Shown: positions 1 to 14,666 of the stretch, one piece after another | How positions within the stretch are numbered: position 1 is the stretch's first letter | How the letters are laid out: every line of letters begins with the position of its first letter | DNA from: a virus | Virus genome (UHGV): UHGV-0276404 | Length of the DNA stretch: 14,666 nt | Direction: 5' to 3' (one strand) | The notes under the pieces: model-generated | What the model was told of the DNA's origin: nothing | Database searches by the model: none | The model's input: the letters and a program-made list of their open reading frames with translations, nothing else | Made by a program: the position numbers and the translations under genes

Positions 1-90
1 CAGCAGCACAGCAGCACAGCAGCACAGCAGCACAGCAGCACAGCAGCACAGCAGCACAGCAGCACAGCAGCACAGCAGCACAGCAGCACA
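1..90. repeat. Perfect 8-bp tandem repeat (CAGCAGCA)n, about 11 copies, truncated by the window start
   Basis: Read directly: period-8 repeat from position 1 to 90, ending at gtgatataa. True length unknown because the window begins inside it. Confidence 0.95.
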
Positions 91-105
91 GTGATATAAT
101 TATAA

Positions 106-130
106 TAATGGCCGTAATGCGCGGCCATTA
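106..130. terminator. Hairpin just 3' of the tailspike stop (stem TAATGGCCG / CGGCCATTA, 7-nt loop)
   Basis: 9-bp inverted repeat 106-114 / 122-130 with AT-rich flanks on both sides; lies between the 8-bp repeat and the end of the minus-strand gene at 150. No clean U-run, so strength is uncertain. Confidence 0.45.
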
Positions 131-149
131 CATATTATTCATTATAGCA

Positions 150-3100
150 TTAACTTATTAGATCCGCTATTTTCTTTTCTTGATATGCCATCCTTATTAT
201 TTCAAATTCATCCATACGCATCATGTAAATAGATCTTGTCAATACCAAATTTCCATGTTTATCTTCTTTAATTTCATCTGCACCTTCTATTAATTTAATA
301 ATCCCAAATTCATTAACTGGAATTGGACAAGACTCAATATCAATAGGATAAAAATCACCAGATTCGTTTTCTCTTACCAAAACACTGGTTTCTTCATACG
401 TAATAAGACCATACTTCTTCCAATCAAGACCAGCTTTTGTAATTGCATCCTTAACTTGCTGCGCTACAACTCCAAAATGATATCTGGCATGTTCACTTCC
501 TTTTCGTAATATTTCATCCTTCATCTTCCACATTTGAAATTTTACACTACCCACGGCTTCAATAAGTTCAGTCGGTATATCCGAGAATTCATCTTTGTAA
601 TTAACATCTGAAACAACAGTGACAGCATTCTTGCTATATATGTTATTCCAGTATGCTGTCGTTGTACCATTATTAACTGTTCCTATCTGCCCTGTGGGAG
701 CAAAATAAGGATTATCATTAACTGGATTAGCTATCTCGACAAGAACTTGAGTACCGCCAAAGCTCCCGCCAGGGAACATACGAAACCTGTTTGGTAAGCG
801 ATAGTCATTAGAACCATAAGCATTCCAGCCAGCCCCATTTTCTACAGTACCACGACACCTAAATTCAACAACTTCTTGTATCTGCGGTGTTACATCATAT
901 CCACCACGTATAGACCAGTACTTATTATTGTCAGATTCTCTGCGGGAATCATGAACACGAAAAGCACCATTACTAGCATACTGAATGGCTTTTTTATATT
1001 CTGAAGTATTTTCTGAATACCCCCCCAATATCCAGTTCTCTCCTAATTTAAAGGAAACATCAAAAGCAGAACTTATAGAAGAAAGTGGTGAGTTATTAAC
1101 ACGAGTTGTCAAGGCGGAATTCAATGGTAATTCATTAGCAACCCCACGCGATTGTGAAATAAGAAATATCTGTTTTCCTCGTTTCGAATACACTCCATCG
1201 CTGTACTTTTTATCATTCGAGTATTCCCCACCACTAACTTTATTTGTTATCGCCCACATTCTAAATCCATCGGGATCATCCGGAGCAATACCAGAAGCAG
1301 TAGAAAAAGCGGAATAATTCTTTCCTTTGTAAGTTATAATAGATGCTCCAGAATCCCAATTATCCATAGTTAGAATAATAAGGTCTCCTTCATACATATC
1401 TATACCTTCAGGTTCAAATGAATGGGGGGTCCCATACTTTGGATTATCCATAAGATTTTTGTATCCATAAAGAGAACGAGCCCCCTCAAATGAAAATTCA
1501 GCAAGAATATTACCAGAATAATCAAACTTCTGAATAATATGCAACATAAACGGATGTGTATATCCCCTTAATATATAGATGTACTTACCATCACTGGCAA
1601 CATCTTGAATAACATGAGTATCAGTTCCGCGCTGCGGATGTGGAATCCTGAAATAATACAATGGTCTTGCGTCCAAACTATTGTCAAGGGATTCTACGTG
1701 TATCCTGCTGTAAACAAATACATACCAGGCATCATCATCTGCTGTGCTATCAGTTGCAACAAGAACAACATACCTTCCATCTGAAGATACACACGGGGTT
1801 GCTGAATTATAATTCTGATAAGGATGACCAGAACCAGAATATCCAAAAAGCTGATAAGTAATCACATCAGATTCAGATGTGCTGCTCCCTTTCCAAATTA
1901 ATTTTGAATAACCTTTTCCTCCATCATTTCCTCGATATGTAGGCTGGGTAACCATTTGGGTATAAATAAAAAGGTCATCATCAATAACTATCGTAGATAT
2001 TCCCTGATGGTTATTTAATATTGGTGCAGTGTAAGTAGTATTTTGCACTACTGAACCATCATCAGAAAACGAGTATTCAACCAGCCTGCGCTTCTCTAAA
2101 GCAGCTGCTGTTCCTGTACCAACCCCTGGACCATTCGCCGTAAATCGTACACCAATATTATTTTCAGCAGCCCCTATAGTTGTAAAATCAGTTGAACCTA
2201 TACTTACTATTTCATATTCAATTCCGGTTATGAAGTCACCAGCTGATGTTACTTTAGAGTTGAAGTTTCCACTACCTTCAGCACTGCCAACAACCGTTTG
2301 TAAAATAAATAATTTTTTACCATTATAATTCGCATAAGCACACCCTTGACTTGTAGCCTCACCATTTGGAAAAACTTGGGACTCACCAAAACCCATAAAT
2401 GCTTCCATTAAATGGCGTTGCACCAATGTATTACTGATATTATTACGAAGAGAAAGTAGATGACCAGTTTTGGAAAGAATCATCCCTTCCCCTGTCATTT
2501 TGCTTACATCTACTTTCAACGTATCAACAAGATATACTCCAGGTGGAACATAAGCATTTTCAGGAGCCAGAATAAAAGAATTCGTATCATCAGTTATACC
2601 ATCTCCAACAGCAGCATAATCTTTCACACTTACTGTATCACGCATCTTATCCTGGAACGTTCTGTATACAGCTCCAGCACCATACTGGATAAACCATCCG
2701 AAACCACCGACAACACCAGCAATTGCAGCATCCACATACTTACGCATTGAACGATTATTTACAGCGTCCTGCTCAAGTGATGGATCTGCAAGGTTAGAAA
2801 TTTTGTTTTGCTTTGCATCGTAATATTTTGCAAGCAGCGAGGGCTTCATCAATGCACGTCTGAACCACCCAAAACATCGCTGGATCAGCATCGTCAGGTA
2901 GTCGAATGCATCCTCATGAATTTCGGGGAAAAATTTTCCCTGATTGCGAAGATCAGTCTCCTGCACCACATCAAGCACACGCTCTATCGTAATTCGCCAG
3001 CCAGCAGCAAGCGGCGACGGAAGAACCACTTCACCGCCACTATAAGTGCCCGCTCCAGTTACCTTATAACCGGTATCAAGCACCAATTCTGTTACGTTCC

Positions 3101-3224
3101 CGTTCAGATCAGACACCTGAACAACCAGGTCGGATTTTTTGAAAATACGGAAGGTATACGGAAATGATGTCGTAACTCCGTTACCGGTGTATTCGTTGTG
3201 GTCAACTTCGGTTGAGACCGTCAT
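150..3224 (-). CDS. Tailspike / tail fibre with probable depolymerase: T7 gp17-like N-terminal adaptor, pectate-lyase-like beta-helix, C-terminal intramolecular chaperone (peptidase S74-like)
   Basis: 1024-aa ORF; ATG at 3224 preceded by GGAG 7 nt upstream. N-terminus (EYTGNGVTTSFPYTF...) has the pattern of the T7 gp17 virion-attachment domain. VSVKDYAAVGDGITDDTNSF matches the hallmark start of right-handed beta-helix (Pectate_lyase_3) domains. C-terminus (FQMWKMK...ARYHFGVVAQQVKDAI) resembles the auto-cleaving chaperone domain of endosialidase-type tailspikes. Gene looks AT-rich by eye relative to the terminase region. Confidence 0.85.
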   Translation of the reverse strand: MTVSTEVDHNEYTGNGVTTSFPYTFRIFKKSDLVVQVSDLNGNVTELVLDTGYKVTGAGTYSGGEVVLPSPLAAGWRITIERVLDVVQETDLRNQGKFFPEIHEDAFDYLTMLIQRCFGWFRRALMKPSLLAKYYDAKQNKISNLADPSLEQDAVNNRSMRKYVDAAIAGVVGGFGWFIQYGAGAVYRTFQDKMRDTVSVKDYAAVGDGITDDTNSFILAPENAYVPPGVYLVDTLKVDVSKMTGEGMILSKTGHLLSLRNNISNTLVQRHLMEAFMGFGESQVFPNGEATSQGCAYANYNGKKLFILQTVVGSAEGSGNFNSKVTSAGDFITGIEYEIVSIGSTDFTTIGAAENNIGVRFTANGPGVGTGTAAALEKRRLVEYSFSDDGSVVQNTTYTAPILNNHQGISTIVIDDDLFIYTQMVTQPTYRGNDGGKGYSKLIWKGSSTSESDVITYQLFGYSGSGHPYQNYNSATPCVSSDGRYVVLVATDSTADDDAWYVFVYSRIHVESLDNSLDARPLYYFRIPHPQRGTDTHVIQDVASDGKYIYILRGYTHPFMLHIIQKFDYSGNILAEFSFEGARSLYGYKNLMDNPKYGTPHSFEPEGIDMYEGDLIILTMDNWDSGASIITYKGKNYSAFSTASGIAPDDPDGFRMWAITNKVSGGEYSNDKKYSDGVYSKRGKQIFLISQSRGVANELPLNSALTTRVNNSPLSSISSAFDVSFKLGENWILGGYSENTSEYKKAIQYASNGAFRVHDSRRESDNNKYWSIRGGYDVTPQIQEVVEFRCRGTVENGAGWNAYGSNDYRLPNRFRMFPGGSFGGTQVLVEIANPVNDNPYFAPTGQIGTVNNGTTTAYWNNIYSKNAVTVVSDVNYKDEFSDIPTELIEAVGSVKFQMWKMKDEILRKGSEHARYHFGVVAQQVKDAITKAGLDWKKYGLITYEETSVLVRENESGDFYPIDIESCPIPVNEFGIIKLIEGADEIKEDKHGNLVLTRSIYMMRMDEFEIIRMAYQEKKIADLIS

Positions 3225-3327
3225 GTTAAATCTCCAGATAGTCGCAGCACCCGTTGCGCCGCATATCTGGTCATTCTATTACCTAAAAAACCACATATGG
3301 ATAGACAACCCATAAATACGAACAGAT

Positions 3328-3343
3328 ATTACCTTTCAGGTGA
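3328..3343. promoter_or_regulatory. Operator-like inverted repeat ATTACCTTTCAGGTGA (copy 1 of the ATTACC-N5-GGTRA family)
   Basis: Intergenic, upstream of the 3420 gene. An extra ATTACC half-site at 3288-3293 and the shared string AACCACATATG also occur upstream of the tRNA unit (10708-10730). Confidence 0.45.
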
Positions 3344-3380
3344 TTTGCAAAACGTGCTGGATAGCAAACAAATTATTTGT

Positions 3381-3400
3381 TACTGTATAAATATACAGTT
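3381..3400 (+). promoter_or_regulatory. LexA (SOS) box TACTGTATAAATATACAGTT
   Basis: CTGT-N8-ACAG with an AT-rich spacer, near-perfect match to the E. coli LexA consensus TACTGTATATATATACAGTA; 20 nt upstream of the ATG at 3420 and overlapping a plausible -35/-10. Confidence 0.75.
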
Positions 3401-3419
3401 ATCGTATGGAGAAGATAAG

Positions 3420-3677
3420 ATGCAGCAGTATCACTATCCACTGGAAGACGGATTTACCGAAAGGATTCACACGCCGGGAGGCGTCAGATCACTGGTGGAG
3501 GGATCGCACTTGATGAAATTACTCCGGGATCTCGATAAGGATGGATTTAATGTCGATGGCCCACTTGCCGAACTGACTGCACTGATTAACTACGTCACCA
3601 GGTCACAGATGTCTATGCGGGATCTGCAAACACATCTCGACTATTGTGCCGAACAATTACGAAAACAAACCCGGTAA
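3420..3677 (+). CDS. Small Tum-like antirepressor candidate (85 aa), homologous to the C-terminal domain of the Bro-N antirepressor at 4826-5536
   Basis: ATG at 3420 with GGAG 9 nt upstream. The longer ORF-track start (3297) would place the LexA box and operator inside the coding sequence, so the internal start is preferred. Shares Y..PL..G....IH.P ... G.V..L.E.S.LM.LL..L..DG..V.G..AELT ... LRD.QTH..Y with the Ant C-terminus. Confidence 0.6.
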   Translation: MQQYHYPLEDGFTERIHTPGGVRSLVEGSHLMKLLRDLDKDGFNVDGPLAELTALINYVTRSQMSMRDLQTHLDYCAEQLRKQTR

Positions 3678-3683
3678 ATTTAA

Positions 3684-3701
3684 AGGCCGCAAGAGCGGCC
3701 T
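3684..3701. terminator. Bidirectional GC hairpin AGGCCGC-AAGA-GCGGCCT between convergent genes
   Basis: 7-bp GC-rich stem with 4-nt loop and T-rich flanks on both strands; near-identical to the hairpin at 6553-6570. Confidence 0.55.
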
Positions 3702-4428
3702 ATCGTTTCGCTTTGTGCTCATCCCAGCACGTTTTGCACCATGCCATTAATCCGTCCGCATTTTGATTATTAGGGTAAAAGCTGGTTCGTTTTCTGCGGA
3801 CATTACAAATTGGGCACCACTTCATATGGCGTGTATTCTTTGGGCCATCGAGACACCTTGCACACCACTTAGTCAATCCATCTGGATTTTTTGACGATTT
3901 CCTGAATTTTTCATATGGTAGGTTTATTCTGCATCGCAAGCACTGCTTGCTACCACTTGAAACTCTGTTAGCTGATTCTTCTTTTGGCGGCGATACAGAA
4001 GGTATTCTTGCTGGCTCTGATACTGCCTGAGGTGCTTTTTTAGATGACTGAGACGATATGTCATCACCAGGGAATCTTCCATGATATGCCGGACGCGTTG
4101 ACACTCCAGGTGGAAGCTCAGCTGTAAACGGCTTTGGCTGAATCAGTTGCCTCTCTTTTGCTAACTCCTGCTGTTTATAATATGTCTGGATTACCGCACT
4201 ATCATAAGCAGGAGGTGCGGAAATATTAGGCGCATTACCTCCAGTTTTTTGAAACTGAGTAGAGGTGTGTTCTATCACCTGTGTACGATTAATCGTTATC
4301 TCCCCATCTTCGGTCTTTATCGTTTTGTTATGATTAACGACCGTACGATCAGAGATCTTAGTCTTGTTCTGGTTGATAACGTAAATAATCACCGCAACCA
4401 CACCAACAACTATCCAGAAAACTTCCAT
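3700..4428 (-). CDS. Membrane-anchored protein with four C-terminal CxxC motifs (two zinc-ribbon-like modules); function unknown
   Basis: 242-aa ORF; ATG at 4428 with GAGG 7 nt upstream. N-terminal hydrophobic helix (MEVFWIVVGVVAVIIYVI), then CLRC...WCARC...WCPIC...WCKTC. Transcribed divergently from the antirepressor. Confidence 0.7.
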   Translation of the reverse strand: MEVFWIVVGVVAVIIYVINQNKTKISDRTVVNHNKTIKTEDGEITINRTQVIEHTSTQFQKTGGNAPNISAPPAYDSAVIQTYYKQQELAKERQLIQPKPFTAELPPGVSTRPAYHGRFPGDDISSQSSKKAPQAVSEPARIPSVSPPKEESANRVSSGSKQCLRCRINLPYEKFRKSSKNPDGLTKWCARCLDGPKNTRHMKWCPICNVRRKRTSFYPNNQNADGLMAWCKTCWDEHKAKR

Positions 4429-4447
4429 TGCTTTTCCTCACAATAAC

Positions 4448-4464
4448 ATTACCTTAAAGGTAAT
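4448..4464. promoter_or_regulatory. Perfect 17-bp palindrome ATTACCTTAAAGGTAAT (operator-like, copy 2)
   Basis: Read directly; sits in the divergent promoter region between the 3700-4428 gene and ant. A partial copy (CTTTCAGGTGA) follows at 4471-4481. Confidence 0.5.
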
Positions 4465-4540
4465 ATCTTGCTTTCAGGTGATCAAGCGTTAAACGCAACC
4501 AACCAAATACGGTTGATTTTAATATTTCTTCGCGTTTATC

Positions 4541-4556
4541 ATTACCTTTGCGGTAA
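4541..4556. promoter_or_regulatory. Operator-like inverted repeat ATTACCTTTGCGGTAA (copy 3)
   Basis: Same TTACC-N5-GGTAA geometry, about 270 bp upstream of the ant start. Confidence 0.45.
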
Positions 4557-4825
4557 ATTTACATCGCACTCCTCTTGTGCCATAGTAATCGGGTACTGGC
4601 AAAATCCAGTGCCGGGATTGGCGTCCCGAGTTACTAAGTGGCGCATACCACGCCAGACGTGGTTTTTTTATGCGTTAAGCACAGCTATATCCGAATTATG
4701 GTGGGCTGGGCAGGGGTCCGAAAGGACGCCGGTACCACTTAGGCCGGTACGCCAACCTTGTCCAGTTCACCACCAGTAATTGGCGTTGCGGTGGTGATTA
4801 AAATCACTAAGTGGAGATAACCACC

Positions 4826-5536
4826 ATGGCTAATGCTCAAACTGCCATCTTCAAATTTGAATCTGTTAACCCTATCCGTTCCATCATTATCGATGGCCAA
4901 CCATGGTTTGTAGCCCAAGACGTTTGTAGTGCGCTGCGTATCCAAAACGTCACCCAAGCACTTGAAAAACTGGATGATGATGAAAGGTCTATGTTCAACA
5001 TAGGGCATGAACATCGTGCAATTTTTGACAGCCGAGTAAAAGAGATCAACATCATCTCCGAGTCAGGCCTCTACACACTGATCCTCCGCTGCCGCGACGC
5101 AGTGACACCAGGCACTATCCCCTACCGCTTTCGTAAATGGGTTACAGGTGAGGTTCTTCCTCAGATCCGCCGCACCGGAAGTTACATTAAAAACTCGCTC
5201 CCGCAGGAAGAACGCATAAAGATGGTTGCCGACCAGGTTGCAAACGCCACAGCATCAGCAGTGATGCAGGCAATGAAGATAGAGAACAAAACCTACAGCG
5301 CCCCGCTGAAGCCCGGCTACCGCAGCCTGATTCACTCGCCGTCTGGTGTTCTCGGCCTGACGGAGAACTCACTGCTGATGAATCTGCTGAACCAGTTACA
5401 GGAAGACGGGCACGACGTATCGGGCGCGGCGGCGGAGCTGACCACCATGTTCTGCTACATCGTCGGTGTGAGCAAATGCCTGCGTGATATCCAGACGCAC
5501 GCGGAATACATCAACGACAAGGCAGGGTTCTTCTGA
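4826..5536 (+). CDS. ant: Phage antirepressor with N-terminal Bro-N domain
   Basis: ATG at 4826 with GGAG at 4813-4816 (the ORF-track GTG at 4811 overlaps the SD). N-terminus FKFESVNPIRSIIIDGQPWFVAQDVCSALRI...GLYTLILRCRDAVTPGTIPYRFRKWVTGEVLPQI fits the Bro-N/AntA fold. Confidence 0.85.
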   Translation: MANAQTAIFKFESVNPIRSIIIDGQPWFVAQDVCSALRIQNVTQALEKLDDDERSMFNIGHEHRAIFDSRVKEINIISESGLYTLILRCRDAVTPGTIPYRFRKWVTGEVLPQIRRTGSYIKNSLPQEERIKMVADQVANATASAVMQAMKIENKTYSAPLKPGYRSLIHSPSGVLGLTENSLLMNLLNQLQEDGHDVSGAAAELTTMFCYIVGVSKCLRDIQTHAEYINDKAGFF

Positions 5537-5607
5537 CGGGCGGTGGCACATGGATGTGCTTTTAAATAATTCTGTACGATTGCAGACAGGGTGGTGAATA
5601 GAGTACT

Positions 5608-5623
5608 ATTACCTTACGGGTGA
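5608..5623. promoter_or_regulatory. Operator-like inverted repeat ATTACCTTACGGGTGA (copy 4)
   Basis: Intergenic, downstream of ant and upstream of the leader ORF and terminator that precede the 5753 gene. Confidence 0.4.
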
Positions 5624-5660
5624 TCCATAGCGATTAGGCACCGATACAGGAGGAGCCCAC

Positions 5661-5693
5661 ATGAGAAAATTTGACGAGTACGAAGGCGTTTAA
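5661..5693 (+). CDS. Possible 10-codon leader peptide (MRKFDEYEGV)
   Basis: Strong SD (CAGGAGGAG) 5 nt upstream of ATG 5661; stop at 5691-5693; followed 20 nt later by an intrinsic terminator. Too short to support by composition alone. Confidence 0.3.
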   Translation: MRKFDEYEGV

Positions 5694-5712
5694 CATTCGG
5701 ATAGTTTAATGA

Positions 5713-5737
5713 CGGGGCCATTAGGCCCCGTTTTCAT
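5713..5737 (+). terminator. Intrinsic terminator / attenuator CGGGGCC-ATTA-GGCCCCG + TTTTCAT
   Basis: 7-bp GC stem, 4-nt loop, U-run; ends 5 nt before the SD of the 5753 gene. Confidence 0.6.
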
Positions 5738-5752
5738 GTCTGGAGACAGTTT

Positions 5753-6292
5753 GTGTTAAGTGAAGAAATGCAATTTGCCATGGCTGTGGCTCAAATCGTA
5801 AGTGCAGTCGCGGTTTCGCTTGGCTTGTTCATAGCTATCGCTACTATTATTTATAATGTAAATACAGCGAGAAAAGTACACACTTCAGTATTCCTTGGTG
5901 AAAGCAGGTTTGATGTAGATTATAAGAAAGGCCTATCTACTATGCGCCGCATTCACGAGTCGAACAAATCATTCCGCTCTTATATGTATCCAAGCAATGG
6001 GCAGGCTGATCTTACGGATGAAGAAAAGATAGAGAAGAGAGAAATAATTTACTGTCTAGGTTTCTACGAACGCATGGCTGTGAGCGTGAAGCGGAAAACT
6101 TATGATGAGACCATGATTAAGGAAGTATTTTACAGCTCCGTTGTAAATAACTATCAGATTGCGCTACCTCTTATACAAGCTATTAGAGAAAAAGAAAACA
6201 TAAACACATATTTTAAAGAATATGAATGGTTAGCCACACGATGGAAGGATTGTCCATTGAAGGATAAATCCCCGTGGTACAAGTTTTGGTAA
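5753..6292 (+). CDS. Membrane-anchored moron protein (179 aa), unknown function
   Basis: GTG at 5753 with GGAGA at 5742-5746 (alternative ATG at 5768). N-terminal hydrophobic helix (AMAVAQIVSAVAVSLGLFIAIATIIY) followed by a charged soluble domain; AT-rich by eye. Confidence 0.7.
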   Translation: MLSEEMQFAMAVAQIVSAVAVSLGLFIAIATIIYNVNTARKVHTSVFLGESRFDVDYKKGLSTMRRIHESNKSFRSYMYPSNGQADLTDEEKIEKREIIYCLGFYERMAVSVKRKTYDETMIKEVFYSSVVNNYQIALPLIQAIREKENINTYFKEYEWLATRWKDCPLKDKSPWYKFW

Positions 6293-6316
6293 GCCCGCGG
6301 CGAGGGCTTTTTTGTG
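6291..6316 (+). terminator. Intrinsic terminator AAGCCC-GCGGCGA-GGGCTT + TTTTTG
   Basis: Hairpin directly after the stop at 6290-6292, followed by a U-run. Confidence 0.5.
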
Positions 6317-6385
6317 GACGAAACAAAAGTCAGTGCTACACTCATTGACGCCACATTGAGGTGGCTTATAGATGGAAATGTCACA

Positions 6386-6547
6386 ATGAAAAAAGCATTT
6401 GCTGCACTGTTCGTTTTGTTGTCTCTGGTAGCTTCAACTCAGGCCTTTGCCGGTCGTTGTCAGCACGACAGCGATACTGCCGCTGACGGCTCCCGCTGCG
6501 GTGGGCGTTCTGCGGATTCCCGCCCTGGCGGCGGTGGCATTCGTTAA
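6386..6547 (+). CDS. Small secreted peptide (53-aa precursor with a cleavable signal peptide; ~31-aa mature peptide with two Cys and a Gly-rich tail)
   Basis: MKKAFAALFVLLSLVASTQAFA / GRCQHDSDTAADGSRCGGRSADSRPGGGGIR. The ORF-track start (6314) overlaps the preceding terminator, so the ATG at 6386 is preferred. SD is weak (GGA 9 nt upstream), and the apparent TTGACG / TATAGA promoter lies so close that the mRNA may be near-leaderless. Confidence 0.5.
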   Translation: MKKAFAALFVLLSLVASTQAFAGRCQHDSDTAADGSRCGGRSADSRPGGGGIR

Positions 6548-6552
6548 AAACA

Positions 6553-6570
6553 AGGCCGCGAAAGCGGCCT
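6553..6570. terminator. Bidirectional GC hairpin AGGCCGC-GAAA-GCGGCCT between convergent genes
   Basis: Paralogue of the 3684-3701 hairpin; T-rich flanks on both strands (TGTTTTTAA on the minus side, TTCCTTTT on the plus side). Confidence 0.6.
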
Positions 6571-6582
6571 GTGACATGTCAC
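6571..6582. repeat. Perfect 12-bp palindrome GTGACATGTCAC (copy 1 of 3)
   Basis: Read directly; immediately abuts the terminator hairpin and overlaps the stop codon of the 6579-6875 gene. Confidence 0.9.
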
Positions 6583-6875
6583 GTTCCTTTTCTGAATGAT
6601 AGCCATTCGAAAAATGATGACATTCCACCGCAGACAATAGCAAAGATGATCCCACCAAAGAAGAGAAGGCCAGCCTGCCACCACTCCCACCGCCATACAT
6701 CCACAGCGCCAACCATACCAACAATCGCTCCAACAAATGGAATATAGCTCACGATGAAAGCAATGGGGGCTGCAATTATCCAGTGCAATCCCCACCATGA
6801 TTCAAGCCCAGCCATAATTGCTGCCAACTGAAAAAGACCAACGACGATATAAACAATGAATCCTATCGCTTGCAT
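6579..6875 (-). CDS. Small multi-pass membrane protein (98 aa), last gene of the virion operon; holin-like or immunity-like
   Basis: ATG at 6875 with GGTGA 4 nt upstream. Three to four hydrophobic segments, Trp-rich (WRWEWW). Overlapping alternative-frame ORFs (6434-6736, 6544-6798) are judged spurious. Confidence 0.6.
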   Translation of the reverse strand: MQAIGFIVYIVVGLFQLAAIMAGLESWWGLHWIIAAPIAFIVSYIPFVGAIVGMVGAVDVWRWEWWQAGLLFFGGIIFAIVCGGMSSFFEWLSFRKGT

Positions 6876-6883
6876 GTAGTCAC

Positions 6884-7255
6884 CTATTTATTTTTTAGCT
6901 TTTCATCCATAGCAAATTTCGTTGCTAAATTTTCACCATCTGATTTAAGCCTTCCAATAAATTTCCGCTTACCGTCTTGAGAGGAATTTAAATAGTATAT
7001 ATTTGATTCAGCAATCTTTTGTATGTACGACTCGCATGACACAACCGAAGCTTTGGATATAGAATCAACACTTTCTCCTGTCTTAGCGTATTTTACGACC
7101 TGCCCTTTTATACATCCAAAATATTCCATTGTATGCTTTTTAGAATCCTCCAGTGTTTCCCCATTTTTAGGCTGAATCATTAACGGTGAGGTAGTATCTG
7201 CAAAAGATTTTACAACTAAAAGCATAAGAATAATCATTAATATAATTCTGTTCAT
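6884..7255 (-). CDS. Secreted/periplasmic protein (123 aa) with a signal peptidase I-type signal peptide; AT-rich
   Basis: ATG at 7255 lies 1 nt after the TAA of the transglycosylase gene, with GGGAAG upstream (translational coupling). MNRIILMIILMLLVVKSFA / DTT... signal peptide, no lipobox; two Cys in the mature part. Confidence 0.65.
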   Translation of the reverse strand: MNRIILMIILMLLVVKSFADTTSPLMIQPKNGETLEDSKKHTMEYFGCIKGQVVKYAKTGESVDSISKASVVSCESYIQKIAESNIYYLNSSQDGKRKFIGRLKSDGENLATKFAMDEKLKNK

Positions 7256-7256
7256 A

Positions 7257-8366
7257 TTACTTCCCTAGCATGAACTGCGATGGTGGGATCAGAAAGTCGT
7301 TACCCTGTTCACGCTCAACACGGCGCTGATAACGCTCAAGAGAGCCTGGGTCGCCAATCTGTTTAATCCAGCCGTCAACCTTTCCTGGGCCAGCGTTATA
7401 GGCAGCTACTGCCAGAACCGGGTTATTGTCGTATTTCTTCATCTGCGCGCCGAAATAAGCTTGCCCCAAGCGGGCATTATAGCGCGGGTCATTCAACCAT
7501 TTATCTCGGTCCCACGGCACACCAGCAAGGCGGGCAGCTTCGGGGCCAGTATCTTCCGTCACCTGCGCTACGCCAACAGCGCCTTTTGGCGACACCAGAG
7601 GTGTTCCGTCCTTTCCGTACTGATTTCCGCCACTCTCCTGCCAGATTATTGCAGAGAATAACTGCGCCTCACTCGGTGTATCGGTTACCTCAATCTTGCC
7701 GTTCGGCCCCATCATCTGTTGATACATCGGCACATACCACGCCTCCGCCGCACCGTTCGCGGCATTCTCGCGCCACGAAACCCAGTTCTGTTCGATCTCT
7801 TCCTGACTCTGGCCGTGGGCTTCGCCGTAAGCGATGATGCTATGATATGCCTTCAATCCTGCCTGGTTTGCCATTGTCGGGTTACGGAACTGCATCGATA
7901 GGTTTTTTAGTGTCGCATCCTGCATATCCGCCTCATACTGGCGAACCTGTCCTATTTCGTACCTCCCGGCCTGCGTAGTGAACTGAATACGCTGTTGCTG
8001 CGCCTGCTGCATGAAAGCATTACGAGCCTGTTCATCTGGCAGCGACATAGCCAGTTGTTCAACCTGAGCATCAAACTGCTGCGTATACTCATGGCCTTTT
8101 CCAATAGCATTTTTCCCTTTCAGGTTAAGCAATCCTGTTTCAGGATTATTCAGCAGATCACTGCCTGTCTGACTGAGTTTAAGGGATGCCTCCTGAACAA
8201 AGGCAATATTGGCACGCTGTTTTGCCTGACCAAAAACATCAATTGCCTCTGTCCCTGCCCGAACAAAAGCATCACCAATACCTGGCTGAGAAAACGTCTG
8301 CAAGCCTGCTGACTGAACTCCACGACTCTCAACCTGACGTCCGGATACTGTTGGTACGACTGGCAT
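7257..8366 (-). CDS. Internal-virion-type protein with C-terminal lytic transglycosylase (SLT) domain
   Basis: Start ATG at 8366-8364 overlaps the upstream stop (TAATG) with GGAGGA 5 nt upstream; the ORF-track N-terminal extension to 8441 is rejected. SLT motifs IIWQESGGNQYG...GAVGVAQV...AYNAGPGKV; Gln-rich N-terminal region. Confidence 0.85.
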   Translation of the reverse strand: MPVVPTVSGRQVESRGVQSAGLQTFSQPGIGDAFVRAGTEAIDVFGQAKQRANIAFVQEASLKLSQTGSDLLNNPETGLLNLKGKNAIGKGHEYTQQFDAQVEQLAMSLPDEQARNAFMQQAQQQRIQFTTQAGRYEIGQVRQYEADMQDATLKNLSMQFRNPTMANQAGLKAYHSIIAYGEAHGQSQEEIEQNWVSWRENAANGAAEAWYVPMYQQMMGPNGKIEVTDTPSEAQLFSAIIWQESGGNQYGKDGTPLVSPKGAVGVAQVTEDTGPEAARLAGVPWDRDKWLNDPRYNARLGQAYFGAQMKKYDNNPVLAVAAYNAGPGKVDGWIKQIGDPGSLERYQRRVEREQGNDFLIPPSQFMLGK

Positions 8367-8911
8367 TATAATCCTCCGGGTAATCTGGTTCCTGCTGCTG
8401 CCCCGATTGGCGCAGGAGTGCTTTGAGTAAACGGACTCCACGTCCCACCAAACATCTGGTACGCACCGTATGCCTTCAGAGGCGCAGTGAGCAATGTTGT
8501 TGCTGCTCCTACATTCCCCTGTTTACGGGCTGAACTGGCTTCTGCTTTATAGTTGGCAGCCTGCACCTGATAACCGTAAGCCTCGCGTTGCGCGTTATTC
8601 ACCGTCGTTAGCGAATCAAGAGCACCAAACTGAGCAGTGTCACCAAATATATCCAGCGCGTTACCTGTAGATAAATCAGCGCCGGTAGCCCCCATTGTCG
8701 CCGCCTGTGTACCAAGCCGCTGTCGGGTCTCTCTGCGCCGTTGCTCAGCTTCAGCGTTACCTCTGTTTATTGCATCATTTGCCTGAGCTGTGGCTATATC
8801 TGCGTTCGCTTCTGCAACCTTCGAGGCATACTTTCCCTGTTGGTACTGGGTGTATGCCTGAATGCCACTCATGGCGAGCATTGCGCCACCAGCAATAACC
8901 GGATCGCACAT
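8366..8911 (-). CDS. Putative internal virion / ejection protein (181 aa, Ala/Gln/Gly-rich)
   Basis: ATG at 8911 overlaps the upstream stop (TAATG); operon context between a virion-type protein and the SLT protein. No recognisable catalytic motif. Confidence 0.55.
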   Translation of the reverse strand: MCDPVIAGGAMLAMSGIQAYTQYQQGKYASKVAEANADIATAQANDAINRGNAEAEQRRRETRQRLGTQAATMGATGADLSTGNALDIFGDTAQFGALDSLTTVNNAQREAYGYQVQAANYKAEASSARKQGNVGAATTLLTAPLKAYGAYQMFGGTWSPFTQSTPAPIGAAAGTRLPGGL

Positions 8912-9375
8912 TATTTTCTCTCCATGTGAAATCTGTGGAAATTAAGACCAAGAGCACCATAAGGCGCGGCTTCTTCAAGCCTGAATCCAAGCCAGTGCAG
9001 CCATGCTTTGGCAACATGGTTTCGCTCATCGACGTAGTTTTCCAGGCGCGGATAAACTGCCAGCATCTGCTGCAATACAGGGCGGCAGTGGCGAAGAAAT
9101 GTCTTCTGATATTTTTCAATACGGCTGGTTCCTACCAGCCAGGGCGTACCATTGCCACCGATCATTGACGCCGGAGATACGCCAAACATGGTTACCAGTT
9201 CTCCGTTCGCAAATCCTGACCAGGCCATAGTCGCAGTGCGAAGACCAACACGCAGCGCATCTTCGGTAGTCATCAGCGATACCGCATACAGTTCGTCAAT
9301 ATCAGCCTGACGAACATCCGGCAAAATCATCTGAAGATGCTCTTCGGTAGCGGGAACAATTCGAACATCGATCAT
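8911..9375 (-). CDS. Hypothetical virion-operon protein (154 aa); weak GNAT-like C-terminal motif
   Basis: ATG at 9375 overlaps the upstream stop (TGATG). C-terminal NHVAKAWLHWLGFRLEE loosely resembles the acetyl-CoA-binding region of GNAT acetyltransferases; recalled from memory, unverified. Confidence 0.5.
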   Translation of the reverse strand: MIDVRIVPATEEHLQMILPDVRQADIDELYAVSLMTTEDALRVGLRTATMAWSGFANGELVTMFGVSPASMIGGNGTPWLVGTSRIEKYQKTFLRHCRPVLQQMLAVYPRLENYVDERNHVAKAWLHWLGFRLEEAAPYGALGLNFHRFHMERK

Positions 9376-9965
9376 CAGAATCCCCCAACAGTAAGGCGAG
9401 GAATAACGGCAAGAACAGACAGCGGCAACGGATCAAGCTGACGGATTTTTACACGTCCGTTTTTGCCCCAGTTACTGTCCAGTTTCACTTCTACTTTTCC
9501 GGTAGCATCATCAACAGGATCATCGTAGAACTCGAATTCACGCTGTGGATATTCGTACCATTTACCGCCGGGCGTAGTCGCCCAGATGCCGCGACTGGCA
9601 TTCACAACCAGAGTAACGGAGGGGATCACCTGTTTTTTGTCCAGCAGCGTTTCCTGTCCGTTAATGTTGATATCCAGTGTTTCGAATTCAGCAGTTATTG
9701 GCAGGCCGATGTGCACTACAGCCCCCGGAGATTCCAGCGTGACGGCACCTCCGGAAACCACTTTCTGTGGTTCCACGTTCGCATCAGAGAGAATGTTTAC
9801 GGTCTGGCCTTCAAGATGAGACAGGCCTCCAAATGTCCGGCGCGCCATCTGCCAGTTCGTGGTGGCCACATTCCTGAGGGATGGCGGGACGTTCCTGTTA
9901 GCACGAACCACTACAGCGGTATTGCTGGTTACAGAAATAATGTCGCAACGTAATTCTTTTGACAC
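9375..9965 (-). CDS. Hypothetical structural-operon protein; 5' end and true start uncertain (possible fusion remnant)
   Basis: The frame is open from 9965, but the first in-frame start is GTG with no SD and it overlaps the portal-like ORF by 37 nt in another frame. The internal ATG at 9848 also lacks a good SD. Confidence 0.45.
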   Translation of the reverse strand: MSKELRCDIISVTSNTAVVVRANRNVPPSLRNVATTNWQMARRTFGGLSHLEGQTVNILSDANVEPQKVVSGGAVTLESPGAVVHIGLPITAEFETLDININGQETLLDKKQVIPSVTLVVNASRGIWATTPGGKWYEYPQREFEFYDDPVDDATGKVEVKLDSNWGKNGRVKIRQLDPLPLSVLAVIPRLTVGGF

Positions 9966-10459
9966 CTCATCGCCAGTATCAGGATCAGTTCCGGTATCGG
10001 GAATGGCATTGTGCGAATGATGTCCTCGTCATCCTCCAGCACTGCCATTGCACCAGTGCTGTATGTGCCGAGGCTTCCGTATAACTGCGGCAGCGACTGA
10101 TAGAGATTCGACTTATTGAACATATCGTTCATGCGGTTCTGCACCGCCTCAAGCCACAACTTAACAGGGCCATAATCCATCATTTCAGGATCTGGCGTAG
10201 CCAGGCGAAACCACGGACGCGCGGGGCTTGTGATGCCTGACATCATGCCGCTGGCGAGAGTGCGCGCCGCCATAGTCCCGGTCGAATCAATAATGCGTGT
10301 ATTGCGTCGATCGTTACGGTTGACCTCAGAAGTCAGAAAGCGGGAACCACGCGGGTTGATGTAATCACTCAACTCGCGCCAGTGCGGCTCGAACGACTGA
10401 CGCTCGCTTTCAAGTTGTGCGAACTGTTTGTTCAATCGCTCTTTAGTTGTTTCCGCCAT
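9929..10459 (-). pseudogene. Portal (head-tail connector) N-terminal fragment, T7 gp8-like, only ~176 aa
   Basis: ATG at 10459 with GGAG 8 nt upstream. ERQSFEPHWRELSDYINP...TLASGMMSGITSPARPWFRLA matches the N-terminal pattern of podovirus portals as I recall T7 gp8 (DRAPYETRAQNCAQYTIP...LASKLMLALFPMQTWMRLT). The ORF ends after 176 aa, whereas full portals are 500+ aa. Confidence 0.5.
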
Positions 10460-10473
10460 TTCAATGACTCCGG

Positions 10474-10680
10474 TTACTGACCAAGCAGCGTTTTACCGCT
10501 GGTATTAGCGGTTGATGTGTCACCCTGAGAACCGGTAAGCAGCGTAGAACTACGACCAGCAGCAGCGCGACGGCGACGAGTTTCTTCGTCGCGGGCATCA
10601 ACAACGGCGGCATCCTGCTCCTGTGGTGCTGCCTGAACTTCTGGTGTTGCAGGCACTGACGGTGAGCTACCCATGCACAT
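10474..10680 (-). CDS. Small Ser/Thr/Ala-rich protein (68 aa) upstream of the portal fragment; possibly T7 gp6.7-like
   Basis: ATG at 10680 preceded by CGGAGTCATTGAT, a near-duplicate of the translation-initiation region at 10459-10475. Preferred over the overlapping frame 10461-10700, whose stop would overlap the next gene's SD. The gp6.7 analogy rests only on size, position and the MC- start. Confidence 0.4.
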   Translation of the reverse strand: MCMGSSPSVPATPEVQAAPQEQDAAVVDARDEETRRRRAAAGRSSTLLTGSQGDTSTANTSGKTLLGQ

Positions 10681-10769
10681 ATCAATGACTCCGTACGCAA
10701 TTAAATTATTACCAATTTAACCACATATGATTTATTTATCGTAGACAGTTGACATTTAACGCACGAATT

Positions 10770-10785
10770 ATTACCTTTCAGGTAA
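10770..10785. promoter_or_regulatory. Operator-like inverted repeat ATTACCTTTCAGGTAA (copy 5), overlapping a candidate promoter (TTGACA at 10750-10755)
   Basis: TTGACA, a 15-nt spacer, then the motif; heads the plus-strand tRNA unit. An upstream half-site at 10708-10713 and AACCACATATG at 10719-10729 mirror the arrangement at 3288-3343. Confidence 0.45.
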
Positions 10786-11107
10786 GCAAATGGTTCATTC
10801 CGGTTATTAACCTGACTGGCTTGTCGTTAAATTGAACAGGTGGAGTGAGCTTTTATTTTGAGCAGTACGGCGTATGGCACATGCGCCGATAGCGGTCTGG
10901 ATACGTTTAAGGGGCACCCTCCCTTGCTCGGGCAAACGAACCAGGTAGCCGGAATGTGCAAGTCGAGCGGTTTTATTCCGCGCACGGGGATTCACCATCC
11001 CGGCGATTCGGTGTGACGCCTCGGAAGAGACGAGGGTACAACGATGAGAGCATTTATGGAGCCGCGACAAAGTGTGGCGCCTTAACAGGCTAAGTGCTCT
11101 CAGCGTT

Positions 11108-11184
11108 GTGGCATTAGCTCAGTTGGACAGAGCAACCGCCTTCTAAGCGGTTGGTCGCAGGTTCGAATCCTGCATGCCACGCCA
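11108..11184 (+). tRNA. tRNA-Arg (anticodon UCU, reads AGA)
   Basis: Hand-folded cloverleaf: acceptor GTGGCAT/ATGCCAC, D-arm GCTC-AGTTGGACA-GAGC, anticodon arm ACCGC-CTTCTAA-GCGGT, variable TGGTC, T-arm GCAGG-TTCGAAT-CCTGC, discriminator G and encoded CCA. 77 nt. Confidence 0.9.
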
Positions 11185-11227
11185 GAATCACGCCTAAGGA
11201 CCGTGATGCCAGAAGTTCCAGGGGCTT

Positions 11228-11270
11228 GGCGGTGATGGTTTCCCTTGAAGGACTATCACCGCCCTTTTTA
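11228..11270 (+). terminator. Hairpin (GGCGGTGAT ... ATCACCGCC, 18-nt loop) followed by CTTTTTA, 3' of the tRNA
   Basis: 9-bp perfect inverted repeat plus a short U-run; may be a tRNA 3'-processing structure or terminator. Confidence 0.4.
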
Positions 11271-11347
11271 CAGCAGGACGCCATTGCGATGACTTCATGC
11301 TGTAAACCAGTACAGCCACGGAAGGCATAACTCATTGCTTCCAGTTC

Positions 11348-11371
11348 GCCCGGTTCGCCGGGCATTTTTTT
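11348..11371 (+). terminator. Intrinsic terminator GCCCGG-TTCG-CCGGGC + ATTTTTTT, abutting the SD of the 11383 gene
   Basis: Canonical GC stem, 4-nt loop and 7-U run; the SD AAGGTGAG begins 1 nt after the run. Confidence 0.7.
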
Positions 11372-11382
11372 AAGGTGAGATT

Positions 11383-11739
11383 ATGAACGACCAGCAAATC
11401 GAAAAAGAAATCGTTGAGAAAGGCAAAACCGCTCCGCGAGTTACGCCTCAATATATCGAAAGCATCATTCTTGAAGAGCATTTCTTTACTGCTTATGACG
11501 GCATTCGTGCTGCCAATATGGGCGTTGGCGATTCATGGACAGCGCATAAATCTACAGACCTCCTGACTTTCTGCGTATTGGTACTGAAGAATGGCTTCAC
11601 CGTCACCGGAGAGAGTGCCTGTGCAAGTCCGGAAAATTTTGATGCAGAAATTGGTCGGAAGATTGCCCGGCAGAATGCTGTAAACAAAATCTGGATGCTC
11701 GAAGGTTACTTGCTGAAGCAGAAGTTAAGCGAGCAATAA
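11383..11739 (+). CDS. Hypothetical phage protein (118 aa)
   Basis: ATG at 11383 with AAGGTGAG upstream; good coding look. Family not confidently recognised; a resemblance to the Gp49/Sf6 gp66-type small phage proteins is only a guess. Confidence 0.75.
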   Translation: MNDQQIEKEIVEKGKTAPRVTPQYIESIILEEHFFTAYDGIRAANMGVGDSWTAHKSTDLLTFCVLVLKNGFTVTGESACASPENFDAEIGRKIARQNAVNKIWMLEGYLLKQKLSEQ

Positions 11740-11743
11740 CACC

Positions 11744-11755
11744 GTGACATGTCAC
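11744..11755. repeat. Perfect 12-bp palindrome GTGACATGTCAC (copy 2 of 3)
   Basis: Read directly; 5 nt after the stop of the 11383-11739 gene and directly before a hairpin terminator. Confidence 0.9.
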
Positions 11756-11756
11756 A

Positions 11757-11788
11757 AACAGCCAGCCGATGAGCTGGCTTTGTTTTAT
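11757..11788 (+). terminator. Hairpin (AAACAGCCAGC / GCTGGCTTTGTTT, one bulge) with U-rich tail at the convergent junction with terL
   Basis: 7-bp perfect core AGCCAGC/GCTGGCT, 6-nt loop, then TTTGTTTTAT. Confidence 0.5.
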
Positions 11789-11829
11789 CCTCATCAGAGG
11801 ATATCAACGACATTATCCCCACTAGCGGA

Positions 11830-13305
11830 TTAAGCATAGGGATCGTAATCTGTGATGGCCTTGCCTTGCTGGTTCTGCTGCCCGGGAATTCGCAGACGCT
11901 TTGACACAGGGAAAGCAAACGTCAGCAGTAGCGCATCGCCTTTACCAGGAGAACGCCCAAGCCGCTCCTTGATATCTTCCTTCGGTTCGATAACGATTTT
12001 ACCGTCCACTCGAACTTTATACTCTGCCGCCGACAGGTCGTCCGCTGTTTCCTGGTCATCCAGCATCCCGCCCAGCCTCAGCCATGTCTTGCATGAGTTG
12101 AACATCTCCCCACGCTTGTTGAGCATCTGCGGGTCAGTAGACGCGCCACCGAACGGAACAAGTTGCCATGTGCGCCCCCAACCATCACCGATTGACTTCA
12201 GACCGGTACCGTAACCGAAGTCGATGAACACCGCGTCAGCCTGATACTGGTCTTCAAAGTCAGCGATACGCTTCGCCATAATCAGATCGTCGGTGGTCTT
12301 GTTACCAGTCCATAGCACCTTACTGTGCAGCCCCTGCCGCAGGTATATCACAGCGTCATCAACGCCGGAGTATGCCGGGTCAACGCCGATTATCACCGGA
12401 GCATGCGCCACCTGCGCAGCGGTTACCACCCGTTTCATTGCCTCATCAGTAAGACCGGTAGGGATAAACTGCAATTCAGATGCATCAGGGAATATGCCGC
12501 GCACACGGATTTTAACGAAGTCGCTATCTTCCCCGTAGTCATCAACCCATTTCTGCAACTGCTGTTTGTTAGTGCCTTCCACCGTCCGGCTGTCAATCTG
12601 CGCAGTTTTCCAGCGGTGTTTATATTTGCGGAAACATTCGCGGAAACGCCCGGTGTTACGAGTAGGGTTTCCGAACGCCACCCAGATAATCTCAGTGTCT
12701 TCGTCCGTAAGCGCACCCTCAGCAACTTCCCACACCAGATCCGCAATGTTCGACGCTTCATCGAATACCACGATGATGCGTTTGCGCTCGTTGTGTAGTC
12801 CGGCGAATGCCTCAGTGTTGTGCTCAGACCAGGGGATTGCGTCAGCTCGCCACCGCTTGTCGTGCCCAGGATCATTGCTGTACATCGCGGTAGCGGTACA
12901 GGTAAACCAGTCTTTCGTGATAGCAAGGTTCGACCACTTGATAATTTCCGGCCAGGTCTTCGTTCGTAGCTGGTTGTCGGTGTTGGCGGTCACCACGACC
13001 TTACAATCCTCGCAAGTGGACATGCCCCAGTTGATCAACATTGAGATGAATGCTGATTTACCAATACCGTGGCCCGAAGCACGTGCCAGCATAAGCGGCT
13101 GATAGCGCGTCTCGGGATTCTGCAGGTGATCACGTATCTCTCGGAACGCATCGGCCTGCCACTGACGTAGGCCGGTAGCATGTGCCAGTTCAGTCCCCTC
13201 TTCCCCCCACGGGAACGCATAGAGGGCATAGCCAAGCGGATCGTGAGTGAACCCTGCAATATCCTCGATCAACTGCTCTTCAGGAGATAACGCTGCATCT
13301 GTCAC
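11830..13305 (-). CDS. terL: Terminase large subunit
   Basis: 491-aa ORF. Walker A-like ARASGHGIGKSAF and acidic nuclease-type motifs (IIVVFDEASN, VIIGVDPAYSGVDD). GTG start at 13305 overlaps the TerS stop (GTGA) with AGGATGG upstream. Confidence 0.9.
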   Translation of the reverse strand: MTDAALSPEEQLIEDIAGFTHDPLGYALYAFPWGEEGTELAHATGLRQWQADAFREIRDHLQNPETRYQPLMLARASGHGIGKSAFISMLINWGMSTCEDCKVVVTANTDNQLRTKTWPEIIKWSNLAITKDWFTCTATAMYSNDPGHDKRWRADAIPWSEHNTEAFAGLHNERKRIIVVFDEASNIADLVWEVAEGALTDEDTEIIWVAFGNPTRNTGRFRECFRKYKHRWKTAQIDSRTVEGTNKQQLQKWVDDYGEDSDFVKIRVRGIFPDASELQFIPTGLTDEAMKRVVTAAQVAHAPVIIGVDPAYSGVDDAVIYLRQGLHSKVLWTGNKTTDDLIMAKRIADFEDQYQADAVFIDFGYGTGLKSIGDGWGRTWQLVPFGGASTDPQMLNKRGEMFNSCKTWLRLGGMLDDQETADDLSAAEYKVRVDGKIVIEPKEDIKERLGRSPGKGDALLLTFAFPVSKRLRIPGQQNQQGKAITDYDPYA

Positions 13306-13898
13306 TGATTACCATCCTGACGTTCTTTGAGTCGCTTCCTGGCTGCTGCTATGCGATCAGCAATTGTCACATTCACATTAACATCCAGACGTTCTTTGAA
13401 CGCGTTGACATCAACATGCTTACCAATCAGCTCAAGGTTCTTCACCTTGTCAGGCCATTTAATTTTTTTGAGGATTGTCTCTATCGAATCCTCGTTCATG
13501 TTCATGATGGTCGATGACAGATCAAAGCCACTAAGCGTAGTGCGCCAGATTTTCGGCCACTCACGGATTGGTTTAAGGCTCCCATCGTCGTTGAGGATGT
13601 CGATCACATCCATCTGGTCGATCTCCACCAGGCGCATAAGAACGTAATCGGCACTGACGCGCATTCGTTTGTTGCGCTCCTCCATCAGCTCGGCAATCCG
13701 TTTTTGAATGCGTTCATCGCGCATCATGACACTGGCTTTAACTGCCGCTGTATTTGGGGAGAATCCTGCGTTAATCGCTGCCTGAGTCTGGTTTTCAGGC
13801 GTTTTGATGTATGACTGGCAATAAGCCTCCTGCATTGCTGTTAGTGGCTTAAATTGCGTTGATTTGCGTTTATAGGTTTTAGGTTCAGCAGGCATCAT
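13302..13898 (-). CDS. terS: Terminase small subunit
   Basis: KPLTAMQEAYCQSYIKTPENQTQAAINAGFSPNTAAVKASVMMRDERIQKRIAELM is a typical TerS DNA-binding N-terminus. Start placed at the ATG pair 13898/13895, because an intrinsic terminator (13941-13967) lies inside the ORF-track N-terminal extension from the TTG at 13976. Confidence 0.8.
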   Translation of the reverse strand: MMPAEPKTYKRKSTQFKPLTAMQEAYCQSYIKTPENQTQAAINAGFSPNTAAVKASVMMRDERIQKRIAELMEERNKRMRVSADYVLMRLVEIDQMDVIDILNDDGSLKPIREWPKIWRTTLSGFDLSSTIMNMNEDSIETILKKIKWPDKVKNLELIGKHVDVNAFKERLDVNVNVTIADRIAAARKRLKERQDGNQ

Positions 13899-13940
13899 AA
13901 CCACCGTGGTAATAGTTACCGTTGTGGTAATAGTACCATG

Positions 13941-13967
13941 CAAAATAAAGCCGCCATAGTTGGCGGC
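13941..13967 (-). terminator. Minus-strand intrinsic terminator GCCGCC-AACTAT-GGCGGC + TTTATTTTG upstream of terS
   Basis: 6-bp GC stem and 6-nt loop, followed on the minus strand by a U-rich run. Confidence 0.5.
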
Positions 13968-14008
13968 AGTATTCAAAACCCATCAAATTCATCATGCATA
14001 ATCTACTC

Positions 14009-14020
14009 GTGACATGTCAC
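14009..14020. repeat. Perfect 12-bp palindrome GTGACATGTCAC (copy 3 of 3)
   Basis: Read directly; overlaps the stop codon of the 14017-14355 gene, 41 nt from the terS-proximal terminator. Confidence 0.9.
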
Positions 14021-14355
14021 ACTATTAATTTCGTTTCATGCCAGCCTTTAGTCACCCAGCATTGCGAGTCACCATTACACGGGCATGAATTAACTGGAAC
14101 TCTCTCGCCGCACTTACCGCAACGTTTTCTGCTGATCGATTTTATACGCCCGCGCACCCGGGCATCATCCTGGCGGATCATCAGCGCGATGTACTCGGCC
14201 ATTTCATAGGGATCTCGACCAGGGCGCCGGGCGGCGCAGTTCCGCTCCAGCATTTCAATTTCCTGAGCATCAAGCACAATCTCCAGCTTACGTACACCGG
14301 ATTCAGCTTGTCTGGCTCTCTGAGCGGCTTTGCGCTCTGCTGCTGATTTAGCCAT
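14017..14355 (-). CDS. Small basic protein with Cys-rich C-terminus (CGKCGERVPVNSCPCNGDSQC); unknown function
   Basis: ATG at 14355 (the ORF-track TTG at 14358 is less likely) with AAGG upstream. No HNH His/Asn signature despite the position upstream of terS. Confidence 0.6.
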   Translation of the reverse strand: MAKSAAERKAAQRARQAESGVRKLEIVLDAQEIEMLERNCAARRPGRDPYEMAEYIALMIRQDDARVRGRIKSISRKRCGKCGERVPVNSCPCNGDSQCWVTKGWHETKLIV

Positions 14356-14390
14356 CAATATTTACCTTTATCGCGAACACCTTTACCGGT

Positions 14391-14633
14391 TTATCTCCTT
14401 TGCATGGCACGTAATTTTTTCAGATGGTTCTCCTGTTCTGTTTCAGCCAGGATCTGGTGATATTCTCTGTGATCAATGTGTTCGAATAAATTATTGAATT
14501 TTCTGATGCACACCCTTCCAGGATAGCCATCCATCCTCTTGAAGAACACTGAGTGATCAGTACTACGAATGATTTTTACTGGATAGCCAGCGCTATCGGT
14601 GTATATCTGACCACGTTGAATCAGAGAGAACAT
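14391..14633 (-). CDS. Small phage protein (80 aa), DUF4222-like
   Basis: ATG at 14633 with GGGGA upstream. QIYTDSAGYPVKIIRSTDHSVFFKRMDGYPGRVCIRKFNNLFEHI fits my recollection of the DUF4222 pattern (Y.D..G.PV....F.R.GY....C....F..F); unverified. Confidence 0.55.
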   Translation of the reverse strand: MFSLIQRGQIYTDSAGYPVKIIRSTDHSVFFKRMDGYPGRVCIRKFNNLFEHIDHREYHQILAETEQENHLKKLRAMQRR

Positions 14634-14666
14634 TCGTTTATCCCCAGATAAAAATATAGCAATACC

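What the first reader, a model, noticed from the sequence alone, without database searches (positions are those of the whole stretch)
150..3224. Tailspike with K1F-endosialidase-like modular architecture but a pectate-lyase-type beta-helix; likely a horizontally acquired capsule/LPS depolymerase
Three modules are recognisable by eye: a T7 gp17-like adaptor domain (about residues 1-130), the beta-helix start motif VKDYAAVGDGITDDT followed by a long Ser/Gly/Asn-rich region with weak Asp-box-like strings (SSDGRY, ASDGKY), and a C-terminal intramolecular chaperone that is normally auto-cleaved at a Ser just N-terminal to the domain (candidate site within DEFSDIPTE). The gene appears markedly more AT-rich than the terminase genes, suggesting recent acquisition of the receptor-binding module. 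The enzyme specificity would define the host serotype.
Basis: partly seen in the sequence, partly recalled or inferred. Interest (0 to 1): 0.5.

Follow-up and report, generated by a model that had tools for sequence, protein, structure and literature searches.

The report
Propeller-type prophage tailspike tracking a capsule
The gene is a real, intact tailspike of an epsilon15-like E. coli prophage, but its receptor-binding part is a five-bladed beta-propeller of the kind that Staphylococcus and Bacillus phages use on teichoic acids, not a beta-helix, and it occurs only in E. coli strains that make a rare teichoic-acid-like (ribitol-phosphate) capsule.

Summary
The 1024-aa ORF exists, on the minus strand (150..3224), and the modular reading is right. 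It has a conserved N-terminal virion anchor, a swapped low-GC receptor module and a C-terminal S74 intramolecular chaperone.

Three details are wrong:
- The anchor is epsilon15 gp20-type, not demonstrably T7 gp17-type.
- The predicted cleavage serine is S872 (SDVNYK, Ser-Lys dyad), not the Ser in DEFSDIPTE.

The GC claim holds: GC3 is 0.25 in the receptor module against 0.61 in terminase.

Only 5 of 5426 complete E. coli genomes carry this module. All five carry a kps locus of the K18/K22/K100 ribosyl-ribitol-phosphate type, which is present in just 19 genomes. They differ in O type and lack K1 genes. The convergent neighbour is a NeuO-like O-acetyltransferase with a variable 8-bp repeat.

Best reading: a capsule-specific tailspike. 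Whether it cleaves the polymer is undecided.

The parts
150..3224 (-). Complete tailspike gene, 1024 aa, stop codon TAA at 150-152
   Evidence: ORF list and translation. It is 99.9% identical at DNA level in 4 other E. coli genomes, where it is annotated 'tail fiber domain-containing protein'. In strain SW070919 it is split by an IS3 element.
2700..3224 (-). aa 1-175: N-terminal virion-binding (anchor) domain of epsilon15 gp20 type
   Evidence: tblastn gives 66-70% identity to the tailspike N-termini of epsilon15-like phages (VB_ST_E15, SPN1S, O157 typing phages, PAS61) and 95-96% to E. coli prophage fragments. phmmer E 1.9e-32 to the Dpo31 N-terminus. GC 0.47, like its flanks. The T7 gp17 Pfam match is only 16 bits, below the cut-off.
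2439..2639 (-). aa 196-262: neck with a beta-helix N-cap-like motif (VKDYAAVGDGITDDT at aa 200-214). It contains the recombination breakpoint at aa ~209.
   Evidence: PF12708 matches aa 198-235 only, at 19.2 bits against a cut-off of 27. The profile matches only the first ~40-70 residues of solved beta-helix proteins: Sf6/HK620-type tailspikes, polygalacturonase and phi29 gp12. The EC0026B allele is 98% identical up to aa 209 and unrelated afterwards. DNA homology to other prophages ends at window ~2586-2700.
1125..2438 (-). aa 263-700: five-bladed beta-propeller receptor module. Blade-start motifs are QGCAY (293), HQGIS (406), SSDGRY (480), QDVASDGKY (540) and FEPEG (603).
2100..2294 (-). aa 311-375: ~60-aa module inserted in the first blade (...YEIVSIGSTDFTTIGAAENNIGVRFTANG...)
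   Evidence: It is absent from the distant homologues P0017-P0020 and present a second time in P0004-P0014. It is repeated 11 times in P0100. It is 46% identical to a cyanophage S-TIM54 structural protein. There is no Pfam match.
1245..1349 (-). aa 626-660: CBM5/12-like stretch (IITYKGKNYSA...PDDPDGFRMWAITNK)
   Evidence: PF02839 CBM_5_12 matches 3 homologues, best E 1.3e-6. The profile weakly hits chitinase chitin-binding domains at E 0.3. This is suggestive only in the window protein itself.
612..1124 (-). aa 701-871: post-propeller beta domain and stalk leading into the chaperone
   Evidence: The model shows beta strands at aa ~731-832 with pLDDT 55-83. The last ~40 residues are disordered in the monomer model. 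PF12219 End_tail_spike matches 11 of 20 family members.
153..611 (-). aa 872-1024: Peptidase_S74 intramolecular chaperone. The predicted scissile/catalytic S872 and K877 (SDVNYK) lie at window 594-611.
   Evidence: PF13884 E 9.6e-9, above the cut-off. phmmer: 6eu4 at 2e-22, and the GA-1 chaperone 3gud at 8e-12, whose first residue S aligns with S872. S, D and K are nearly invariant in the family. The T5 pb1 S1264/K1269 dyad has the same spacing (PMC4690869).
1..161 (+). 3' end of the convergent neighbour gene, a NeuO-like hexapeptide O-acetyltransferase. The 8-bp tandem repeat GCACAGCA occupies window ~1-91. The stop TAG is at 159-161 and overlaps the tailspike end by 12 bp.
   Evidence: Window sequence. 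The full gene is in L001 1911-3161. TRF finds 50.8 copies of the repeat. The best PDB hit is NeuO 3jqy, E 3.2e-18. Copy numbers of 50, 42 and 16 in three strains give three different C-terminal frames.

Best explanation
Window 150..3224 (minus strand) encodes the single tailspike of an epsilon15/phiV10-like E. coli prophage.

Shown:
- aa 1-175 are the conserved epsilon15 gp20-type anchor.
- A homology and GC breakpoint lies at aa ~175-210, within a short beta-helix-cap-like neck.
- aa ~263-700 fold as a five-bladed beta-propeller. It is homologous to the Bacillus phage GA-1 neck appendage and, more distantly, to the wall-teichoic-acid-binding platform domains of staphylococcal phages phi11, 80alpha, P68 and NF5.
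- The propeller carries an inserted ~60-aa module and a CBM5/12-like stretch.
- aa 872-1024 are an S74 intramolecular chaperone with the Ser872/Lys877 dyad.

Inferred mechanism:
1. Three chains are trimerised by the C-terminal chaperone.
2. The chaperone then cuts itself off before Ser872, leaving a mature spike of 871 residues.
3. Three propellers are displayed around the axis. Each binds the host surface glycopolymer in the central pocket, which is lined by the invariant His406, Gln540, Glu604 and Glu606.

The receptor is most likely the group-2 capsule of the K18/K22/K100 family, a ribosyl-ribitol-phosphate polymer that is chemically teichoic-acid-like. The module occurs only in strains with that kps locus, irrespective of O type. 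The low-GC cassette also carries a NeuO-like, repeat-variable O-acetyltransferase that would modify the same polymer.

Whether the propeller only binds the polymer or also cleaves it (at a phosphodiester or ribofuranosidic bond) is open. I put cleavage at roughly even odds.
For: Architecture:
- ORF and motifs.
- Pfam, PHROG and PDB sequence matches.
- AF2 model with pLDDT 80.
- Foldseek against PDB and BFVD.
- tblastn to GA-1 gene 12, E 2e-50 over 91% of the module.
- Profile-to-sequence link to the staphylococcal receptor-binding proteins, E 1e-4 to 1e-3, with shared GH, MQG and EPEG motifs.
- Invariant H406, Q540, E604 and E606 across 126 representatives at a median 28% identity.
- In metagenomic P22-like phages the homologue sits in the tailspike slot. 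The productive P22-like phage Gally carries a 31%-identical module.

Mosaicism:
- GC and GC3 profile.
- Breakpoint position.

Receptor:
- The module is in 5 of 5426 genomes.
- All 5 have kpsE and none has neuS.
- MLI121 kps region 2 holds a CDP-ribitol-synthase-like gene and a 1107-aa TagF-like gene. This matches the K18_K22 / K100 gene content in PMC13171606.
- That TagF-like gene is in only 19 of 5426 genomes, and these include all 5 carriers.
- The neighbouring acetyltransferase is in 11 genomes, all of them among the 19.
- O15 wzy is present in only 2 of the 5 carriers and in 98 non-carriers.
- The neighbour is NeuO-like, with 3jqy at E 3e-18. NeuO is a prophage-borne capsule O-acetyltransferase (PMC3046976).
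Against: - No enzymatic or binding assay exists for any member of this propeller family in Gram-negative phages. phi11 Gp45 itself has only a modelled ligand site (PMC4901313).
- The structure is a monomer prediction from a 20-sequence alignment.
- PF21311 stays below its gathering score.
- The capsule association rests on 5 carrier genomes (7 strains for the cassette) that may share ancestry, so vertical inheritance of the prophage could mimic receptor specificity.
- Only the MLI121 kps locus was read gene by gene.
- K18_K22 and K100 could not be told apart.
- Epsilon15-like phages classically use the O-antigen.
- In this window the prophage lacks capsid, portal and tail genes, so here the gene is probably not used to build virions.
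Confidence: 0.6

Rival explanations
1. One reading: the central region is a pectate-lyase-type right-handed beta-helix that acts as a glycosidase or lyase depolymerase.
For: The VKDYAAVGDGITDDT motif is a genuine beta-helix N-cap signature. PF12708 matches aa 198-235 and 15 of 20 homologues. The profile also hits the first residues of Sf6-type tailspikes, polygalacturonase and phi29 gp12.
Confidence: 0.03
2. The propeller is a divergent endosialidase (GH58-like) aimed at polysialic acid or another sialic-acid polymer, as in the CUS-3 and K1F phages.
For: Foldseek hits endosialidase NF (3ju4, E 2.9e-9) and the K1E spike (E 1.7e-8). It has an S74 chaperone. Homologues carry End_tail_spike stalk matches. 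The neighbour is NeuO-like.
Against: None of the 5 carrier genomes has neuS, whereas 329 other genomes do. The fold matches five-bladed rather than six-bladed propellers best. There is no End_beta_propel or Asp-box/FRIP signature. Sequence-level homology is to the phi11/GA-1 family.
Confidence: 0.03
3. The spike recognises the O-antigen, as in epsilon15 and phiV10. The link to the capsule locus is a by-product of clonal descent of the lysogens.
For: Related phages use the O-antigen (general knowledge). The carriers are few and could be related. The prophage sits at a similar chromosomal position in most of them.
Against: Carriers differ in O type: O15 wzy is in MLI121 and MLI114 but not in E100341, AST205 or SW070919, and 98 O15 genomes lack the cassette. 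The cassette is never found outside the 19 genomes with the ribitol-phosphate kps locus. The neighbouring enzyme is closest to capsule O-acetyltransferases.
Confidence: 0.2
4. The propeller is a true depolymerase (teichoicase-like phosphodiesterase or ribofuranosidase), not merely a binding platform. The invariant His/Gln/Glu/Glu cluster is its active site. This is a sub-hypothesis of the best explanation.
For: A polar cluster (H406, Q540, E604, E606) is invariant across hosts as different as Bacillus, Staphylococcus and E. coli. After the phage receptor-binding proteins, many of the structural neighbours are carbohydrate-active five-bladed propellers. A short-tailed phage must cross the capsule. 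Propeller 'depolymerases' are a recognised but uncharacterised class (PMC12491483).
Against: The closest solved relatives (phi11, P68) are described only as binders. The conserved residues could equally hold a structural metal or bind a common sugar-phosphate moiety. No CAZy-family sequence match was found.
Confidence: 0.45

Closest known systems
Bacillus phage GA-1 neck appendage protein gp12 (UniProt Q9FZW3; chaperone domain solved as PDB 3GUD)
   Same: Same propeller-plus-stalk-plus-S74-chaperone body. BFVD Foldseek gives E 3.4e-41, TM 0.58 and 24% identity over 609 columns. tblastn gives E 2e-50 over 91% of the module. The chaperone starts with the same S-D-x3-K motif.
   Different: The N-terminal anchor differs (phi29-like collar attachment against the epsilon15 gp20 type). 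The host is Gram-positive. GA-1 gp12 has no solved receptor domain and no assigned ligand.
Staphylococcal phage receptor-binding proteins with a five-bladed propeller platform: phi11 Gp45 (5EFV), 80alpha gp61 (6V8I), P68 tail fibre (6IAB), NF5 Gp17 (9M7X); Pfam PF21311
   Different: They have coiled-coil stems and C-terminal 'tower' domains in place of an epsilon15-type anchor and a cleavable S74 chaperone. They have no inserted module. PF21311 is below its threshold here. Their ligand determinant is GlcNAc on the teichoic acid.
K1F/K1E endosialidase tailspikes and the CUS-3 prophage (endosialidase plus NeuO)
   Same: Same overall plan: anchor, then a propeller with an inserted domain, then a stalk, then an S74 chaperone cleaved at a Ser. 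CUS-3 also carries the variable-repeat LbH O-acetyltransferase NeuO (PMC3046976).
   Different: Endosialidase is a six-bladed GH58 propeller for polysialic acid. The carriers here have no neuS. The repeat here has an 8-bp unit at the 3' end of the gene, not a 7-bp unit at the 5' end.
Epsilon15 gp20 / phiV10 tailspikes (genus Uetakevirus)
   Same: Same genomic slot and the same N-terminal domain, at 66-70% identity. The rest of the prophage is 96-97% identical to phiV10-like phages.
   Different: Their receptor modules are annotated as right-handed beta-helix proteins and, from general knowledge, act on O-antigens. Here the module is replaced from aa ~210 onward.

Membership tests
Peptidase S74 / endosialidase-type C-terminal intramolecular chaperone | Pfam PF13884 match above the gathering score | tested here: met
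   35.9 bits against a cut-off of 22, aa 872-933, full profile 1-58. 18 of 20 family members match.
Peptidase S74 / endosialidase-type C-terminal intramolecular chaperone | Catalytic Ser and a Lys five residues downstream, at the start of the domain | tested here: met
   S872 and K877 (SDVNYK) are nearly invariant in the family. They align with residue 1 of the released GA-1 chaperone 3gud. The spacing is the same as T5 S1264/K1269 (PMC4690869).
Peptidase S74 / endosialidase-type C-terminal intramolecular chaperone | Autoproteolytic release after trimer folding | not testable with these tools
   This needs SDS-PAGE or mass spectrometry of recombinant wild-type protein against an S872A mutant.
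Pectate-lyase-like right-handed beta-helix tailspike | Pfam PF12708 (or related) match above threshold over the domain | tested here: not met
   19.2 bits against a cut-off of 27, covering only aa 198-235 and profile positions 2-48 of 213.
Pectate-lyase-like right-handed beta-helix tailspike | Beta-helix fold of the central region | tested here: not met
   The AF2 model gives propeller matches only.
Phage five-bladed propeller receptor-binding platform (Pfam PF21311, phi11 Gp45 type) | Pfam match above the gathering score | tested here: not met
   18.5-20.3 bits against a cut-off of 23.7, aa 509-611. 6 of 20 members match at E<=0.01.
Phage five-bladed propeller receptor-binding platform (Pfam PF21311, phi11 Gp45 type) | Five-bladed propeller fold closest to the solved members | tested here: met
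Phage five-bladed propeller receptor-binding platform (Pfam PF21311, phi11 Gp45 type) | Sequence homology detectable with a family profile | tested here: met
   hmmsearch with the A3 profile gives 9m7x at E 1.3e-4, 6v8i at 7e-4 and 5efv at 1.1e-3.
Phage five-bladed propeller receptor-binding platform (Pfam PF21311, phi11 Gp45 type) | Binds a cell-surface glycopolymer in the propeller pocket | not testable with these tools
   Only indirect evidence is available: co-occurrence with one kps type.
Endosialidase (GH58) | End_beta_propel-type catalytic propeller and a polysialic-acid-producing host | tested here: not met
   No such Pfam match was found. The carrier genomes lack neuS.
Epsilon15 gp20-type tailspike N-terminal anchor | High identity of aa 1-165 to the tailspike N-termini of epsilon15-like phages | tested here: met
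   66-70% identity to VB_ST_E15, SPN1S, SPC32N and the O157 typing phages.
T7 gp17 N-terminal adaptor (PF03906) | Pfam match above the gathering score | tested here: not met
   16 bits against a cut-off of 25.2, covering only aa 135-161. No T7-like phages appear among the organism names tallied or the rows listed for the 133 tblastn records.

The most novel reading that the evidence does not exclude
The low-GC cassette (this tailspike plus the convergent NeuO-like acetyltransferase) is the K18/K22-specific module of a temperate phage. On this reading, the spike would be the first Gram-negative use of the phi11/GA-1 teichoic-acid-type propeller, retargeted to a teichoic-acid-like ribosyl-ribitol-phosphate capsule. 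The neighbouring enzyme, switched by its 8-bp repeat, would be the missing acetyltransferase that turns K22 into K18. A 2026 capsule-typing study could not find that gene in the kps locus and predicted it lies elsewhere (PMC13171606).
Probability: 0.3. Interest if true: 0.7.

Novelty: new member of a known kind. Interest (0 to 1): 0.55.

Why it matters
- It corrects a tempting misannotation. A beta-helix cap motif does not make a beta-helix depolymerase.
- It places an uncharacterised but widespread tailspike module in the same superfamily as the teichoic-acid-binding platforms of Gram-positive phages. More than 100 clusters at 50% identity carry the module, and its PHROG is labelled 'unknown function'.
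- The module tracks a rare teichoic-acid-like E. coli capsule, which gives a concrete and testable ligand for this fold.
- Its neighbour gene is a candidate for the unexplained K18/K22 serotype difference.
- It is also a possible reagent for typing or stripping K18/K22/K100 capsules. K100 cross-reacts with H. influenzae type b (from memory).

Tried and rejected
- **Beta-helix fold.** Rejected by the structure model and fold searches.
- **K1/polysialic-acid target,** suggested by the NeuO-like neighbour and the endosialidase Foldseek hits. Rejected because neuS is absent from all 5 carriers.
- **O15 O-antigen as receptor.** Rejected because only 2 of 5 carriers are O15.
- **NCBIfam.** No match.
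- **PDB profile search with A2.** It found nothing for the central domain. A broader 24-sequence profile (A3) was needed.
- **The search for related loci.** With A2 on genome representatives it returned only 2 loci, an Alcaligenaceae bacterium and a Pseudomonas.
- **Search for a low-GC donor.** The closest homologues (41-47% identity) come from phages of 51-56% GC, so no donor was identified.
- **K18_K22 versus K100.** The kTYPr supplement has no strain-level calls for these genomes, and both TagF-like proteins are 1107 aa.
- **Literature.** Searches found no functional data on homologous spikes of phages Gally, 683R2, PGN829.1 or Pollock.
- **Not attempted.** A full-length or trimer structure model, and mapping conserved residues onto coordinates (coordinates are not exposed).
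Full report
**What is there**

Window 150..3224 holds one 1024-aa ORF on the minus strand. The window is part of an epsilon15/phiV10-like E. coli prophage. It is 99.9% identical to strain SW070919 (NZ_CM129861.1) and 96-97% identical to phiV10-like phages outside the spike.

In SW070919 the same gene is interrupted by an IS3 element. The intact gene is present in four other complete genomes: MLI121, MLI114, E100341 and AST205. That makes 5 of 5426 genomes in all.

**Check of the observation**

All quoted motifs exist: VKDYAAVGDGITDDT at aa 200-214, SSDGRY at 480-485, ASDGKY at 543-548 and DEFSDIPTE at 878-886.

The composition claim is correct:

| Region | GC | GC3 |
|---|---|---|
| aa 1-175 | 0.47 | 0.45 |
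| aa 211-850 | 0.38 | 0.25 |
| aa 851-1024 | 0.33 | 0.24 |
| large terminase | 0.54 | 0.61 |

The GC break coincides with the end of DNA homology to sister prophages (window ~2586-2700). It also coincides with the point (aa 209) after which a sister allele becomes unrelated. So the gene is a mosaic of a conserved anchor and an exchanged receptor module.

**N-terminal module**

- aa 1-165 are 66-70% identical to the tailspike N-termini of epsilon15-like Salmonella and E. coli phages. They are also related to many other podovirus spikes.
- They match the N-terminus of the solved marine-phage spike Dpo31 at E 1.9e-32. That region is a beta-sandwich followed by coiled coils (PMC13317679).
- The T7 gp17 N-terminal Pfam family is matched only faintly (16 bits, 27 residues).
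- Functionally this is an adaptor. It is an epsilon15 gp20-type adaptor, not a demonstrable T7 gp17 homologue.

**Central module**

- The pectate-lyase family matches only aa 198-235, below its cut-off.
- A family profile matches solved beta-helix proteins only over their first few dozen residues.
- I collected 19 homologues at 30-47% identity and aligned them. I then predicted aa 196-870, obtaining pLDDT 79.9 and pTM 0.76, all-beta.
- Foldseek against PDB gives the staphylococcal phage receptor-binding proteins (NF5, P68, 80alpha, phi11) at E ~1e-9 to 1e-8, and endosialidase NF at 3e-9.
- In BFVD the top hit by far is the Bacillus phage GA-1 neck appendage protein, at E 3.4e-41 and TM 0.58. 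tblastn agrees, at E 2e-50 over 91% of the module.
- A broader 24-sequence profile links the family to the staphylococcal proteins at sequence level (E 1e-4 to 1e-3). The same GH, MQG and EPEG motifs are shared.
- Pfam's Phage_RBD_prop family is hit just below threshold.
- Five blade-start motifs recur at residues 293, 406, 480, 540 and 603.
- A ~60-aa module is inserted in the first blade. It is absent from distant relatives, duplicated in others, and present in a cyanophage structural protein.
- A CBM5/12-like stretch follows blade 5.
- The family is large. An exhaustive profile search found well over 100 cluster representatives that share the propeller.
- Across 126 of these, at a median 28% identity, H406, Q540, E604 and E606 are 94-100% conserved.

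**C-terminal module**

- Peptidase_S74 is matched above its cut-off.
- The released GA-1 chaperone (3GUD) starts with SDERHK. This aligns with S872-DVNYK in the window protein.
- S, D and K are nearly invariant in the family.
- In T5 pb1 the equivalent Ser1264/Lys1269 pair performs the cut, and the Ser leaves with the chaperone (PMC4690869).
- The predicted mature spike is therefore aa 1-871. The Ser in DEFSDIPTE is not conserved.

**What it recognises**

The convergent neighbour ends at window 161. It is a left-handed-beta-helix acyltransferase whose best solved relative is NeuO, the prophage-borne polysialic-acid O-acetyltransferase (E 3.2e-18). It has the same low GC as the receptor module, 0.37.

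That suggested a K1 target, so I tested it. None of the five carriers has neuS, but all five have kpsE.

Reading the MLI121 kps locus showed a three-gene region 2:
- a hypothetical protein;
- a bifunctional cytidylyltransferase/SDR;
- a 1107-aa CDP-glycerol glycerophosphotransferase-family protein.

This is the gene content published for the K18_K22 and K100 ribosyl-ribitol-phosphate capsules (PMC13171606).

The co-occurrence counts are:
- The TagF-like gene is present in only 19 of 5426 genomes, and all five carriers are among them.
- The acetyltransferase is present in 11 genomes (7 strains). All of them are among the 19, and none lies outside.
- MLI121 is O15. Only MLI121 and MLI114 among the carriers have O15 wzy, while 98 O15 genomes lack the cassette.

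The cassette therefore follows the capsule type, not the O type.

In strains EC0026B and PAR the same acetyltransferase (99% identical) is paired with a different 923-aa spike. That spike has the same anchor. Its centre is only distantly related but still carries the iGHq, MQAVACDG and YEPE motifs of the same propeller superfamily.

**Mechanism**

Shown: the domain order, the fold, the homologies, the mosaic junction and the co-occurrence pattern.

Inferred:
1. Chaperone-driven trimerisation is followed by self-cleavage before S872.
2. Three propellers are displayed, each binding the capsule polymer in a central pocket lined by His406, Gln540, Glu604 and Glu606.
3. The neighbour enzyme O-acetylates the same polymer, which may alter phage sensitivity as NeuO does for K1 (PMC13001214, title).

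Cleavage of the polymer is possible but unproven. The closest solved relatives are described only as binders, and propeller 'depolymerases' remain uncharacterised (PMC12491483).

**Caveats**

- The structure is a monomer model from a shallow alignment.
- The carriers are few and may share ancestry.
- Only one kps locus was inspected gene by gene.
- K18_K22 and K100 could not be separated.
- In this window the prophage has lost about 12 kb of structural genes relative to SW070919. The gene here is probably a remnant of a once-functional phage.

**Verdict**

This is a real feature.

It is a new member of a known but poorly characterised kind: a GA-1 gp12 / phi11-type propeller spike with an S74 chaperone. 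It comes with an unexpected and testable link to a teichoic-acid-like E. coli capsule, and to the unexplained K18/K22 acetylation difference.

Noticed in passing
window 1-161 (+); full gene at L001 1911-3161: The window starts inside an 8-bp tandem repeat (GCACAGCA) that forms the 3' part of a NeuO-like O-acetyltransferase gene convergent with the tailspike. The repeat has 50, 42 and 16 copies in SW070919, MLI121 and AST205. All three frames of the repeat are open and encode the same (AAQQHSST)n peptide. Copy number modulo 3 therefore selects one of three C-terminal tails, one of them hydrophobic (DIIIIMAVMRGHYILFIIALTY). The gene occurs only in genomes with the K18/K22/K100-type kps locus, which makes it a candidate for the unidentified K22-to-K18 acetyltransferase.
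   Followed up: partly
window 2631-2635, 7348-7352, 9995-10003: Relative to the near-identical prophage in NZ_CM129861.1, the window lacks three blocks. One is an IS3 element, which in that strain sits inside the tailspike at aa ~197. The other two are structural-gene blocks of 5.8 kb and 6.5 kb, covering internal virion proteins, tail proteins, capsid, protease and most of portal. The junctions show 5-9 bp of overlap. The result is fused ORFs at 7257-8441 and 9375-10459. The prophage in this window is therefore defective, although its tailspike is intact.
   Followed up: partly
L016 2856-5627 (E. coli EC0026B); also strain PAR: A sister prophage in the same capsule-type background keeps the same anchor (98% identity to aa 209) and the same acetyltransferase (99%). 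It carries a different 923-aa spike whose centre is only a distant member of the same propeller superfamily. These may be two alleles for acetylated and non-acetylated capsule.
   Followed up: partly
window 2100-2294 (-), aa 311-375: A ~60-aa module (G..YEI.s.GtTDFT.iGA..N.vG..FTAtG) is inserted in the propeller. It occurs a second time in several homologues, 11 times in one metagenomic protein (P0100), and in a cyanophage S-TIM54 structural protein. It has no Pfam family and its function is unknown.
   Followed up: no
window 11108-11184 (+): A tRNA-Arg(TCT) gene lies between the portal-side genes and the Gp49-family gene. It probably explains the many Synechococcus phage records hit by the whole-window search.
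   Followed up: no
L014/L012/L013/L015 (E. coli MLI121, NZ_CP117016.1 1.95-2.13 Mb): In the lysogen MLI121 a ~155-kb island lies between pheV and the kps locus. It carries a chromosomal CTX-M-15/TEM-1/mer/integron resistance region, pic, and the EAEC AAI and Sci-1 type VI secretion clusters.
   Followed up: no

What the first reader, a model, noticed from the sequence alone, without database searches (positions are those of the whole stretch)
3286..5536. Two-input antirepressor module: an SOS-boxed mini-antirepressor that is a stand-alone copy of the Ant C-terminal domain, next to a full Bro-N Ant
The 85-aa product of 3420-3677 aligns with the last ~85 residues of the 236-aa Bro-N antirepressor encoded 1.1 kb away, and carries a near-consensus LexA box (3381-3400) over its promoter. 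LexA-controlled small antirepressors are established (coliphage 186 Tum; Gifsy-type antirepressors in Salmonella). Here the same putative repressor-binding domain exists in two forms: a minimal LexA-gated one and a Bro-N-fused one behind the ATTACC operators. That suggests induction can be triggered by DNA damage or by a second, operator-controlled signal. The module sits next to the tailspike gene, similar to the immI position in P22.
Basis: partly seen in the sequence, partly recalled or inferred. Interest (0 to 1): 0.72.

Follow-up and report, generated by a model that had tools for sequence, protein, structure and literature searches.

The report
Two antirepressors sharing one effector domain
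An E. coli prophage of the phiV10/epsilon15 type carries two antirepressor genes built on the same ~80-residue repressor-binding domain: one is the known SOS (LexA)-controlled Ant of Salmonella phage SPC32H, and the other is a Bro-N fusion held in check by a phage P1-type C4 antisense RNA, so each half is a known kind and only their pairing on one shared domain appears new.

Summary
The 85-aa ORF (3420-3677) and residues 155-228 of the 236-aa Bro-N protein (4826-5536) are homologous (43% identity, E 3e-16). The site at 3381-3400 differs from the LexA consensus at 2 of 20 positions; no match is expected by chance.

- The small protein is the orthologue of SPC32H Ant (PDB 5D50, E 7e-46). That protein is a published LexA-controlled antirepressor, so this half is already known.
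- The Bro-N gene is not simply behind operators. Its leader is a complete P1-type immI cassette: probable Rep operator, promoter, IsrK/a1b1 RNA with terminator, C4 antisense RNA, then targets a2 and b2, with b2 covering the ant ribosome-binding site.
- In 80 related viral contigs the C4 loops and their targets co-vary, giving at least 7 specificity types.
- The ATTACC-N5-GGTAAT sites are inferred Rep operators, because they cluster around rep in complete relatives.

I found no published description of three points:
- The SPC32H-Ant domain is a portable C-terminal module. It is fused to Bro-N, AntA, Rha, ORF6N or P22_AR_N domains.
- Phages carry one to three copies next to the tailspike gene.
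- The copies sit under LexA, C4 or sar control.

Whether the long form binds Rep was not tested. I rate this a new variant of a known kind, of moderate interest.

The parts
3328..3344 (.). Probable Rep operator (ATTACCTTTCAGGTGAT) in the divergent tailspike/antS intergenic region
   Evidence: Pattern search: 7 sites against 0.09 expected. The same motif clusters on both sides of rep in SPC32H, TL-2011b and HEMP4. It is conserved 92-93 nt before the antS ATG in 79/81 loci and is present in SPC32H. Which promoter it controls (antS or tailspike) is not known.
3381..3400 (.). LexA (SOS) box TACTGTATAAATATACAGTT
   Evidence: 2 mismatches to the consensus, 0 matches in 200 shuffles. The CTG-N10-CAG box is conserved in 79/81 loci and in SPC32H. 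LexA binding itself was not tested here.
3420..3677 (+). antS: 85-aa stand-alone antirepressor, orthologue of SPC32H Ant
   Evidence: phmmer against PDB 5D50_E gives E 7e-46 over residues 2-84. tblastn gives 85.5% identity to the annotated 'ant' of SPC32H. The position between the tailspike and virion genes is the same. The longer 126-aa reading from 3297 is rejected because it would contain the operator and the LexA box.
3684..3701 (.). G+C-rich hairpin between antS and the convergent ORF, probably a bidirectional terminator
   Evidence: Terminator scan. Inference only.
3700..4428 (-). Intervening gene: membrane-anchored protein with two zinc-ribbon-like repeats (phrog_6762, function unknown). 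It is cargo that separates antS from antL in this phage and is not part of the mechanism.
   Evidence: PHROG E 1.9e-149 with weaker endonuclease VII/Lar-like zinc-ribbon matches. It is absent in phiV10 and HEMP4 and is a pseudogene in TL-2011b.
4448..4464 (.). Perfect palindromic Rep operator ATTACCTTAAAGGTAAT, 20 nt upstream of the minus-strand ORF start
4541..4557 (.). Rep operator ATTACCTTTGCGGTAAA, abutting the -35 hexamer of the isrK/C4/antL promoter
   Evidence: phiV10 has TTTACCGCAAAGGTAAA at the same place.
4558..4586 (+). Predicted promoter TTTACA-17-(TG)CATAGT. The expected start near 4593 coincides with the 5' end of the isrK match.
   Evidence: Promoter scan and Rfam isrK match start. 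Consensus match only, not mapped.
4593..4669 (+). IsrK-type RNA, equivalent to the a1/b1 target element of C4. a1 is TTGGCGT at 4618-4624, b1 is CTAAGTGG at 4634-4641, and an intrinsic terminator lies at 4647-4669.
   Evidence: Rfam isrK 63.5 bits (gathering 50). c4-a1b1 43.4 bits at 4580-4632, below its gathering score of 46.7. Complementarity to C4. Terminator.
4694..4777 (+). C4 antisense RNA. The b' loop is CCACTTAG at 4735-4742 and the a' segment is ACGCCAA at 4749-4755.
   Evidence: Rfam C4 66 bits (gathering 45). Predicted fold. Loop/target covariation across 80 loci.
4780..4814 (+). C4 targets in the antL leader. a2 is TTGGCGT at 4780-4786. b2 is CTAAGTGG at 4807-4814 and overlaps the Shine-Dalgarno GGAG at 4812-4815.
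   Evidence: Exact complementary words. a and b types always co-vary with C4.
4826..5536 (+). antL: 236-aa protein with a Bro-N domain (aa 17-112, nt 4874-5161) and a C-terminal SPC32H-Ant-type domain (aa 155-231, nt 5288-5518)
   Evidence: Pfam Bro-N E 9.6e-20. 5D50_E E 1.2e-13. BLASTP against antS E 3e-16. A Bro-N relative from phage ZX5 lowered lysogeny about 1000-fold when overexpressed (PMC9782041).
5608..5624 (.). Rep operator ATTACCTTACGGGTGAT downstream of antL, ahead of the DUF4760 gene
   Evidence: The equivalent site is present in TL-2011b and HEMP4.

Best explanation
This is the antirepressor locus of a phiV10/epsilon15-type (Uetakevirus-like) prophage. It delivers one effector, the ~80-residue SPC32H-Ant domain, through two separately gated genes. 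In SPC32H that domain forms a tetramer that binds Rep and breaks the DNA-bound Rep tetramer into dimers.

Gate 1 (antS). LexA sits on the box at 3381-3400. DNA damage removes LexA, the 85-aa Ant is made, and Rep leaves its ATTACC-N5-GGTAAT operators, which are scattered over the genome.

Gate 2 (antL). Three layers keep the gene silent:
- a promoter at about 4558-4586 lies next to a Rep operator;
- its transcript mostly ends at the IsrK terminator;
- read-through RNA carries C4, whose a' and b' segments pair with a2 and b2 and so cover the antL ribosome-binding site.
Short IsrK RNA carries decoy copies (a1, b1) that could titrate C4.

Consequences. antL stays silent in a lysogen, and also on a superinfecting genome of the same C4 type. 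It can be expressed when Rep has been removed (reinforcing induction), when IsrK outruns C4, or from an incoming phage of a different C4 type (breaking immunity).

Status of each step:
- Shown here: the homologies, the motifs, the RNA matches, the covariation and the co-occurrence with Rep.
- Taken from published work on SPC32H: LexA control and Rep disassembly.
- Inferred: that antL's C-terminal domain binds the same Rep, that the operators are Rep sites, and all of the dynamics.
For: antS:
- It is the SPC32H Ant orthologue.
- The LexA box is strong and conserved.
- Published summaries of the LexA-Ant-Rep mechanism are in PMC7380047 and PMC9638917.

Rep and its operators:
- A full-length Rep homologue is present in all 35 phage records that carry antS. 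Only one other record out of 50,697 has one.
- Operator motifs cluster around rep in three complete genomes.

antL:
- Its C-terminal domain matches 5D50_E at E 1.2e-13.
- That domain stays 94-100% identical across 71 loci while the N-terminal domain is swapped.
- C4, isrK and c4-a1b1 are matched by Rfam.
- The a'/a1/a2 and b'/b1/b2 complementarity is exact, and b2 lies over the SD.
- 4 b types and 3 a types co-vary in all partners, in at least 7 combinations.
- Two C4 modules in one phage always differ in type.
- A ZX5 Bro-N relative promotes the lytic route when overexpressed.

Precedents: P1 immI and Gifsy-1 IsrK-AnrP.
Against: - There is no direct evidence that antL binds Rep. Its domain is only 43% identical to antS.
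- Between E. coli and Salmonella phages, antS is far more conserved (about 85%) than Rep (about 42%), so target specificity cannot be read from sequence.
- The rep gene is outside the window.
- No promoter is mapped, and the operator at 3328 may serve the tailspike promoter instead of antS.
- The phiV10 reference genome carries a frameshifted antL, and Salmonella members lack antL altogether. antL is therefore dispensable for the basic switch.
- This prophage copy lacks about 12 kb of virion genes, so induction here would not yield particles.
- The AlphaFold model of antL was too poor to test the fold.
Confidence: 0.6

Rival explanations
1. The two proteins act on different targets. antS inactivates the phage's own Rep. 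antL's diverged C-terminal domain is directed at the Rep of related heteroimmune phages or another host or prophage regulator, so antL is a weapon in phage-phage conflict or a cross-talk factor rather than a second input into the same switch.
For: - The two domains share only 43% identity.
- In the DG(H)DVSGAAAEL motif, antL's domain resembles the stand-alone forms of Klebsiella-type phages more than it resembles antS.
- The C4 specificity types are diversified and mutually orthogonal, which suggests inter-phage conflict.
- Trans-acting antirepressors between prophages are documented in Salmonella (PMC7380047).
Against: - antL's C-terminal domain is nearly invariant (94-100%) in E. coli phages whose Rep is also nearly invariant (98.5-100%). 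That fits a cognate pair.
- Overexpressing the ZX5 Bro-N protein affected ZX5's own lysogeny.
Confidence: 0.2
2. In antL the shared domain serves only as a tetramerisation module. The active part is the N-terminal Bro-N (or AntA, Rha, ORF6N, P22_AR_N) domain, a DNA-binding or other regulator unrelated to Rep inactivation.
For: - SPC32H Ant is a tetramer, so the domain does carry an oligomerisation function.
- Bro-N-type domains are generally regarded as DNA-binding (stated in PMC9782041).
- The domain is always C-terminal and follows many different N-terminal domains.
Against: - If the N-terminal domain were the effector, it would be odd for five unrelated N-terminal domains to be exchangeable at one locus under the same control while the C-terminal domain is held constant.
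- The residues invariant between antS and antL extend over the whole domain.
Confidence: 0.12
3. antL is a decaying or silent remnant with no present function. The paralogy reflects an old duplication or recombination, and the module effectively has one input (LexA).
For: - phiV10's copy is frameshifted.
- Salmonella relatives lack it.
- This prophage is itself deleted in virion genes.
Against: - antL is intact in at least 71 of 81 loci.
- Full-length homologues occur across Enterobacterales.
- The regulatory RNAs show compensatory changes that only selection on pairing would maintain.
- A relative has an overexpression phenotype.
Confidence: 0.05

Closest known systems
Ant/Rep antirepression system of Salmonella phage SPC32H (Kim & Ryu 2013 J Virol; Kim et al. 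2016 PNAS; PDB 5D50)
   Same: - antS is the orthologue (E 7e-46, about 85% identity).
- It has the same length and the same position, divergent from the tailspike gene.
- The Rep operator and LexA box are arranged the same way upstream.
- A homologous Rep is present in complete relatives.
   Different: - SPC32H and other Salmonella members have only the stand-alone gene.
- Here, and in most E. coli members, one or two further genes carry the same domain fused to another N-terminal domain and sit under RNA control.
- E. coli Rep is only 42% identical to SPC32H Rep.
- The two primary papers are not in the held library, so what they say about larger homologues could not be checked.
immI of phages P1 and P7 (C1 operator, c4 antisense RNA, icd, ant1/2), alongside the small C1 inactivator Coi
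   Same: - The primary repressor has operators dispersed over the genome.
- A secondary antirepressor operon is repressed both at an operator and by a C4 RNA that is cut from the same transcript.
- That C4 RNA pairs with a/b sites upstream and downstream, with b2 at a ribosome-binding site.
- Variation in specificity gives heteroimmunity.
- A second, small repressor-binding protein exists elsewhere in the genome.
   Different: - There is no icd gene; b2 covers the SD of ant itself.
- The antirepressor protein is of a different make-up, with a Bro-N domain and an SPC32H-Ant domain.
- The small and large antirepressors are homologous to each other here, whereas Coi and Ant are not known to be.
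- The small one is LexA-gated.
- The upstream a1/b1 element has its own terminator, as isrK does.
Gifsy-1 isrK-orf45-anrP locus (Hershko-Shalev et al. 2016, PMC4825925), alongside the LexA-controlled Gifsy antirepressors (Lemire et al. 2011)
   Same: - An isrK RNA with a leaky terminator is followed by a C4-like processed RNA and an antirepressor gene.
- The Gifsy-1 leader has the same a1/a'/a2 words.
- The same prophage family also uses LexA-controlled small antirepressors.
- IsrK-driven AnrP expression induces the prophage.
   Different: - AnrP has an ORF6N-type N-terminal domain, and its C-terminus shows no similarity to antS or antL.
- No orf45-type coupled ORF is evident here.
- Gifsy-1 is a lambdoid siphovirus with an unrelated repressor.
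P22 immI (mnt, arc, sar RNA, ant) next to the tailspike gene 9
   Same: - An antirepressor locus lies adjacent to the tailspike gene of a podovirus.
- In relatives (TL-2011b and 5 of 12 loci scanned), a further copy of the Ant domain is fused to the P22_AR_N domain and is preceded by a sar RNA match.
   Different: - The window has no sar, Arc or Mnt match.
- P22 c2 is RecA-cleavable and ant is not needed for SOS induction, whereas here the antirepressor is the presumed SOS route.
Tum of coliphage 186
   Same: The logic is the same: a LexA-repressed small protein that inactivates a non-cleavable repressor.
   Different: No sequence relationship was detected. Pfam gives no antirepressor match for antS, and the domain family is small and confined to Rep-bearing phages.

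Membership tests
SPC32H-type Ant (LexA-controlled antirepressor of epsilon15-like phages) | Sequence homology to SPC32H Ant over the full length | tested here: met
   5D50_E E 7e-46 over residues 2-84. 85.5% identity to the annotated ant of KC911856.
SPC32H-type Ant (LexA-controlled antirepressor of epsilon15-like phages) | LexA box in the ant control region | tested here: met
   2 mismatches to the consensus, 0 matches in shuffles. Conserved in 79/81 loci and in SPC32H. Actual LexA binding is not testable here.
SPC32H-type Ant (LexA-controlled antirepressor of epsilon15-like phages) | Same genomic position (divergent from the tailspike, ahead of the virion genes) | tested here: met
SPC32H-type Ant (LexA-controlled antirepressor of epsilon15-like phages) | Cognate SPC32H-type Rep in the same phage | tested here: inconclusive
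   rep lies outside the window. All 35 antS-bearing phage records carry a full-length Rep homologue. Rep-type operators are present in the window.
SPC32H-type Ant (LexA-controlled antirepressor of epsilon15-like phages) | Binds Rep and releases it from DNA | not testable with these tools
   Needs biochemistry. Applies to both antS and antL.
P1/P7-type immI (C4 antisense RNA control of ant) | C4 RNA matching the curated covariance model | tested here: met
   RF01695 66 bits against a gathering score of 45.
P1/P7-type immI (C4 antisense RNA control of ant) | Upstream a1/b1 and downstream a2/b2 sites complementary to a'/b', with b2 at a ribosome-binding site | tested here: met
   - The complementary words are exact: 7 nt for a and 8 nt for b.
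- b2 (4807-4814) overlaps GGAG (4812-4815).
- The RF03163 c4-a1b1 match scores 43.4 bits, just under its gathering score of 46.7.
- isrK scores 63.5 bits against a gathering score of 50.
P1/P7-type immI (C4 antisense RNA control of ant) | Compensatory variation between C4 and its targets | tested here: met
   4 b types and 3 a types change together in C4 and in the upstream and downstream sites across 80 loci. b1 was not found for the CTACAAAGG type.
P1/P7-type immI (C4 antisense RNA control of ant) | icd-like ORF between C4 and ant whose translation is the direct target | tested here: not met
   Only 48 nt separate C4 from the antL ATG, and b2 covers antL's own SD.
P1/P7-type immI (C4 antisense RNA control of ant) | Operator of the primary repressor at the operon promoter | tested here: inconclusive
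   The operator-like site 4541-4557 abuts the predicted -35. Neither the promoter nor the binding is mapped.
P1/P7-type immI (C4 antisense RNA control of ant) | Ant protein homologous to P1 Ant1/2 | not tested
   No P1 Ant sequence was compared.
Gifsy-1 isrK-orf45-anrP | isrK RNA with terminator upstream of the antirepressor gene | tested here: met
   RF01394 63.5 bits against a gathering score of 50. Terminator at 4647-4669.
Gifsy-1 isrK-orf45-anrP | Small coupled ORF (orf45) preceding the antirepressor | tested here: inconclusive
   The only ORF in the leader is a 103-aa TTG frame (4468-4779) that spans the promoter and both RNAs. No orf45-like frame is evident.
Gifsy-1 isrK-orf45-anrP | Protein homologous to AnrP | tested here: not met
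   BLASTP of AnrP (STM2616) against antS and antL gave no hit at E up to 10.
P22 immI | sar antisense RNA with Arc/Mnt repressors controlling ant | tested here: not met
   There is no sar match in the window and no Arc/Mnt domain. sar and P22_AR_N occur only in a third copy in relatives.
Bro-N domain proteins | Pfam PF02498 above the gathering score | tested here: met
   71.5 bits against 25.6, residues 17-112 of antL.

The most novel reading that the evidence does not exclude
The SPC32H-Ant domain is a portable Rep-disassembling warhead. Phages of this group mount it on interchangeable N-terminal domains (Bro-N, AntA, Rha, ORF6N, P22_AR_N) and place it behind interchangeable classical control circuits: LexA, P1-type C4/IsrK in at least 7 mutually orthogonal specificities, and P22-type sar. 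One phage carries up to three copies. The diversification would reflect an arms race. Phages sharing one Rep would use hetero-specific C4 modules to express Ant on superinfection, so breaking each other's immunity or inducing each other. The N-terminal domains would add a function that is still unknown, such as targeting or sensing.
Probability: 0.3. Interest if true: 0.62.

Novelty: new variant of a known kind. Interest (0 to 1): 0.45.

Why it matters
Large numbers of prophage genes are labelled 'BRO-N/AntA/Rha antirepressor' without anyone knowing which part of the protein does the work. Here the C-terminal ~80 residues are homologous to an antirepressor whose complex with its repressor has been solved. 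They stay constant while the N-terminal domain is swapped.

That gives a direct test of where antirepressor activity and specificity reside, and it raises the question of what the N-terminal domains are for.

The locus also unites three textbook control schemes on one effector: SOS/LexA as in 186 and SPC32H, C4 antisense RNA as in P1, and sar as in P22. The phiV10-type phages involved have nearly identical repressors but at least seven C4 specificities. They form a natural panel for studying secondary immunity, cross-induction and superinfection among prophages of pathogenic E. coli (O157 and O103 hosts are among them).

If the long form proves not to bind Rep, the finding reduces to a known LexA-Ant system lying next to an ordinary C4-controlled Bro-N gene.

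Tried and rejected
- **Primary papers.** Reading the two SPC32H papers (PMC3807360, PMC4983836) failed because neither is held. What is said about LexA control and Rep disassembly rests on secondary sources and on the PDB entry name.
- **Structure.** The AlphaFold2 model of antL from a 12-sequence alignment had mean pLDDT 52.9, with the C-terminal domain below 60. It is too poor for a fold search, so none was run. The domain is an obligate tetramer in the crystal, which may explain the poor monomer model.
- **Pfam.** Pfam has no family for the shared domain. antS gives only a sub-threshold DUF724 match.
- **Longer ORF.** The 126-aa ORF from 3297 is rejected, although many automatic gene calls use it (the 126-127-aa entries). 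It would contain the operator and the LexA box, and characterised homologues are 85-86 aa.
- **A false C4 target.** I first read GGTGGTGA (4790-4797) as a C4 target. It is complementary to the closing stem of C4, not to a loop, and is not one of the a/b sites.
- **Gifsy-1 comparison.** The Gifsy-1 AnrP C-terminus shows no similarity to a small ORF next to the dinI homologue (STM2621.1n), nor to antS or antL. That this ORF is GfoA is my recollection and is not verified.
- **Weak Rfam hit.** A CRISPR-DR57 match at 4534-4557 (17.5 bits, E 0.45) is just the operator palindrome.
- **First protein search.** The search with antS returned only stand-alone forms. The fused forms appeared only in the profile search of cluster representatives.

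Full report
**What is in the sequence**

The region 3225-5700 lies next to a minus-strand tailspike gene (150-3224; Peptidase_S74 chaperone domain). It contains two plus-strand genes.
- ORF 3420-3677 encodes 85 aa and has GGAG 7-10 nt before its ATG.
- ORF 4826-5536 encodes 236 aa with a Pfam Bro-N domain at residues 17-112.

BLASTP aligns residues 2-75 of the small protein with residues 155-228 of the large one: 43% identity, no gaps, E 3e-16.

The 20-mer at 3381-3400, TACTGTATAAATATACAGTT, has 2 mismatches to the LexA consensus. It is the only such site in the window and none occurred in 200 shuffles.

ATTACC-N5-GGTRAT palindromes occur 7 times against 0.09 expected, at 3328, 4448, 4541, 5608, 10770, 13897 and 13915.

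**Where the window comes from**

The window belongs to an E. coli prophage of the phiV10/TL-2011b/HEMP4 group, relatives of Salmonella phages epsilon15 and SPC32H, genus Uetakevirus. It is 99.7-99.9% identical to a prophage of E. coli SW070919. Compared with that prophage it lacks an IS3 element and two blocks of virion genes, 5.7 and 6.5 kb (partial PHROG matches).

**The small gene is a known antirepressor**

The small protein matches one solved chain, 5D50_E 'Anti-repressor protein', at E 7e-46 over residues 2-84. It is 85.5% identical to the annotated ant gene of SPC32H, which lies in the same place, divergent from the tailspike gene.

The SPC32H upstream region has the same layout: an ATTACC-N5-GGTAAT site, then a LexA box (TACTGTATGTTTATACAGTG), then GGAGAAGA and the ATG.

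Among 81 loci (80 IMG/VR contigs plus the window), 79 keep a CTG-N10-CAG box 39-40 nt before the ATG, with changes only in the spacer. The same 79 keep the operator 92-93 nt before the ATG.

Secondary sources state two things.
- In several Salmonella prophages, including this system (citing Kim & Ryu 2013), an Ant is made after LexA self-cleavage and inactivates the repressor by protein-protein contact (PMC7380047).

The primary papers are not held. This half of the finding is thus an orthologue of an already characterised system.

**The ATTACC sites are most likely Rep operators**

In SPC32H the motif forms clusters on both sides of rep (33527-33681 and 34389-34452). Single sites stand ahead of the terminase, head, lysis and ant/tailspike genes. 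TL-2011b and HEMP4 show the same pattern around their rep homologue, which is 42% identical to SPC32H Rep.

A full-length Rep homologue is found in all 35 phage records that carry antS, and in only one other record among 50,697.

The rep gene itself is outside the window. Binding is inferred, not shown.

**The Bro-N gene is controlled by a P1-type antisense RNA cassette**

Rfam places isrK at 4593-4669 (63.5 bits, gathering 50) and C4 antisense RNA at 4694-4777 (66 bits, gathering 45). The c4-a1b1 target family scores just below threshold at 4580-4632.

The cassette, in order:
- A consensus-type promoter, TTTACA-17-(TG)CATAGT at 4558-4586, would start transcription at about 4593. Its -35 hexamer abuts the operator at 4541-4557.
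- IsrK ends in an intrinsic terminator at 4647-4669.
- The C4 hairpin loop CCACTTAG (b', 4735-4742) is exactly complementary to CTAAGTGG in IsrK (b1, 4634-4641) and to CTAAGTGG at 4807-4814 (b2). b2 overlaps the GGAG of the Bro-N gene.
- The single-stranded ACGCCAA of C4 (a', 4749-4755) is complementary to TTGGCGT in an IsrK loop (a1, 4618-4624) and at 4780-4786 (a2).
- The whole leader folds far better than shuffles, z = -4.9.

This is the anatomy of immI in P1 and P7, where ant is repressed both by C1 at an operator and by C4 RNA (PMC8198154). One difference is that there is no icd gene; the target is the antirepressor's own ribosome-binding site.

It is also the anatomy of the Gifsy-1 isrK-orf45-anrP locus. 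There, read-through of the IsrK terminator gives an inactive mRNA, and short IsrK activates its translation in trans, leading to prophage induction (PMC4825925). The Gifsy-1 leader uses the same a words.

**The pairing is under selection**

Across the 80 related contigs I found four b types (CTAAGTGG, CTAAAAGG, CTACAAAGG, CTAGTAGG) and three a types (TTGGCGT, TTGGTCT, TTTGCAC).
- In every case the C4 loop or bulge and the downstream target carry the matching change.
- The upstream target does so as well, with one exception: b1 was not found for the CTACAAAGG type.
- At least seven combinations occur.
- Five phages carry two C4 modules in opposite orientation, and in all five the two modules differ in type.

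These are multi-site compensatory changes of the kind that distinguish P1 from P7 immunity. I state that parallel from established knowledge of those phages.

**The shared domain is a portable C-terminal module**

A profile of the domain found only 62 clusters among 1.84 billion representatives. Most are stand-alone proteins of 80-100 aa. In longer proteins the domain is always at the C-terminus.

The N-terminal partners are Bro-N, AntA, Phage_pRha and ORF6N. In the third copy in TL-2011b the partner is P22_AR_N.

Among the 81 loci, 58 have two genes with the domain, 13 have three and 10 have one; some of the last are cut by contig ends. The long form's C-terminal domain stays 94-100% identical. 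Its N-terminal domain is exchanged among at least four Bro-N variants (54-100% identity), AntA and ORF6N.

Third copies are of two kinds.
- A second C4 module of a different specificity type.
- A P22_AR_N fusion preceded by a match to the P22 sar antisense RNA.

Salmonella members have only the stand-alone gene. The phiV10 reference sequence has a frameshift inside the long form's C-terminal domain.

Full-length homologues of the long form are common in Enterobacterales. They are annotated only as BRO-N proteins, and no Pfam family covers the C-terminal part.

One relative, ORF4 of phage ZX5, was overexpressed in a published study. It lowered the number of lysogens from 1e9 to 1e6. That paper mentions neither the small gene, nor LexA, nor C4 (PMC9782041).

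**Most likely mechanism**

LexA holds antS off. After DNA damage the 85-aa Ant is made and removes Rep from its dispersed operators.

antL is held off by three layers: Rep at its promoter, the IsrK terminator, and C4 pairing over its ribosome-binding site. It could be expressed in three situations.
- After Rep is removed, which would reinforce induction.
- When IsrK titrates C4, as in Gifsy-1.
- From a superinfecting genome whose C4 type the resident prophage cannot match, as in P1/P7 heteroimmunity.

The diversification and within-genome orthogonality of C4 types favour a role in phage-phage conflict.

Status of the steps:
- Shown here: the homologies, motifs, RNA matches, covariation and Rep co-occurrence.
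- Borrowed from SPC32H: the LexA and Rep biochemistry.
- Inferred: that the long form's domain binds the same Rep.

In this phage the two genes are separated by a convergent gene of unknown function and a hairpin. In phiV10 and HEMP4 the isrK promoter follows antS directly, so read-through from the LexA-controlled promoter is conceivable there.

**Rival readings**

- The long form may target a different repressor.
- Its shared domain may serve only for tetramerisation.
- It may be a dispensable remnant.

The constancy of the C-terminal domain against swapped N-terminal domains, the maintained RNA pairing and the ZX5 phenotype argue against the last two. None is excluded without binding assays.

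**Verdict**

- The LexA-gated small antirepressor is already known.
- The Bro-N gene is a new member of the C4-controlled antirepressor type.
- In the literature I could search, I found no description of three things: that the two share one effector domain, that this domain is combined with five N-terminal domains, and that three classical control circuits are used at a single locus.

I rate it a new variant of a known kind, with moderate interest.

Noticed in passing
window 7348-7352 and 9995-10003 (junctions); compare L007 24154-29908 and 32566-39110: Relative to the 99.9%-identical prophage of E. coli SW070919, the window lacks two blocks of virion genes (about 5.7 and 6.5 kb), which leaves truncated or fused ORFs (7257-8441, 9375-9965, 9929-10459). 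It also lacks the IS3 element that interrupts the tailspike gene in that strain. This copy is probably unable to make particles, yet it keeps both antirepressor genes intact.
   Followed up: partly
window 3700-4428 (-) with operator 4448-4464: A 242-aa protein has an N-terminal membrane helix and two zinc-ribbon-like CxxC repeats (phrog_6762, unknown function; weak endonuclease VII/Lar-like matches). It lies convergent to antS and has a perfect Rep-type palindrome 20 nt upstream of its start. It is absent from phiV10 and HEMP4 and is a pseudogene in TL-2011b, so it looks like inserted cargo.
   Followed up: partly
window 5608-5624, 10770-10786, 13897-13931: Further Rep-type operators stand ahead of the DUF4760 gene (5753-6292), ahead of the head-gene block, and as a tandem pair at the start of the small terminase gene. 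This suggests that Rep represses late and structural operons directly at many dispersed sites, as C1 does in P1, rather than only at an early switch region.
   Followed up: partly
L001 (TL-2011b) 6497-7510; also L023, L070, L074, L080, L085: A third gene carrying the Ant domain is fused to the P22 antirepressor N-terminal domain (PF10547). It has a match to P22 sar antisense RNA immediately upstream on the opposite strand. This amounts to a P22-type immI module in the same locus.
   Followed up: partly
L002 (phiV10) about 4333; PhiV10p23/p22: In the reference phiV10 genome the Bro-N 'anti-immunity' gene is split by a frameshift inside the C-terminal Ant domain. The tail of the domain is annotated as a separate 29-aa ORF. 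This could be a sequencing error or a genuine inactivation.
   Followed up: no
L016, L031, L037, L060, L066: Some relatives carry two convergent isrK-C4-ant modules. The two C4 RNAs in one phage always differ in their a and/or b specificity.
   Followed up: yes
window 11108-11181 (+): A tRNA gene (Rfam 73 bits) lies between the packaging and head genes. It is annotated tRNA-Arg at the equivalent position in relatives.
   Followed up: no
L001 (TL-2011b) 5623-6168: In TL-2011b the gene downstream of antL gives a weak Pfam match to the YafO toxin family (E 8e-6). At that position the window has a DUF4760 gene instead, so the cargo downstream of the ant locus is variable.
   Followed up: no
phage records: Between E. 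coli and Salmonella members the small Ant is much more conserved (82-86% identity) than its presumed partner Rep (42-43%). This is unexpected for a tightly co-evolving pair and is unexplained.
   Followed up: no

What the first reader, a model, noticed from the sequence alone, without database searches (positions are those of the whole stretch)
3328..10785. A 16-17 bp inverted repeat (ATTACC-N5-GGTRA) heads every plus-strand unit in the window
Five copies sit at 3328-3343, 4448-4464 (a perfect 17-bp palindrome), 4541-4556, 5608-5623 and 10770-10785, all intergenic and each upstream of a plus-strand unit: the Tum-like gene, ant, the leader/moron unit and the tRNA unit. Two of them (3288-3343 and 10708-10785) share further flanking sequence (an upstream ATTACC half-site plus AACCACATATG). 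The 17-bp pseudo-symmetric ACC...GGT geometry resembles lambdoid CI-type operators, though the sites are dispersed rather than in OL/OR triplets. This looks like a single regulon in which one DNA-binding protein, not identifiable in the window, co-controls antirepressors, morons and the tRNA.
Basis: seen in the sequence. Interest (0 to 1): 0.78.

Follow-up and report, generated by a model that had tools for sequence, protein, structure and literature searches.

The report
Prophage repressor operators scattered across genome
The repeated 17-bp inverted repeat is real and is almost certainly the binding site of the prophage's main lysogeny repressor (Rep, encoded outside the window), which silences many separate transcription units; the same sites are already annotated in the related phage epsilon15, so this is a correct but ordinary finding.

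Summary
All five reported copies of ATTACC-N5-GGTRA exist at the stated coordinates, against 0 expected by chance. The window is an epsilon15/phiV10-like (Uetakevirus) E. coli prophage. In the nearest complete prophage the same motif clusters on both sides of the repressor gene: an OR triplet and an OL pair. It also recurs at orthologous intergenic positions in phiV10, epsilon15, SPC32H and a Klebsiella relative. The epsilon15 RefSeq record labels exactly these sites as repressor binding sites. The repressor is a homolog of SPC32H Rep (PDB 5D50). In phiV10, 13 of 15 sites fall in the 6.7% of the genome that is intergenic (P≈5e-14). Sites S1, S3 and S5 overlap the -10/+1 of sigma-70-like plus-strand promoters with the same geometry as PL. 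So the single-regulon reading is right, and the missing protein is identified. Binding and repression are inferred, not tested here. The shared "AACCACATATG" flank is a separate, unannotated conserved palindrome in late-promoter regions. Novelty is low.

The parts
3328..3344 (+). S1: Rep operator ATTACCTTTCAGGTGAT, between the tailspike gene (minus) and the SPC32H-type ant gene (plus)
   Evidence: It is conserved in phiV10 and epsilon15 while the flanks diverge. The orthologous epsilon15 site 19895-19911 is annotated as repressor-binding. It overlaps TAGACA(3302)-17-GATATT(3325-3330).
4448..4464 (.). S2: perfect palindromic operator ATTACCTTAAAGGTAAT, 20 nt upstream of the minus-strand 242-aa gene and 93 bp upstream of S3. 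It is probably a distal, high-affinity partner site.
   Evidence: Promoter geometry is weak on both strands. Perfect palindromes are the distal members of the OL and DUF1064 pairs.
4465..4481 (.). S2b: half-site (…CAGGTGAT) abutting S2, 17 bp from S2 and 76 bp from S3
   Evidence: Read from the sequence. The 17- and 76-bp spacings recur in OR and OL of epsilon15 and SPC32H.
4541..4557 (+). S3: operator ATTACCTTTGCGGTAAA at the promoter(s) of the isrK-C4-ant(BRO-N) unit
   Evidence: It overlaps TTGATT(4513)-18-TATCAT(4537-4542) and abuts the -35 of TTTACA(4558)-17-CATAGT(4581-4586).
5608..5624 (+). S4: operator ATTACCTTACGGGTGAT upstream of a 10-codon leader ORF (5661-5693), a terminator and the DUF4760 gene (5753-6292)
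   Evidence: The promoter match is only marginal (score 7).
10770..10786 (+). S5: operator ATTACCTTTCAGGTAAG between the gp3 late operon (minus) and the tRNA-Arg unit (plus)
   Evidence: It overlaps TAGACA(10742)-18-AATTAT(10766-10771). The orthologous epsilon15 site 2931-2947 is annotated as repressor-binding.
13915..13931 (-). S6: operator ATTACCACAACGGTAAC, the first of two tandem sites between a terminator and terS
   Evidence: The orthologous epsilon15 site 12-27 is annotated as repressor-binding.
13897..13913 (-). S7: operator ATTACCACGGTGGTTAT, overlapping the SD and start codon of terS
3383..3398 (.). LexA box CTGTATAAATATACAG in the ant promoter
   Evidence: It is conserved in phiV10 and epsilon15.
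3420..3677 (+).
   Evidence: PDB 5D50 chain E, the SPC32H anti-repressor, E=7e-46.
4593..4777 (+). isrK sRNA (4593-4669) and C4 antisense RNA (4694-4777) in the leader of the BRO-N antirepressor gene (4826-5536)
   Evidence: Rfam scores of 63.5 and 66 bits, both above gathering. Bro-N Pfam match, E=1e-19.
11108..11184 (+). tRNA-Arg(UCU), preceded by a 320-nt structured leader starting at S5
3273..3302 (-). Conserved composite late-promoter block upstream of the tailspike gene: motif 2 (ATCCATATGTGGTT), N5, the Rep half-site GGTAAT, and a -10 TAGAAT starting at its last T
10703..10732 (-). The same composite block upstream of gp3 (AATCATATGTGGTT-AAATT-GGTAAT-AATTT). Its 17-mer starts exactly 62 bp from S5.
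   Evidence: 100% conserved between epsilon15 and the E. coli phages.
4501..4514 (+). Motif 2 copy AACCAAATACGGTT, overlapping the -35 TTGATT of the S3 promoter

Best explanation
The 17-bp inverted repeats are operators of Rep, the prophage's main immunity repressor. Rep is a 194-aa, non-cleavable, SPC32H/epsilon15-type repressor encoded about 5.4 kb beyond the window's right end in the nearest complete prophage. In a lysogen, Rep, which is reported to bind DNA as a tetramer, occupies an OR triplet and an OL pair around its own gene. It also occupies roughly ten further sites placed at the starts of separate, terminator-insulated transcription units. Within the window, S1, S3 and S5, and less clearly S4, overlap the -10/+1 of sigma-70-like plus-strand promoters in the same register as PL. 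Rep would therefore occlude RNA polymerase at these promoters and keep several units off: a second promoter of the LexA-controlled small antirepressor, the isrK-C4-BRO-N antirepressor operon, the DUF4760 unit and the tRNA-Arg unit. S2 and S2b are probably the distal, cooperative partners of S3, and may also act on the divergent 242-aa gene. S6 and S7 lie between a terminator and terS and would block the late packaging operon, by roadblock or by local occlusion. DNA damage cleaves LexA, Ant is then made and strips Rep from DNA, and all units are released together. Shown here: the existence of the sites, their statistics, their conservation, their position relative to genes and promoter-like hexamers, and the homology of Rep and Ant. 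Inferred: that Rep binds these sites (supported by curated annotation, not tested here), that binding represses, and which strand each site serves.
For: The motif gives 7 hits against 0 expected. In the complete prophage L002 it flanks the repressor gene (44328/44358/44375 and 45087/45149) and occurs at 41958/42020 and 43990. The layout is the same in phiV10, epsilon15, SPC32H and a Klebsiella Uetakevirus, with recurrent spacings of 17, 30, 62 and 76 bp. RefSeq NC_004775.2 annotates 'protein_bind: repressor' at seven coordinates, and all seven are motif hits. In phiV10, 13 of 15 sites are intergenic against an intergenic fraction of 6.7%, P=5e-14; using the annotated terS start instead, P=9e-11. 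Half-sites are conserved while spacers vary, and the centre is A/T in 28 of 29 sites. Operator blocks are conserved between E. coli and Salmonella phages while the flanks diverge. Rep matches 5D50_A at E=4e-42 and Ant matches 5D50_E at E=7e-46. Rep has no peptidase domain. Rep is described as a tetramer binding palindromic sites (PMC9638917). Overexpressing the ZX5 repressor cuts holin and endolysin transcripts by more than 99.9% (PMC9782041). Promoter-geometry scores are PL 10 and S1, S3 and S5 9 each, whereas only 0.46% of random positions reach 9.
Against: No binding or expression data exist for this phage. The primary SPC32H and epsilon15 papers could not be read. The epsilon15 features may themselves be predictions. 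The S1 plus-strand promoter is not conserved in epsilon15, and S1 lies about 60-70 bp upstream of both the LexA-controlled ant promoter and the late tailspike promoter, so simple occlusion may not apply there. S2, S4, S6 and S7 lack convincing promoter geometry. No relative with a different operator specificity was found, so operator-repressor covariation could not be tested.
Confidence: 0.85

Rival explanations
1. Rep binds the sites, but S1 and S5 act mainly on the minus-strand late promoters for the tailspike and the gp3 head operon rather than on the plus-strand units. A Rep tetramer on the full operator would loop to the GGTAAT half-site that ends at the first base of the late -10.
For: A conserved composite block (motif 2-N5-GGTAAT, with the -10 starting at its last T) lies 50 bp from S1 and exactly 62 bp from S5. 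The 62 bp matches the canonical inter-operator spacing, and the block is 100% conserved in epsilon15 and SPC32H. Rep is described as a tetramer able to engage two palindromes. The S1 plus-strand promoter is not conserved in epsilon15.
Against: The half-site gives only 7 of the 12 specified operator positions. The lysis late promoter has no such half-site. S1, S3 and S5 have highly non-random plus-strand promoter geometry. The two roles are not mutually exclusive.
Confidence: 0.3
2. The motif is the site of another phage regulator (the Cro-like protein, or the phrog_536 regulator upstream of terS) rather than of Rep.
For: In lambdoid phages Cro shares operators with CI. A Cro-like gene lies across the OR triplet from rep.
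Against: Curated annotation assigns the sites to the repressor. A lytic regulator binding at the -10/+1 of some ten lytic promoters would shut down its own programme. Clustering on both sides of rep is the hallmark of an immunity repressor.
Confidence: 0.07
3. The repeats are chance AT-rich promoter sequence, or RNA hairpins acting after transcription.
For: The sites sit in AT-rich intergenic DNA. A 6-bp stem could form.
Against: Shuffles expect 0 hits. Half-sites are invariant while spacers vary freely, with no compensatory changes. The same motif occurs at orthologous places in five genomes. The stem is weak and lacks a T-tract.
Confidence: 0.01

Closest known systems
Rep operators of epsilon15 / SPC32H (Uetakevirus) and the Rep-Ant-LexA switch
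   Same: The 17-bp consensus ATTACC-N5-GGTAAT is identical. The positions are orthologous: before terS, before gp3, between ant and the tailspike gene, at OL, at OR, and as the 62-bp pair. Rep and Ant are homologous (5D50). A LexA box lies in the ant promoter.
   Different: This E. coli lineage has extra sites (S2, S2b, S3, S4) attached to genes that epsilon15 lacks: the 242-aa gene, the isrK-C4-BRO-N ant unit and the DUF4760 gene. Its Rep is only 42% identical to SPC32H Rep. The phiV10-type records carry no operator annotation.
Lambda CI operators (OL/OR)
   Same: Both are 17-bp pseudo-symmetric sites with ACC and GGT at equivalent positions (from memory, lambda is TATCACCGC.GCGGTGATA). Both have a triplet between divergent repressor and cro genes, and both overlap the promoter -10/-35.
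   Different: Rep has no S24 peptidase domain and is inactivated by an antirepressor rather than by RecA-stimulated cleavage. Its operators are also dispersed over the whole genome. It is reported to bind as a tetramer in trans.
Phage P1 C1 repressor with dispersed operators, and the immI operon (c4-icd-ant)
   Same: The primary repressor acts at many scattered operators. An antirepressor operon is doubly controlled, by the primary repressor at its promoter and by a C4 antisense RNA (PMC8198154). A C4 RNA is present here (Rfam).
   Different: P1 operators are asymmetric (from memory), and C1 is unrelated to Rep. Here the antirepressor is a BRO-N protein preceded additionally by isrK. An icd equivalent was not looked for.
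Mycobacteriophage L5/L1 repressor 'stoperators'
   Same: One repressor has many sites spread through the genome in short intergenic gaps. A roadblock role is possible for S6 and S7.
   Different: L5 sites are asymmetric 13-mers whose action depends on orientation (PMC1934351 abstract; details from memory). Here the sites are palindromic and mostly promoter-associated.

Membership tests
Uetakevirus (epsilon15/SPC32H-type) Rep operator set | 17-bp inverted repeat ATTACC-N5-GGTAAT | tested here: met
   There are seven sites with 0-1 mismatch in the window.
Uetakevirus (epsilon15/SPC32H-type) Rep operator set | Clusters of the motif on both sides of the rep gene (OR between rep and cro; OL downstream of rep) | tested here: met
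   L002 sites 44328/44358/44375 and 45087/45149 flank rep at 44446-45030. These lie outside the window.
Uetakevirus (epsilon15/SPC32H-type) Rep operator set | A Rep homolog is encoded by the same element | tested here: met
   The L002 Rep matches 5D50_A at E=4e-42 and is 42% identical to SPC32H Rep. It is not in the window itself. The window matches L002 at 99.9% identity.
Uetakevirus (epsilon15/SPC32H-type) Rep operator set | Sites at positions orthologous to those annotated as repressor-binding in epsilon15 | tested here: met
   S1 corresponds to 19895-19911, S5 to 2931-2947 and S6 to 12-27.
Uetakevirus (epsilon15/SPC32H-type) Rep operator set | Rep physically binds the sites and represses | not testable with these tools
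   This needs EMSA, footprinting, ChIP or reporters.
Lambdoid CI/LexA-like repressor-operator system | The repressor carries a RecA-stimulated autocleavage (Peptidase S24) domain | tested here: not met
   Pfam gives only HTH-type hits and no S24 domain. The system works like CI operators but is not a member of this family.
Lambdoid CI/LexA-like repressor-operator system | 17-bp pseudo-palindromic operators in OL/OR triplets overlapping PL/PR | tested here: met
   The OR triplet has spacings of 17 and 30 bp. PL is TTGACA-17-AATTAT, overlapped by the proximal operator.
P1-type immI module (primary-repressor operator + C4 antisense RNA + antirepressor) | C4 antisense RNA upstream of the antirepressor gene | tested here: met
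   RF01695 scores 66 bits against a gathering score of 45, at 4694-4777. The BRO-N gene starts at 4826.
P1-type immI module (primary-repressor operator + C4 antisense RNA + antirepressor) | Primary-repressor operator at the operon promoter | tested here: inconclusive
   S3 overlaps one promoter-like site and abuts the -35 of another. No TSS or binding data are available.
P1-type immI module (primary-repressor operator + C4 antisense RNA + antirepressor) | An icd-like ORF and C4 target repeats in the ant leader | not tested
   This was not examined.
LexA-controlled small antirepressor (SPC32H Ant) | An Ant homolog with a LexA box in its promoter | tested here: met
   5D50_E matches at E=7e-46. 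CTGTATAAATATACAG lies at 3383-3398, 22 nt upstream of the ATG.

The most novel reading that the evidence does not exclude
The most novel reading not excluded concerns the Rep half-site embedded in the fully conserved late-promoter blocks (AAYCAYATRTGGTT-N5-GGTAAT, with the -10 starting at its last T). This half-site lies exactly one canonical inter-operator distance (62 bp) from S5. A single Rep tetramer could therefore silence late head and tailspike promoters directly by looping. It would compete there with a still unidentified late activator that recognises the 14-bp palindrome. Meanwhile, Rep operators at both antirepressor genes would create a positive-feedback latch that makes induction irreversible. 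None of this is annotated for any Uetakevirus.
Probability: 0.2. Interest if true: 0.45.

Novelty: already known. Interest (0 to 1): 0.25.

Why it matters
The genome is cut into many terminator-insulated units, and each is held off directly by the immunity repressor. Release comes through a LexA-controlled antirepressor, with a second antirepressor under P1-like C4 RNA control. This is useful for annotating phiV10-type prophages, whose records lack operator features, and for engineering phiV10-based reporter phages. It does not change current understanding, because the same sites are already annotated in epsilon15 and Rep/Ant have been studied structurally in SPC32H. The two other conserved palindromes seen in passing are the parts that may be new.

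Tried and rejected
1. Operator-repressor covariation across heteroimmune relatives could not be tested. Every Rep homolog found in the phage collection (42-100% identity, from E. coli, Enterobacter, Klebsiella and Salmonella phages) goes with the same half-sites.
2. The primary papers (Kropinski 2007, Kim & Ryu 2013, Kim et al. 2016) are not held, and a text search for the motif found nothing relevant. Experimental status therefore rests on the RefSeq annotation and on secondary descriptions.
3. I first read S2 as a minus-strand promoter-operator for the 242-aa gene (TTAACG...GATATT). The systematic geometry score did not support this (score 5, 19-nt spacer). I now treat S2 as a distal partner site.
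4. The RNA-hairpin and chance explanations are rejected on the statistics and on invariant half-sites with free spacers.
5. I tried to identify the factor for the second palindrome. The phrog_536 regulator has no Pfam, NCBIfam or PDB match, so the factor is unassigned.
6. Rfam at a permissive threshold finds no family for the tRNA leader.
7. I did not use the large protein-database, structure-prediction or metagenome tools. The main question was settled without them.


Full report
**Observation.** An exact search for ATTACCNNNNNGGTRA returns the five reported sites.
- S1 is at 3328-3343.
- S2 is at 4448-4463. It also hits on the minus strand at 4449-4464, because ATTACCTTAAAGGTAAT is a perfect 8+1+8 palindrome.
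- S3 is at 4541-4556, S4 at 5608-5623 and S5 at 10770-10785.
- A sixth site, S6, lies at 13916-13931 on the minus strand.
- No hit occurred in any of 200 dinucleotide-preserving shuffles.
- With one mismatch allowed, a seventh site (S7, 13897-13913) appears 18 bp from S6 and directly abuts the terS start codon.
- A half-site (4465-4481) abuts S2.

One small correction applies: the upstream ATTACC half-site beside S1 is at 3278-3283, not 3288.

**What the window is.** The window is an epsilon15/phiV10-like (genus Uetakevirus) E. coli prophage.
- It is 99.9% identical to a prophage next to yfgI in E. coli SW070919 (locus L002).
- Relative to L002 it lacks an IS3 insertion and carries two deletions, L002 19466-25220 and 27878-34422, with 5- and 9-bp junction overlaps. 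Most head and tail genes are therefore missing.
- No repressor gene lies in the window.

**Where else the motif occurs.** In L002 the same motif clusters around the repressor gene (44446-45030).
- Three sites lie between it and the divergent cro-like gene (44328, about 44358, and 44375).
- Two lie downstream, 62 bp apart (45087 and 45149). The proximal one overlaps the -10 of a near-consensus promoter, TTGACA-17-AATTAT, which I call PL.
- One follows the cro terminator (43990).
- A second pair spaced 62 bp apart (41958 and 42020) sits before the DUF1064 gene.
- phiV10, epsilon15, SPC32H and a Klebsiella Uetakevirus show the same layout, with recurring spacings of 17, 30, 62 and 76 bp. They also carry sites before the lysis cassette and before int.
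- In phiV10, 13 of 15 sites with at most 2 mismatches fall in the 6.7% of the genome that is intergenic. The binomial P is 5e-14, or 9e-11 if the long annotated terS start is kept.
- The ACC and GGT cores are invariant. The 5-nt spacer varies freely apart from an A/T centre in 28 of 29 sites. The left half of that matrix is invariant partly because I oriented each site by its better half.
- Alignments of the tailspike-ant and tRNA-gp3 intergenic regions show the operators conserved between E. coli and Salmonella phages while the neighbouring sequence diverges.

**Which protein.**
- The epsilon15 RefSeq record carries seven 'protein_bind: repressor (lysogeny)' features: 12-27, 2931-2947, 19895-19911, 32479-32494, 32554-32570, 32616-32632 and 35906-35922. 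Every one is a motif hit. Three are orthologous to S6, S5 and S1.
- The L002 repressor matches chain A of PDB 5D50, the SPC32H Rep, at E=4e-42 and is 42% identical over its full length.
- It has HTH-type Pfam hits and no S24 peptidase domain.
- A LexA box, CTGTATAAATATACAG (3383-3398), lies in its promoter and is conserved in phiV10 and epsilon15.
- A secondary source describes Rep as binding palindromic sites as a tetramer whose DNA-binding domain pairs come from different dimers, and Ant as a tetramer that breaks this assembly (PMC9638917).
- In the E. coli relative ZX5, overexpressing the repressor abolishes free phage and cuts holin and endolysin transcripts by more than 99.9%. Overexpressing the BRO-N antirepressor lowers lysogeny (PMC9782041).
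- I could not read the primary epsilon15 and SPC32H papers. That Rep binds these exact sequences therefore rests on the curated annotation and on the classic location around rep. It is not a test made here.

**How the window's sites probably work.** I scored each site for a sigma-70-like promoter. The -10 hexamer had to end within operator positions 1-4, with a -35 hexamer 16-18 nt upstream.

| Site | Promoter elements | Score | Note |
|---|---|---|---|
| PL | TTGACA-17-AATTAT | 10 | reference case |
| S1 | TAGACA-17-GATATT | 9 | plus strand |
| S3 | TTGATT-18-TATCAT | 9 | plus strand |
| S5 | TAGACA-18-AATTAT | 9 | plus strand |
| S4 | not recorded here | 7 | marginal |
| phiV10 lysis site | not recorded here | 7 | marginal |

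- Only 0.46% of random positions reach a score of 9. The opposite orientations of S1, S4 and S5 give nothing.
- S3 also abuts the -35 of a second promoter, TTTACA-17-CATAGT. Its predicted start coincides with the 5' end of an isrK sRNA match (4593-4669). That is followed by a C4 antisense RNA match (4694-4777) and the BRO-N antirepressor gene. This mirrors the P1 immI operon, where the antirepressor is held off both by the primary repressor at the promoter and by C4 RNA (PMC8198154).
- S2 is a perfect palindrome, like the distal members of the OL and DUF1064 pairs. Together with S2b it lies 17 and 76 bp from its neighbours, spacings that recur in the family. It has no convincing promoter on either strand. 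I read it as the distal cooperative partner of S3, possibly also acting on the divergent 242-aa gene.
- S6 and S7 lie between an intrinsic terminator and terS without a -35. They may act as a roadblock or as local occlusion for the packaging operon.

**Caveats on individual sites.**
- The S1 plus-strand promoter is not conserved in epsilon15.
- S1 lies roughly 60-70 bp upstream of both the LexA-box ant promoter and the late tailspike promoter, by my reading of the sequence.
- S1 and S5 each sit next to a highly conserved minus-strand block, discussed next. A role in late-promoter repression by looping is a live rival and is not exclusive of the main explanation.

**The shared flank.**
- It occurs 4-5 times per genome against 0.4 expected. 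It is found before gp3, the tailspike gene, the lysis cassette and the first gene after the cro terminator. In the window it also overlaps the -35 of the S3 promoter.
- In the gene direction the order is always Rep operator, 4-37 nt, palindrome, 7-10 nt, then a TAnnnT hexamer. In phiV10's lysis promoter that hexamer is a perfect TATAAT.
- Before gp3 and the tailspike gene, the palindrome is followed after 5 nt by a Rep half-site GGTAAT, whose last T begins the -10.
- For gp3 this 17-mer starts exactly 62 bp from S5, and the whole block is identical in epsilon15, SPC32H and the E. coli phages.
- This looks like an activator-dependent late or middle promoter element. The factor is unknown: the phrog_536 regulator encoded just upstream of terS has no informative match.

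**Comparison and verdict.**
- The feature works like lambda CI operators, with the same 17-bp ACC/GGT geometry and an OR triplet.
- It is not a member of the CI/LexA-like family, because the cleavage domain is absent.
- Its genome-wide dispersal parallels P1 C1 and mycobacteriophage L5.
- It is a straightforward member of the Uetakevirus Rep operator set.

What this lineage adds is the extra operators on accessory units (S2-S4). The unannotated second and third palindromes are what may be new.

Noticed in passing
window 3289-3302 (-), 10719-10732 (-), 4501-4514 (+); phiV10 L001 3305, 20918, 24736, 33132; epsilon15 L003 2985, 24748, 33749; SPC32H L004 3228, 24826, 34799: A second conserved 14-bp palindrome, AAYCAYATRTGGTT, occurs 4-5 times per genome against about 0.4 expected. 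It always lies between a Rep operator and a -10-like hexamer upstream of late or middle units (gp3, tailspike, lysis, the first gene after the cro terminator). It is not annotated in any record and its binding factor is unknown.
   Followed up: partly
window 6571-6582, 11744-11755, 14009-14020; same three positions in L002, phiV10, epsilon15, SPC32H: The perfect 12-bp palindrome GTGACATGTCAC occurs at three orthologous positions in every genome checked. All copies are exact except the third phiV10 copy, which has one mismatch and spans the ends of the linear record. In the direction of transcription the order is always gene stop, palindrome, 0-40 nt, intrinsic terminator. The three places are the end of the structural operon, the end of the tRNA/gp49_66 unit, and after the phrog_536 regulator gene ahead of terS. 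It is one base shorter than matS (GTGACRNYGTCAC, from memory). At the third position GTGACA-17/18-CATGAT/TAAATT resembles a PR'-like promoter followed by a terminator.
   Followed up: partly
window 4593-4669 and 4694-4777: Rfam matches to isrK (63.5 bits) and to C4 antisense RNA (66 bits) lie in tandem in the leader of the BRO-N antirepressor gene (4826-5536). This is a P1 immI-like, Gifsy-1-like arrangement inside a Uetakevirus.
   Followed up: partly
window 1-92; L002 10486-10891: The window starts inside an 8-bp tandem repeat (GCACAGCA). In the complete prophage the repeat has about 51 perfect copies (406 bp). They form the 3' end of a 416-aa ORF that looks to me like a hexapeptide-repeat acetyltransferase (not checked against any family library) and that converges on the tailspike gene. 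The unit length is not a multiple of three, so copy-number changes would shift the C-terminal frame. This is a candidate phase-variable or assembly-breaking locus.
   Followed up: partly
window junctions at about 2631-2635, 7348-7352 and 9995-10003: Relative to the 99.9%-identical prophage in E. coli SW070919, the window lacks an IS3 insertion and has two deletions of 5.8 and 6.5 kb with 5- and 9-bp junction overlaps. These remove the portal, protease, capsid and parts of the tail and ejection genes. The window is therefore a defective prophage or a collapsed assembly.
   Followed up: partly
window 10787-11107: A 320-nt leader lies between S5 and tRNA-Arg(UCU). It folds more stably than shuffles (z=-2.8) and is partly conserved in epsilon15, which has no tRNA there and annotates an RNase III site. 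No Rfam family matches.
   Followed up: partly
window 5661-5693 and 5700-5745: A 10-codon ORF (MRKFDEYEGV) with a strong SD is followed by a terminator-like hairpin, just downstream of S4 and upstream of the GTG-initiated DUF4760 gene. It may be a leader-peptide attenuator.
   Followed up: no
window 3700-4428 (-): A 242-aa protein has an N-terminal hydrophobic segment and two C-terminal Cys-rich repeats that weakly match Stc1, endonuclease VII and Lar-like zinc-ribbon profiles (phrog_6762, function unknown). It is present in TL-2011b-type phages and absent from phiV10.
   Followed up: no
window 11300-11315: A second CTGT-N8-ACAG match (CTGTAAACCAGTACAG) lies between the tRNA and the gp49_66 gene. 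Its centre is GC-richer than a typical LexA box and about 0.2 such hits are expected by chance, so it is probably fortuitous.
   Followed up: no
phiV10 L001 26869-26885; epsilon15 L003 26881-26897; SPC32H L004 26959-26975: A conserved operator-like site, ATTACCYTAAAGGTATA, lies about 58 nt upstream of int. In epsilon15 it overlaps a feature annotated as an integrase-binding site, so its assignment to Rep or Int is ambiguous.
   Followed up: no

What the first reader, a model, noticed from the sequence alone, without database searches (positions are those of the whole stretch)
3700..4428. Membrane-tethered tandem zinc-ribbon protein transcribed divergently from the antirepressor through the operator-bearing intergenic region
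The product has an N-terminal membrane anchor (positive-inside rule suggests a cytoplasmic C-terminal domain), a low-complexity Pro/Ser linker, and two CxxC-x(n)-WCxxC modules sharing the internal string DGL..WC, typical of zinc ribbons that bind nucleic acid or protein. Its promoter region contains two ATTACC operators, so it is probably co-regulated with ant. Candidate roles are membrane sequestration of a regulator (anti-sigma or anti-repressor style) or superinfection exclusion. I do not recognise the family.
Basis: inference. Interest (0 to 1): 0.55.

Follow-up and report, generated by a model that had tools for sequence, protein, structure and literature searches.

The report
Membrane-anchored zinc-finger prophage accessory protein
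This is a real, conserved but uncharacterised prophage gene for an inner-membrane-anchored protein that holds two basic zinc-finger modules in the cytoplasm; its position beside repressor genes in other phages makes it a good candidate for a new protein that protects lysogens from other phages, but its function is untested.

Summary
ORF 3700-4428(-) encodes a 242-aa protein with an N-terminal transmembrane helix, a conserved juxtamembrane segment, a variable disordered Pro/Ser linker and two Cys4 modules (CxxC-x22-CxxC). It is under purifying selection and belongs to a family without annotated function (phrog_6762; no Pfam, NCBIfam or PADLOC family).

The window is a defective epsilon15/phiV10-like (Uetakevirus) E. 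coli prophage. The gene is an optional cassette that phiV10 lacks.

Its putative promoter has its -10 inside a perfect ATTACC-N5-GGTAAT palindrome. That palindrome is the phage-wide dispersed operator.

In other phage lineages the homologue starts 11-18 nt after a CI-type or Mnt repressor gene. This is the lambda rexAB / P22 sieA type of position.

Best reading (about 0.4): a phage-exclusion or abortive-infection protein built like AbiP and PdpSau (membrane anchor plus nucleic-acid-binding domain). Regulator sequestration and phage-DNA anchoring remain rivals. Nothing has been tested experimentally.

The parts
3700..4428 (-). CDS, 242 aa: membrane-anchored tandem zinc-module protein (phrog_6762 family)
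   Evidence: ORF. phrog_6762 E = 1e-150. 33 homologue clusters and about 60 representatives at 50% identity with the same architecture. Purifying selection.
4369..4422 (-). Residues 3-20: single N-terminal transmembrane helix. The N-terminus is Met-Glu, and basic residues follow the helix, predicting N-out/C-in.
   Evidence: AF2 helix 3-20, pLDDT about 90. Family-wide pattern of M-E/D, about 18 hydrophobic residues, then N-(N/Q)-(K/R) with +1 to +3 charge on the C-side. Topology is inferred from the positive-inside rule.
4261..4368 (-). Residues 21-56: conserved Thr/Ile/Lys-rich juxtamembrane segment (NQNKTKxSDRTV...TIKTEDGEIxIxRTQV), predicted to be a beta-hairpin
   Evidence: Many nearly invariant columns. 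AF2 strands 27-39 and 42-54, but pLDDT is only about 45-50, so the structure is not secure.
3955..4260 (-). Residues 57-158: variable, Pro/Ser-rich, disordered linker (one mid-confidence helix at 77-93)
   Evidence: Length varies by about 40 residues within the family. pLDDT is mostly below 50. dN/dS is about 0.5-1 or more.
3847..3954 (-). Residues 159-194: zinc module 1, KQC163xxC166...F175...D183G184xT186xW188C189xxC192L
   Evidence: Invariant Cys, D, G and W. pLDDT above 90, four strands plus a helix. Sub-threshold Pfam Stc1 match over 161-193.
3703..3828 (-). Residues 201-242: zinc module 2, KWC205PxC208xxRRKRTSF...NADGLMAWC231KxC234, plus a C-terminal helix
   Evidence: PHROG matches to the zinc modules of 'endonuclease VII', HNH and Lar-like families.
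3684..3701 (.). G+C-rich hairpin: terminator shared with the convergent 85-aa ORF (3420-3677)
   Evidence: 7 pairs, 6 G-C, followed by a T-rich tail on the - strand. Equivalent hairpins follow the homologues in L005, L009 and L013.
4435..4439 (-). Shine-Dalgarno GAGGA, 6 nt before the ATG
   Evidence: Read directly from the sequence.
4448..4464 (.). Perfect 17-bp palindrome ATTACCTTAAAGGTAAT (operator). On the - strand it contains the putative -10 hexamer TACCTT (4457-4462).
   Evidence: 9 sites in the window against 0.5 expected. The same motif occurs at 9 sites in phiV10, including the repressor/cro region. The same -10-inside-operator geometry is seen in other genera. Protein binding is inferred.
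4480..4485 (-). Putative -35 hexamer TTGATC, 17 nt upstream of TACCTT
   Evidence: Read from the sequence. It was not reported by the consensus scan because the -10 matches only 3 of 6 positions. It is supported by the conserved layout TTGAnn-16/17-TACCnT in L005/L007, L013, L072-L077, L079, L096 and L009 (TTGAAT-17-TAACCT).
4541..4557 (.). Second operator copy ATTACCTTTGCGGTAAA, at the promoter region of the divergent isrK-C4-ant unit
   Evidence: It overlaps or abuts the + strand promoter-like sites 4513-4542 and 4558-4586. phiV10 has the equivalent site TTTACCGCAAAGGTAAA.

Best explanation
The gene is a self-contained accessory cassette ('moron') of epsilon15/phiV10-like prophages.

Architecture. 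The product inserts into the inner membrane through one N-terminal helix, with only Met-Glu outside. A conserved juxtamembrane segment, a long flexible linker and a strongly basic domain of two structural-zinc (Cys4) modules lie in the cytoplasm. These modules are the non-catalytic relatives of the zinc repeats that HNH/endonuclease VII enzymes use to hold DNA.

Most likely function (inferred, about 0.4). The protein protects the cell that carries the prophage against other phages. The tethered zinc domain would bind incoming nucleic acid, or the ejection/replication complex, at the inner face of the membrane. The result would be blocked entry (superinfection exclusion) or an abortive response at the membrane. 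This is the logic of the membrane-anchored nucleic-acid-binding proteins AbiP and PdpSau, and it matches the genomic position of P22 sieA and lambda rexAB.

Shown here: the ORF, its conservation and selection; the domain architecture; the fold resemblance; the operator-embedded putative promoter; and the genomic contexts.

Inferred: membrane topology, zinc and nucleic-acid binding, repression through the operator, and the protective function.
For: The gene is real and selected.

Architecture:
- TM helix 3-20 and a C-terminal domain with pLDDT above 90.
- The C-domain has net charge +14 over 83 residues and pI 9.9. Sampled relatives with intact domains carry +12 to +19.

Fold:
- Hpy99I has two tandem Cys4 beta4-alpha2 repeats that both contact DNA, the first of them non-catalytic (PMC2699513).
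- 41 BFVD matches with E <= 1e-3 include HNH, endonuclease VII, beta-beta-alpha-Me and Stc1-domain viral proteins among many unnamed ones.
- Outside the family the module is fused to Endonuclease_7, HNH and helicase domains.

Accessory nature:
- The gene is absent from phiV10.
- It is present in 129 of 5426 complete E. coli genomes.
- It lies in the variable region between tailspike and ejection-protein genes, alongside HicAB, antirepressor and similar genes.

Lysogeny-operon position:
- The homologue starts 15-18 nt after CI-type repressor genes of several different lineages: three carry HTH_3 plus Peptidase_S24 and one HTH only.
- It starts 11 nt after mnt in an arc-ant/mnt module.
- P22 sieA occupies the equivalent gene 16 to gene 9 interval (PMC10883804).

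Precedent: PdpSau and AbiP are prophage- or host-encoded membrane-anchored proteins with basic nucleic-acid-binding cytoplasmic domains that abort infection (PMC10127798).
Against: - There is no experimental or transcriptomic evidence.
- PADLOC gives no match, and no homology to SieA, Rex, AbiP or PdpSau was detected.
- In this window and in related Uetakevirus prophages, the putative -10 lies inside an operator that is probably bound by the prophage repressor. This predicts repression in a stable lysogen, unlike a classical lysogen-expressed exclusion gene. The caveat is that the lysogenic-conversion gene oac of phiV10 has the same operator upstream.
- The eukaryotic Stc1 domain is reported as a LIM-domain protein associated with Ago1 (PMC2875855 title and term counts; its role as a protein-protein module is from my own knowledge). 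The ligand here could therefore be a protein.
- Antirepressor-type genes recur close to the gene. This fits a regulatory role equally well.
Confidence: 0.4

Rival explanations
1. Regulator sequestration in the lysis-lysogeny circuit. The membrane-tethered zinc domain binds a protein and holds it at the membrane, adding a protein-level layer to immunity control. The bound protein could be the Bro-N/KilA-N/Rha-type antirepressor, its small C-terminal-domain paralogue, or a repressor.
For: - An antirepressor-type gene lies within one to three genes in most contexts: window, L004/L013, L005-L007, L015, phiARM81mr, and L119/L120/L158.
- The gene shares the phage operator with neighbouring regulatory genes.
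- It is co-transcribed with cI or mnt elsewhere.
Against: - Several contexts have no antirepressor gene nearby: Providencia L009 and Yersinia-type L083/L084.
- The strongly basic domain and its nuclease and helicase fusion partners point to nucleic acid rather than protein.
- phiV10 and other relatives regulate ant without this gene.
Confidence: 0.17
2. Phage-DNA anchoring for the phage's own benefit. An early protein tethers the infecting or replicating phage genome to the inner membrane, as phi29 p16.7 does (N-terminal transmembrane helix plus C-terminal DNA-binding domain). This would improve DNA entry, replication or packaging.
For: The operator-overlapped promoter predicts expression on infection or induction rather than in the stable lysogen. 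The protein combines a membrane anchor, a flexible linker and a basic, DNA-binding-like zinc domain. The comparison with p16.7 rests on my own knowledge of the phi29 literature and was not tested here.
Against: - The gene is dispensable and patchily distributed among close relatives.
- It is retained intact in a prophage that has lost its head and ejection genes.
- In other lineages it sits in the cI or mnt operon, which is expressed in lysogens.
- No sequence or fold similarity to any solved structure, including p16.7, was found.
Confidence: 0.13
3. Counter-defence or host takeover. The protein binds and inactivates a host membrane-associated defence or housekeeping component early in lytic growth.
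For: The gene is an accessory gene in a variable region, with predicted early expression from an operator-controlled promoter. One PHROG with the same zinc module is labelled 'Lar-like restriction alleviation protein'.
Against: The Lar-like match covers only the generic zinc module. The cI and mnt operon positions are typical of lysogen-expressed protective genes, not of anti-defence genes. No target can be proposed.
Confidence: 0.1

Closest known systems
PdpSau (S. aureus prophages) and lactococcal AbiP: membrane-anchored, nucleic-acid-binding abortive-infection proteins
   Same: Both have a single N-terminal transmembrane helix and a positively charged cytoplasmic domain predicted or shown to bind nucleic acid. 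PdpSau is a prophage accessory gene and acts as a single protein (PMC10127798).
   Different: No sequence or fold homology was found. Their binding domain is OB-fold-like, whereas this protein has two Cys4 zinc modules. They come from Gram-positive hosts. The phenotype of the present protein is unknown.
P22 SieA (superinfection exclusion) and lambda RexAB (position downstream of cI)
   Same: The genomic position is analogous. The gene lies between ejection-protein and tailspike genes, as sieA does (PMC10883804). In one relative it starts directly after mnt, and in several lineages directly after cI. All are inner-membrane proteins.
   Different: SieA is a multi-pass membrane protein with no zinc domain, and RexB has four transmembrane helices with a separate RexA. 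No homology was detected. In this window the gene has its own operator-controlled putative promoter rather than lying in a repressor operon.
Tandem Cys4 beta4-alpha2 repeats of beta-beta-alpha-Me / HNH / endonuclease VII nucleases (Hpy99I, PacI) and the Pfam Stc1 domain (PF12898)
   Different: No catalytic Asp-His...Asn residues and no HNH or Endonuclease_7 Pfam match. The window protein scores 21.0 bits on Stc1, below the 24.8-bit cut-off. It is membrane-tethered, unlike the nucleases examined here.
ZipA and phi29 p16.7 (architectural analogues; from my own knowledge, not tested here)
   Same: N-out/C-in N-terminal anchor, flexible linker and a C-terminal ligand-binding domain held at the inner face of the membrane.
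   Different: The domains are unrelated. ZipA binds FtsZ, and p16.7 binds DNA through a helical dimer. No homology was found.

Membership tests
phrog_6762 (phage protein family, function unknown) | Full-length match to the family profile | tested here: met
   E = 1.1e-150, residues 1-242 against profile positions 1-242 of 242.
Pfam Stc1 domain (PF12898) | Score at or above the gathering cut-off of 24.8 bits | tested here: not met
   The window protein scores 21.0 bits. 24 of 30 family members match, the best at E = 1.2e-4; the only bit score shown, the window's, is below the cut-off. More distant proteins found with the family profile do pass, at up to about 60 bits. This supports a superfamily-level relationship but not formal membership.
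Pfam Stc1 domain (PF12898) | Tandem Cys-rich zinc modules (eight Cys in four CxxC pairs) | tested here: met
   C163/166/189/192 and C205/208/231/234 are conserved across the family. Zinc binding itself could not be tested.
HNH / beta-beta-alpha-Me / endonuclease VII nucleases | Cys4 structural-zinc beta-hairpin/helix repeat | tested here: met
HNH / beta-beta-alpha-Me / endonuclease VII nucleases | Catalytic Asp-His general base and Asn/His metal ligand; match to the Pfam HNH or Endonuclease_7 model | tested here: not met
   No His is invariant, and H201 is lost in distant members. Apart from Cys, the invariant columns of the close alignment are K, L, S, D, G, T and W. No member matches an HNH or Endonuclease_7 Pfam model.
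P22 SieA superinfection-exclusion family | Sequence homology to a multi-pass inner-membrane protein carrying the FxRYPxEAxxFNK motif | tested here: not met
   The protein has one transmembrane helix only. No PHROG or PADLOC match other than phrog_6762 and zinc-module families. The motif is absent from the sequence. The SieA features are taken from PMC10883804.
P22 SieA superinfection-exclusion family | Position between ejection-protein and tailspike genes, near mnt | tested here: met
   Window and relatives. In L015 the gene starts 11 nt after mnt. This is positional analogy only.
AbiP / PdpSau-type membrane-anchored nucleic-acid-binding Abi proteins | N-terminal membrane anchor plus basic cytoplasmic domain | tested here: met
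   Helix 3-20. C-domain pI 9.9, net charge +14.
AbiP / PdpSau-type membrane-anchored nucleic-acid-binding Abi proteins | OB-fold-like nucleic-acid-binding domain; homology to AbiP or PdpSau | tested here: not met
   The C-domain consists of two zinc modules.
AbiP / PdpSau-type membrane-anchored nucleic-acid-binding Abi proteins | Abortive-infection phenotype with membrane depolarisation on infection | not testable with these tools
   This requires phage challenge and membrane-potential assays.
Zinc-binding anti-sigma factors (ZAS) | N-terminal cytoplasmic H-x3-C-x2-C anti-sigma domain followed by a transmembrane segment | tested here: not met
Repressor-operon 'passenger' genes (lambda rexAB type) | Located immediately downstream of the maintenance repressor gene on the same strand | tested here: inconclusive
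   Met for homologues in phiARM81mr/L101, L106/L109/L112, L123 and L156/L158 (15-18 nt after a CI-type gene) and in L015 (after mnt). Not met in this window, where the gene stands alone with its own putative promoter.

The most novel reading that the evidence does not exclude
The protein is a new component of temperate-phage immunity circuitry. The membrane-tethered zinc-finger protein would be wired to the phage's global operator, or to the cI or mnt operon. It would capture a regulator (antirepressor or repressor), or the incoming genome end of a competitor, at the inner membrane. Control of superinfection and induction would then take place at the membrane rather than on the DNA.
Probability: 0.15. 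Interest if true: 0.75.

Novelty: new variant of a known kind. Interest (0 to 1): 0.5.

Why it matters
Prophage accessory genes beside repressor genes and in the tailspike/ejection-protein interval have repeatedly proved to be exclusion or defence functions (rexAB, sieA, PdpSau).

This family has features that make it worth testing:
- It is widespread. It occurs in about 2% of complete E. coli genomes and in prophages of Serratia, Enterobacter/Citrobacter-type hosts, Salmonella, Providencia, Pectobacterium, Yersinia and Aeromonas, plus many metagenomic lineages.
- It has no annotation, and no match to any model in PADLOC-DB v2.0.0 (2023).
- It has a simple one-protein architecture that is easy to test.

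If protective, it would be a Gram-negative single-protein system that couples a membrane anchor to an HNH-type zinc DNA-binding module. It could also give a handle on how podovirus DNA emerges at the inner membrane. The dispersed 17-bp operator that overlaps its putative promoter may also help map the poorly described regulatory circuit of epsilon15/phiV10-like phages.

Tried and rejected
- Sequence search against PDB with the single protein and with a family profile gave nothing meaningful.
- Foldseek against PDB with the full-length model gave no significant hit, because the disordered linker dominates the model. A second model of the C-terminal domain alone was needed.
- NCBIfam and PADLOC gave no match.
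- The afdb50 fold library was unavailable.
- The scan of species-representative genomes found only two loci, both already seen. The family is too sporadic for that collection.
- The epsilon15 genome paper (PMC2698709, PMID 17825342) is not held. The identity of the operator-binding protein therefore rests on the site distribution in phiV10.
- Literature searches found nothing on the family: zinc ribbon plus superinfection exclusion plus prophage, and 'Stc1 domain' plus phage.
- Nuclease activity was considered and rejected, because no catalytic residues are conserved.
- A secreted or periplasmic protein was rejected. There is no basic n-region, and Cys4 zinc sites fit the cytoplasm.
- An 11-bp direct repeat, CGGTAAATTTA, flanks the cassette (3672-3682 and 4551-4561). 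It is not a convincing insertion scar: about 0.3 such pairs are expected by chance in the region, and phiV10 keeps a full operator at the right-hand junction.
- The consensus scan finds no - strand promoter upstream of the gene. The promoter proposed here rests on cross-genus conservation of TTGAnn-17-TACCTT.

Full report
**What is there**

ORF 3700-4428 on the minus strand starts with ATG and encodes 242 residues. A GAGGA Shine-Dalgarno lies 6 nt upstream. The stop codon runs into a G+C-rich hairpin at 3684-3701, which serves as a bidirectional terminator shared with the convergent small ORF 3420-3677.

The protein reads as follows:
- Met-Glu, then 18 hydrophobic residues, then NQNKTKISDR.
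- A Thr/Ile/Lys-rich segment.
- A Pro/Ser-rich stretch.
- Two modules, C163xxC166-x22-C189xxC192 and C205xxC208-x22-C231xxC234, each containing DGLxxWC.

**It is a real gene**

- 33 clusters of homologues were found in the 5.8-billion-protein collection, all from Enterobacterales where named and all called 'hypothetical'.
- An exhaustive profile search found 1737 proteins with E <= 1e-3. Of the best 150, a simple screen (N-terminal hydrophobic stretch, length under 260 aa) picked out about 60 representatives at 50% identity with the same architecture; some of these are fragments.
- In the alignments the first four Cys are invariant, and all eight are invariant in the distant set. The N-terminal 55 residues are far better conserved than a plain membrane anchor would need to be. 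The linker varies in length and sequence.
- Among 53 intact E. coli-type copies (38 alleles), dN/dS is about 0.1-0.3 overall, 0-0.1 in the zinc domain and near 1 in the linker.

**Where it sits**

The window is an epsilon15/phiV10-like (Uetakevirus) prophage of E. coli. The local gene order is:
- tailspike (150-3224, minus strand);
- an 85-aa ORF homologous to epsilon15 gp19 / phiV10 p24;
- the zinc-protein gene;
- a Bro-N antirepressor (4811-5536), followed by internal-virion protein genes and the terminase.

The prophage is defective. Relative to phiV10 it lacks positions 4043-10911 and 12962-19488. phiV10 lacks the zinc-protein gene: window 3672-4551 is replaced there by about 47 bp. The locus is present in 129 of 5426 complete E. 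coli genomes. The gene is therefore an optional cassette.

In Superficieibacter, Serratia, Providencia, Pectobacterium, Yersinia-type and other prophages, the homologue lies in the same variable interval between tailspike or terminase genes and ejection-protein genes. It is usually on the strand opposite the structural genes. Its neighbours include Bro-N/KilA-N/Rha antirepressors and HicAB.

**Structure and relatives of the domains**

AlphaFold2 with the family alignment gives:
- a confident helix at residues 3-20;
- a low-confidence hairpin at 27-54;
- a disordered linker;
- a confident C-terminal domain (pLDDT above 90) made of two units, each with four strands and a helix.

Against predicted viral structures there are 41 matches with E <= 1e-3. 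The named ones are mainly HNH, endonuclease VII and beta-beta-alpha-Me nucleases, 'Zn-finger' and 'Stc1 domain' proteins of phages and giant viruses; many others are unnamed.

By sequence:
- PHROGs links the modules to 'endonuclease VII', HNH, Lar-like and primase families.
- Pfam gives a sub-threshold Stc1 match (21.0 against 24.8 bits).
- Of 87 non-family proteins carrying the module, 45 match Stc1. Eight match each of the Endonuclease_7, HNH and HNH_5 models (these sets may overlap), and others are helicases.

No catalytic His or Asn is conserved, so the domain is a binding module, not an enzyme. It is very basic, with net charge +14 in 83 residues and pI 9.9. I infer nucleic-acid binding. 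Protein binding, as I recall for the eukaryotic Stc1 domain (own knowledge; the held paper was not read beyond its listing), is not excluded.

**Regulation**

The 17-bp palindrome ATTACC-N5-GGTAAT occurs 9 times in the window at up to two mismatches, against 0.5 expected. It occurs 9 times in phiV10 at up to one mismatch, against 0.04 expected.

The phiV10 sites include the interval between the repressor gene and the cro-like gene, and the start of the early-left unit. Others lie upstream of p45, p24, oac and the structural operon. This dispersed pattern is what a global prophage repressor would give. That is an inference, because the epsilon15 paper could not be read.

Upstream of the zinc-protein gene the palindrome is perfect (4448-4464). 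On the gene's strand it contains TACCTT (4457-4462), which lies 17 nt downstream of TTGATC (4480-4485). The layout TTGAnn-16/17-TACCnT inside the palindrome recurs upstream of the homologues in Serratia, the Enterobacter/Citrobacter/Salmonella-type group, Pectobacterium, L079 and L096. In Providencia it appears with a TTAACC variant.

I therefore regard this as the promoter, and whatever binds the palindrome should occlude it. That predicts the gene is off when the operator is occupied. However, oac of phiV10 has the same palindrome 39-55 nt upstream of its start, and its record says it modifies the O antigen and functions in superinfection immunity. The state of the gene in a lysogen therefore cannot be decided from sequence.

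The second palindrome (4541-4557) sits at the promoter of the divergent unit. That unit encodes an isrK-like RNA (4593-4669), a C4-type antisense RNA (4694-4777) and ant.

**The most informative new evidence: context in distant lineages**

- In Aeromonas phage phiARM81mr and related contigs, the homologue starts 18 nt after the stop of the annotated CI repressor.
- In three further groups (L106/L109/L112, L123, L156/L158) it starts 15-18 nt after different CI-type genes. L123 and L156 carry HTH_3 plus Peptidase_S24, and L106 carries HTH only.
- In L015 it starts 11 nt after mnt in a P22-type arc-ant/mnt module.
- In L114 it is adjacent to a CI-type gene but convergent with it.

Being the cistron after the maintenance repressor is the position of lambda rexAB (own knowledge). 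P22 sieA lies between genes 16 and 9 (PMC10883804). These positions are typical of genes expressed in the lysogen to exclude other phages.

**Mechanism proposed**

I propose an inner-membrane-anchored protein whose basic zinc domain, on a flexible tether, binds incoming nucleic acid or the ejection/replication complex at the inner face of the membrane. The outcome would be blocked entry or an abortive response.

[quoted passage not shown] PdpSau has an N-terminal transmembrane helix and a positively charged cytoplasmic domain, and causes membrane depolarisation on infection (PMC10127798). There is no homology to either, and the binding domain is different. This would be a new variant of that kind, not a member.

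I put this reading at about 0.4. The rivals are:
- sequestration of a regulator such as Ant, supported by the recurrent proximity of antirepressor genes (0.17);
- anchoring of the phage's own DNA in the manner of phi29 p16.7 (0.13);
- counter-defence (0.1).

The remainder is unassigned.

**Verdict**

The family is uncharacterised, and function remains a hypothesis that simple plating, fractionation and binding experiments would settle.

Noticed in passing
window 4593-4669 (+) and 4694-4777 (+): An isrK-like Hfq-binding sRNA (63.5 bits) and a C4 antisense RNA (66 bits) lie in tandem immediately upstream of the Bro-N antirepressor gene (4811-5536). This resembles the P1 immI c4-ant and Gifsy-1 isrK-anrP arrangements (from my own knowledge). 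A terminator-like hairpin lies at 4647-4663.
   Followed up: partly
window 3420-3677 (+), operator at 3328-3344: The 85-aa ORF (epsilon15 gp19 / phiV10 p24 homologue) is 43% identical to residues 160-233 of the neighbouring antirepressor. It is therefore a free-standing copy of the Ant C-terminal domain with its own operator-overlapped promoter, and could modulate Ant.
   Followed up: partly
window 3328, 4448, 4541, 5608, 10770, 13897, 13915 and others; phiV10 (L003) 86, 104, 3251, 20876, 24691, 31952, 32014, 32726, 35131: The 17-bp palindrome ATTACC-N5-GGTAAT is dispersed in front of most transcription units of this phage group and at the repressor/cro region. It is far more frequent than chance (9 sites against 0.5 expected in the window; 9 against 0.04 in phiV10). 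It is probably a global repressor operator, somewhat like the P1 C1 operators.
   Followed up: partly
window 3286-3300 (- strand); phiV10 (L003) about 20922, 3310, 24740, 35118: A second conserved motif, (C)ATATGTGGTT(T), lies about 8 nt before a GGTAAT/TATAAT-like element. It precedes the tailspike gene, the structural operon, the lysis operon and p45. It is a candidate late or middle promoter element.
   Followed up: no
window 7257-8441, 9375-10459 and the whole window compared with phiV10: The prophage is defective. It lacks phiV10 positions 4043-10911 (most of the portal, head and tail genes; the portal N-terminus abuts a tail-protein C-terminus at about 9965-9995). It also lacks 12962-19488 (ejection proteins; the SLT internal virion protein is cut to 394 aa). 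Terminase, tailspike and the accessory genes remain intact.
   Followed up: partly
window 5753-6292 (+), 6579-6875 (-), 6884-7255 (-): Further accessory genes lie next to ant. One is a DUF4760 membrane protein (E = 1.6e-30) with an operator copy at 5608-5624 upstream. The others are a 98-aa membrane protein (phrog_3075) and a 123-aa protein with a signal-peptide-like N-terminus. None has a known function.
   Followed up: no
window 11108-11184 (+): A tRNA-Arg (anticodon TCT) gene lies inside the prophage, between the p06-like ORF and the terminase region.
   Followed up: no
L071-L077, about 45-60 nt upstream of the homologue's start (for example L073 about 5930-5945): A perfect 14-bp palindrome, TGTGACATGTCACA, lies just upstream of the -35 of the homologue's promoter in the Enterobacter/Citrobacter/Salmonella/Superficieibacter group. 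It resembles a CRP site but has a 4-nt rather than a 6-nt spacer, so a second regulator may act there.
   Followed up: no
L123 5657-6310; also L156 and L158: In the lineages where the homologue follows cI, it is itself followed by a gene that overlaps its end. In L123 this gene's product matches SNase plus Excalibur and begins with a signal-peptide-like N-terminus; L156 and L158 encode closely similar proteins. It may be a co-transcribed partner in those phages.
   Followed up: no
L001 (TL-2011b) 6500-7588: In phage TL-2011b the homologous region is annotated only as a misc_feature. tblastn matches it only from residue 19 onward, so that copy appears to be disrupted at its 5' end.
   Followed up: no
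window 3700-3954 compared with 3955-4428, across E. coli alleles: Synonymous divergence in the zinc-domain third of the gene (dS about 0.16-0.24) is several-fold higher than in the rest (often 0-0.05) in many allele pairs. This suggests recombination within the gene between diverged alleles.
   Followed up: no

What the first reader, a model, noticed from the sequence alone, without database searches (positions are those of the whole stretch)
5608..5760. Leader-peptide attenuator in front of a membrane moron, and a second moron and terS also sit directly behind terminators
Upstream of the 5753 gene the order is: operator motif, very strong SD + 10-codon ORF (MRKFDEYEGV, 5661-5693), canonical intrinsic terminator (5713-5737), then the gene's SD 5 nt later. 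The 11383 gene is likewise fused to a textbook terminator (11348-11371), downstream of the tRNA. TerS has a minus-strand terminator 42 nt upstream of its start. No promoter can fit between terminator and start in these cases, so expression must depend on readthrough: Q-like antitermination as at lambda pR'/tR', or translation-coupled attenuation by the leader peptide. Tying moron expression to phage antitermination or to ribosome stalling would be a specific regulatory logic for accessory genes.
Basis: partly seen in the sequence, partly recalled or inferred. Interest (0 to 1): 0.6.

Follow-up and report, generated by a model that had tools for sequence, protein, structure and literature searches.

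The report
Conserved phage mini-gene guarding transcription terminators
The 10-codon reading frame in front of the membrane-protein gene is real: it belongs to an undescribed family of tiny phage genes whose peptides end in Asp-Glu-Phe/Tyr-Asp/Glu-Gly-hydrophobic, which usually sit just before transcription stop signals and probably link read-through to translation.

Summary
This includes operator, SD, 10-codon ORF, strong terminator and the gene's SD 5 nt later. The window is a phiV10/epsilon15-type (Uetakevirus) E. coli prophage.

The mini-ORF MRKFDEYEGV is a conserved coding unit. About 100 homologues of the downstream DUF4760 gene, in P2-like, Uetakevirus, Pseudomonas and marine phages, carry an upstream mini-ORF. 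It ends in D-E-[F/Y]-[D/E]-G-hydrophobic-stop, with variation almost only at third codon positions. An intrinsic terminator with an unrelated stem sequence nearly always follows.

Sister phages carry a third copy after the Gp49 gene; it is missing here.

A trp-type alternative hairpin is not supported in this window. "No promoter fits" fails for terS, where two repressor operators lie between terminator and start. No Q or N gene is annotated.

My best reading is ribosome-dependent terminator control (about 0.45). The main rival is a trans-acting micropeptide with ratio-setting terminators (about 0.35). The element is absent from Rfam and from the searchable literature.

The parts
5545..5572 (+). 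Weak hairpin plus U/A-rich tail directly after the Bro-N antirepressor stop. Part of the 85-nt segment conserved in about 330 E. coli genomes.
   Evidence: -8.3 kcal/mol, not better than shuffles.
5580..5615 (+). Promoter-like elements: TTGCAG 5580-5585, then TACTAT 5604-5609 or TACCTT 5610-5615. The -35/-10 spacing is kept in a common 7-nt deletion variant by switching to the other -10 hexamer.
   Evidence: Inferred, not shown experimentally.
5608..5624 (+). Repressor operator ATTACCTTACGGGTGAT. It is the right-hand end of the conserved segment; the variable cargo begins immediately after it.
   Evidence: The same motif is annotated 'protein_bind repressor' in the epsilon15 record.
5648..5655 (+). 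Shine-Dalgarno AGGAGGAG of the mini-ORF.
   Evidence: A strong SD is conserved in the homologous leaders.
5661..5693 (+). Mini-ORF 1, MRKFDEYEGV-stop. Member of the D-E-[F/Y]-[D/E]-G-hydrophobic-stop family.
   Evidence: Entropy by codon position is 1.3/2.0/7.2.
5711..5738 (+). Intrinsic terminator: stem 5711-5732, loop AUUA, UUUUCAUGU tail. It starts 17 nt after the mini-ORF stop.
   Evidence: A terminator is present at the equivalent place in 15 distinct stem versions.
5742..5745 (+). SD (GGAG) of the DUF4760 gene. It can pair with 5696-5703 around the terminator (UUCGGAUA with UGUCUGGA).
5753..6292 (+). DUF4760 membrane protein gene with an N-terminal TM helix and a helical domain.
   Evidence: Pfam PF15956, E = 1.6e-30. 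PGAP annotation. AF2 model with pLDDT 86.
6291..6316 (+). Terminator after the DUF4760 gene.
   Evidence: weak, -9.3 kcal/mol.
14009..14020 (.). Palindrome GTGACATGTCAC overlapping the stop of the 113-aa regulator gene, 9 nt before mini-ORF 2.
13973..13999 (-). Mini-ORF 2, MHDEFDGF-stop (ATG 13999-13997, TGA 13975-13973).
   Evidence: Conserved in at least 90 Uetakevirus loci; variation is synonymous or at residue 2.
13940..13967 (-). Intrinsic terminator upstream of terS (stem 13967-13950, UUUAUUUU tail). It begins 5 nt after the mini-ORF 2 stop.
   Evidence: (-16.2 kcal/mol, z = -3.75).
13897..13931 (-). TACTAT (13935-13930) followed by two tandem operators, between the terminator and the terS start.
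   Evidence: The epsilon15 record annotates the equivalent as a repressor site.
13302..13898 (-). terS, with the probable true start at ATG 13898. The PGAP TTG start at 13976 would read through the terminator and operators.
10749..10786 (+). Promoter TTGACA (10749-10754) plus operator (10770-10786) of the tRNA-Arg/Gp49 unit.
11108..11184 (+). tRNA-Arg(TCT).
11228..11269 (+). First terminator after the tRNA (14-bp stem).
11348..11371 (+). Second terminator, 11 nt before the Gp49 ATG. Conserved in epsilon15 with two compensatory stem changes.
11383..11739 (+). Gp49/Sf6 gene 66 family gene.
   Evidence: Pfam PF13876, E = 1.7e-34.
11733..11786 (+). Gp49 stop, the site where sister phages carry the MKDEFDGF* mini-ORF missing from this window, palindrome 11744-11755 and terminator 11760-11786.
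6553..6582 (-). Third palindrome copy (6571-6582, containing the stop of the 98-aa gene), abutting a minus-strand terminator (6570-6553).

Best explanation
**What it is.** The segment 5580-5752 is the transcribed leader of the DUF4760 gene. A repressor-controlled promoter (operator 5608-5624) drives a strongly translated 10-codon mini-ORF (5661-5693). A strong intrinsic terminator (5711-5738) follows 17 nt later, and then the DUF4760 start.

The mini-ORF is one of two copies in the window. The second is MHDEFDGF* at 13999-13973 on the minus strand, 5 nt before the terS terminator. Both belong to a phage-wide family of mini-ORFs whose last six codons are D-E-[F/Y]-[D/E]-G-hydrophobic. In most of the contexts recovered an intrinsic terminator follows the mini-ORF.

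**Proposed mechanism.** The pair acts as a translation-sensing terminator. The ribosome that finishes the mini-ORF, and probably lingers at its stop because of the conserved C-terminal peptide, decides whether the hairpin can fold.
- At terS the stop is 4-5 nt from the stem. A terminating ribosome covers the 5' arm, so translated early transcripts read into the late operon.
- At DUF4760 the stop is 17 nt away, so the hairpin forms by default. Most transcripts end as a mini-mRNA of about 110 nt, and DUF4760 is made only by read-through.
- In P2-type leaders read-through could be tuned by a conserved anti-SD element. This element pairs either with the mini-ORF's SD or with the base of the terminator.

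**Shown versus inferred.** The anatomy, the conservation, the coding signature, the compensatory terminators and the spacings are shown. Ribosome dwell at the stop, the actual termination efficiencies and the signal sensed are inferred.
For: **Conservation of the mini-ORF upstream of DUF4760**
- A mini-ORF with this ending lies upstream of DUF4760 in about 83 of 89 enterobacterial loci, giving 42 unique leaders and 25 distinct peptides.
- It is also present in Pseudomonas-phage and marine homologues with only 30% protein identity...REEYEGI*...NEEYEGF*...DENDGY* and MNLRDGWDDI*.

**Coding signature**
- Entropy over the last 7 codons is 1.3, 2.0 and 7.2 at codon positions 1, 2 and 3.
- D(-6), E(-5) and G(-2) are invariant.

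**Terminators**
- Terminators at the same place have unrelated stems, for example ACGGGGCC, GAGGCGGGG, GCGGAGC, GGTGAGTCT and AGGAGGCC.
- Cognate arms fold at -15.5 kcal/mol against -9.6 for non-cognate pairs.
- The A-U to G-C double change between Shae_phiSM and the P88-like phage is compensatory.
- The stop-to-stem distance is 16-19 nt in 38 of 42 enterobacterial leaders.

**The other copies**
- The terS composite is palindrome, SD, M[H/R/L]DEFDGF*, 4-5 nt, terminator, operators. It is conserved in at least 90 loci, including epsilon15-like and more divergent lineages. Changes are synonymous or at residue 2.
- Sister phages carry a third copy, translationally coupled to Gp49 and followed by the palindrome and a terminator.
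- Several copies per genome, each next to a terminator at an operon border, is what a cis device predicts.

**RNA structure in P2-type leaders**
- MFE folds pair the mini-ORF SD with an invariant UUAACCUCU element 8-16 nt after the stop. This restricts leader translation to the co-transcriptional window, as in regulatory leaders.

**Known precedents**
- Ribosome-mediated attenuation by short leader ORFs (PMC4191407, PMC10314930, PMC4335068).
- Ribosomes suppressing intrinsic terminators under tight coupling (PMC5021804).
- In the same window an IsrK/C4-type leader (Rfam hits above gathering scores) is a documented read-through-of-leader-terminator system in Gifsy-1 (PMC4825925).
Against: - In this window the leader has no significant alternative to the terminator. 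Truncated folds are no better than shuffles, and the only contact is a 4-bp GCCC/GGGC pairing.
- At 17 nt a ribosome on the stop codon should not reach the hairpin.
- The CCUC/GAGG competitor in P2-type leaders is only 4 bp long.
- Two DUF4760 homologues keep the mini-ORF but have no terminator (L134 and Alteromonas phage P24).
- In the sample of 120 DEFDGF-TAA hits, 84 are not followed by a detectable DUF4760 homologue. Some lie at operon ends with no downstream gene. Some hold tandem motif copies (MKDEFEWCDEFDGF*, MLDEFEGFDEFDGF*) or end longer ORFs. These features suit a binding peptide better than an arrest peptide.
- The apparent bimodal spacing (2-5 or 16-24 nt, none at 6-15) is not significant once contexts are reduced to about 9 independent families.
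- There are no transcript or ribosome data.
Confidence: 0.45

Rival explanations
1. The mini-ORFs are genes for a trans-acting micropeptide: a free acidic-aromatic C-terminal motif, DEFDGF-COOH, that binds some conserved host or phage protein, or DUF4760 itself. On this reading each terminator is simply the end of its mini-gene. At DUF4760 it sets a high-peptide, low-membrane-protein ratio by constitutive leak, as in antitoxin/toxin-type pairs.
For: - The same motif ends 8-aa ORFs in many unrelated contexts.
- It occurs as the last ORF of an operon, with an ATGA overlap to Gp49, where no gene follows on that strand.
- It occurs as tandem repeats and at the ends of 20-35-aa ORFs, including ORFs in virulent CC31-like T4-type phages upstream of gene 47.
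- The mini-ORF persists without a terminator in L134 and phage P24.
- Only the C-terminal six residues are conserved while the N-terminus varies in length, as for C-terminal tail motifs.
- Terminators a few nt to about 20 nt after a stop are ordinary for the last gene of an operon.
Against: - The conserved SD/anti-SD sequestration in P2-type leaders would limit peptide output.
- Two or three separate copies per genome, each at a terminator on an operon border, are not needed for a diffusible peptide.
- An 8-residue peptide should be short-lived.
- No target is known, and no paper or database entry describes such a peptide.
Confidence: 0.35
2. This is the first reader's alternative: a phage Q- or N-like processive antiterminator modifies RNA polymerase so that it reads through all these terminators. 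The mini-ORFs would then be irrelevant.
For: - Several terminators lie between promoters and genes: 4647-4669, 5711-5738, 11228-11269, 11348-11371 and 13967-13940.
- The late operon must also cross a convergent accessory unit.
- A 113-aa protein of PHROG family 536, labelled 'transcriptional regulator', is encoded just upstream of terS.
- A 12-bp palindrome accompanies three terminators and could be a factor-binding site.
Against: - No Q, N or related antiterminator is annotated in the whole prophage.
- None was found by Pfam or PHROGs among the window proteins.
- There are no put- or nut-type Rfam hits.
- This model does not explain the peptide-level conservation of the mini-ORFs in P2-like, Pseudomonas and T4-type phages, which have different regulators.
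Confidence: 0.1
3. A classical amino-acid-sensing attenuator of the trp/phe/his type: scarcity of a charged tRNA stalls the ribosome in the leader and an antiterminator hairpin replaces the terminator.
For: - The order is leader ORF, then terminator, then gene.
- P2-type peptides hold three Phe in seven codons.
Against: - There is no run of identical codons.
- Phe positions are replaced by Y, V, I, L, N or W in other clades, while D, E and G are invariant.
- No significant antiterminator structure exists in the window.
- The regulated gene is a phage membrane protein, not a biosynthetic operon.
Confidence: 0.03
4. Coincidence: the hairpin is only the terminator of the upstream antirepressor operon or of an IsrJ-like 3' sRNA, and the 10-codon ORF is a chance ORF or a gene remnant.
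For: - The region is mosaic. The mini-ORF module also precedes a different 211-aa gene, without the terminator, in 10 of 28 loci.
Against: - The ORF-plus-terminator unit is conserved with DUF4760 in other phage families, with diverged DNA.
- There is no IsrJ or other Rfam hit.
- The coding signature is clear.
Confidence: 0.02

Closest known systems
Ribosome-mediated transcription attenuation by short leader ORFs: BmrB-bmrCD, MsrDL-msrD and mef/mel leaders (PMC4191407, PMC10314930, PMC4335068). TnaC is a further example, cited from my own knowledge.
   Same: A short, efficiently translated leader ORF, then a terminator, then the regulated gene. The peptide's C-terminal residues are the conserved part. 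The regulated gene sits on a mobile element.
   Different: - No inducer is known.
- No convincing antiterminator fold exists in this window.
- The same peptide motif recurs at several terminators in one genome and also in contexts with no downstream gene.
- The stop-to-hairpin spacing falls into two groups (2-5 and 16-24 nt) instead of the ORF overlapping an anti-antiterminator.
trp/phe/his-type leader-peptide attenuators
   Same: The order leader peptide, terminator, gene. P2-type leaders have a four-segment layout: SD, anti-SD, terminator 5' arm and terminator 3' arm.
   Different: - There are no regulatory codon runs.
- The conserved feature is a peptide motif.
- The 2:3 pairing would be only 4 bp.
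- The window's own leader lacks the anti-SD element.
Lambda pR'-qut-tR'/Q late control
   Same: A terminator stands at the entry to the late (terS) operon, and short terminated transcripts are expected.
   Different: No Q gene was found. A translated mini-ORF ends 5 nt before the hairpin, and repressor operators follow the terminator. The proposed read-through agent is a ribosome, not a modified polymerase.
IsrK/AnrP of Gifsy-1 and the P1 immI c4-ant module (PMC4825925; Rfam RF01394, RF01695, RF03163)
   Same: It is present in the same window at 4580-4777. It also has promoter, operator, short leader RNA ending at a terminator, and read-through to reach the antirepressor. The terminated RNA also has a function.
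   Different: That leader acts by antisense RNA pairing, not through a peptide-coding mini-ORF. There is no sequence similarity to 5608-5760.
Morons of lambdoid phages (autonomous promoter-gene-terminator cassettes; concept cited from my own knowledge)
   Same: An accessory gene that is present or absent among close relatives, with a terminator downstream.
   Different: The cassette has no promoter of its own. It uses a conserved repressor-controlled promoter shared by at least 9 alternative cargoes, and it carries a terminator upstream of the gene.

Membership tests
Classical leader-peptide attenuator (trp/his/phe type) | Short translated leader ORF upstream of the regulated gene. | tested here: met
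   Strong SD. There is a third-position variation pattern and invariant D, E and G across 31 unique nucleotide versions.
Classical leader-peptide attenuator (trp/his/phe type) | Intrinsic terminator between the leader ORF and the gene. | tested here: met
   -18.4 kcal/mol with z = -4.9. Conserved by compensation in 15 stem versions.
Classical leader-peptide attenuator (trp/his/phe type) | Mutually exclusive antiterminator pairing that depends on ribosome position in the leader. | tested here: not met
   Window leader: truncated folds are not better than shuffles, with only a 4-bp contact. P2-type leaders have an SD/anti-SD helix, but the competitor for the terminator is only 4 bp.
Classical leader-peptide attenuator (trp/his/phe type) | Run of codons for the regulating amino acid. 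| tested here: not met
   No codon run. The aromatic positions vary among F, Y, N and W across clades.
Arrest-peptide / ribosome-mediated attenuation (TnaC, MsrDL, BmrB type) | Conserved nascent-peptide residues next to the stall site. | tested here: met
   The last six residues before the stop are conserved, while the N-terminus varies from 2 to about 15 residues.
Arrest-peptide / ribosome-mediated attenuation (TnaC, MsrDL, BmrB type) | A ribosome stalled at that site physically or structurally prevents termination. | tested here: inconclusive
   The geometry fits at terS (stop 4-5 nt from the stem). It does not fit at DUF4760 (17 nt).
Arrest-peptide / ribosome-mediated attenuation (TnaC, MsrDL, BmrB type) | Demonstrated ribosome stalling and an inducing signal. 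| not testable with these tools
   Needs toeprinting, ribosome profiling or reporters.
Lambda Q-type late antitermination | Q-family antiterminator gene in the phage. | tested here: not met
   None in the PGAP annotation of the complete prophage. No Pfam or PHROG antiterminator hit among the window proteins. The hypothetical early proteins outside the window were not scanned individually.
Lambda Q-type late antitermination | Terminator shortly downstream of the late promoter, giving a short RNA unless modified polymerase reads through. | tested here: inconclusive
   A terminator precedes terS. However, the promoter-like element and operators lie after it, not before it.
Moron (autonomous accessory cassette) | Own promoter, gene and downstream terminator; presence or absence among relatives. 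| tested here: not met
   The presence/absence pattern and the downstream terminator are met. There is no promoter of its own. The cassette boundary lies right after the shared operator, and a terminator precedes the gene.
DUF4760 (Pfam PF15956) | Match to the family profile above the gathering score. | tested here: met
   106.6 bits against a cut-off of 25, E = 1.6e-30, covering residues 19-164.
Rfam cis-regulatory leaders | Match of 5608-5760, or of the homologous P2-type or Pseudomonas leaders, to any Rfam 15 model. | tested here: not met
   No hit at E <= 1 in the window leader. Only a noise hit on the terminator in L128.

The most novel reading that the evidence does not exclude
Phages of several unrelated families carry a portable peptide-specified module: a mini-ORF ending in D-E-F/Y-D/E-G-hydrophobic-stop. 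It could work in either of two ways.

- It holds the terminating ribosome at a defined distance from an intrinsic terminator. It thereby gates read-through at operon borders, including the early-to-late junction at terS. That would be a ribosome-based counterpart of N/Q antitermination.
- It produces a family of 8-20-residue peptides whose free acidic-aromatic C-terminus targets a conserved cellular or phage machine.

In both cases the DUF4760 membrane proteins would be its most faithful partner. Their predicted fold is nearest to the EP domain of the plant immune proteins EDS1, PAD4 and SAG101.
Probability: 0.35. Interest if true: 0.85.

Novelty: new variant of a known kind. Interest (0 to 1): 0.72.

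Why it matters
If the mini-ORF and terminator work together in cis, temperate and virulent phages would share a simple translation-coupled way to gate terminators. It would need no dedicated antiterminator protein. It would also explain how Uetakeviruses pass from early to late transcription.

If the peptide acts in trans, it defines an unannotated and widespread family of phage micropeptides with an unknown target.

Either way, genome annotation pipelines overlook these 8-21-codon genes. In this prophage PGAP also extends terS through the terminator and operators.

The work also ties the uncharacterised DUF4760 family to a conserved regulatory partner. DUF4760 genes sit in accessory-gene slots: between the portal and replication genes of P2-like phages, and in the Uetakevirus cargo slot. 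That makes the family experimentally approachable.

Tried and rejected
**Hypotheses considered and dropped**
- **The hairpin is the terminator of the ant operon, or an IsrJ-like sRNA.** There is no Rfam hit, and the hairpin travels with DUF4760 rather than with the ant gene.
- **The mini-ORF is a remnant of a longer gene.** It is 9-11 codons in all enterobacterial leaders and shows a coding signature.
- **The mosaic junctions at 5624/5625 and 5706/5707 show that the mini-ORF and terminator are unrelated modules.** The P2-like, Pseudomonas and other homologues carry both together, which overturned this. The 211-aa-gene arrangement is best read as a recombinant.
- **A promoter hidden next to the hairpin (TTTAAT at 5705-5710).** It has no usable -35 element, and nothing supports it.
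- **A hairpin enclosing the stop codon.** RNAalifold found it in P2-type leaders, with 3-4 compensatory cases. Only 7 of 40 unique leaders beat shuffles, and the window's own leader does not.
- **Bimodal stop-to-terminator spacing.** It is suggestive only after correcting for related contexts.

**Searches that gave nothing usable**
- The genome-contig scan with the single protein found nothing. The alignment query worked.
- RNAalifold on the mixed-clade MAFFT alignment gave no structure because the stems were out of register. I used per-sequence folds and a one-clade alignment instead.
- Foldseek against the PDB gave no significant match, and afdb50 was unavailable.
- PADLOC gave no defence-system hit for DUF4760, the alternative 211-aa cargo or the other window proteins scanned.
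- tblastn with a 21-aa peptide gave nothing.
- Literature searches for DUF4760 and for the peptide motifs found nothing relevant.
Full report
**Context**

The window is a phiV10/epsilon15-type (Uetakevirus) prophage of E. coli. It is 99.7-99.9% identical to a prophage next to guaA in strain SW070919. Three segments of that prophage are absent from the window.

The late genes run on the minus strand: terS 13898-13302, terL, and onward to the tailspike at 3224-150. Four plus-strand units interrupt them:
- a small gene at 3420-3677;
- a c4/IsrK-type leader with a Bro-N antirepressor, 4580-5536;
- the DUF4760 gene at 5753-6292, followed by a 53-aa membrane protein gene;
- tRNA-Arg with a Gp49-family gene, 11108-11739.

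**Checking the observation**

- The operator ATTACCTTACGGGTGAT lies at 5608-5624. The palindromic motif occurs 9 times in the window against 0.5 expected.
- The mini-ORF has an AGGAGGAG Shine-Dalgarno sequence 5 nt upstream of its ATG. It encodes MRKFDEYEGV (5661-5693).
- The hairpin 5711-5732 plus UUUUCAUGU folds at -18.4 kcal/mol. No shuffle out of 200 matches it.
- GGAG follows 5 nt after the tail, and the GTG start at 5753 agrees with PGAP.
- The Gp49 terminator (11348-11371) and the terS terminator (13967-13940, minus strand) are also as described.

**Promoter and operator**

The 85 nt after the Bro-N stop (5537-5621) are conserved in about 330 complete E. coli genomes and about 100 IMG/VR contigs. 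This segment ends exactly at the operator. Nine different cargo sets follow it in different prophages.

The same pairing of a -10-like hexamer with an operator stands at 3328, 4448, 4541, 5608 and 10770, and twice before terS. Ten more copies lie in the early region. The curated epsilon15 record annotates the equivalent sites as repressor-binding sites, including the one before terS.

DUF4760 is therefore cargo behind a shared repressor-controlled promoter, not an autonomous moron. The promoter itself is inferred from sequence only.

**The mini-ORF and terminator form a conserved unit of DUF4760 genes**

At first the mosaic structure suggested otherwise. In 10 of 28 loci the mini-ORF module precedes a different 211-aa gene without the hairpin.

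The P2-like phages changed that view. Their DUF4760 homologues share about 50% identity with the window protein. They carry a strong SD, then MKKVFDEFDGF* or MKKMYDEFDGF*. After 16-18 nt comes a strong terminator with a different stem, then the gene.

A systematic collection gave the following:
- 42 unique enterobacterial leaders and 25 distinct peptides of 9-11 residues;
- D, E and G invariant at positions -6, -5 and -2; F or Y at -4; D or E at -3; F, V, L or C at -1;
- entropy over the last seven codons of 1.3, 2.0 and 7.2 at codon positions 1, 2 and 3, a clear coding signature;
- fifteen distinct stem versions that keep the hairpin, with cognate arms at -15.5 kcal/mol against -9.6 for non-cognate arms;
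- a stop-to-stem distance of 16-19 nt in 38 of 42 leaders.

The unit extends well beyond the enterobacteria. Homologues with only 30% identity in Pseudomonas phage zjk6 and its relatives have longer leader ORFs that end in ...REEYEGI*...NEEYEGF* or ...KREEYEGL*. Marine homologues end in ...DENDGY*. All of these are followed by terminators. Alteromonas phage P24 and one enterobacterial locus keep the mini-ORF but have no terminator.

No Rfam model matches any of these leaders. No searchable paper mentions the motif or says anything useful about DUF4760.

**The mini-ORF family is wider than DUF4760 and occurs twice in the window**

I scanned IMG/VR for the codons of DEFDGF followed by a stop. 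In the TAA sample only 36 of 120 hits precede a detectable DUF4760 homologue.

The other contexts include:
- 8-codon ORFs (MKDEFDGF*, MYDEFDGF*, MLDEFDGF*, MNDEFDGF*), some followed by a terminator or another hairpin;
- tandem versions such as MKDEFEWCDEFDGF* and MLDEFEGFDEFDGF*;
- 20-35-codon ORFs that end in the motif;
- a 21-codon ORF upstream of gene 47 in CC31-like T4-type phages.

Two contexts are Uetakevirus-specific and bear directly on this finding.

The first is in the window itself. The minus strand carries MHDEFDGF* (ATG 13999-13997, TGA 13975-13973). It starts 9 nt after the palindrome GTGACATGTCAC and ends 5 nt before the terS terminator.

The order is palindrome, SD, mini-ORF, 4-5 nt, terminator, two operators, terS. 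This order is conserved in at least 90 loci. They include an epsilon15-like lineage (MRDEFDGF*) and a more divergent one (MLDEFDGF*). All changes inside the ORF are synonymous or at residue 2.

The second is in sister phages. There the Gp49 stop overlaps the ATG of MKDEFDGF*, which is followed by 4 nt, the same palindrome, 4 nt and a terminator. In some phages the terminator and SD that precede Gp49 lead directly into the mini-ORF, with no Gp49 gene.

The window lacks this copy. It reads GAGCAATAACACC before the palindrome, where sister phages read GAGCAATGAAAGACGAATTCGACGGCTTTTAACGCC.

**Mechanism**

A trp-type switch is not supported in this window. Folding the leader without the 3' arm gives no structure better than shuffles, and the full leader keeps the terminator. 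There is no run of regulatory codons.

In P2-type leaders the mini-ORF's SD and spacer pair with an invariant UUAACCUCU element 8-16 nt after the stop. This encloses the ORF and abuts the terminator. CCUC could instead pair with the GAGG at the base of the terminator, but that helix is only 4 bp long.

The geometry differs between the two window sites:
- At terS a ribosome on the stop codon should cover most of the hairpin's 5' arm. This assumes the usual mask of about 10 nt downstream, which is my own knowledge. Translated early transcripts would then read through.
- At DUF4760 the 17-nt gap leaves the hairpin free. Termination is the default, and DUF4760 depends on leak or on an unknown modulation.

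Over all contexts, spacings fall at 2-5 or 16-24 nt, and none at 6-15 nt. In a rough background of ordinary ORFs, 21% fall in that gap. Because there are only about nine independent context families, the pattern is no more than suggestive.

Four observations favour a cis-acting device that couples the ribosome to the terminator:
- there are several copies per genome;
- the copies are attached to terminators at operon borders;
- conservation is limited to the six residues next to the stop;
- the SD is sequestered.

Four observations favour a trans-acting peptide:
- tandem motif repeats;
- longer ORFs that end in the motif;
- copies with no downstream gene;
- copies without a terminator.

I put the cis model at about 0.45 and the trans model at about 0.35.

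A Q/N-type factor gets about 0.1. None is annotated or detected, and such a factor would not explain peptide conservation across phage families.

**Comparison with known systems**

The closest class is ribosome-mediated attenuation by short leader ORFs (PMC4191407, PMC10314930, PMC4335068), together with suppression of intrinsic terminators by closely coupled ribosomes (PMC5021804).

The neighbouring IsrK/C4 leader in the same window is a documented case of read-through of a leader terminator (PMC4825925). It works through RNA pairing rather than a peptide.

The element here differs in three ways. It has a specific peptide motif. It is portable between terminators and between phage families. 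It lacks an evident antiterminator fold.

**Verdict**

The finding grows from one putative attenuator into a conserved family of mini-ORFs that mostly precede terminators. As far as Rfam 15 and the searchable literature show, this family is undescribed.

Noticed in passing
window 4580-4777 (+), upstream of the Bro-N gene at 4826-5536: Rfam hits above or near their gathering scores: c4-a1b1 (43.4 bits), isrK (63.5 bits) and C4 antisense RNA (66 bits). An internal terminator lies at 4647-4669. This is a P1 immI / Gifsy-1 IsrK-type antisense module controlling the antirepressor.
   Followed up: partly
window 3328, 4448, 4541, 5608, 10770, 13897, 13915; L127 11302-23164: The palindromic operator ATTACCN5GGTAAT sits at the start of every transcription unit: 9 hits in the window and 10 in the early region, against about 0.5 expected in each. 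This resembles a P1-like dispersed-operator immunity regulon. The epsilon15 record annotates the equivalent sites as repressor-binding sites.
   Followed up: partly
window 6571-6582, 11744-11755, 14009-14020: The perfect 12-bp palindrome GTGACATGTCAC occurs exactly three times in the whole prophage (0.04-0.07 expected). Each copy lies at a gene's 3' end next to an intrinsic terminator. Two of the copies contain a stop codon. Its function is unknown; it could be a protein-binding site or a module boundary.
   Followed up: partly
window 5625 onward; loci L001-L126: The position after the operator is a cargo slot. Nine different downstream gene sets occur among about 99 related prophages. They include a YafO-family toxin set, a 211-aa PHROG 1349 protein and DUF4760. 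The recombination junctions lie at the operator.
   Followed up: partly
[not shown]
   Followed up: partly
window 13898-13976 (-): The PGAP terS start (TTG 13976) makes the protein begin inside mini-ORF 2 and read through the terminator and both operators. The curated epsilon15 start corresponds to ATG 13898, so the 26-residue N-terminal extension is probably an annotation artefact.
   Followed up: yes
window junctions near 2631-2635, 7348-7352 and 9995-10003: Compared with the near-identical prophage in NZ_CM129861.1, the window lacks an IS3 element (1.3 kb) and two blocks of late structural genes (5.75 kb and 6.5 kb). ORFs 7257-8441 and 9375-10459 are therefore fusion or truncation products. 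Either this prophage is defective or the window was condensed.
   Followed up: yes
window 11733-11743: The window reads GAGCAATAACACC where sister phages carry the MKDEFDGF* mini-ORF between the Gp49 stop and the palindrome. A segment of about 25 nt is missing.
   Followed up: yes
window 6215-6313: The last 78 nt of the DUF4760 gene plus its terminator match unannotated sites elsewhere in many E. coli chromosomes at 83-94% identity. This is unexplained.
   Followed up: no
window 10787-11382: The Gp49 gene lies behind a leader of about 600 nt that holds tRNA-Arg(TCT) and two terminators. The second terminator is conserved in epsilon15 with two compensatory pairs. The epsilon15 record also annotates an RNase III site in this leader.
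   Followed up: partly
L249 10660-10800; Enterobacter phage CC31 34103-34443: Virulent CC31-like T4-type phages carry a 21-codon ORF, MFSLRKFDAEDVDFFDEFDGF*, followed by a terminator, just upstream of gene 47. It is annotated only as a hypothetical protein.
   Followed up: partly

What the first reader, a model, noticed from the sequence alone, without database searches (positions are those of the whole stretch)
6571..14020. Three identical copies of the perfect palindrome GTGACATGTCAC, each at a module junction next to a terminator hairpin
The 12-mer occurs at 6571-6582, 11744-11755 and 14009-14020. For a 12-mer in ~14.7 kb, three perfect copies is far above chance expectation. Each copy overlaps or immediately follows a stop codon and lies 0-41 nt from a hairpin terminator, at boundaries between differently oriented or differently composed modules. 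It could be a protein-binding site (dimeric regulator or nuclease target), a conserved junction sequence that mediates modular exchange between phages, or part of a compound terminator. The adjacent GC hairpins at 3684-3701 and 6553-6570 are themselves near-identical, which supports reuse of junction cassettes.
Basis: seen in the sequence. Interest (0 to 1): 0.62.

Follow-up and report, generated by a model that had tools for sequence, protein, structure and literature searches.

The report
Conserved phage palindrome, likely regulator site
The three identical palindromes are real, and they belong to an undescribed DNA signal found across many temperate phages of enteric bacteria and vibrios, always alongside one small uncharacterised DNA-binding protein that most likely binds it.

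Summary
GTGACATGTCAC occurs exactly three times (0 expected). All three copies are the same 14-mer, CGTGACATGTCACA, and each lies at a gene end 0-41 nt from an intrinsic terminator. The window is an epsilon15/phiV10-type (Uetakevirus) prophage of E. coli.

The element is ancient and specific. Epsilon15 has the same three sites at the same places despite about 77% flanking identity. In 65 prophage loci from different Enterobacterales species, GTGAC-N2-GTCAC occurs 84 times in 1.2 Mb, against 0-3 for every other spacing.

It travels with one gene, a 112-aa protein (window 14017-14355, minus strand; phrog_536, no Pfam) with a ribbon-helix-helix-like fold and a Cys-rich tail. The TGA stop of that gene lies inside the palindrome in 32 of 70 homologues, out to phage N15 at 34% identity. 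Seven regulator-carrying phages of five virion types hold 1-3 sites each. Five phages without the gene hold none.

The site fits neither host look-alike: matS (13 bp) or the SlmA site (G5 required). The RNA hairpin is negligible, and asymmetric centres occur in both orientations.

Best reading: a DNA operator for this regulator that marks transcription-unit ends. The binder is inferred, and the roadblock or insulator effect is a guess. No paper holds the motif.

The parts
6571..6582 (.). Site 1: GTGACATGTCAC (14-mer TGTGACATGTCACG). It holds the TGA stop (6579-6581) of the last gene of the late structural operon.
   Evidence: The orthologous site is at epsilon15 19517 and phiV10 19493.
6553..6570 (-). 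Intrinsic-terminator hairpin AGGCCGCTTTCGCGGCCT plus a T-tract, directly abutting site 1, between convergent genes.
   Evidence: Fold of -17.4 kcal/mol, z -2.7.
6579..6875 (-). Last ORF of the late structural unit (phrog_3075, unknown function). Its stop codon lies inside site 1.
11744..11755 (.). Site 2: GTGACATGTCAC (14-mer CGTGACATGTCACA), 4 nt after the TAA of the cargo gene and 4 nt before the shared terminator. It sits at a mosaic boundary.
   Evidence: The orthologous site is at epsilon15 2142 and phiV10 2262.
11760..11779 (+). Terminator hairpin AGCCAGCCGATGAGCTGGCT plus a T-tract, shared by the convergent cargo gene and terL.
11383..11739 (+). Variable cargo gene (Pfam Phage_gp49_66), convergent with terL. 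At least 8 unrelated genes occupy this slot in relatives.
11830..13305 (-). Large terminase gene. Its transcription unit ends at the shared terminator followed by site 2.
14009..14020 (.). Site 3: GTGACATGTCAC (14-mer CGTGACATGTCACA). It holds the TGA stop (14017-14019) of the regulator gene.
   Evidence: The stop lies inside the site in 32 of 70 homologues.
14017..14355 (-). Candidate binder: a 112-aa protein with an N-terminal basic helix, a ribbon-helix-helix-like core and a C-terminal Cys-rich motif (CxxC..CxC..C). It is the last gene of the early-right operon.
13950..13967 (-). Terminator hairpin GCCGCCAACTATGGCGGC plus TTTATTTT, between the regulator gene and terS, 41 nt from site 3.

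Best explanation
YGTGAC-N2-GTCACR is a double-stranded-DNA recognition site for a dimer of the small ribbon-helix-helix-like, Cys-rich protein encoded at window 14017-14355 (minus strand). One copy is kept beside, and usually overlapping, the stop codon of that gene. One or two more copies lie elsewhere in each phage genome.

In epsilon15/phiV10-type phages the three copies mark the 3' ends of three transcription units, each paired with an intrinsic terminator: the early-right operon, the terminase unit with its convergent cargo gene, and the structural operon. The units start at a different palindrome, ATTACC-N5-GGTAAT, which the epsilon15 record annotates as repressor sites.

The most likely action is as follows. 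The regulator is made last from the early operon. It then occupies these sites and acts as a boundary that reinforces the neighbouring terminators and insulates convergent or successive units. Placing the roadblock just past a stop codon means no trailing ribosome can push RNA polymerase through it.

What is shown: the conservation of the site, its strict spacing, its specificity to phages with the regulator, and its co-location with the gene. What is inferred: the identity of the binder. What is a guess: the roadblock or insulator effect and its direction (termination rather than antitermination).
For: Selection on the site:
- It is exact at the three orthologous places in epsilon15.
- It is at the regulator stop in about 77 of 80 close relatives from IMG/VR and again after terL in 55 of 80.
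- There are 84 N2-spaced sites in 1.21 Mb of 65 loci, against 0-3 for spacings 0, 1, 3-7 and for the everted arrangement.
- The site stays next to the stop when the C-terminus changes (offsets +5, +7, +9).
- Inside cII-like genes it is kept at synonymous positions.

Link to the regulator:
- 45 of 70 homologues have a site within 20 nt of the stop, and 65 of 70 loci hold at least one.
- This extends to N15 gp46 (34% identity, G|TGA|CTGGTCAC) and AH07. Vibrio K303 (31% identity) holds three sites, the nearest 228 nt past the stop.
- Genomes with the regulator: epsilon15 3, ZF40 3, N15 3, K303 3, AH07 2, phiV10 2 plus a 1-mismatch copy, YenM 1.
- Five phages without it, plus 42 kb of host DNA, hold 0.
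- Of 120 unbiased IMG/VR hits to the 14-mer, 46 have the regulator in the same chunk and 48 more are related phages.

DNA level, symmetric dimer:
- The RNA hairpin is -1.2 kcal/mol, z -0.03.
- Asymmetric centres occur in both orientations at the same place (AG/CT, AC/GT; N15 TG/CA relative to transcription).

The protein:
- The near-invariant N-terminal helix AERKAAQRxRQ goes with the invariant half-sites. The variable beta-strand goes with the variable centre, which follows clades: Yersinia GC 6 of 6, N15 TG 3 of 3.

Unit-end placement in this window.
Against: - No binding data exist.
- The centre dinucleotide is not fully consistent within genomes (L087 has AG plus AT; K303 has GC plus AC plus AC), so the co-variation is only suggestive.
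- Finding phages through the regulator biases the co-occurrence. The unbiased check is a capped sample.
- Operators at 3' ends are atypical for RHH repressors.
- In ZF40, N15 and the Xenorhabdus and Providencia prophages, some sites lie inside genes (cII-like, repA) with no terminator nearby. Only 45% of sites have a terminator-like hairpin within 70 nt. The 'operon-end' role may therefore be specific to Uetakevirus.
- The regulator's host range (Enterobacterales, Vibrio, Aeromonas) equals that of MatP and SlmA, so a host partner cannot be excluded on distribution.
Confidence: 0.5

Rival explanations
1. The sites are bound by a host nucleoid protein, not by the phage protein. The candidates are MatP (matS has the same GTGAC half-site) and SlmA (its site has the same 12-bp length and the same outer GTGA/TCAC). 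Binding would tether or organise phage DNA, or interfere with cell division.
For: Motif resemblance: matS is GTGAC[AG]N[TC]GTCAC and the SlmA site is GTGAGTACTCAC. All hosts of regulator-carrying phages (Enterobacterales, Vibrio, Aeromonas) belong, to my knowledge, to the clade that has MatP and SlmA.
Against: - The spacing is N2, not N3. matS-type spacing occurs only 2 times against 84 in the same loci.
- SlmA strongly requires G at position 5 and prefers a pyrimidine at position 6. The site has C5 and A6 in both halves.
- Prophages were reported to avoid matS.
- E. coli phages N15 and phiV10 share a host yet use different, internally consistent centres.
- The site is absent from 5 phages of the same hosts that lack the regulator.
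Confidence: 0.08
2. The palindrome is primarily a recombination junction. It would be either a short conserved boundary sequence or a nuclease target at which phage modules are exchanged, and its conservation would reflect that role rather than regulation.
For: Site 2 lies exactly at a mosaic boundary with at least 8 unrelated cargo genes on one side. Downstream of site 3 the module also varies: a mini-ORF plus terminator plus terS, a terminator plus terS, or a LexA-box promoter.
Against: - 12-14 bp is too short for efficient homologous exchange (established knowledge of RecA and Red substrate lengths).
- Any conserved regulatory element next to a variable slot would give the same picture.
- Sites inside conserved genes (cII-like, repA) are not module junctions.
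- No nuclease or recombinase co-varies with the site.
Confidence: 0.12
3. The element works in RNA. It would be a small hairpin or processing site at mRNA 3' ends, or a context element for the weak UGA-C stop codon. Alternatively it is simply part of a compound terminator.
For: The site is transcribed at gene ends. TGA-C is embedded in 32 of 70 regulator genes. A terminator follows within 0-41 nt in this window.
Against: - The hairpin has 4 bp, -1.2 kcal/mol, no better than shuffles.
- The stems never vary, so there is no covariation support.
- Asymmetric centres occur in both orientations relative to transcription.
- Many sites have no terminator nearby.
- Read-through of the regulator stop gives no conserved extension (own reading).
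Confidence: 0.07
4. The palindrome supplies a -35-like hexamer (GTGACA on both strands) for weak promoters firing outward from unit ends.
For: The consensus scan finds GTGACA-18-AATGAT at site 1 (plus strand) and GTGACA-18-CATGAT at site 3 (minus strand), each 9 of 12 matches. The two flanks are 74% alike over 31 nt (I1).
Against: - The scores are at background level (0.6-0.8 such hits expected per region).
- There is none at site 2.
- The -10-like hexamer is not kept in epsilon15 or other relatives.
- A promoter at site 1 would only make antisense RNA.
Confidence: 0.05

Closest known systems
Ribbon-helix-helix repressor/operator pairs (P22 Arc and Mnt, CopG, IncFII CopB, ParG/ParR)
   Same: A small dimeric protein with a strand-helix-helix core. 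A short palindromic DNA site with invariant half-sites. The gene and the site are inherited together.
   Different: The sites lie at 3' ends of units, or inside genes, rather than over a promoter. One site overlaps the regulator's own stop codon. The protein has an extra conserved N-terminal basic helix and a C-terminal Cys-rich module. There is no Pfam membership.
matS, the MatP-binding site of the E. coli Ter macrodomain
   Different: matS is 13 bp (N3 spacing) and this site is 12 bp (N2). The prophage sits at guaA, not in Ter. There is no sequence similarity between the regulator and MatP.
SlmA-binding sequence (GTGAGTACTCAC)
   Same: A 12-bp palindrome with the same outer GTGA...TCAC.
   Different: Positions 5 and 6 (C, A) violate the bases SlmA needs (G, then a pyrimidine). 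SlmA is a TetR-family protein.
Protein roadblocks to transcription (LacI at O2, CodY, CcpA and GalR roadblocks)
   Same: A DNA-bound dimer within or at the end of a transcription unit, away from the promoter.
   Different: No roadblock has been demonstrated here. The pairing with intrinsic terminators and the placement on stop codons are not features of the known cases.
Boundary sequences and moron junctions of lambdoid phages
   Same: A short conserved sequence exactly at the edge of a variable gene slot, beside a terminator.
   Different: This is a strict palindrome with a protein-site signature. It is also found inside genes and in non-lambdoid phages (P2-like, N15-like, Vibrio siphophages).

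Membership tests
matS (MatP site) | 13-bp pattern GTGAC[AG]N[TC]GTCAC | tested here: not met
   All three copies are 12 bp with N2 spacing. The pattern is quoted from PMC3603311. N3 spacing occurs 2 times against 84 for N2 in related loci.
matS (MatP site) | Located in the Ter macrodomain of the host chromosome | tested here: not met
   The prophage abuts guaA (PMC9782041). guaA lies outside Ter according to the E. coli map as I know it.
matS (MatP site) | Bound by MatP | not testable with these tools
   Needs EMSA or ChIP.
SlmA-binding sequence | G1, T2, A4, G5 required, purine at 3, pyrimidine at 6 | tested here: not met
   The site is G T G A C A. Positions 5 and 6 fail in both halves (PMC3020112).
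RHH regulator/operator pair | The protein has a ribbon-helix-helix fold | tested here: inconclusive
RHH regulator/operator pair | A short inverted or tandem repeat bound by a dimer | tested here: inconclusive
   The DNA side fits: invariant 5-bp half-sites, fixed spacing, orientation-independent centre. Binding was not tested.
RHH regulator/operator pair | The operator overlaps the promoter of the regulated unit | tested here: not met
   The three sites are at 3' ends. Only background-level promoter matches were found.
Intrinsic (Rho-independent) terminator | A stable GC-rich stem-loop followed by a U-tract | tested here: not met
   The palindrome alone has 4 bp and -1.2 kcal/mol, with no U-tract. 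The neighbouring hairpins do meet the definition.
REP/BIME-type host repeats | Abundant in host intergenic DNA irrespective of context | tested here: not met
   0 in 42 kb of E. coli flank. 94 of 120 sampled occurrences are in phages related to the regulator carriers. A whole-chromosome count was not possible.
Partition centromere (parS/sopC-like dispersed sites, as in N15) | A cognate ParA-type ATPase and centromere-binding protein encoded by the element | tested here: not met
   No ParA/ParB-type gene is annotated in the integrated prophage. Integrated phages do not need partition.
pac site | A single terminase recognition site in or beside terS of a headful-packaging phage | tested here: not met
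   There are three copies per genome. Sites are also present in cos phages (N15; the P2-like YenM) and far from the terminase genes.
Q-type antiterminator site (QBE) | A site embedded in a late promoter with a promoter-proximal pause, followed by a terminator | tested here: inconclusive
   Site 3 is followed by a terminator, but no credible promoter was found. ZF40 and AH07 carry a separate Q-like gene.

The most novel reading that the evidence does not exclude
The regulator and its two or three dispersed matS-like sites form a phage-encoded DNA-architecture or insulator system. It would be a MatP-like RHH protein that bridges or loops the phage genome at unit boundaries, or blocks RNA polymerase there. 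The system is shared by podo-, myo-, sipho-, P2-like and telomere phages from Vibrio to Escherichia. It uses a site deliberately one base pair away from the host's matS, with outer bases in common with the SlmA site.
Probability: 0.12. Interest if true: 0.8.

Novelty: new variant of a known kind. Interest (0 to 1): 0.57.

Why it matters
If the inference holds, it defines a cis-element and its partner protein for a family (phrog_536; N15 gp46, epsilon15 gp49, ZF40 gp22) that has carried only the label 'transcriptional regulator' or 'hypothetical'. It would give epsilon15/phiV10-type phages an explicit grammar: units start at ATTACC-N5-GGTAAT and end at GTGAC-N2-GTCAC plus a terminator. It would add an example of regulation from the 3' end of operons. 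The 14-mer is also a practical marker for this group of prophages and for the variable cargo slot next to terL. The closeness of the site to matS and to the SlmA site raises a testable question about cross-talk with host chromosome organisers.

Tried and rejected
- The epsilon15 genome paper could not be fetched by PubMed id or by a remembered PMC id.
- Literature searches for the 12-mer and four variants returned only eukaryotic primer sequences.
- The regulator has no match in Pfam or PDB sequences.
- The promoter reading was rejected as background level.
- The RNA hairpin was rejected on energy.
- 'Always next to a terminator' was rejected as a general rule.
- Late-gene activator or antiterminator was considered. 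ZF40 and AH07 have their own Q-like genes and the P2-like Yersinia phage has its own ogr-type late regulator gene, so this protein is not the general late switch.
- Restriction-modification target was considered. The methyltransferase content of the carrier phages is inconsistent.
- HNH nuclease target was considered. HNH genes neighbour the regulator in AH07 and ZF40, but none is annotated in epsilon15 or phiV10.
- Read-through of the regulator's UGA-C does not enter the terS frame (own reading).
Full report
**Observation.** GTGACATGTCAC occurs at 6571-6582, 11744-11755 and 14009-14020 and nowhere else, even allowing 2 mismatches. None of 200 dinucleotide-preserving shuffles held a single exact copy. 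The identity extends one base on each side. All three are the 14-mer CGTGACATGTCACA, with site 1 in reverse complement. Beyond that the flanks are unrelated.

The TGA stops of the minus-strand ORFs 6579-6875 and 14017-14355 lie inside sites 1 and 3. Site 2 begins 4 nt after the TAA of the plus-strand ORF 11383-11739. Terminator-like hairpins lie 0, 4 and 41 nt away.

**Context.** The window is an epsilon15/phiV10-type (Uetakevirus) prophage of E. coli. The closest complete genome, NZ_CM129861.1, matches at 99.7-99.9% in four pieces. Relative to it, the window lacks an IS3 in the tailspike gene and two blocks of structural genes, 5.8 and 6.5 kb. That prophage sits next to guaA, as reported for phage ZX5 (PMC9782041). 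It contains exactly these three sites. The left arm of the prophage and 42 kb of host flank contain none.

The sites close three transcription units:
- the early-right operon, whose last gene is the ORF at 14017-14355;
- the terS-terL unit together with a convergent cargo gene;
- the long structural operon.

The units begin at a different dispersed palindrome, ATTACC-N5-GGTAAT. It has 9 matches with up to 2 mismatches against 0.5 expected. The epsilon15 record annotates these as repressor sites.

**Conservation.**
- Epsilon15, whose flanking DNA is only about 77% identical, has the exact 12-mer three times, at the orthologous places: 2142, 19517 and 39612. Its heavily annotated record has no feature on any of them.
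- phiV10 has two exact copies plus GTGACATGTTAC across the record ends.
- In 80 close relatives from IMG/VR, the site is at the stop of the 14017-14355 homologue in nearly all, and again after terL in 55. It is nowhere else in the 12-kb loci.
- In 65 loci from different Enterobacterales species (homologue identity 40-82%), GTGAC-N2-GTCAC occurs 84 times in 1.21 Mb. Spacings 0, 1, 3-7 and the everted arrangement each occur 0-3 times.
- The flanking bases are Y and R at nearly all gene-associated sites. The centre is AT in 65, and GC, AC/GT, CT/AG or GG in the rest.

**Link to one gene.** The ORF at 14017-14355 encodes a 112-aa protein. It matches phrog_536 'transcriptional regulator'. It has no Pfam or PDB-sequence match. 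Only 217 clusters in 1.84 billion representatives match it.

Of 70 homologues examined, 45 have a site within 20 nt of the stop, and in 32 the TGA is inside the site. 65 loci hold at least one site. Where the C-terminus differs (Xenorhabdus, Rahnella, Erwinia), the site is kept 5-9 nt downstream. Selection therefore acts on the DNA and not on the codons.

The gene occurs in phages of quite different build: Uetakevirus podophages, the Pectobacterium myophage ZF40, Pantoea AH07, P2-like Yersinia phages, the telomere phages N15 and phiKO2, and Vibrio and Aeromonas phages. Site counts per complete genome are as follows:

| Phage | Sites | Note |
|---|---|---|
| epsilon15 | 3 | |
| ZF40 | 3 | |
| N15 | 3 | all GTGAC-TG/CA-GTCAC; one overlaps the gp46 stop although the proteins are only 34% identical |
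| Vibrio K303 | 3 | 31% protein identity |
| AH07 | 2 | |
| YenM | 1 | |

Five phages of the same host range that lack the gene hold none. These are lambda, P2, the P22-like ST-35 and S.Inf 5-2, and Sodalis phiSG1. Three of them have a related terL.

In a sample not chosen through the gene (120 IMG/VR chunks holding TGTGACATGTCACG), 46 carry a homologue in the same chunk. A further 48 share DNA with regulator-carrying phages.

**DNA or RNA.**
- The palindrome as RNA forms 4 bp at -1.2 kcal/mol, no better than shuffles.
- Non-palindromic centres occur in both orientations at the orthologous position (AG in L087 against CT in L090, L099 and L125; AC against GT).
- N15's three identical sites face both ways relative to transcription.
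- Invariant half-sites, strict spacing and an orientation-free centre are the signature of a symmetric dimer on duplex DNA.

Across the family the N-terminal helix AERKAAQRxRQ is nearly invariant, like the half-sites. The putative beta-strand varies by clade, like the centre: Yersinia clade GC in 6 of 6, N15 TG in 3 of 3, and a Pantoea 'KKLEL' subgroup with AC, CT or GT. This fits the protein being the binder but does not prove it. Some genomes mix centres.

**Comparison with known motifs.**
- matS is GTGAC[AG]N[TC]GTCAC, 13 bp, and was reported absent from 500 prophages (PMC3603311). The present site has the same half-sites but is one base pair shorter.
- The SlmA site is GTGAGTACTCAC, with G required at position 5 and a pyrimidine preferred at position 6 (PMC3020112). 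The present site has C and A there.
- It therefore belongs to neither family, although it looks like a hybrid of the two.
- No paper in the searchable library contains the 12-mer or its variants in a microbial context.

**Mechanism.** In this window and its relatives the arrangement is gene stop, then site, then terminator, read in the direction of the nearest gene. At convergent junctions the site sits on one side of a shared terminator.

My best reading has three steps. The regulator is made last from the early operon. It then binds these sites. There it acts as a boundary that backs up the terminators and insulates neighbouring units. A position just past a stop codon would make such a block effective, because no ribosome follows the polymerase. 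This last step is inference only.

It is weakened by the other phage types, where sites lie inside a cII-like gene, inside repA or inside a Q-like gene. It is also weakened by the modest overall association with terminators (38 of 84 against 25% at random positions). Antitermination, looping between sites, or a role outside transcription remain possible.

**The junction idea.** At the terL-distal site, 60 instances show two classes of left flank but at least eight unrelated cargo genes on the right, each ending TAA-CACC-site or with a close variant of that spacer. The palindrome thus coincides with a mosaic boundary. Whether it promotes exchange or is simply the last conserved element cannot be decided here.

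**Verdict.** The finding is real, non-random and evolutionarily deep. It points to an undescribed regulator and site pair with an unusual 3'-end placement. The binder is inferred with moderate confidence. The effect on transcription is a hypothesis with clear experimental tests.

Noticed in passing
window 13973-13999 (minus strand): An 8-codon mini-ORF, ATGCATGATGAATTTGATGGGTTTTGA (M-H-D-E-F-D-G-F-stop), with a Shine-Dalgarno-like GAG upstream. It lies between site 3 and the terminator before terS, and its stop is 5 nt from the hairpin. In L087, L088 and L093 synonymous changes keep M-x-D-E-F-D-G-F (L089 has V for G). Epsilon15, L086 and L111 lack it. It looks like a leader peptide or attenuator.
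   Followed up: partly
window 3328, 4448, 4541, 5608, 10770, 13897, 13915 (17-nt sites): A second dispersed palindrome, ATTACC-N5-GGTAAT: 9 matches with up to 2 mismatches against 0.5 expected. It lies at the 5' ends of transcription units and equals the sites annotated 'repressor' in the epsilon15 record. Two copies lie directly before terS.
   Followed up: partly
window 1-91: A perfect tandem array of the 8-nt unit CAGCAGCA, 11.4 copies. It lies inside the hypothetical CDS that overlaps the end of the tailspike gene in NZ_CM129861.1. The unit length is not a multiple of three, so copy-number change would shift the frame. This could be a phase-variable switch.
   Followed up: no
window about 2631-2635, 7348-7352, 9995-10003: Relative to the nearest complete prophage, the window lacks an IS3 (1.3 kb) and two blocks of structural genes (5.8 and 6.5 kb). 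There are 5-9 nt overlaps at the joints. The prophage in the window is probably defective, with fused ORFs at 7257-8441 and around 9375-10459.
   Followed up: partly
window 13893-13976: The RefSeq and phiV10 terS start (TTG at 13976) runs through the upstream terminator and the operator-like repeats. The start used in epsilon15 (ATGCC..., window 13895) is more plausible.
   Followed up: partly
L084, L085, L090, L092, L095, L096, L098, L100 (just downstream of the regulator gene): In several other prophages a good sigma-70 promoter with a perfect LexA box (CTGT-N8-ACAG) follows the regulator gene or palindrome. In N15 the homologue gp46 lies in an operon I recall as the SOS-controlled antirepressor operon.
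   Followed up: no
L003 (epsilon15) 26618-26629: A degenerate fourth copy, GTGACATGGCAT, whose TGA is the stop of the Rz-like spanin gene, in the same register as the true sites at gene ends.
   Followed up: no
L269 (ZF40) 7622; L119, L124, L126, L129-L132, L137, L141: In ZF40-like, Xenorhabdus, Providencia and Rouxiella prophages the exact 12-mer lies inside the 3' part of the cII-like gene, where it encodes x-D-M-S-H/Q. It is kept at synonymous positions in every case.
   Followed up: partly
L272 (Vibrio phage K303) 19491: One matS-type 13-mer (GTGACACCGTCAC) in a phage that also has three N2-spaced sites. Sodalis phiSG1 also has one N3 site.
   Followed up: no

What the first reader, a model, noticed from the sequence alone, without database searches (positions are those of the whole stretch)
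6579..7255. AT-rich exported + membrane protein pair translationally coupled to the virion transglycosylase gene
The 123-aa signal-peptide protein starts 1 nt after the SLT protein's stop with its SD inside that gene, and the 98-aa multi-pass membrane protein follows 8 nt later. Both look much more AT-rich than the upstream structural genes, as expected for an inserted moron. Their attachment to the late virion operon means they are made during lytic growth. Plausible roles are a holin-type or lysis-timing function, a periplasmic inhibitor protecting against the phage's own or a competitor's muralytic enzyme, or superinfection exclusion. I cannot assign a family.
Basis: inference. Interest (0 to 1): 0.5.

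Follow-up and report, generated by a model that had tools for sequence, protein, structure and literature searches.

The report
Two small envelope-protein genes in a decayed prophage
Two small genes, one for a secreted protein and one for a membrane protein, sit in a swap-in slot just after the DNA-injection genes of a broken E. coli prophage; their function is unproven, but the most likely role is blocking entry of other phages.

Summary
Both ORFs are real, on the minus strand: 123 aa (7255..6884, cleavable signal peptide) and 98 aa (6875..6579, four hydrophobic helices). Three corrections apply.

1. Only the 123-aa gene is strongly AT-rich (32.8% GC). The 98-aa gene (46.5%) equals the window mean.
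2. The upstream "transglycosylase gene" is an in-frame deletion remnant. In intact relatives the 123-aa gene follows the third ejection-protein gene (about 849 aa), and this prophage lacks about 12 kb of virion genes.
3. The two genes are not an obligate pair. Each occurs alone, and they occur together only in E. coli and Salmonella.

Both occupy a variable slot in epsilon15/phiV10-type (Uetakevirus) prophages. The slot lies between the last ejection-protein gene and a conserved 12-bp palindrome plus terminator. Every arrangement examined holds a small exported or membrane protein there, including a Rap1a immunity protein in Serratia.

Neither protein matches any characterised family or fold. 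A holin role is unlikely because a full lysis cassette lies elsewhere. The best guess, about 40%, is envelope-level exclusion of incoming phages, acting like P22 SieA and T4 Imm/Spackle without being related to them. This is a moderately interesting, testable, new accessory gene family.

The parts
6884..7255 (-). Gene for a 123-aa secreted (periplasmic) protein. Signal peptide is residues 1-19 (nt 7255-7199). The mature protein is about 104 aa, all-helical, with two invariant cysteines (C48, C74). The family is absent from Pfam, PHROGs, NCBIfam and PADLOC.
   Evidence: ORF. GC 32.8%. 22 close homologues and a remote subfamily of about 102 aa. AF2 pLDDT 87.5. No family hit. dN/dS 0.10.
6579..6875 (-). 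Gene for a 98-aa polytopic inner-membrane protein of PHROG 3075 (function unknown). It is Trp- and Gly-rich and carries a conserved W-x-W-x-W-W-Q loop.
   Evidence: ORF. phrog_3075, E 1.6e-54. 52 homologues across Enterobacterales. Alignment A3. Hydropathy. AF2 pLDDT 90.1, four helices.
7257..8366 (-). Upstream ORF: a 369-aa in-frame deletion fusion. It joins SLT-domain ejection protein residues 1-341 to the last roughly 30 residues of the third ejection protein. The junction is at 7351/7352.
   Evidence: BLASTP against the intact E. coli SW070919 proteins. blastn piece boundaries. The same fusion occurs in at least 24 public contigs. Pfam SLT, E 4.8e-18.
7260..7266 (-). Ribosome-binding site (AGGGAAG) of the 123-aa gene, inside the last codons of the upstream ORF.
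   Evidence: Sequence read directly. The identical junction occurs in Klebsiella.
6880..6885 (-). Ribosome-binding site (AGGTGA) of the 98-aa gene, overlapping the TAG stop of the 123-aa gene.
   Evidence: Sequence read directly. The same sequence precedes the 98-aa gene in E. coli 4/1-1, which lacks the 123-aa gene.
6571..6582 (.). 12-bp perfect palindrome GTGACATGTCAC overlapping the stop codon of the 98-aa gene. It marks the conserved right-hand boundary of the slot.
   Evidence: Three copies in the window against 0.04 expected. Present at the end of the slot in epsilon15, phiV10, Klebsiella, Cronobacter, Citrobacter and Scandinavium loci.
6543..6570 (-). Rho-independent terminator (7-bp stem with 6 G-C pairs, then a T-run) that ends the late or ejection operon.

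Best explanation
These are two unrelated, independently mobile accessory genes. They sit in a variable cassette slot at the 3' end of the ejection-protein operon of an epsilon15/phiV10-type (Uetakevirus) prophage. The slot runs from the stop codon of the third ejection-protein gene to a conserved GTGACATGTCAC palindrome plus terminator.

In this window the prophage is defective. Two deletions have removed about 12 kb of virion genes and placed the slot next to a truncated SLT gene.

The 123-aa protein is exported to the periplasm. The 98-aa protein inserts in the inner membrane. These are the two compartments that an incoming podovirus must bridge with its ejected proteins.

Most likely mechanism (inferred, not shown): the proteins interfere with assembly or function of that trans-envelope DNA conduit. 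They would then exclude superinfecting phages of the same kind. This is what the P22 SieA inner-membrane protein does from the equivalent genome position, and what the T4 pair Imm (membrane) and Spackle (periplasm) does.

Shown: gene reality, export signals, the syntenic slot, sporadic distribution, purifying selection, a separate lysis cassette, and the deletions.

Inferred: the target, the phenotype, and when the genes are expressed.
For: Position:
- Close and remote relatives of the 123-aa protein (22-90% identity) lie within about 160 nt downstream of the third ejection-protein gene, and within 34 nt (mostly 1 nt) at every locus except L019. Hosts are E. coli, Klebsiella, Salmonella, Phytobacter, Serratia, K. 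oxytoca, Citrobacter and Scandinavium, plus one unnamed contig.
- The 98-aa family holds the same position in E. coli, Klebsiella phage BUCT711, Cronobacter, and a different Salmonella podophage.
- The slot always encodes a small envelope protein. Examples are epsilon15 gp18 (64 aa, 2 TM), phiV10 p21 (46 aa, 2 TM), an unannotated 57-aa 2-TM ORF, and Rap1a in Serratia.

Envelope targeting:
- The signal-peptidase site is conserved, and the Serratia homologue has a lipobox.
- Hydropathy and AF2 models support the membrane and periplasmic assignments.

Accessory status:
- The 123-aa gene occurs in 7 of 5,426 E. coli genomes. The 98-aa region occurs in several hundred.

Selection:
- dN/dS is 0.10.
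- Both genes are intact in a decaying prophage lineage found in at least 24 contigs.

Analogy:
- P22 sieA lies between the last ejection gene (16) and the tailspike gene (9). SieA is a 3-TM inner-membrane protein that blocks DNA injection, and escape mutations map to ejection proteins (PMC10883804).
- T4 Spackle is a periplasmic inhibitor of the virion lysozyme gp5 (PMC7677548).
Against: - No functional data exist, and there is no homology to SieA (hhalign probability 0.3%), Spackle or any solved structure.
- No promoter-like site was found upstream of either gene. Both are co-oriented with, and coupled to, the late operon, whereas P22 sieA has its own promoter and opposite orientation. Expression in lysogens, which an exclusion role for a temperate phage needs, is not shown.
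- Synteny with the ejection genes could reflect only a convenient recombination slot bounded by conserved sequence.
- A T6SS-type immunity gene (Rap1a) in the same slot shows that the slot can hold functions unrelated to phage entry.
Confidence: 0.4

Rival explanations
1. Lysogenic-conversion immunity against non-phage attack. The periplasmic 123-aa protein, and perhaps the membrane protein, would neutralise envelope-acting toxins from competitors, such as T6SS peptidoglycan hydrolases or bacteriocins.
For: - A genuine Rap1a immunity-family gene (PF18602, E 2e-12) lies in the same slot, directly upstream of the 189-aa lipoprotein homologue, in a Serratia marcescens prophage.
- The 123-aa protein is small, helical, periplasmic and has a conserved cysteine pair.
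- Both genes persist in a defective prophage lineage.
- The gene is AT-rich, like many conversion genes.
Against: - The 123-aa family shows no similarity to Rap1a (hhalign probability 2.5%, signal peptide only) or to any solved immunity protein.
- No promoter was detected.
- The family has kept its position behind the ejection genes down to 22% identity, and the only other context found was another mobile element (Sodalis, next to Rep3 and RecT).
Confidence: 0.2
2. Lysis control. The 98-aa protein would be a holin, pinholin or antiholin, and the 123-aa protein a periplasmic lysis-timing factor in the manner of T4 RI. Both would be made with the late genes.
For: - Both genes lie on the late transcript and are translationally coupled.
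- There is a weak Pfam hit to Phage_holin_5_2 (E 0.027).
- The 98-aa protein is small, polytopic and has glycine-zipper-like motifs.
Against: - The hit scores 15.2 bits against a cut-off of 29.2, and only 4 of 26 family members show it.
- Relatives have a full lysis cassette elsewhere: Phage_holin_8, Phage_holin_3_7, endolysin and a DUF2514 spanin.
- The genes are dispensable and exchangeable among close relatives.
- There is no charged C-terminal tail typical of holins.
Confidence: 0.12
3. The 123-aa protein is a dedicated inhibitor of the phage's own SLT lytic transglycosylase, acting as a Spackle-type exclusion factor or for self-protection.
For: - The long (123-aa) subfamily, which carries the conserved N-terminal IQPKNGE motif, was found only behind ejection modules with an 872-898-aa SLT-domain protein. 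This held in all five genera checked.
- The protein is located in the periplasm.
Against: - Short-subfamily members sit behind ejection proteins with no Pfam SLT domain in Citrobacter, Scandinavium and L019.
- The association may reflect only linkage.
Confidence: 0.1
4. The proteins are virion or assembly components, in line with the gene position.
For: The position at the end of the structural operon is conserved.
Against: - A cleavable Sec signal, a lipobox in one homologue, and polytopic membrane topology send the proteins out of the cytoplasm, where tailed-phage virions assemble.
- Both genes are absent from many viable relatives, and the 123-aa gene is absent from all deposited phage genomes.
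Confidence: 0.03

Closest known systems
Phage P22 SieA (superinfection exclusion, inner membrane)
   Same: - The gene lies between the last ejection-protein gene and the tailspike gene of a temperate podovirus.
- It encodes a small polytopic inner-membrane protein.
- It is present in only some relatives and occurs as several very divergent sequence types (PMC10883804).
   Different: - There is no sequence relationship (hhalign probability 0.3%), and the FxRYPxEAxxFNK motif is absent.
- The protein here is 98 aa, against 162-164 aa for SieA.
- P22 sieA is on the opposite strand with its own promoter. Here the gene is co-oriented with and coupled to the late operon.
- The phage lineage is different (Uetakevirus, not Lederbergvirus).
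Phage T4 Imm and Spackle (Sp)
   Same: A small membrane protein plus a small signal-peptide periplasmic protein act at the envelope against incoming phage. Spackle binds the virion peptidoglycan hydrolase gp5 (PMC7677548).
   Different: - No sequence or fold match was found.
- The T4 genes are early genes of a lytic myovirus and are not adjacent.
- Here the two genes also occur separately, and family members exist in phages without a detectable virion SLT.
Morons, that is accessory genes inserted in late operons (for example lambda bor and lom, HK97 gp15). This comparison rests on my own knowledge.
   Same: The 123-aa gene is AT-rich relative to its neighbours and sporadically present among close relatives. 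A terminator follows it, and its product goes to the envelope.
   Different: - No own promoter was detected, and the gene is tightly translationally coupled.
- The family has stayed in one slot through deep divergence, rather than appearing as a one-off insertion.
- AT-richness is a stable family trait.
Rap1a T6SS immunity proteins (PF18602)
   Same: Rap1a is a small periplasmic protein, and a Rap1a gene occupies the same slot in a Serratia prophage.
   Different: The 123-aa family has no detectable similarity to Rap1a.
PHROG 3075
   Same: The 98-aa protein is a full-length member (E 1.6e-54).
   Different: The PHROG has no assigned function, so membership names the protein without explaining it.

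Membership tests
P22 SieA family | Sequence homology to SieA types A-C, including the FxRYPxEAxxFNK motif | tested here: not met
   hhalign of the 98-aa family profile against P22 SieA gave probability 0.3%. The motif is absent from alignment A3.
P22 SieA family | Gene located between the last ejection-protein gene and the tailspike gene | tested here: met
   Window gene order, intact relatives and P22 layout.
P22 SieA family | Own promoter and expression from the prophage | tested here: inconclusive
   No promoter-like site on the minus strand upstream of either gene in a consensus scan. The scan is weak evidence, and expression was not measured.
P22 SieA family | Blocks DNA injection, with escape mutations mapping to ejection proteins | not testable with these tools
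   Requires phage challenge experiments.
T4 Spackle | Sequence or fold similarity to Spackle | tested here: not met
T4 Spackle | Periplasmic location through a cleavable signal peptide | tested here: met
   Hydrophobic residues 1-22 with a conserved small-x-small cleavage site (VKSFA|D, KASA|D) across homologues. This is a prediction only.
T4 Spackle | Binds and inhibits the virion peptidoglycan hydrolase | not testable with these tools
   No complex prediction or assay was available. Indirect evidence against generality: family members occur with ejection proteins that lack a Pfam SLT domain.
Holins (Pfam Phage_holin_5_2 and others) | Score above the Pfam gathering threshold | tested here: not met
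   15.2 bits against a cut-off of 29.2, and only 4 of 26 family members give even this weak hit.
Holins (Pfam Phage_holin_5_2 and others) | Adjacent to the endolysin in the lysis cassette | tested here: not met
   The lysis cassette (two holin-family genes, GH19 or lysozyme, DUF2514 spanin) lies beyond the tailspike gene in relatives.
Rap1a immunity proteins (PF18602) | Match to the Pfam model or a Rap1a profile | tested here: not met
   No Pfam hit for any of the 17 family members. hhalign against the Serratia Rap1a gave probability 2.5%.
Periplasmic lysozyme inhibitors (Ivy, MliC/PliC, PliG) | Sequence or fold similarity | tested here: not met
PHROG 3075 (98-aa protein) | Full-length match to the profile | tested here: met
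   E 1.6e-54, residues 1-98 aligned to profile positions 1-98 of 98.
Moron (accessory insertion in a late operon) | Base composition differs from the flanks, and the gene is present in some close relatives and absent from others | tested here: met
   The 123-aa gene is 32.8% GC against 50-54% for its neighbours and occurs in 7 of 5,426 E. coli genomes. The 98-aa gene meets the composition criterion only weakly (46.5% GC).
Moron (accessory insertion in a late operon) | Own promoter and own terminator | tested here: inconclusive
   A terminator is present. No promoter-like site was found.

The most novel reading that the evidence does not exclude
The slot behind the ejection-protein genes of Uetakevirus-type phages may be a dedicated, exchangeable anti-entry locus. 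It is bounded by the conserved end of the third ejection-protein gene and a GTGACATGTCAC palindrome with a terminator. Its unrelated small occupants would each jam a different part of the incoming podovirus DNA conduit. Those occupants are the periplasmic 123-aa family, the 98-aa membrane family and several 2-TM mini-proteins. On this reading the 123-aa family would be the first periplasmic protein known to block ejectosome assembly in short-tailed phages.
Probability: 0.25. Interest if true: 0.65.

Novelty: new member of a known kind. Interest (0 to 1): 0.4.

Why it matters
If the exclusion reading holds, these would be two new protein families that block podovirus genome delivery, one acting in the periplasm and one at the inner membrane. 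[quoted passage not shown] The proteins would give handles on how the gp14/15/16-type conduit assembles. They would also help explain resistance of E. coli, Klebsiella and Salmonella lysogens to related phages, which matters for phage therapy host range. The slot architecture also shows how small envelope genes are swapped between prophages. If the reading fails, this is simply one more uncharacterised accessory gene pair.

Tried and rejected
Searches that gave nothing useful:
- Pfam, PHROGs, NCBIfam and PADLOC scans of both proteins and of family alignments. The only result was PHROG 3075, which has no assigned function.
- A profile search of 1.84 billion representative proteins found only 17 hits. 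One was a spurious match to a repetitive 2,352-aa protein.
- Foldseek against BFVD for both models gave nothing with E below 0.001.
- Profile searches of PDB sequences gave nothing.
- hhalign against Rap1a and against P22 SieA was negative.
- Literature searches for accession numbers and for Uetakevirus exclusion genes found nothing specific.

- The afdb50 library was unavailable.
- The search for related loci with the divergent alignment failed. A narrower alignment of short-subfamily members, A4, was used instead.

Rejected ideas:
- A holin role, because a separate lysis cassette exists and the Pfam hit is sub-threshold.
- A structural role, because of the export signals and the sporadic presence.
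- An obligate two-gene system, because each gene occurs alone.
- That the Klebsiella loci hide a 98-aa homologue. The 98-aa ORF there is an epsilon15 gp19-like protein.

Full report

Both ORFs are on the minus strand: 7255..6884 (123 aa) and 6875..6579 (98 aa). The upstream ORF ends with TAA at 7259-7257, one nucleotide before the 123-aa ATG. A GGGAAG ribosome-binding site lies in its last codons.

The 123-aa gene ends with TAG at 6886-6884. Eight nucleotides separate that stop from the 98-aa ATG, and an AGGTGA site overlaps the stop. A strong rho-independent terminator follows the 98-aa gene (stem 6570..6553, 6 G-C pairs, then a T-run).

The 123-aa protein has one N-terminal hydrophobic segment ending VKSFA|D. 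The 98-aa protein has three long hydrophobic stretches, which AlphaFold2 models as four helices with pLDDT 90.

The composition claim holds for only one gene. The 123-aa gene is 32.8% GC (GC3 29%). The 98-aa gene is 46.5% GC, the window mean is 46.9%, and the virion genes are 50-54%.

**2. The surroundings change the picture.**

The window is 99.9% identical to an epsilon15/phiV10-type (Uetakevirus) prophage of E. coli SW070919, inserted next to yfgI, but in four collinear pieces. Relative to that prophage the window lacks two segments:
- 5,758 bp, with the junction at window 7351/7352.
- 6,545 bp, with the junction at 9995-10003 and 9 bp of microhomology.

The window also lacks the IS3 element that interrupts the SW070919 tailspike gene.

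The first deletion fuses residues 1-341 of the 873-aa SLT-domain ejection protein, in frame, to the last roughly 30 residues of the 849-aa third ejection protein (the PHROG hits agree). The second deletion joins the N-terminus of the portal gene to the C-terminus of a tail gene.

The prophage cannot make virions. In intact relatives the 123-aa gene starts one nucleotide after the third ejection-protein gene.

The deletion is genuine and not an assembly artefact. The same 369-aa fusion protein, with the same neighbours, is found in at least 24 public contigs, and some of these show further decay.

**3. The two genes are independent residents of one slot.**

Distribution of the 123-aa gene:
- It is in 7 of 5,426 complete E. 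coli genomes and in none of 50,697 phage records.
- Close homologues (60-98% identity) exist in Klebsiella, Salmonella, Enterobacter, Phytobacter and Sodalis.
- A full profile search added a remote subfamily of about 102 aa and a 189-aa lipoprotein version.

Position of the 123-aa family:
- In Klebsiella, Phytobacter, Salmonella, Serratia, K. oxytoca, Citrobacter, Scandinavium and one unnamed contig, the gene lies directly behind the third ejection-protein gene.
- The only exception found is a Sodalis contig, where it sits next to Rep3 and RecT genes.
- In Klebsiella and Phytobacter it is alone in the slot. In Salmonella, as in this window, the 98-aa gene follows it.

Distribution of the 98-aa family:
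- It is PHROG 3075.
- It is much commoner: the region matches several hundred E. coli genomes and 7 phage records, including phiv142-3, HEMP4 and Klebsiella phage BUCT711.
- It sits in the same slot without the 123-aa gene in E. coli 4/1-1, phiv142-3, BUCT711, Cronobacter and a different Salmonella podophage.

Other occupants of the slot:
- epsilon15 gp18, 64 aa with 2 TM helices.
- phiV10 p21, 46 aa with 2 TM helices.
- An unannotated but conserved 57-aa 2-TM ORF.
- A genuine Rap1a immunity-family gene in Serratia (PF18602, E 2e-12).

Boundaries of the slot:
- The right boundary is a perfect palindrome, GTGACATGTCAC, followed by a terminator. The palindrome is conserved from epsilon15 to Scandinavium.
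- The left boundary is the conserved end of the third ejection-protein gene.

Conserved flanks of this kind would allow cassettes to be exchanged by homologous recombination. That last step is inference.

**4. What are the proteins?**

Neither protein matches a curated family in Pfam, NCBIfam or PADLOC. The 123-aa protein has no PHROG either.

The 123-aa model (pLDDT 87.5) has a signal helix, an extended conserved IQPKNGE segment, and a bundle of three to four helices. Only C48, C74 and the initiator Met are invariant across the whole family, which suggests a periplasmic disulfide.

Structure and sequence searches were uninformative:
- PDB sequence searches gave nothing.
- hhalign found no link to Rap1a or to P22 SieA.

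The 123-aa gene is under purifying selection (dN/dS 0.10 against Klebsiella, dS 0.66). Every family member is 31-40% GC next to ejection genes of 49-57% GC, even at 22-30% protein identity. AT-richness is therefore a stable trait of the family and not only a sign of recent transfer.

**5. Mechanism.**

*Excluded or unlikely roles.* A virion role is unlikely because both products leave the cytoplasm and both genes are dispensable among relatives.

A holin role is also unlikely. Relatives carry two holin-family genes, an endolysin and a spanin beyond the tailspike gene. The only holin hit is sub-threshold and appears in 4 of 26 family members.

A dedicated inhibitor of the phage's own SLT cannot be the general role. 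Short-subfamily members follow ejection proteins without a detectable SLT domain. The long subfamily, however, was found only with SLT-type modules, in all five genera checked.

*Best-supported reading.* I put envelope-level exclusion of incoming phages at about 0.4. The two products sit in the periplasm and the inner membrane. Podovirus ejection proteins must bridge exactly these compartments (PMC8954989).

P22 keeps sieA at the equivalent position. SieA is a 3-TM inner-membrane protein that blocks DNA injection, and escape from it maps to the ejection proteins. The gene is present in only some relatives, in several very divergent types (PMC10883804). T4 uses a membrane protein (Imm) together with a periplasmic inhibitor (Spackle) (PMC7677548).

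*Evidence against this reading.*
- There is no homology to any of these proteins.
- No promoter was detected, and the genes are co-oriented with the late operon.
- A Rap1a gene in the same slot shows that it can hold immunity functions unrelated to phage entry. That is the main rival, at about 0.2.

**6. Novelty and verdict.**

The finding is a new, uncharacterised accessory gene family (123 aa) alongside a member of an unannotated PHROG (98 aa). Both lie in a slot whose design parallels the P22 sieA locus. I classify it as a new member of a known kind, namely prophage accessory or exclusion-type envelope genes.

Interest is moderate (0.4). The function is unproven, but the hypothesis can be tested directly with available phages.

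Noticed in passing
window 6571-6582, 11744-11755 and 14009-14020: The 12-bp perfect palindrome GTGACATGTCAC occurs three times (0.04 expected by chance). Each copy directly follows or overlaps a stop codon, and at two sites a rho-independent terminator follows within 0-4 nt. The motif is conserved at the end of the ejection operon in epsilon15, phiV10, Klebsiella, Cronobacter, Citrobacter and Scandinavium loci. Its role is unknown; it could be an operator, a processing site or a recombination boundary.
   Followed up: partly
window 7351/7352 and 9995-10003: Two deletion junctions (5,758 bp and 6,545 bp missing relative to E. coli SW070919) make this a defective prophage. The resulting 369-aa SLT fusion protein retains almost the whole SLT domain and occurs in at least 24 public contigs, some with further decay.
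   Followed up: yes
L002 about 9588-9762 (minus strand); also L003 and L025: An unannotated, conserved 57-aa ORF with two TM helices fills the slot between the third ejection-protein gene and the 98-aa gene. It is seen in E. coli 4/1-1, phage phiv142-3 and Klebsiella phage BUCT711.
   Followed up: partly
L015 6624-7004 (Serratia marcescens prophage): A Rap1a-family T6SS immunity gene (PF18602, E 2e-12) sits in the same slot, directly upstream of a 189-aa lipoprotein homologue of the 123-aa protein.
   Followed up: partly
window 6314-6547 (+): A convergent gene encodes a 53-77-aa secreted peptide with two cysteines (phrog_3117 and phrog_14503, 'membrane associated protein'). It is widespread in E. 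coli prophages. It gives a weak, sub-threshold hit to the His-Xaa-Ser repeat protein HxsA3 (E 0.0057), probably driven by the signal peptide.
   Followed up: no
window 5753-6292 (+) and 3700-4428 (-): Two further accessory genes lie between the slot and the tailspike gene. One is a DUF4760 protein with an N-terminal hydrophobic segment. The other is a 242-aa protein with an N-terminal hydrophobic segment and C-terminal zinc-ribbon or endonuclease VII-like repeats (phrog_6762). Neither has a PADLOC hit.
   Followed up: no
window 11108-11184 (+): A tRNA-Arg (anticodon UCU) gene lies inside the prophage, between the terminase and portal regions.
   Followed up: no
L005, L009, L015, L016, L019, L023 and L024 (123-aa family genes): Every member of the 123-aa family is 31-40% GC next to 49-57% GC ejection genes (41% GC upstream DNA in the Sodalis contig L009, which has no ejection genes), even at 22-30% protein identity. 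The low GC is therefore a long-maintained trait and not only a sign of recent acquisition.
   Followed up: partly

Follow-up and report, generated by a model that had tools for sequence, protein, structure and literature searches.

A covarying RNA leader ahead of a phage tRNA-Arg(UCU) and its possible role in the read-through of early terminators

The tRNA-Arg(UCU) gene of the virus genome UHGV-0276404 is preceded by a leader of ~320 nt (~10785 to 11107 of the 14,666-nt stretch analysed, hereafter the window) that consists of two independently recurring modules, A and B. On the + strand, both modules are genuine folded RNAs, and module A represents an RNA family that is unannotated and widespread among temperate phages of the Enterobacterales. 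By analogy with the put RNA of phage HK022, the leader may act in cis as a read-through (antitermination) device, an analogue of put and not a homologue; we favour this role tentatively.

The features of the region are listed here with their coordinates and strands in the window.

10749..10777, + strand: candidate early promoter, read from the sequence (-35 TTGACA at 10749-10754, 17-nt spacer, -10 TACCTT at 10772-10777)
10770..10786, strand unassigned: repressor operator ATTACCTTTCAGGTAAG, a palindrome (ATTACC-N5-GGTAAg) overlapping the -10 hexamer
10865..11042, + strand: module A, a structured RNA domain (~160-nt multi-helix fold with covariation, model R1)
11038..11109, + strand: module B, a long hairpin with a basal stem and a variable tip (model R2)
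11108..11184, + strand: tRNA-Arg, anticodon UCU, CCA encoded (the sole tRNA found by ARAGORN; Rfam RF00005)
11228..11269, + strand: T1, an intrinsic-terminator-like hairpin from the scan (hairpin 11228-11263, 14 pairs, 8-nt loop, then CTTTTT)
11270..11347, + strand: spacer between T1 and T2, with a small hairpin (GGAAGGCA...UUGCUUCC) kept in epsilon15 by sequence comparison
11348..11371, + strand: T2, an intrinsic-terminator-like hairpin (GCCCGG-UUCG-CCGGGC) from the scan (hairpin 11348-11363, 6 G-C pairs, then ATTTTTTT / AUUUUUUU)
11383..11739, + strand: cargo gene, 118 aa, N4 Gp49 / Sf6 gp66 family (Pfam PF13876, E = 1.7e-34; PHROG 322, function unknown)
11760..11786, + strand: T3, a terminator-like hairpin from the scan, ending the + strand unit

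The flanking ORFs, of 68 aa (10474-10680) and 491 aa (11830-13305), lie on the - strand, and the homologue of the latter is the large terminase subunit according to the epsilon15 record; the tRNA is thus opposite in strand to its neighbours, as an earlier sequence-only reading of the locus had stated. That reading also proposed an operator-bearing promoter, which is borne out by nine copies of the motif ATTACC-N5-GGTAAT in the window (0.5 expected, up to 2 mismatches) and by the epsilon15 record, where an identical palindrome is annotated as a repressor binding site (lysogeny). Transcription is predicted to start near 10785, and the combination TTGACA-17-TACCTT or TACCCT is also found 5' of module A in other Uetakevirus-type loci. 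Because its -10 hexamer is weak (3/6 positions match), this promoter is not in the list returned by the built-in scan, which gives TAGACA-18-AATTAT instead. Over 10600-11900 of the + strand, the scan finds one other, weaker promoter-like site, overlapping the operator-bearing promoter, and no promoter-like site 3' of the tRNA. The region would then be an early transcription unit under the phage immunity repressor, inverted within the late (virion) region, with the order operator-covered promoter, module A, module B, tRNA-Arg(UCU), T1, T2, a variable cargo gene (gp49-like here) and T3.

The helices of module A are P1, P2 (in two parts, outer and inner, with a tip that varies), P3 (itself variable), P4 and P5; a candidate pseudoknot joins CACC in the P4 loop to GGUG further 3'. 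Conservation is high in the junctions GGUAGCCGGAAUGUGCAAG and GGCGAU.CGGUGUGAC. The window contains a single copy (model R1, 143.6 bits, E = 9e-45). An alignment of 27 sequences is paired in 93.8% of its cells, and in 13 of the 30 pairs both partners change, a result that none of 500 shuffles reached; for 65 distinct sequences, the share of pairing cells is 94.1%. For the pseudoknot this share is 99.2%, with one switch from C-G to A-U. Conserved G.U pairs (for example, U.G in 62/65 and 64/65 sequences) would be A.C on the opposite strand, and therefore module A is read from the + strand.

Module B has a basal stem of 16-17 bp, supported by covariation, in which ACAACGAUGAGAGCAUU (11038-11054) pairs with AAGUGCUCUCAGCGUUGU (11092-11109); the final two bases of the hairpin are bases 1-2 of the tRNA. 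In the window model R2 gives 58.3 bits, and over the 16 pairs considered, 94.1% of cells pair and seven pairs change on both sides (shuffles reaching that, 0/500). The long stem could be an RNase III substrate. An integron attC-like reading of ACAAC...GUUGUGG was discarded by inspection, the core sites being a misfit to RYYYAAC / GTTRRRY.

The leader contains no conserved ORF: the lengths of its homologues differ by non-multiples of 3, and conservation tracks base pairing, in agreement with the earlier view that no credible ORF is present. For module A in particular, protein coding was rejected on the strength of these lengths, the long invariant junctions without third-position variation and the compensatory changes in the stems. 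A stop-free frame on the - strand spans module A in 46/65 copies, which accounts for some of the ORFs in databases; those annotated antisense to module A (mEp460_037, cdtI orf40) are probably spurious, whatever module A does, and plp and upl of P1, which overlap copies of module B, may likewise be spurious. The Rfam scan that had been suggested for the leader returned nothing: with Rfam 15 over 10650-11420, at the gathering threshold and at E up to 10, no family matched module A or the leader, and the matches in this interval are the tRNA, its antisense mirror image and terminator-driven ones with E >1. Literature searches on the phiV10 tRNA, the STnc100/Pas sRNAs and N-less lambdoid phages turned up no account of module A.

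Terminator-like sites are more numerous in 10600-11900 than expected (4 by scan, against 1.4). None lies from module A to the tRNA, and the sole candidate 5' of module A is a weak hairpin at 10800-10819 with 3 G-C pairs. The G+C-rich hairpins and U runs of T1, T2 and T3 are those of putative intrinsic (Rho-independent) terminators. The two hairpins already noticed 3' of the tRNA thus proved to be terminator-like on the + strand, and the second, T2, directly adjoins the ribosome-binding site of the ORF at 11383. Since there is no promoter-like site 3' of the tRNA and T2 adjoins that ribosome-binding site, the cargo gene can, as judged from these predicted sites, only be transcribed via read-through of T1 and T2. 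The T2 hairpin, identical or compensated (GCCCAC-UUCG-GUGGGC), also stands 5' of the cargo gene in other Uetakevirus-type loci and is kept although the cargo gene varies; a Klebsiella relative has a different gene in this slot (DUF2829 per its record). The spacer between T1 and T2 gives just weak Rfam matches to terminator-bearing sRNAs (RyhB, E = 1.3).

BLAST finds module A in 1840 of 5426 complete E. coli genomes, about a third, and it is annotated in none of them. Among 133 distinct copies, 70 are located 3' of a CI repressor gene, 43 in Uetakeviruses and nine in the P1 ban operon; the copies are interrelated, and these counts of settings are not independent. The 70 copies are on the same strand as, and downstream of, a CI-type repressor gene (HTH_3 + Peptidase_S24), and the genes that follow are early-left genes (YfdP-like, YfdQ/DUF2303, ParB-like, Exc), none of the first genes being N-like. 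Most copies belong to the PL leader of N-less lambdoid phages, without a tRNA, and most often they lie in the opening ~50-250 nt of the transcript from PL, as in cdtI, mEp460 and Stx2a_WGPS2. In cdtI the order is cI stop, terminator, TTGACA -35, -10 (16-17 nt after the -35; TAATGT by eye, CATAAT by script), module A at ~+45, module B, a strong terminator and the first gene, with ~150 nt of other RNA from module A to the terminator; the cdtI PR operon has no second, PR-side copy. A terminator-like hairpin is present on the sense strand, +90 to +900 of module A, in 82/115 copies, against 23/115 for the antisense control. At one locus (L028), two copies of module A on the same strand lie ~800 nt apart with an antisense ORF between them.

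The modules also occur apart from each other and in arrays. The P1 ban operon (tRNA-Asn, -Thr, -Ile, dicF-like region) resembles the locus in having an early promoter, controlled by a repressor, for structured RNAs and tRNAs alike, and it contains both modules, unannotated there, in the order tRNA-Asn, tRNA-Thr, three copies of module B, tciABC, tRNA-Ile and module A. In P1, module A is immediately 3' of tRNA-Ile and ~2.3 kb from Pban, and no terminator was found from module A to ban. SopranoGao has module A and then three copies of module B 210-240 nt apart. In the N-less phages LLS and ST64B, the leaders have terminators, module B and an STnc100-like segment in matching layout (in ST64B, the segment is 3' of module B), and a search with model R1 finds no module A; a resemblance in ST64B (GUAGCC..GUGCAAGC) fails the unfiltered model search. 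Finally, a deletion in epsilon15 removes most of module A plus T1, and T2 and the cargo gene are retained.

The tRNA is well supported in its own right. ARAGORN calls tRNA-Arg(tct) at 11108-11184, as the sequence-only reading had it, and the match to Rfam RF00005 is full-length at 73.3 bits (gathering score 29); records of related phages annotate a tRNA-Arg at the equivalent gene. The identity elements for E. coli ArgRS are A20, C35 and U36/G36, and this tRNA carries A20 (D-loop GGA), C35 and U36, so that by its sequence it should be a substrate for charging by E. coli ArgRS. The window's ORFs use AGA and AGG at 6.4 and 6.2 per 1000 codons, compared with roughly 2 and 1 per 1000 in E. coli, taken here as general background. 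In the low-GC ORFs, namely the 1024-aa putative tailspike and the small cargo ORFs, AGA use rises to 8-24 per 1000; 7/9 ORFs with GC >=0.50 lack the codon altogether. This enrichment backs the earlier idea that the tRNA supplies codons for AT-rich cargo. Other phage tRNA-Arg(UCU) genes (argU-like tRNAs) likewise read a host-rare codon and stand beside low-GC cargo, and Stx phages have tRNA genes near stx; here, in contrast to those of other phages, the hairpin of module B, part of a conserved leader, runs 2 nt into the tRNA and is fused to it. Because this tRNA follows just 23 of the 133 distinct module A copies, it is an optional passenger of the leader. It would be excised by RNase P and supply decoding of AGA, and possibly AGG, for low-GC cargo genes.

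For the leader, our best guess at a mechanism is drawn from position and analogy. Module A, possibly with module B, would act in cis on elongating RNA polymerase, and polymerases from the operator-bearing promoter would continue across the untranslated RNA payload and through the intrinsic terminators to the downstream gene or genes. The leader would then be a functional analogue of the HK022 and HK639 put RNAs on an unrelated, larger fold. A more specific proposal, less probable in our estimation, sees in module A a new class of antiterminator RNA, unrelated to put in its fold, whose target is RNA polymerase or the elongation complex. The large group of N-less lambdoid phages (SfV-, cdtI-, mEp460- and Stx2c-type) would obtain from it the early antitermination that they are missing, and Uetakeviruses and P1-like phages would have borrowed it as a portable cassette for read-through into RNA payloads and cargo genes that lie behind terminators.

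The put RNAs suppress terminators in cis without phage proteins and depend on the beta' zinc-binding domain of the polymerase. In HK022 (putL, putR) and HK639 they occupy the same slot, just 3' of PL in N-less lambdoids and 5' of terminators and the early-left genes (PMC9378689), and HK639 has an annotated putL-like RNA exactly where module A would be. The operator-controlled early promoter is the window's equivalent of PL. Like module A, the put RNAs are cis-encoded and structured, with conserved unpaired nucleotides, but they are ~70 nt with two stem-loops (126 nt as annotated in HK639), compared with ~160 nt, at least five helices, a candidate pseudoknot and then module B. The position agrees with put (3' of an early promoter, in N-less lambdoids, 5' of terminators), whereas sequence and structure do not: module A has no BLAST match to the HK022 put regions, model R1 finds nothing in HK639 or HK022, and shuffled Smith-Waterman local alignments give z-scores of ~2 or lower. 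Strings common to both (ACGGCG..CAUGCGUCG, GGAAGAG) are not significant, and homology with put was rejected.

The lambda nutL region and N leader offer a second comparison. Both have an RNA signal close to the promoter within the PL leader; in the lambdoid copies of the module, a boxA-like UGCUCU(U/C) has a small hairpin after it, and a long stem is a potential RNase III substrate, like the RNase III site of the N leader. Unlike in nutL, the boxA-like string here is within a covarying, paired stem. The sampled first early-left ORFs have no N-type match in Pfam (only ParB-HTH, DUF2303, Exc, or nothing), no arginine-rich N terminus was seen in them, and a scan for arginine-rich motifs downstream gives just nested, alternative-frame or distant ORFs. 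In these respects the copies differ from a lambda-type nut site, in which a single-stranded boxA and a boxB hairpin serve an N protein whose gene comes first after PL. Related phages have been reported to be without N (PMC12315714, PMC3851460), SfII, SfV and SfIV among them (PMC3851460), and for the N-less LLS the authors merely suggest a put-like mechanism (PMC12315714, 2025).

Several observations support antitermination: the sense/antisense contrast in terminators described above; T2, which adjoins the ribosome-binding site of the cargo gene and is kept while that gene varies; the three settings of module A (lambdoid PL, the operator-bearing promoter here and the C1-controlled P1 ban operon), each an early operon under repressor control; and the pair of copies in L028. 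Excision of the tRNA is compatible with read-through, because put is active even when untethered from the polymerase via the transcript (PMC9378689). Others count against antitermination. LLS and ST64B share the leader layout without module A, which is thus dispensable for that architecture; if one shared module performs the job, it would be module B. The distance of the P1 copy from Pban with no terminator before ban, the survival of T2 and the cargo gene in epsilon15, and the lack of both detectable put similarity and a PR-side copy in cdtI point the same way. Moreover, arrays of RNA genes place module A amid processing-type elements (a tRNA and the hairpin of module B), an arrangement that would suit a released stable RNA equally well.

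Such a stable RNA is the basis of the chief competing explanation, which we regard as unlikely although it deserves serious weight: module A would be a discrete trans-acting RNA, for example, one that decoys or binds a conserved factor of the host or of a defence system. It would be made soon after infection or induction and freed by RNase III-type cleavage in module B together with tRNA processing, with the terminators just ending an RNA operon. The independent recurrence of A and B, in arrays with tRNAs and sRNA-like payloads (P1 ban, SopranoGao, ST64B), and the presence of module A in four unrelated phage backbones are consistent with this, as are its dispensability in epsilon15 and its replacement by unrelated RNAs in the LLS and ST64B slot, behaviour like that of accessory cargo. 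That the long unpaired junctions are invariant suggests binding to a specific partner, and T4 provides a precedent in its tRNA cluster co-transcribed with the stable RNAs species 1 and 2. However, module A has no dedicated terminator; it is always sense and 5' of co-oriented early-operon genes, mostly promoter-proximal, and expression of the genes past the terminators is left unexplained. It is improbable that the leader is a plain untranslated tRNA leader, perhaps with an sRNA like lambda 6S, at a locus whose purpose is to provide AT-rich cargo with the rare-codon tRNA-Arg(UCU). In keeping with this explanation, the tRNA is real and functional-looking, and AGA is concentrated in the low-GC ORFs. 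Nevertheless, no tRNA follows 110/133 copies of module A, most copies being at N-less PL leaders, and the leader has a complex covarying fold. For a 6S-like transcript there is no promoter-proximal terminator (within ~200 nt); with no terminator between promoter and tRNA, there is no short transcript of the pR'-tR' type, and the analogy with lambda 6S RNA drawn in the sequence-only reading did not hold. For its leader part, this explanation is already contradicted, and with it the earlier notion that the leader exists for the tRNA.

Two further mechanisms would place the activity in sensing or in protection from Rho. A riboswitch-like role for module A, as an aptamer that senses a ligand or signal and gates early transcription, is very improbable. 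The compact pseudoknotted fold, the invariant junctions and the location in a 5' leader with terminators downstream are in keeping with an aptamer, but module B and a whole tRNA separate module A from T1 (in cdtI, the ~150 nt of other RNA), and because of this intervening RNA there is no overlapping expression platform of the kind expected of a riboswitch; also, the downstream genes have no common metabolic theme and no Rfam aptamer matches. Slightly less probable still is anti-Rho protection by Nus factors, with the 3' strand of module B, UGCUCU(C/U)..GUUGUGG, as a boxA/boxC-like (rrn-type) signal shielding a long untranslated transcript. Several variants of module B read UGCUCUUU, which we take to be identical to the start of the rrn boxA, followed by a GU-rich stretch, and ~600 nt of the transcript are untranslated. 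Against this, the strand covaries with its stem partner, which weakens the boxA/boxC reading, and variants such as UGCGCUCC match boxA poorly. In addition, rrn antitermination acts mainly on Rho-dependent terminators and not on intrinsic ones, as T1 and T2 appear to be.

Many lambdoid phages, including Stx-converting and serotype-converting ones, are without N, and how they pass their early-left terminators is a standing question. A strongly covarying, unannotated RNA, module A, sits exactly in the N-less early-left slot. If it is a trans-acting stable RNA, prophages would very commonly carry such an RNA and make it as lytic growth begins. If it is an antiterminator, it would bring to just two the kinds of RNA-based, protein-independent processive antitermination in phages, and it would offer synthetic biology a compact part.

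The tRNA gene itself is ordinary and is already annotated in relatives. As the sequence-only reading had proposed, there is a tRNA-Arg(UCU): ARAGORN and Rfam both call a single one at 11108-11184 (+), with CCA encoded. The region matches members of the genus Uetakevirus (epsilon15 group) at 99% identity, namely phiV10, TL-2011b and O157 typing phages 9 and 10, whose records annotate the tRNA in some cases and the leader in none. The setting described in that reading is also found: the flanking genes on both sides are on the - strand, the promoter bears a repeated palindrome over its -10 element, and two + strand terminator-like hairpins (T1 and T2) lie 3' of the tRNA.

Features of the tRNA unit in the window
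One flank, - strand: 68-aa ORF and portal-side genes
10749-10754, +: -35 element TTGACA, followed by a 17-nt spacer
10772-10777, +: weak -10 element TACCTT
10770-10786: palindrome ATTACC-N5-GGTAAg, covering the -10
10865-11042, +: module A, the 5' structured part of the leader (143.6 bits with its covariance model, R1; single copy in the window)
11038-11109, +: module B, the leader's 3' portion, a long hairpin of its own that varies at the tip
11228-11269, +: T1, terminator-like hairpin
11348-11371, +: T2, terminator-like hairpin continuous with the ribosome-binding site of the 118-aa ORF
11383-11739, +: cargo gene, 118 aa, Gp49/gp66 family (PF13876)
3' of the 118-aa ORF: third terminator
Other flank, - strand: large terminase gene

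The motif ATTACC-N5-GGTAAT occurs nine times in the window with up to two mismatches (at 3328, 4448, 4541, 5608, 7179, 8368, 10770, 13897 and 13915) against 0.5 expected, and the epsilon15 depositors mark the same palindrome as a repressor-binding site. Together the nine palindromes resemble a set of operators for the phage repressor, and because one of them covers the -10, we read the tRNA unit as an early unit under immunity control. The 13897/13915 pair stands in tandem within the 5' end of a 224-aa ORF (13302-13976). The copies at 4448 and 4541 are directly upstream of adjoining Rfam matches to isrK (63.5 bits, 4593-4669, +) and C4 antisense RNA (66 bits, 4694-4777, +), a pair that is a P1/P7-type immI antirepressor control region.

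Codon counts over the 16 ORFs of the window give 6.4 AGA and 6.2 AGG per 1000 codons; the E. coli values are about 2 and 1. In low-GC ORFs, namely the 1024-aa putative tailspike and the small cargo ORFs, AGA rises to 8-24 per 1000; of the nine ORFs with GC of at least 0.50, seven lack it, among them the terminase, the 394-aa ORF and neighbouring virion-region ORFs. The counts thus support the suggestion that the tRNA supplies a codon need, and it may also replace host tRNA-Arg cut by anticodon nucleases.

When the leader alone is used as a BLAST query, copies about 70-83% identical are returned from unrelated phages.

Phages with leader copies (BLAST)
Lambdoids: cdtI, mEp460, 2H10, Stx2c phages and some Stx2a phages
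P1 group: P1, P7, D6 and SJ46
Uetakevirus-like phages of Klebsiella and Enterobacter
Other: Klebsiella phage SopranoGao and one phage deposited as a Stenotrophomonas phage

Almost all of these copies are unannotated, with a hypothetical-protein ORF over the match in mEp460, Ayreon, phiSTEC1575 and Tyrion. Among 5426 complete E. coli genomes, 1840 have a match and 1472 a near full-length one; of the 60 E. coli matches listed, 59 coincide with no annotated feature and one with a hypothetical protein. A 17-mer taken from the best-conserved stretch has exact matches in more than 120 viral contigs (a lower bound) and at 54 genome loci, of which 23 are confirmed by R1 (22 named Enterobacterales and one 1.7-kb contig labelled as a Bacillota MAG); the others are taken to be chance matches. 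Rfam 15 has no match to the leader, even at E up to 10. Unexpectedly, the leader is no mere spacer: it is a member of a widespread, conserved, structured RNA family that is absent from Rfam and annotated as RNA in no record examined.

The helices of module A were derived by hand from a nine-sequence BLAST-based alignment and a 27-sequence alignment.

Helices of module A
P1: CGGCGUAU-GGCAC-AUGCGCCG
P2: two-part stem, CGGU/GCCG and CUGG/CCAG, enclosing a variable hairpin
P3: a variable hairpin
P4: GGGAU-UCACC-AUCCC
P5: CCUCGG-AAGAGA-CGAGG

Across the 27 sequences, 93.8% of cells pair, with two-sided changes in 13 of 30 pairs; none of 500 shuffles attains these values, and sliding the partners lowers pairing to 29-42%. 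With 65 distinct sequences in a model-based alignment, pairing is 94.1% and 148 cells carry two-sided changes; the near-universal U.G pairs there identify + as the RNA strand. A candidate pseudoknot would join CACC of the P4 loop to GGUG 13 nt downstream (99.2% of cells pair); its switch to AACC/GGUU in six distinct sequences is suggestive, but could have arisen only once in evolution. The junctions GGUAGCCGGAAUGUGCAAG and GGCGAU.CGGUGUGAC are essentially invariant, the first partly by construction because most sequences were gathered with the 17-mer from it, though it is invariant already in the nine BLAST-derived sequences.

Module B has a basal stem of 16-17 bp, ACAACGAUGAGAGCAUU with AAGUGCUCUCAGCGUUGU, in which 94.1% of cells pair and seven pairs show two-sided changes; the tRNA begins within the hairpin, whose final two bases serve as its G1 and U2. 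Its covariance model, R2, finds it without module A in the PL leaders of LLS and ST64B, twice in each of the cdtI and ST64B leaders, in three tandem copies after module A in SopranoGao, and in three to four copies in the ban operon of phage P1, between tRNA-Thr and tciA.

Module B copies in phage P1 (NC_005856)
1482-1575, 1708-1808 and 1984-2069, +; weaker match at 1043-1127

Because opposite-strand copies underlie both, the P1 ORFs plp and upl may not be genes. Recurring alone and repeatedly, module B therefore behaves like punctuation ahead of RNA payloads; the ST64B stretch 3' of it has a sub-threshold Rfam STnc100 match (E = 8.6e-6). The 3' strand of module B (11092-11111 in the window, and homologues) reads UGCUCU(C/U)..GUUGUGG, and several variants read UGCUCUUU, which looks like rrn boxA with a boxC-like GU stretch after it; since the strand is paired and covaries as one side of a stem, a boxA-type reading loses weight. 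The N-less lambdoids LLS (L136 5731-6360, -) and ST64B (L137 27237-28053, -) have non-coding PL leaders of 630-815 nt, each with an unrelated RNA and its terminator at the 5' end, then module B, a further stretch and a strong terminator. In ST64B another module B-like hairpin comes next; LLS shows a similar one by eye, which R2 did not score.

The surroundings of 133 distinct module A copies were sampled, with CI identified by Pfam (HTH_3 and Peptidase_S24) for one representative and for the rest by tblastn, in which eleven upstream ORFs served as CI queries.

Contexts of module A
3' of a CI-type repressor gene, same strand: 70/133
Uetakevirus position, as in the window: 43/133
Before ban in P1-like elements: 9/133
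Lambdoid early-left genes downstream, CI not seen: 2/133
Unclassified: 9/133

The cdtI locus runs as follows: cI stop, terminator, TTGACA -35, a -10 16-17 nt on (TAATGT by reading, CATAAT by script), module A at about +45, module B, an STnc100-like stretch, a strong terminator, a second module B and the first early-left gene. Early-left genes at module A loci encode YfdP-like, YfdQ/DUF2303, phosphatase, ParB-like and Exc proteins, and the sampled first early-left ORFs have no N-type Pfam match and no arginine-rich N terminus. SfII, SfV and SfIV are without N (PMC3851460), and LLS, a related phage that also lacks N, may use a put-like RNA according to its authors (PMC12315714). An IMG/VR contig has two full module A copies about 800 nt apart in a lambdoid PL leader (L028 3993-4155 and 4800-4960, -), each followed by an opposite-strand ORF of about 165 aa. 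Annotated ORFs lie antisense over both modules and the next RNA stretch in mEp460 (mEp460_037, L134 3443-3811, -) and cdtI (orf40, L002 4282-4737, -); these are probably artefacts of chance reading frames in G+C-rich RNA.

A tRNA follows module A in only 23 of the 133 copies, always tRNA-Arg(UCU) and starting 163-229 nt past the anchor, so that the tRNA is a payload which this more general leader carries only in some cases; tRNA-Ile2(CAU) is just upstream of 14 copies, mostly P1-type. The sequence-only observation is borne out, and its interpretation in part: the codon-supply role is supported, and the plain tRNA leader gives way to a conserved structured RNA.

For function, we tentatively propose that the leader acts in cis, in a put-like manner, so that polymerase would read through the downstream terminators to the cargo gene; position and analogy with put, the antiterminator RNA of HK022 and HK639, make this possible, at somewhat below even chances. 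Of 115 module A copies, 82 have a sense-strand terminator-like hairpin within 900 nt on the 3' side, against 23 with one on the antisense strand. The cargo gene in the window is reachable only via T1 and T2; a scan between the tRNA and the 118-aa ORF found no promoter-like site. T2, or a compensated form, is kept across Uetakevirus-type loci despite differing cargo: gp49-like here, and in a Klebsiella relative (L008 3011-3532) an unrelated protein annotated as DUF2829, which we take to be the Tad2 anti-Thoeris family. These points, and the put/nut slot in N-less lambdoids, argue for read-through. Hwang et al. report that put needs no tether through the transcript to remain active (PMC9378689), and on that model the leader would tolerate excision of the tRNA by RNase P. 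Module A has no sequence or model similarity to HK022 putL/putR or the annotated HK639 putL-like RNA, which places the leader outside the put family. The T1-T2 spacer (11270-11371, +) is conserved in epsilon15 and ends in a small hairpin and a terminator with a long U tail, as in the usual Hfq-type sRNA 3' end; its Rfam matches are weak only and terminator-driven.

Several facts stand against read-through. LLS and ST64B have terminators and module B without module A; in phage P1, module A is far from the promoter and no terminator was found before ban; and epsilon15 carries a deletion from mid-P2 through T1, yet keeps T2 and the cargo gene.

Module A remnant in epsilon15 (L004)
3048-3121, +: helix P1 and the beginning of P2

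The deletion, which reaches into T1, has removed everything else in module A along with module B and the tRNA; the 'RNaseIII' feature of that record lies upstream of the remnant. All of these facts fit equally well with the main rival, in which processing frees module A as a stable RNA that acts in trans, as does the array-like layout with tRNAs and module B hairpins; we consider this rival somewhat less likely than read-through. A riboswitch is unlikely, because the tRNA stands between module A and the terminators. The RNA family occupies the spot at which an antitermination signal would be required in lambdoid phages that lack N.
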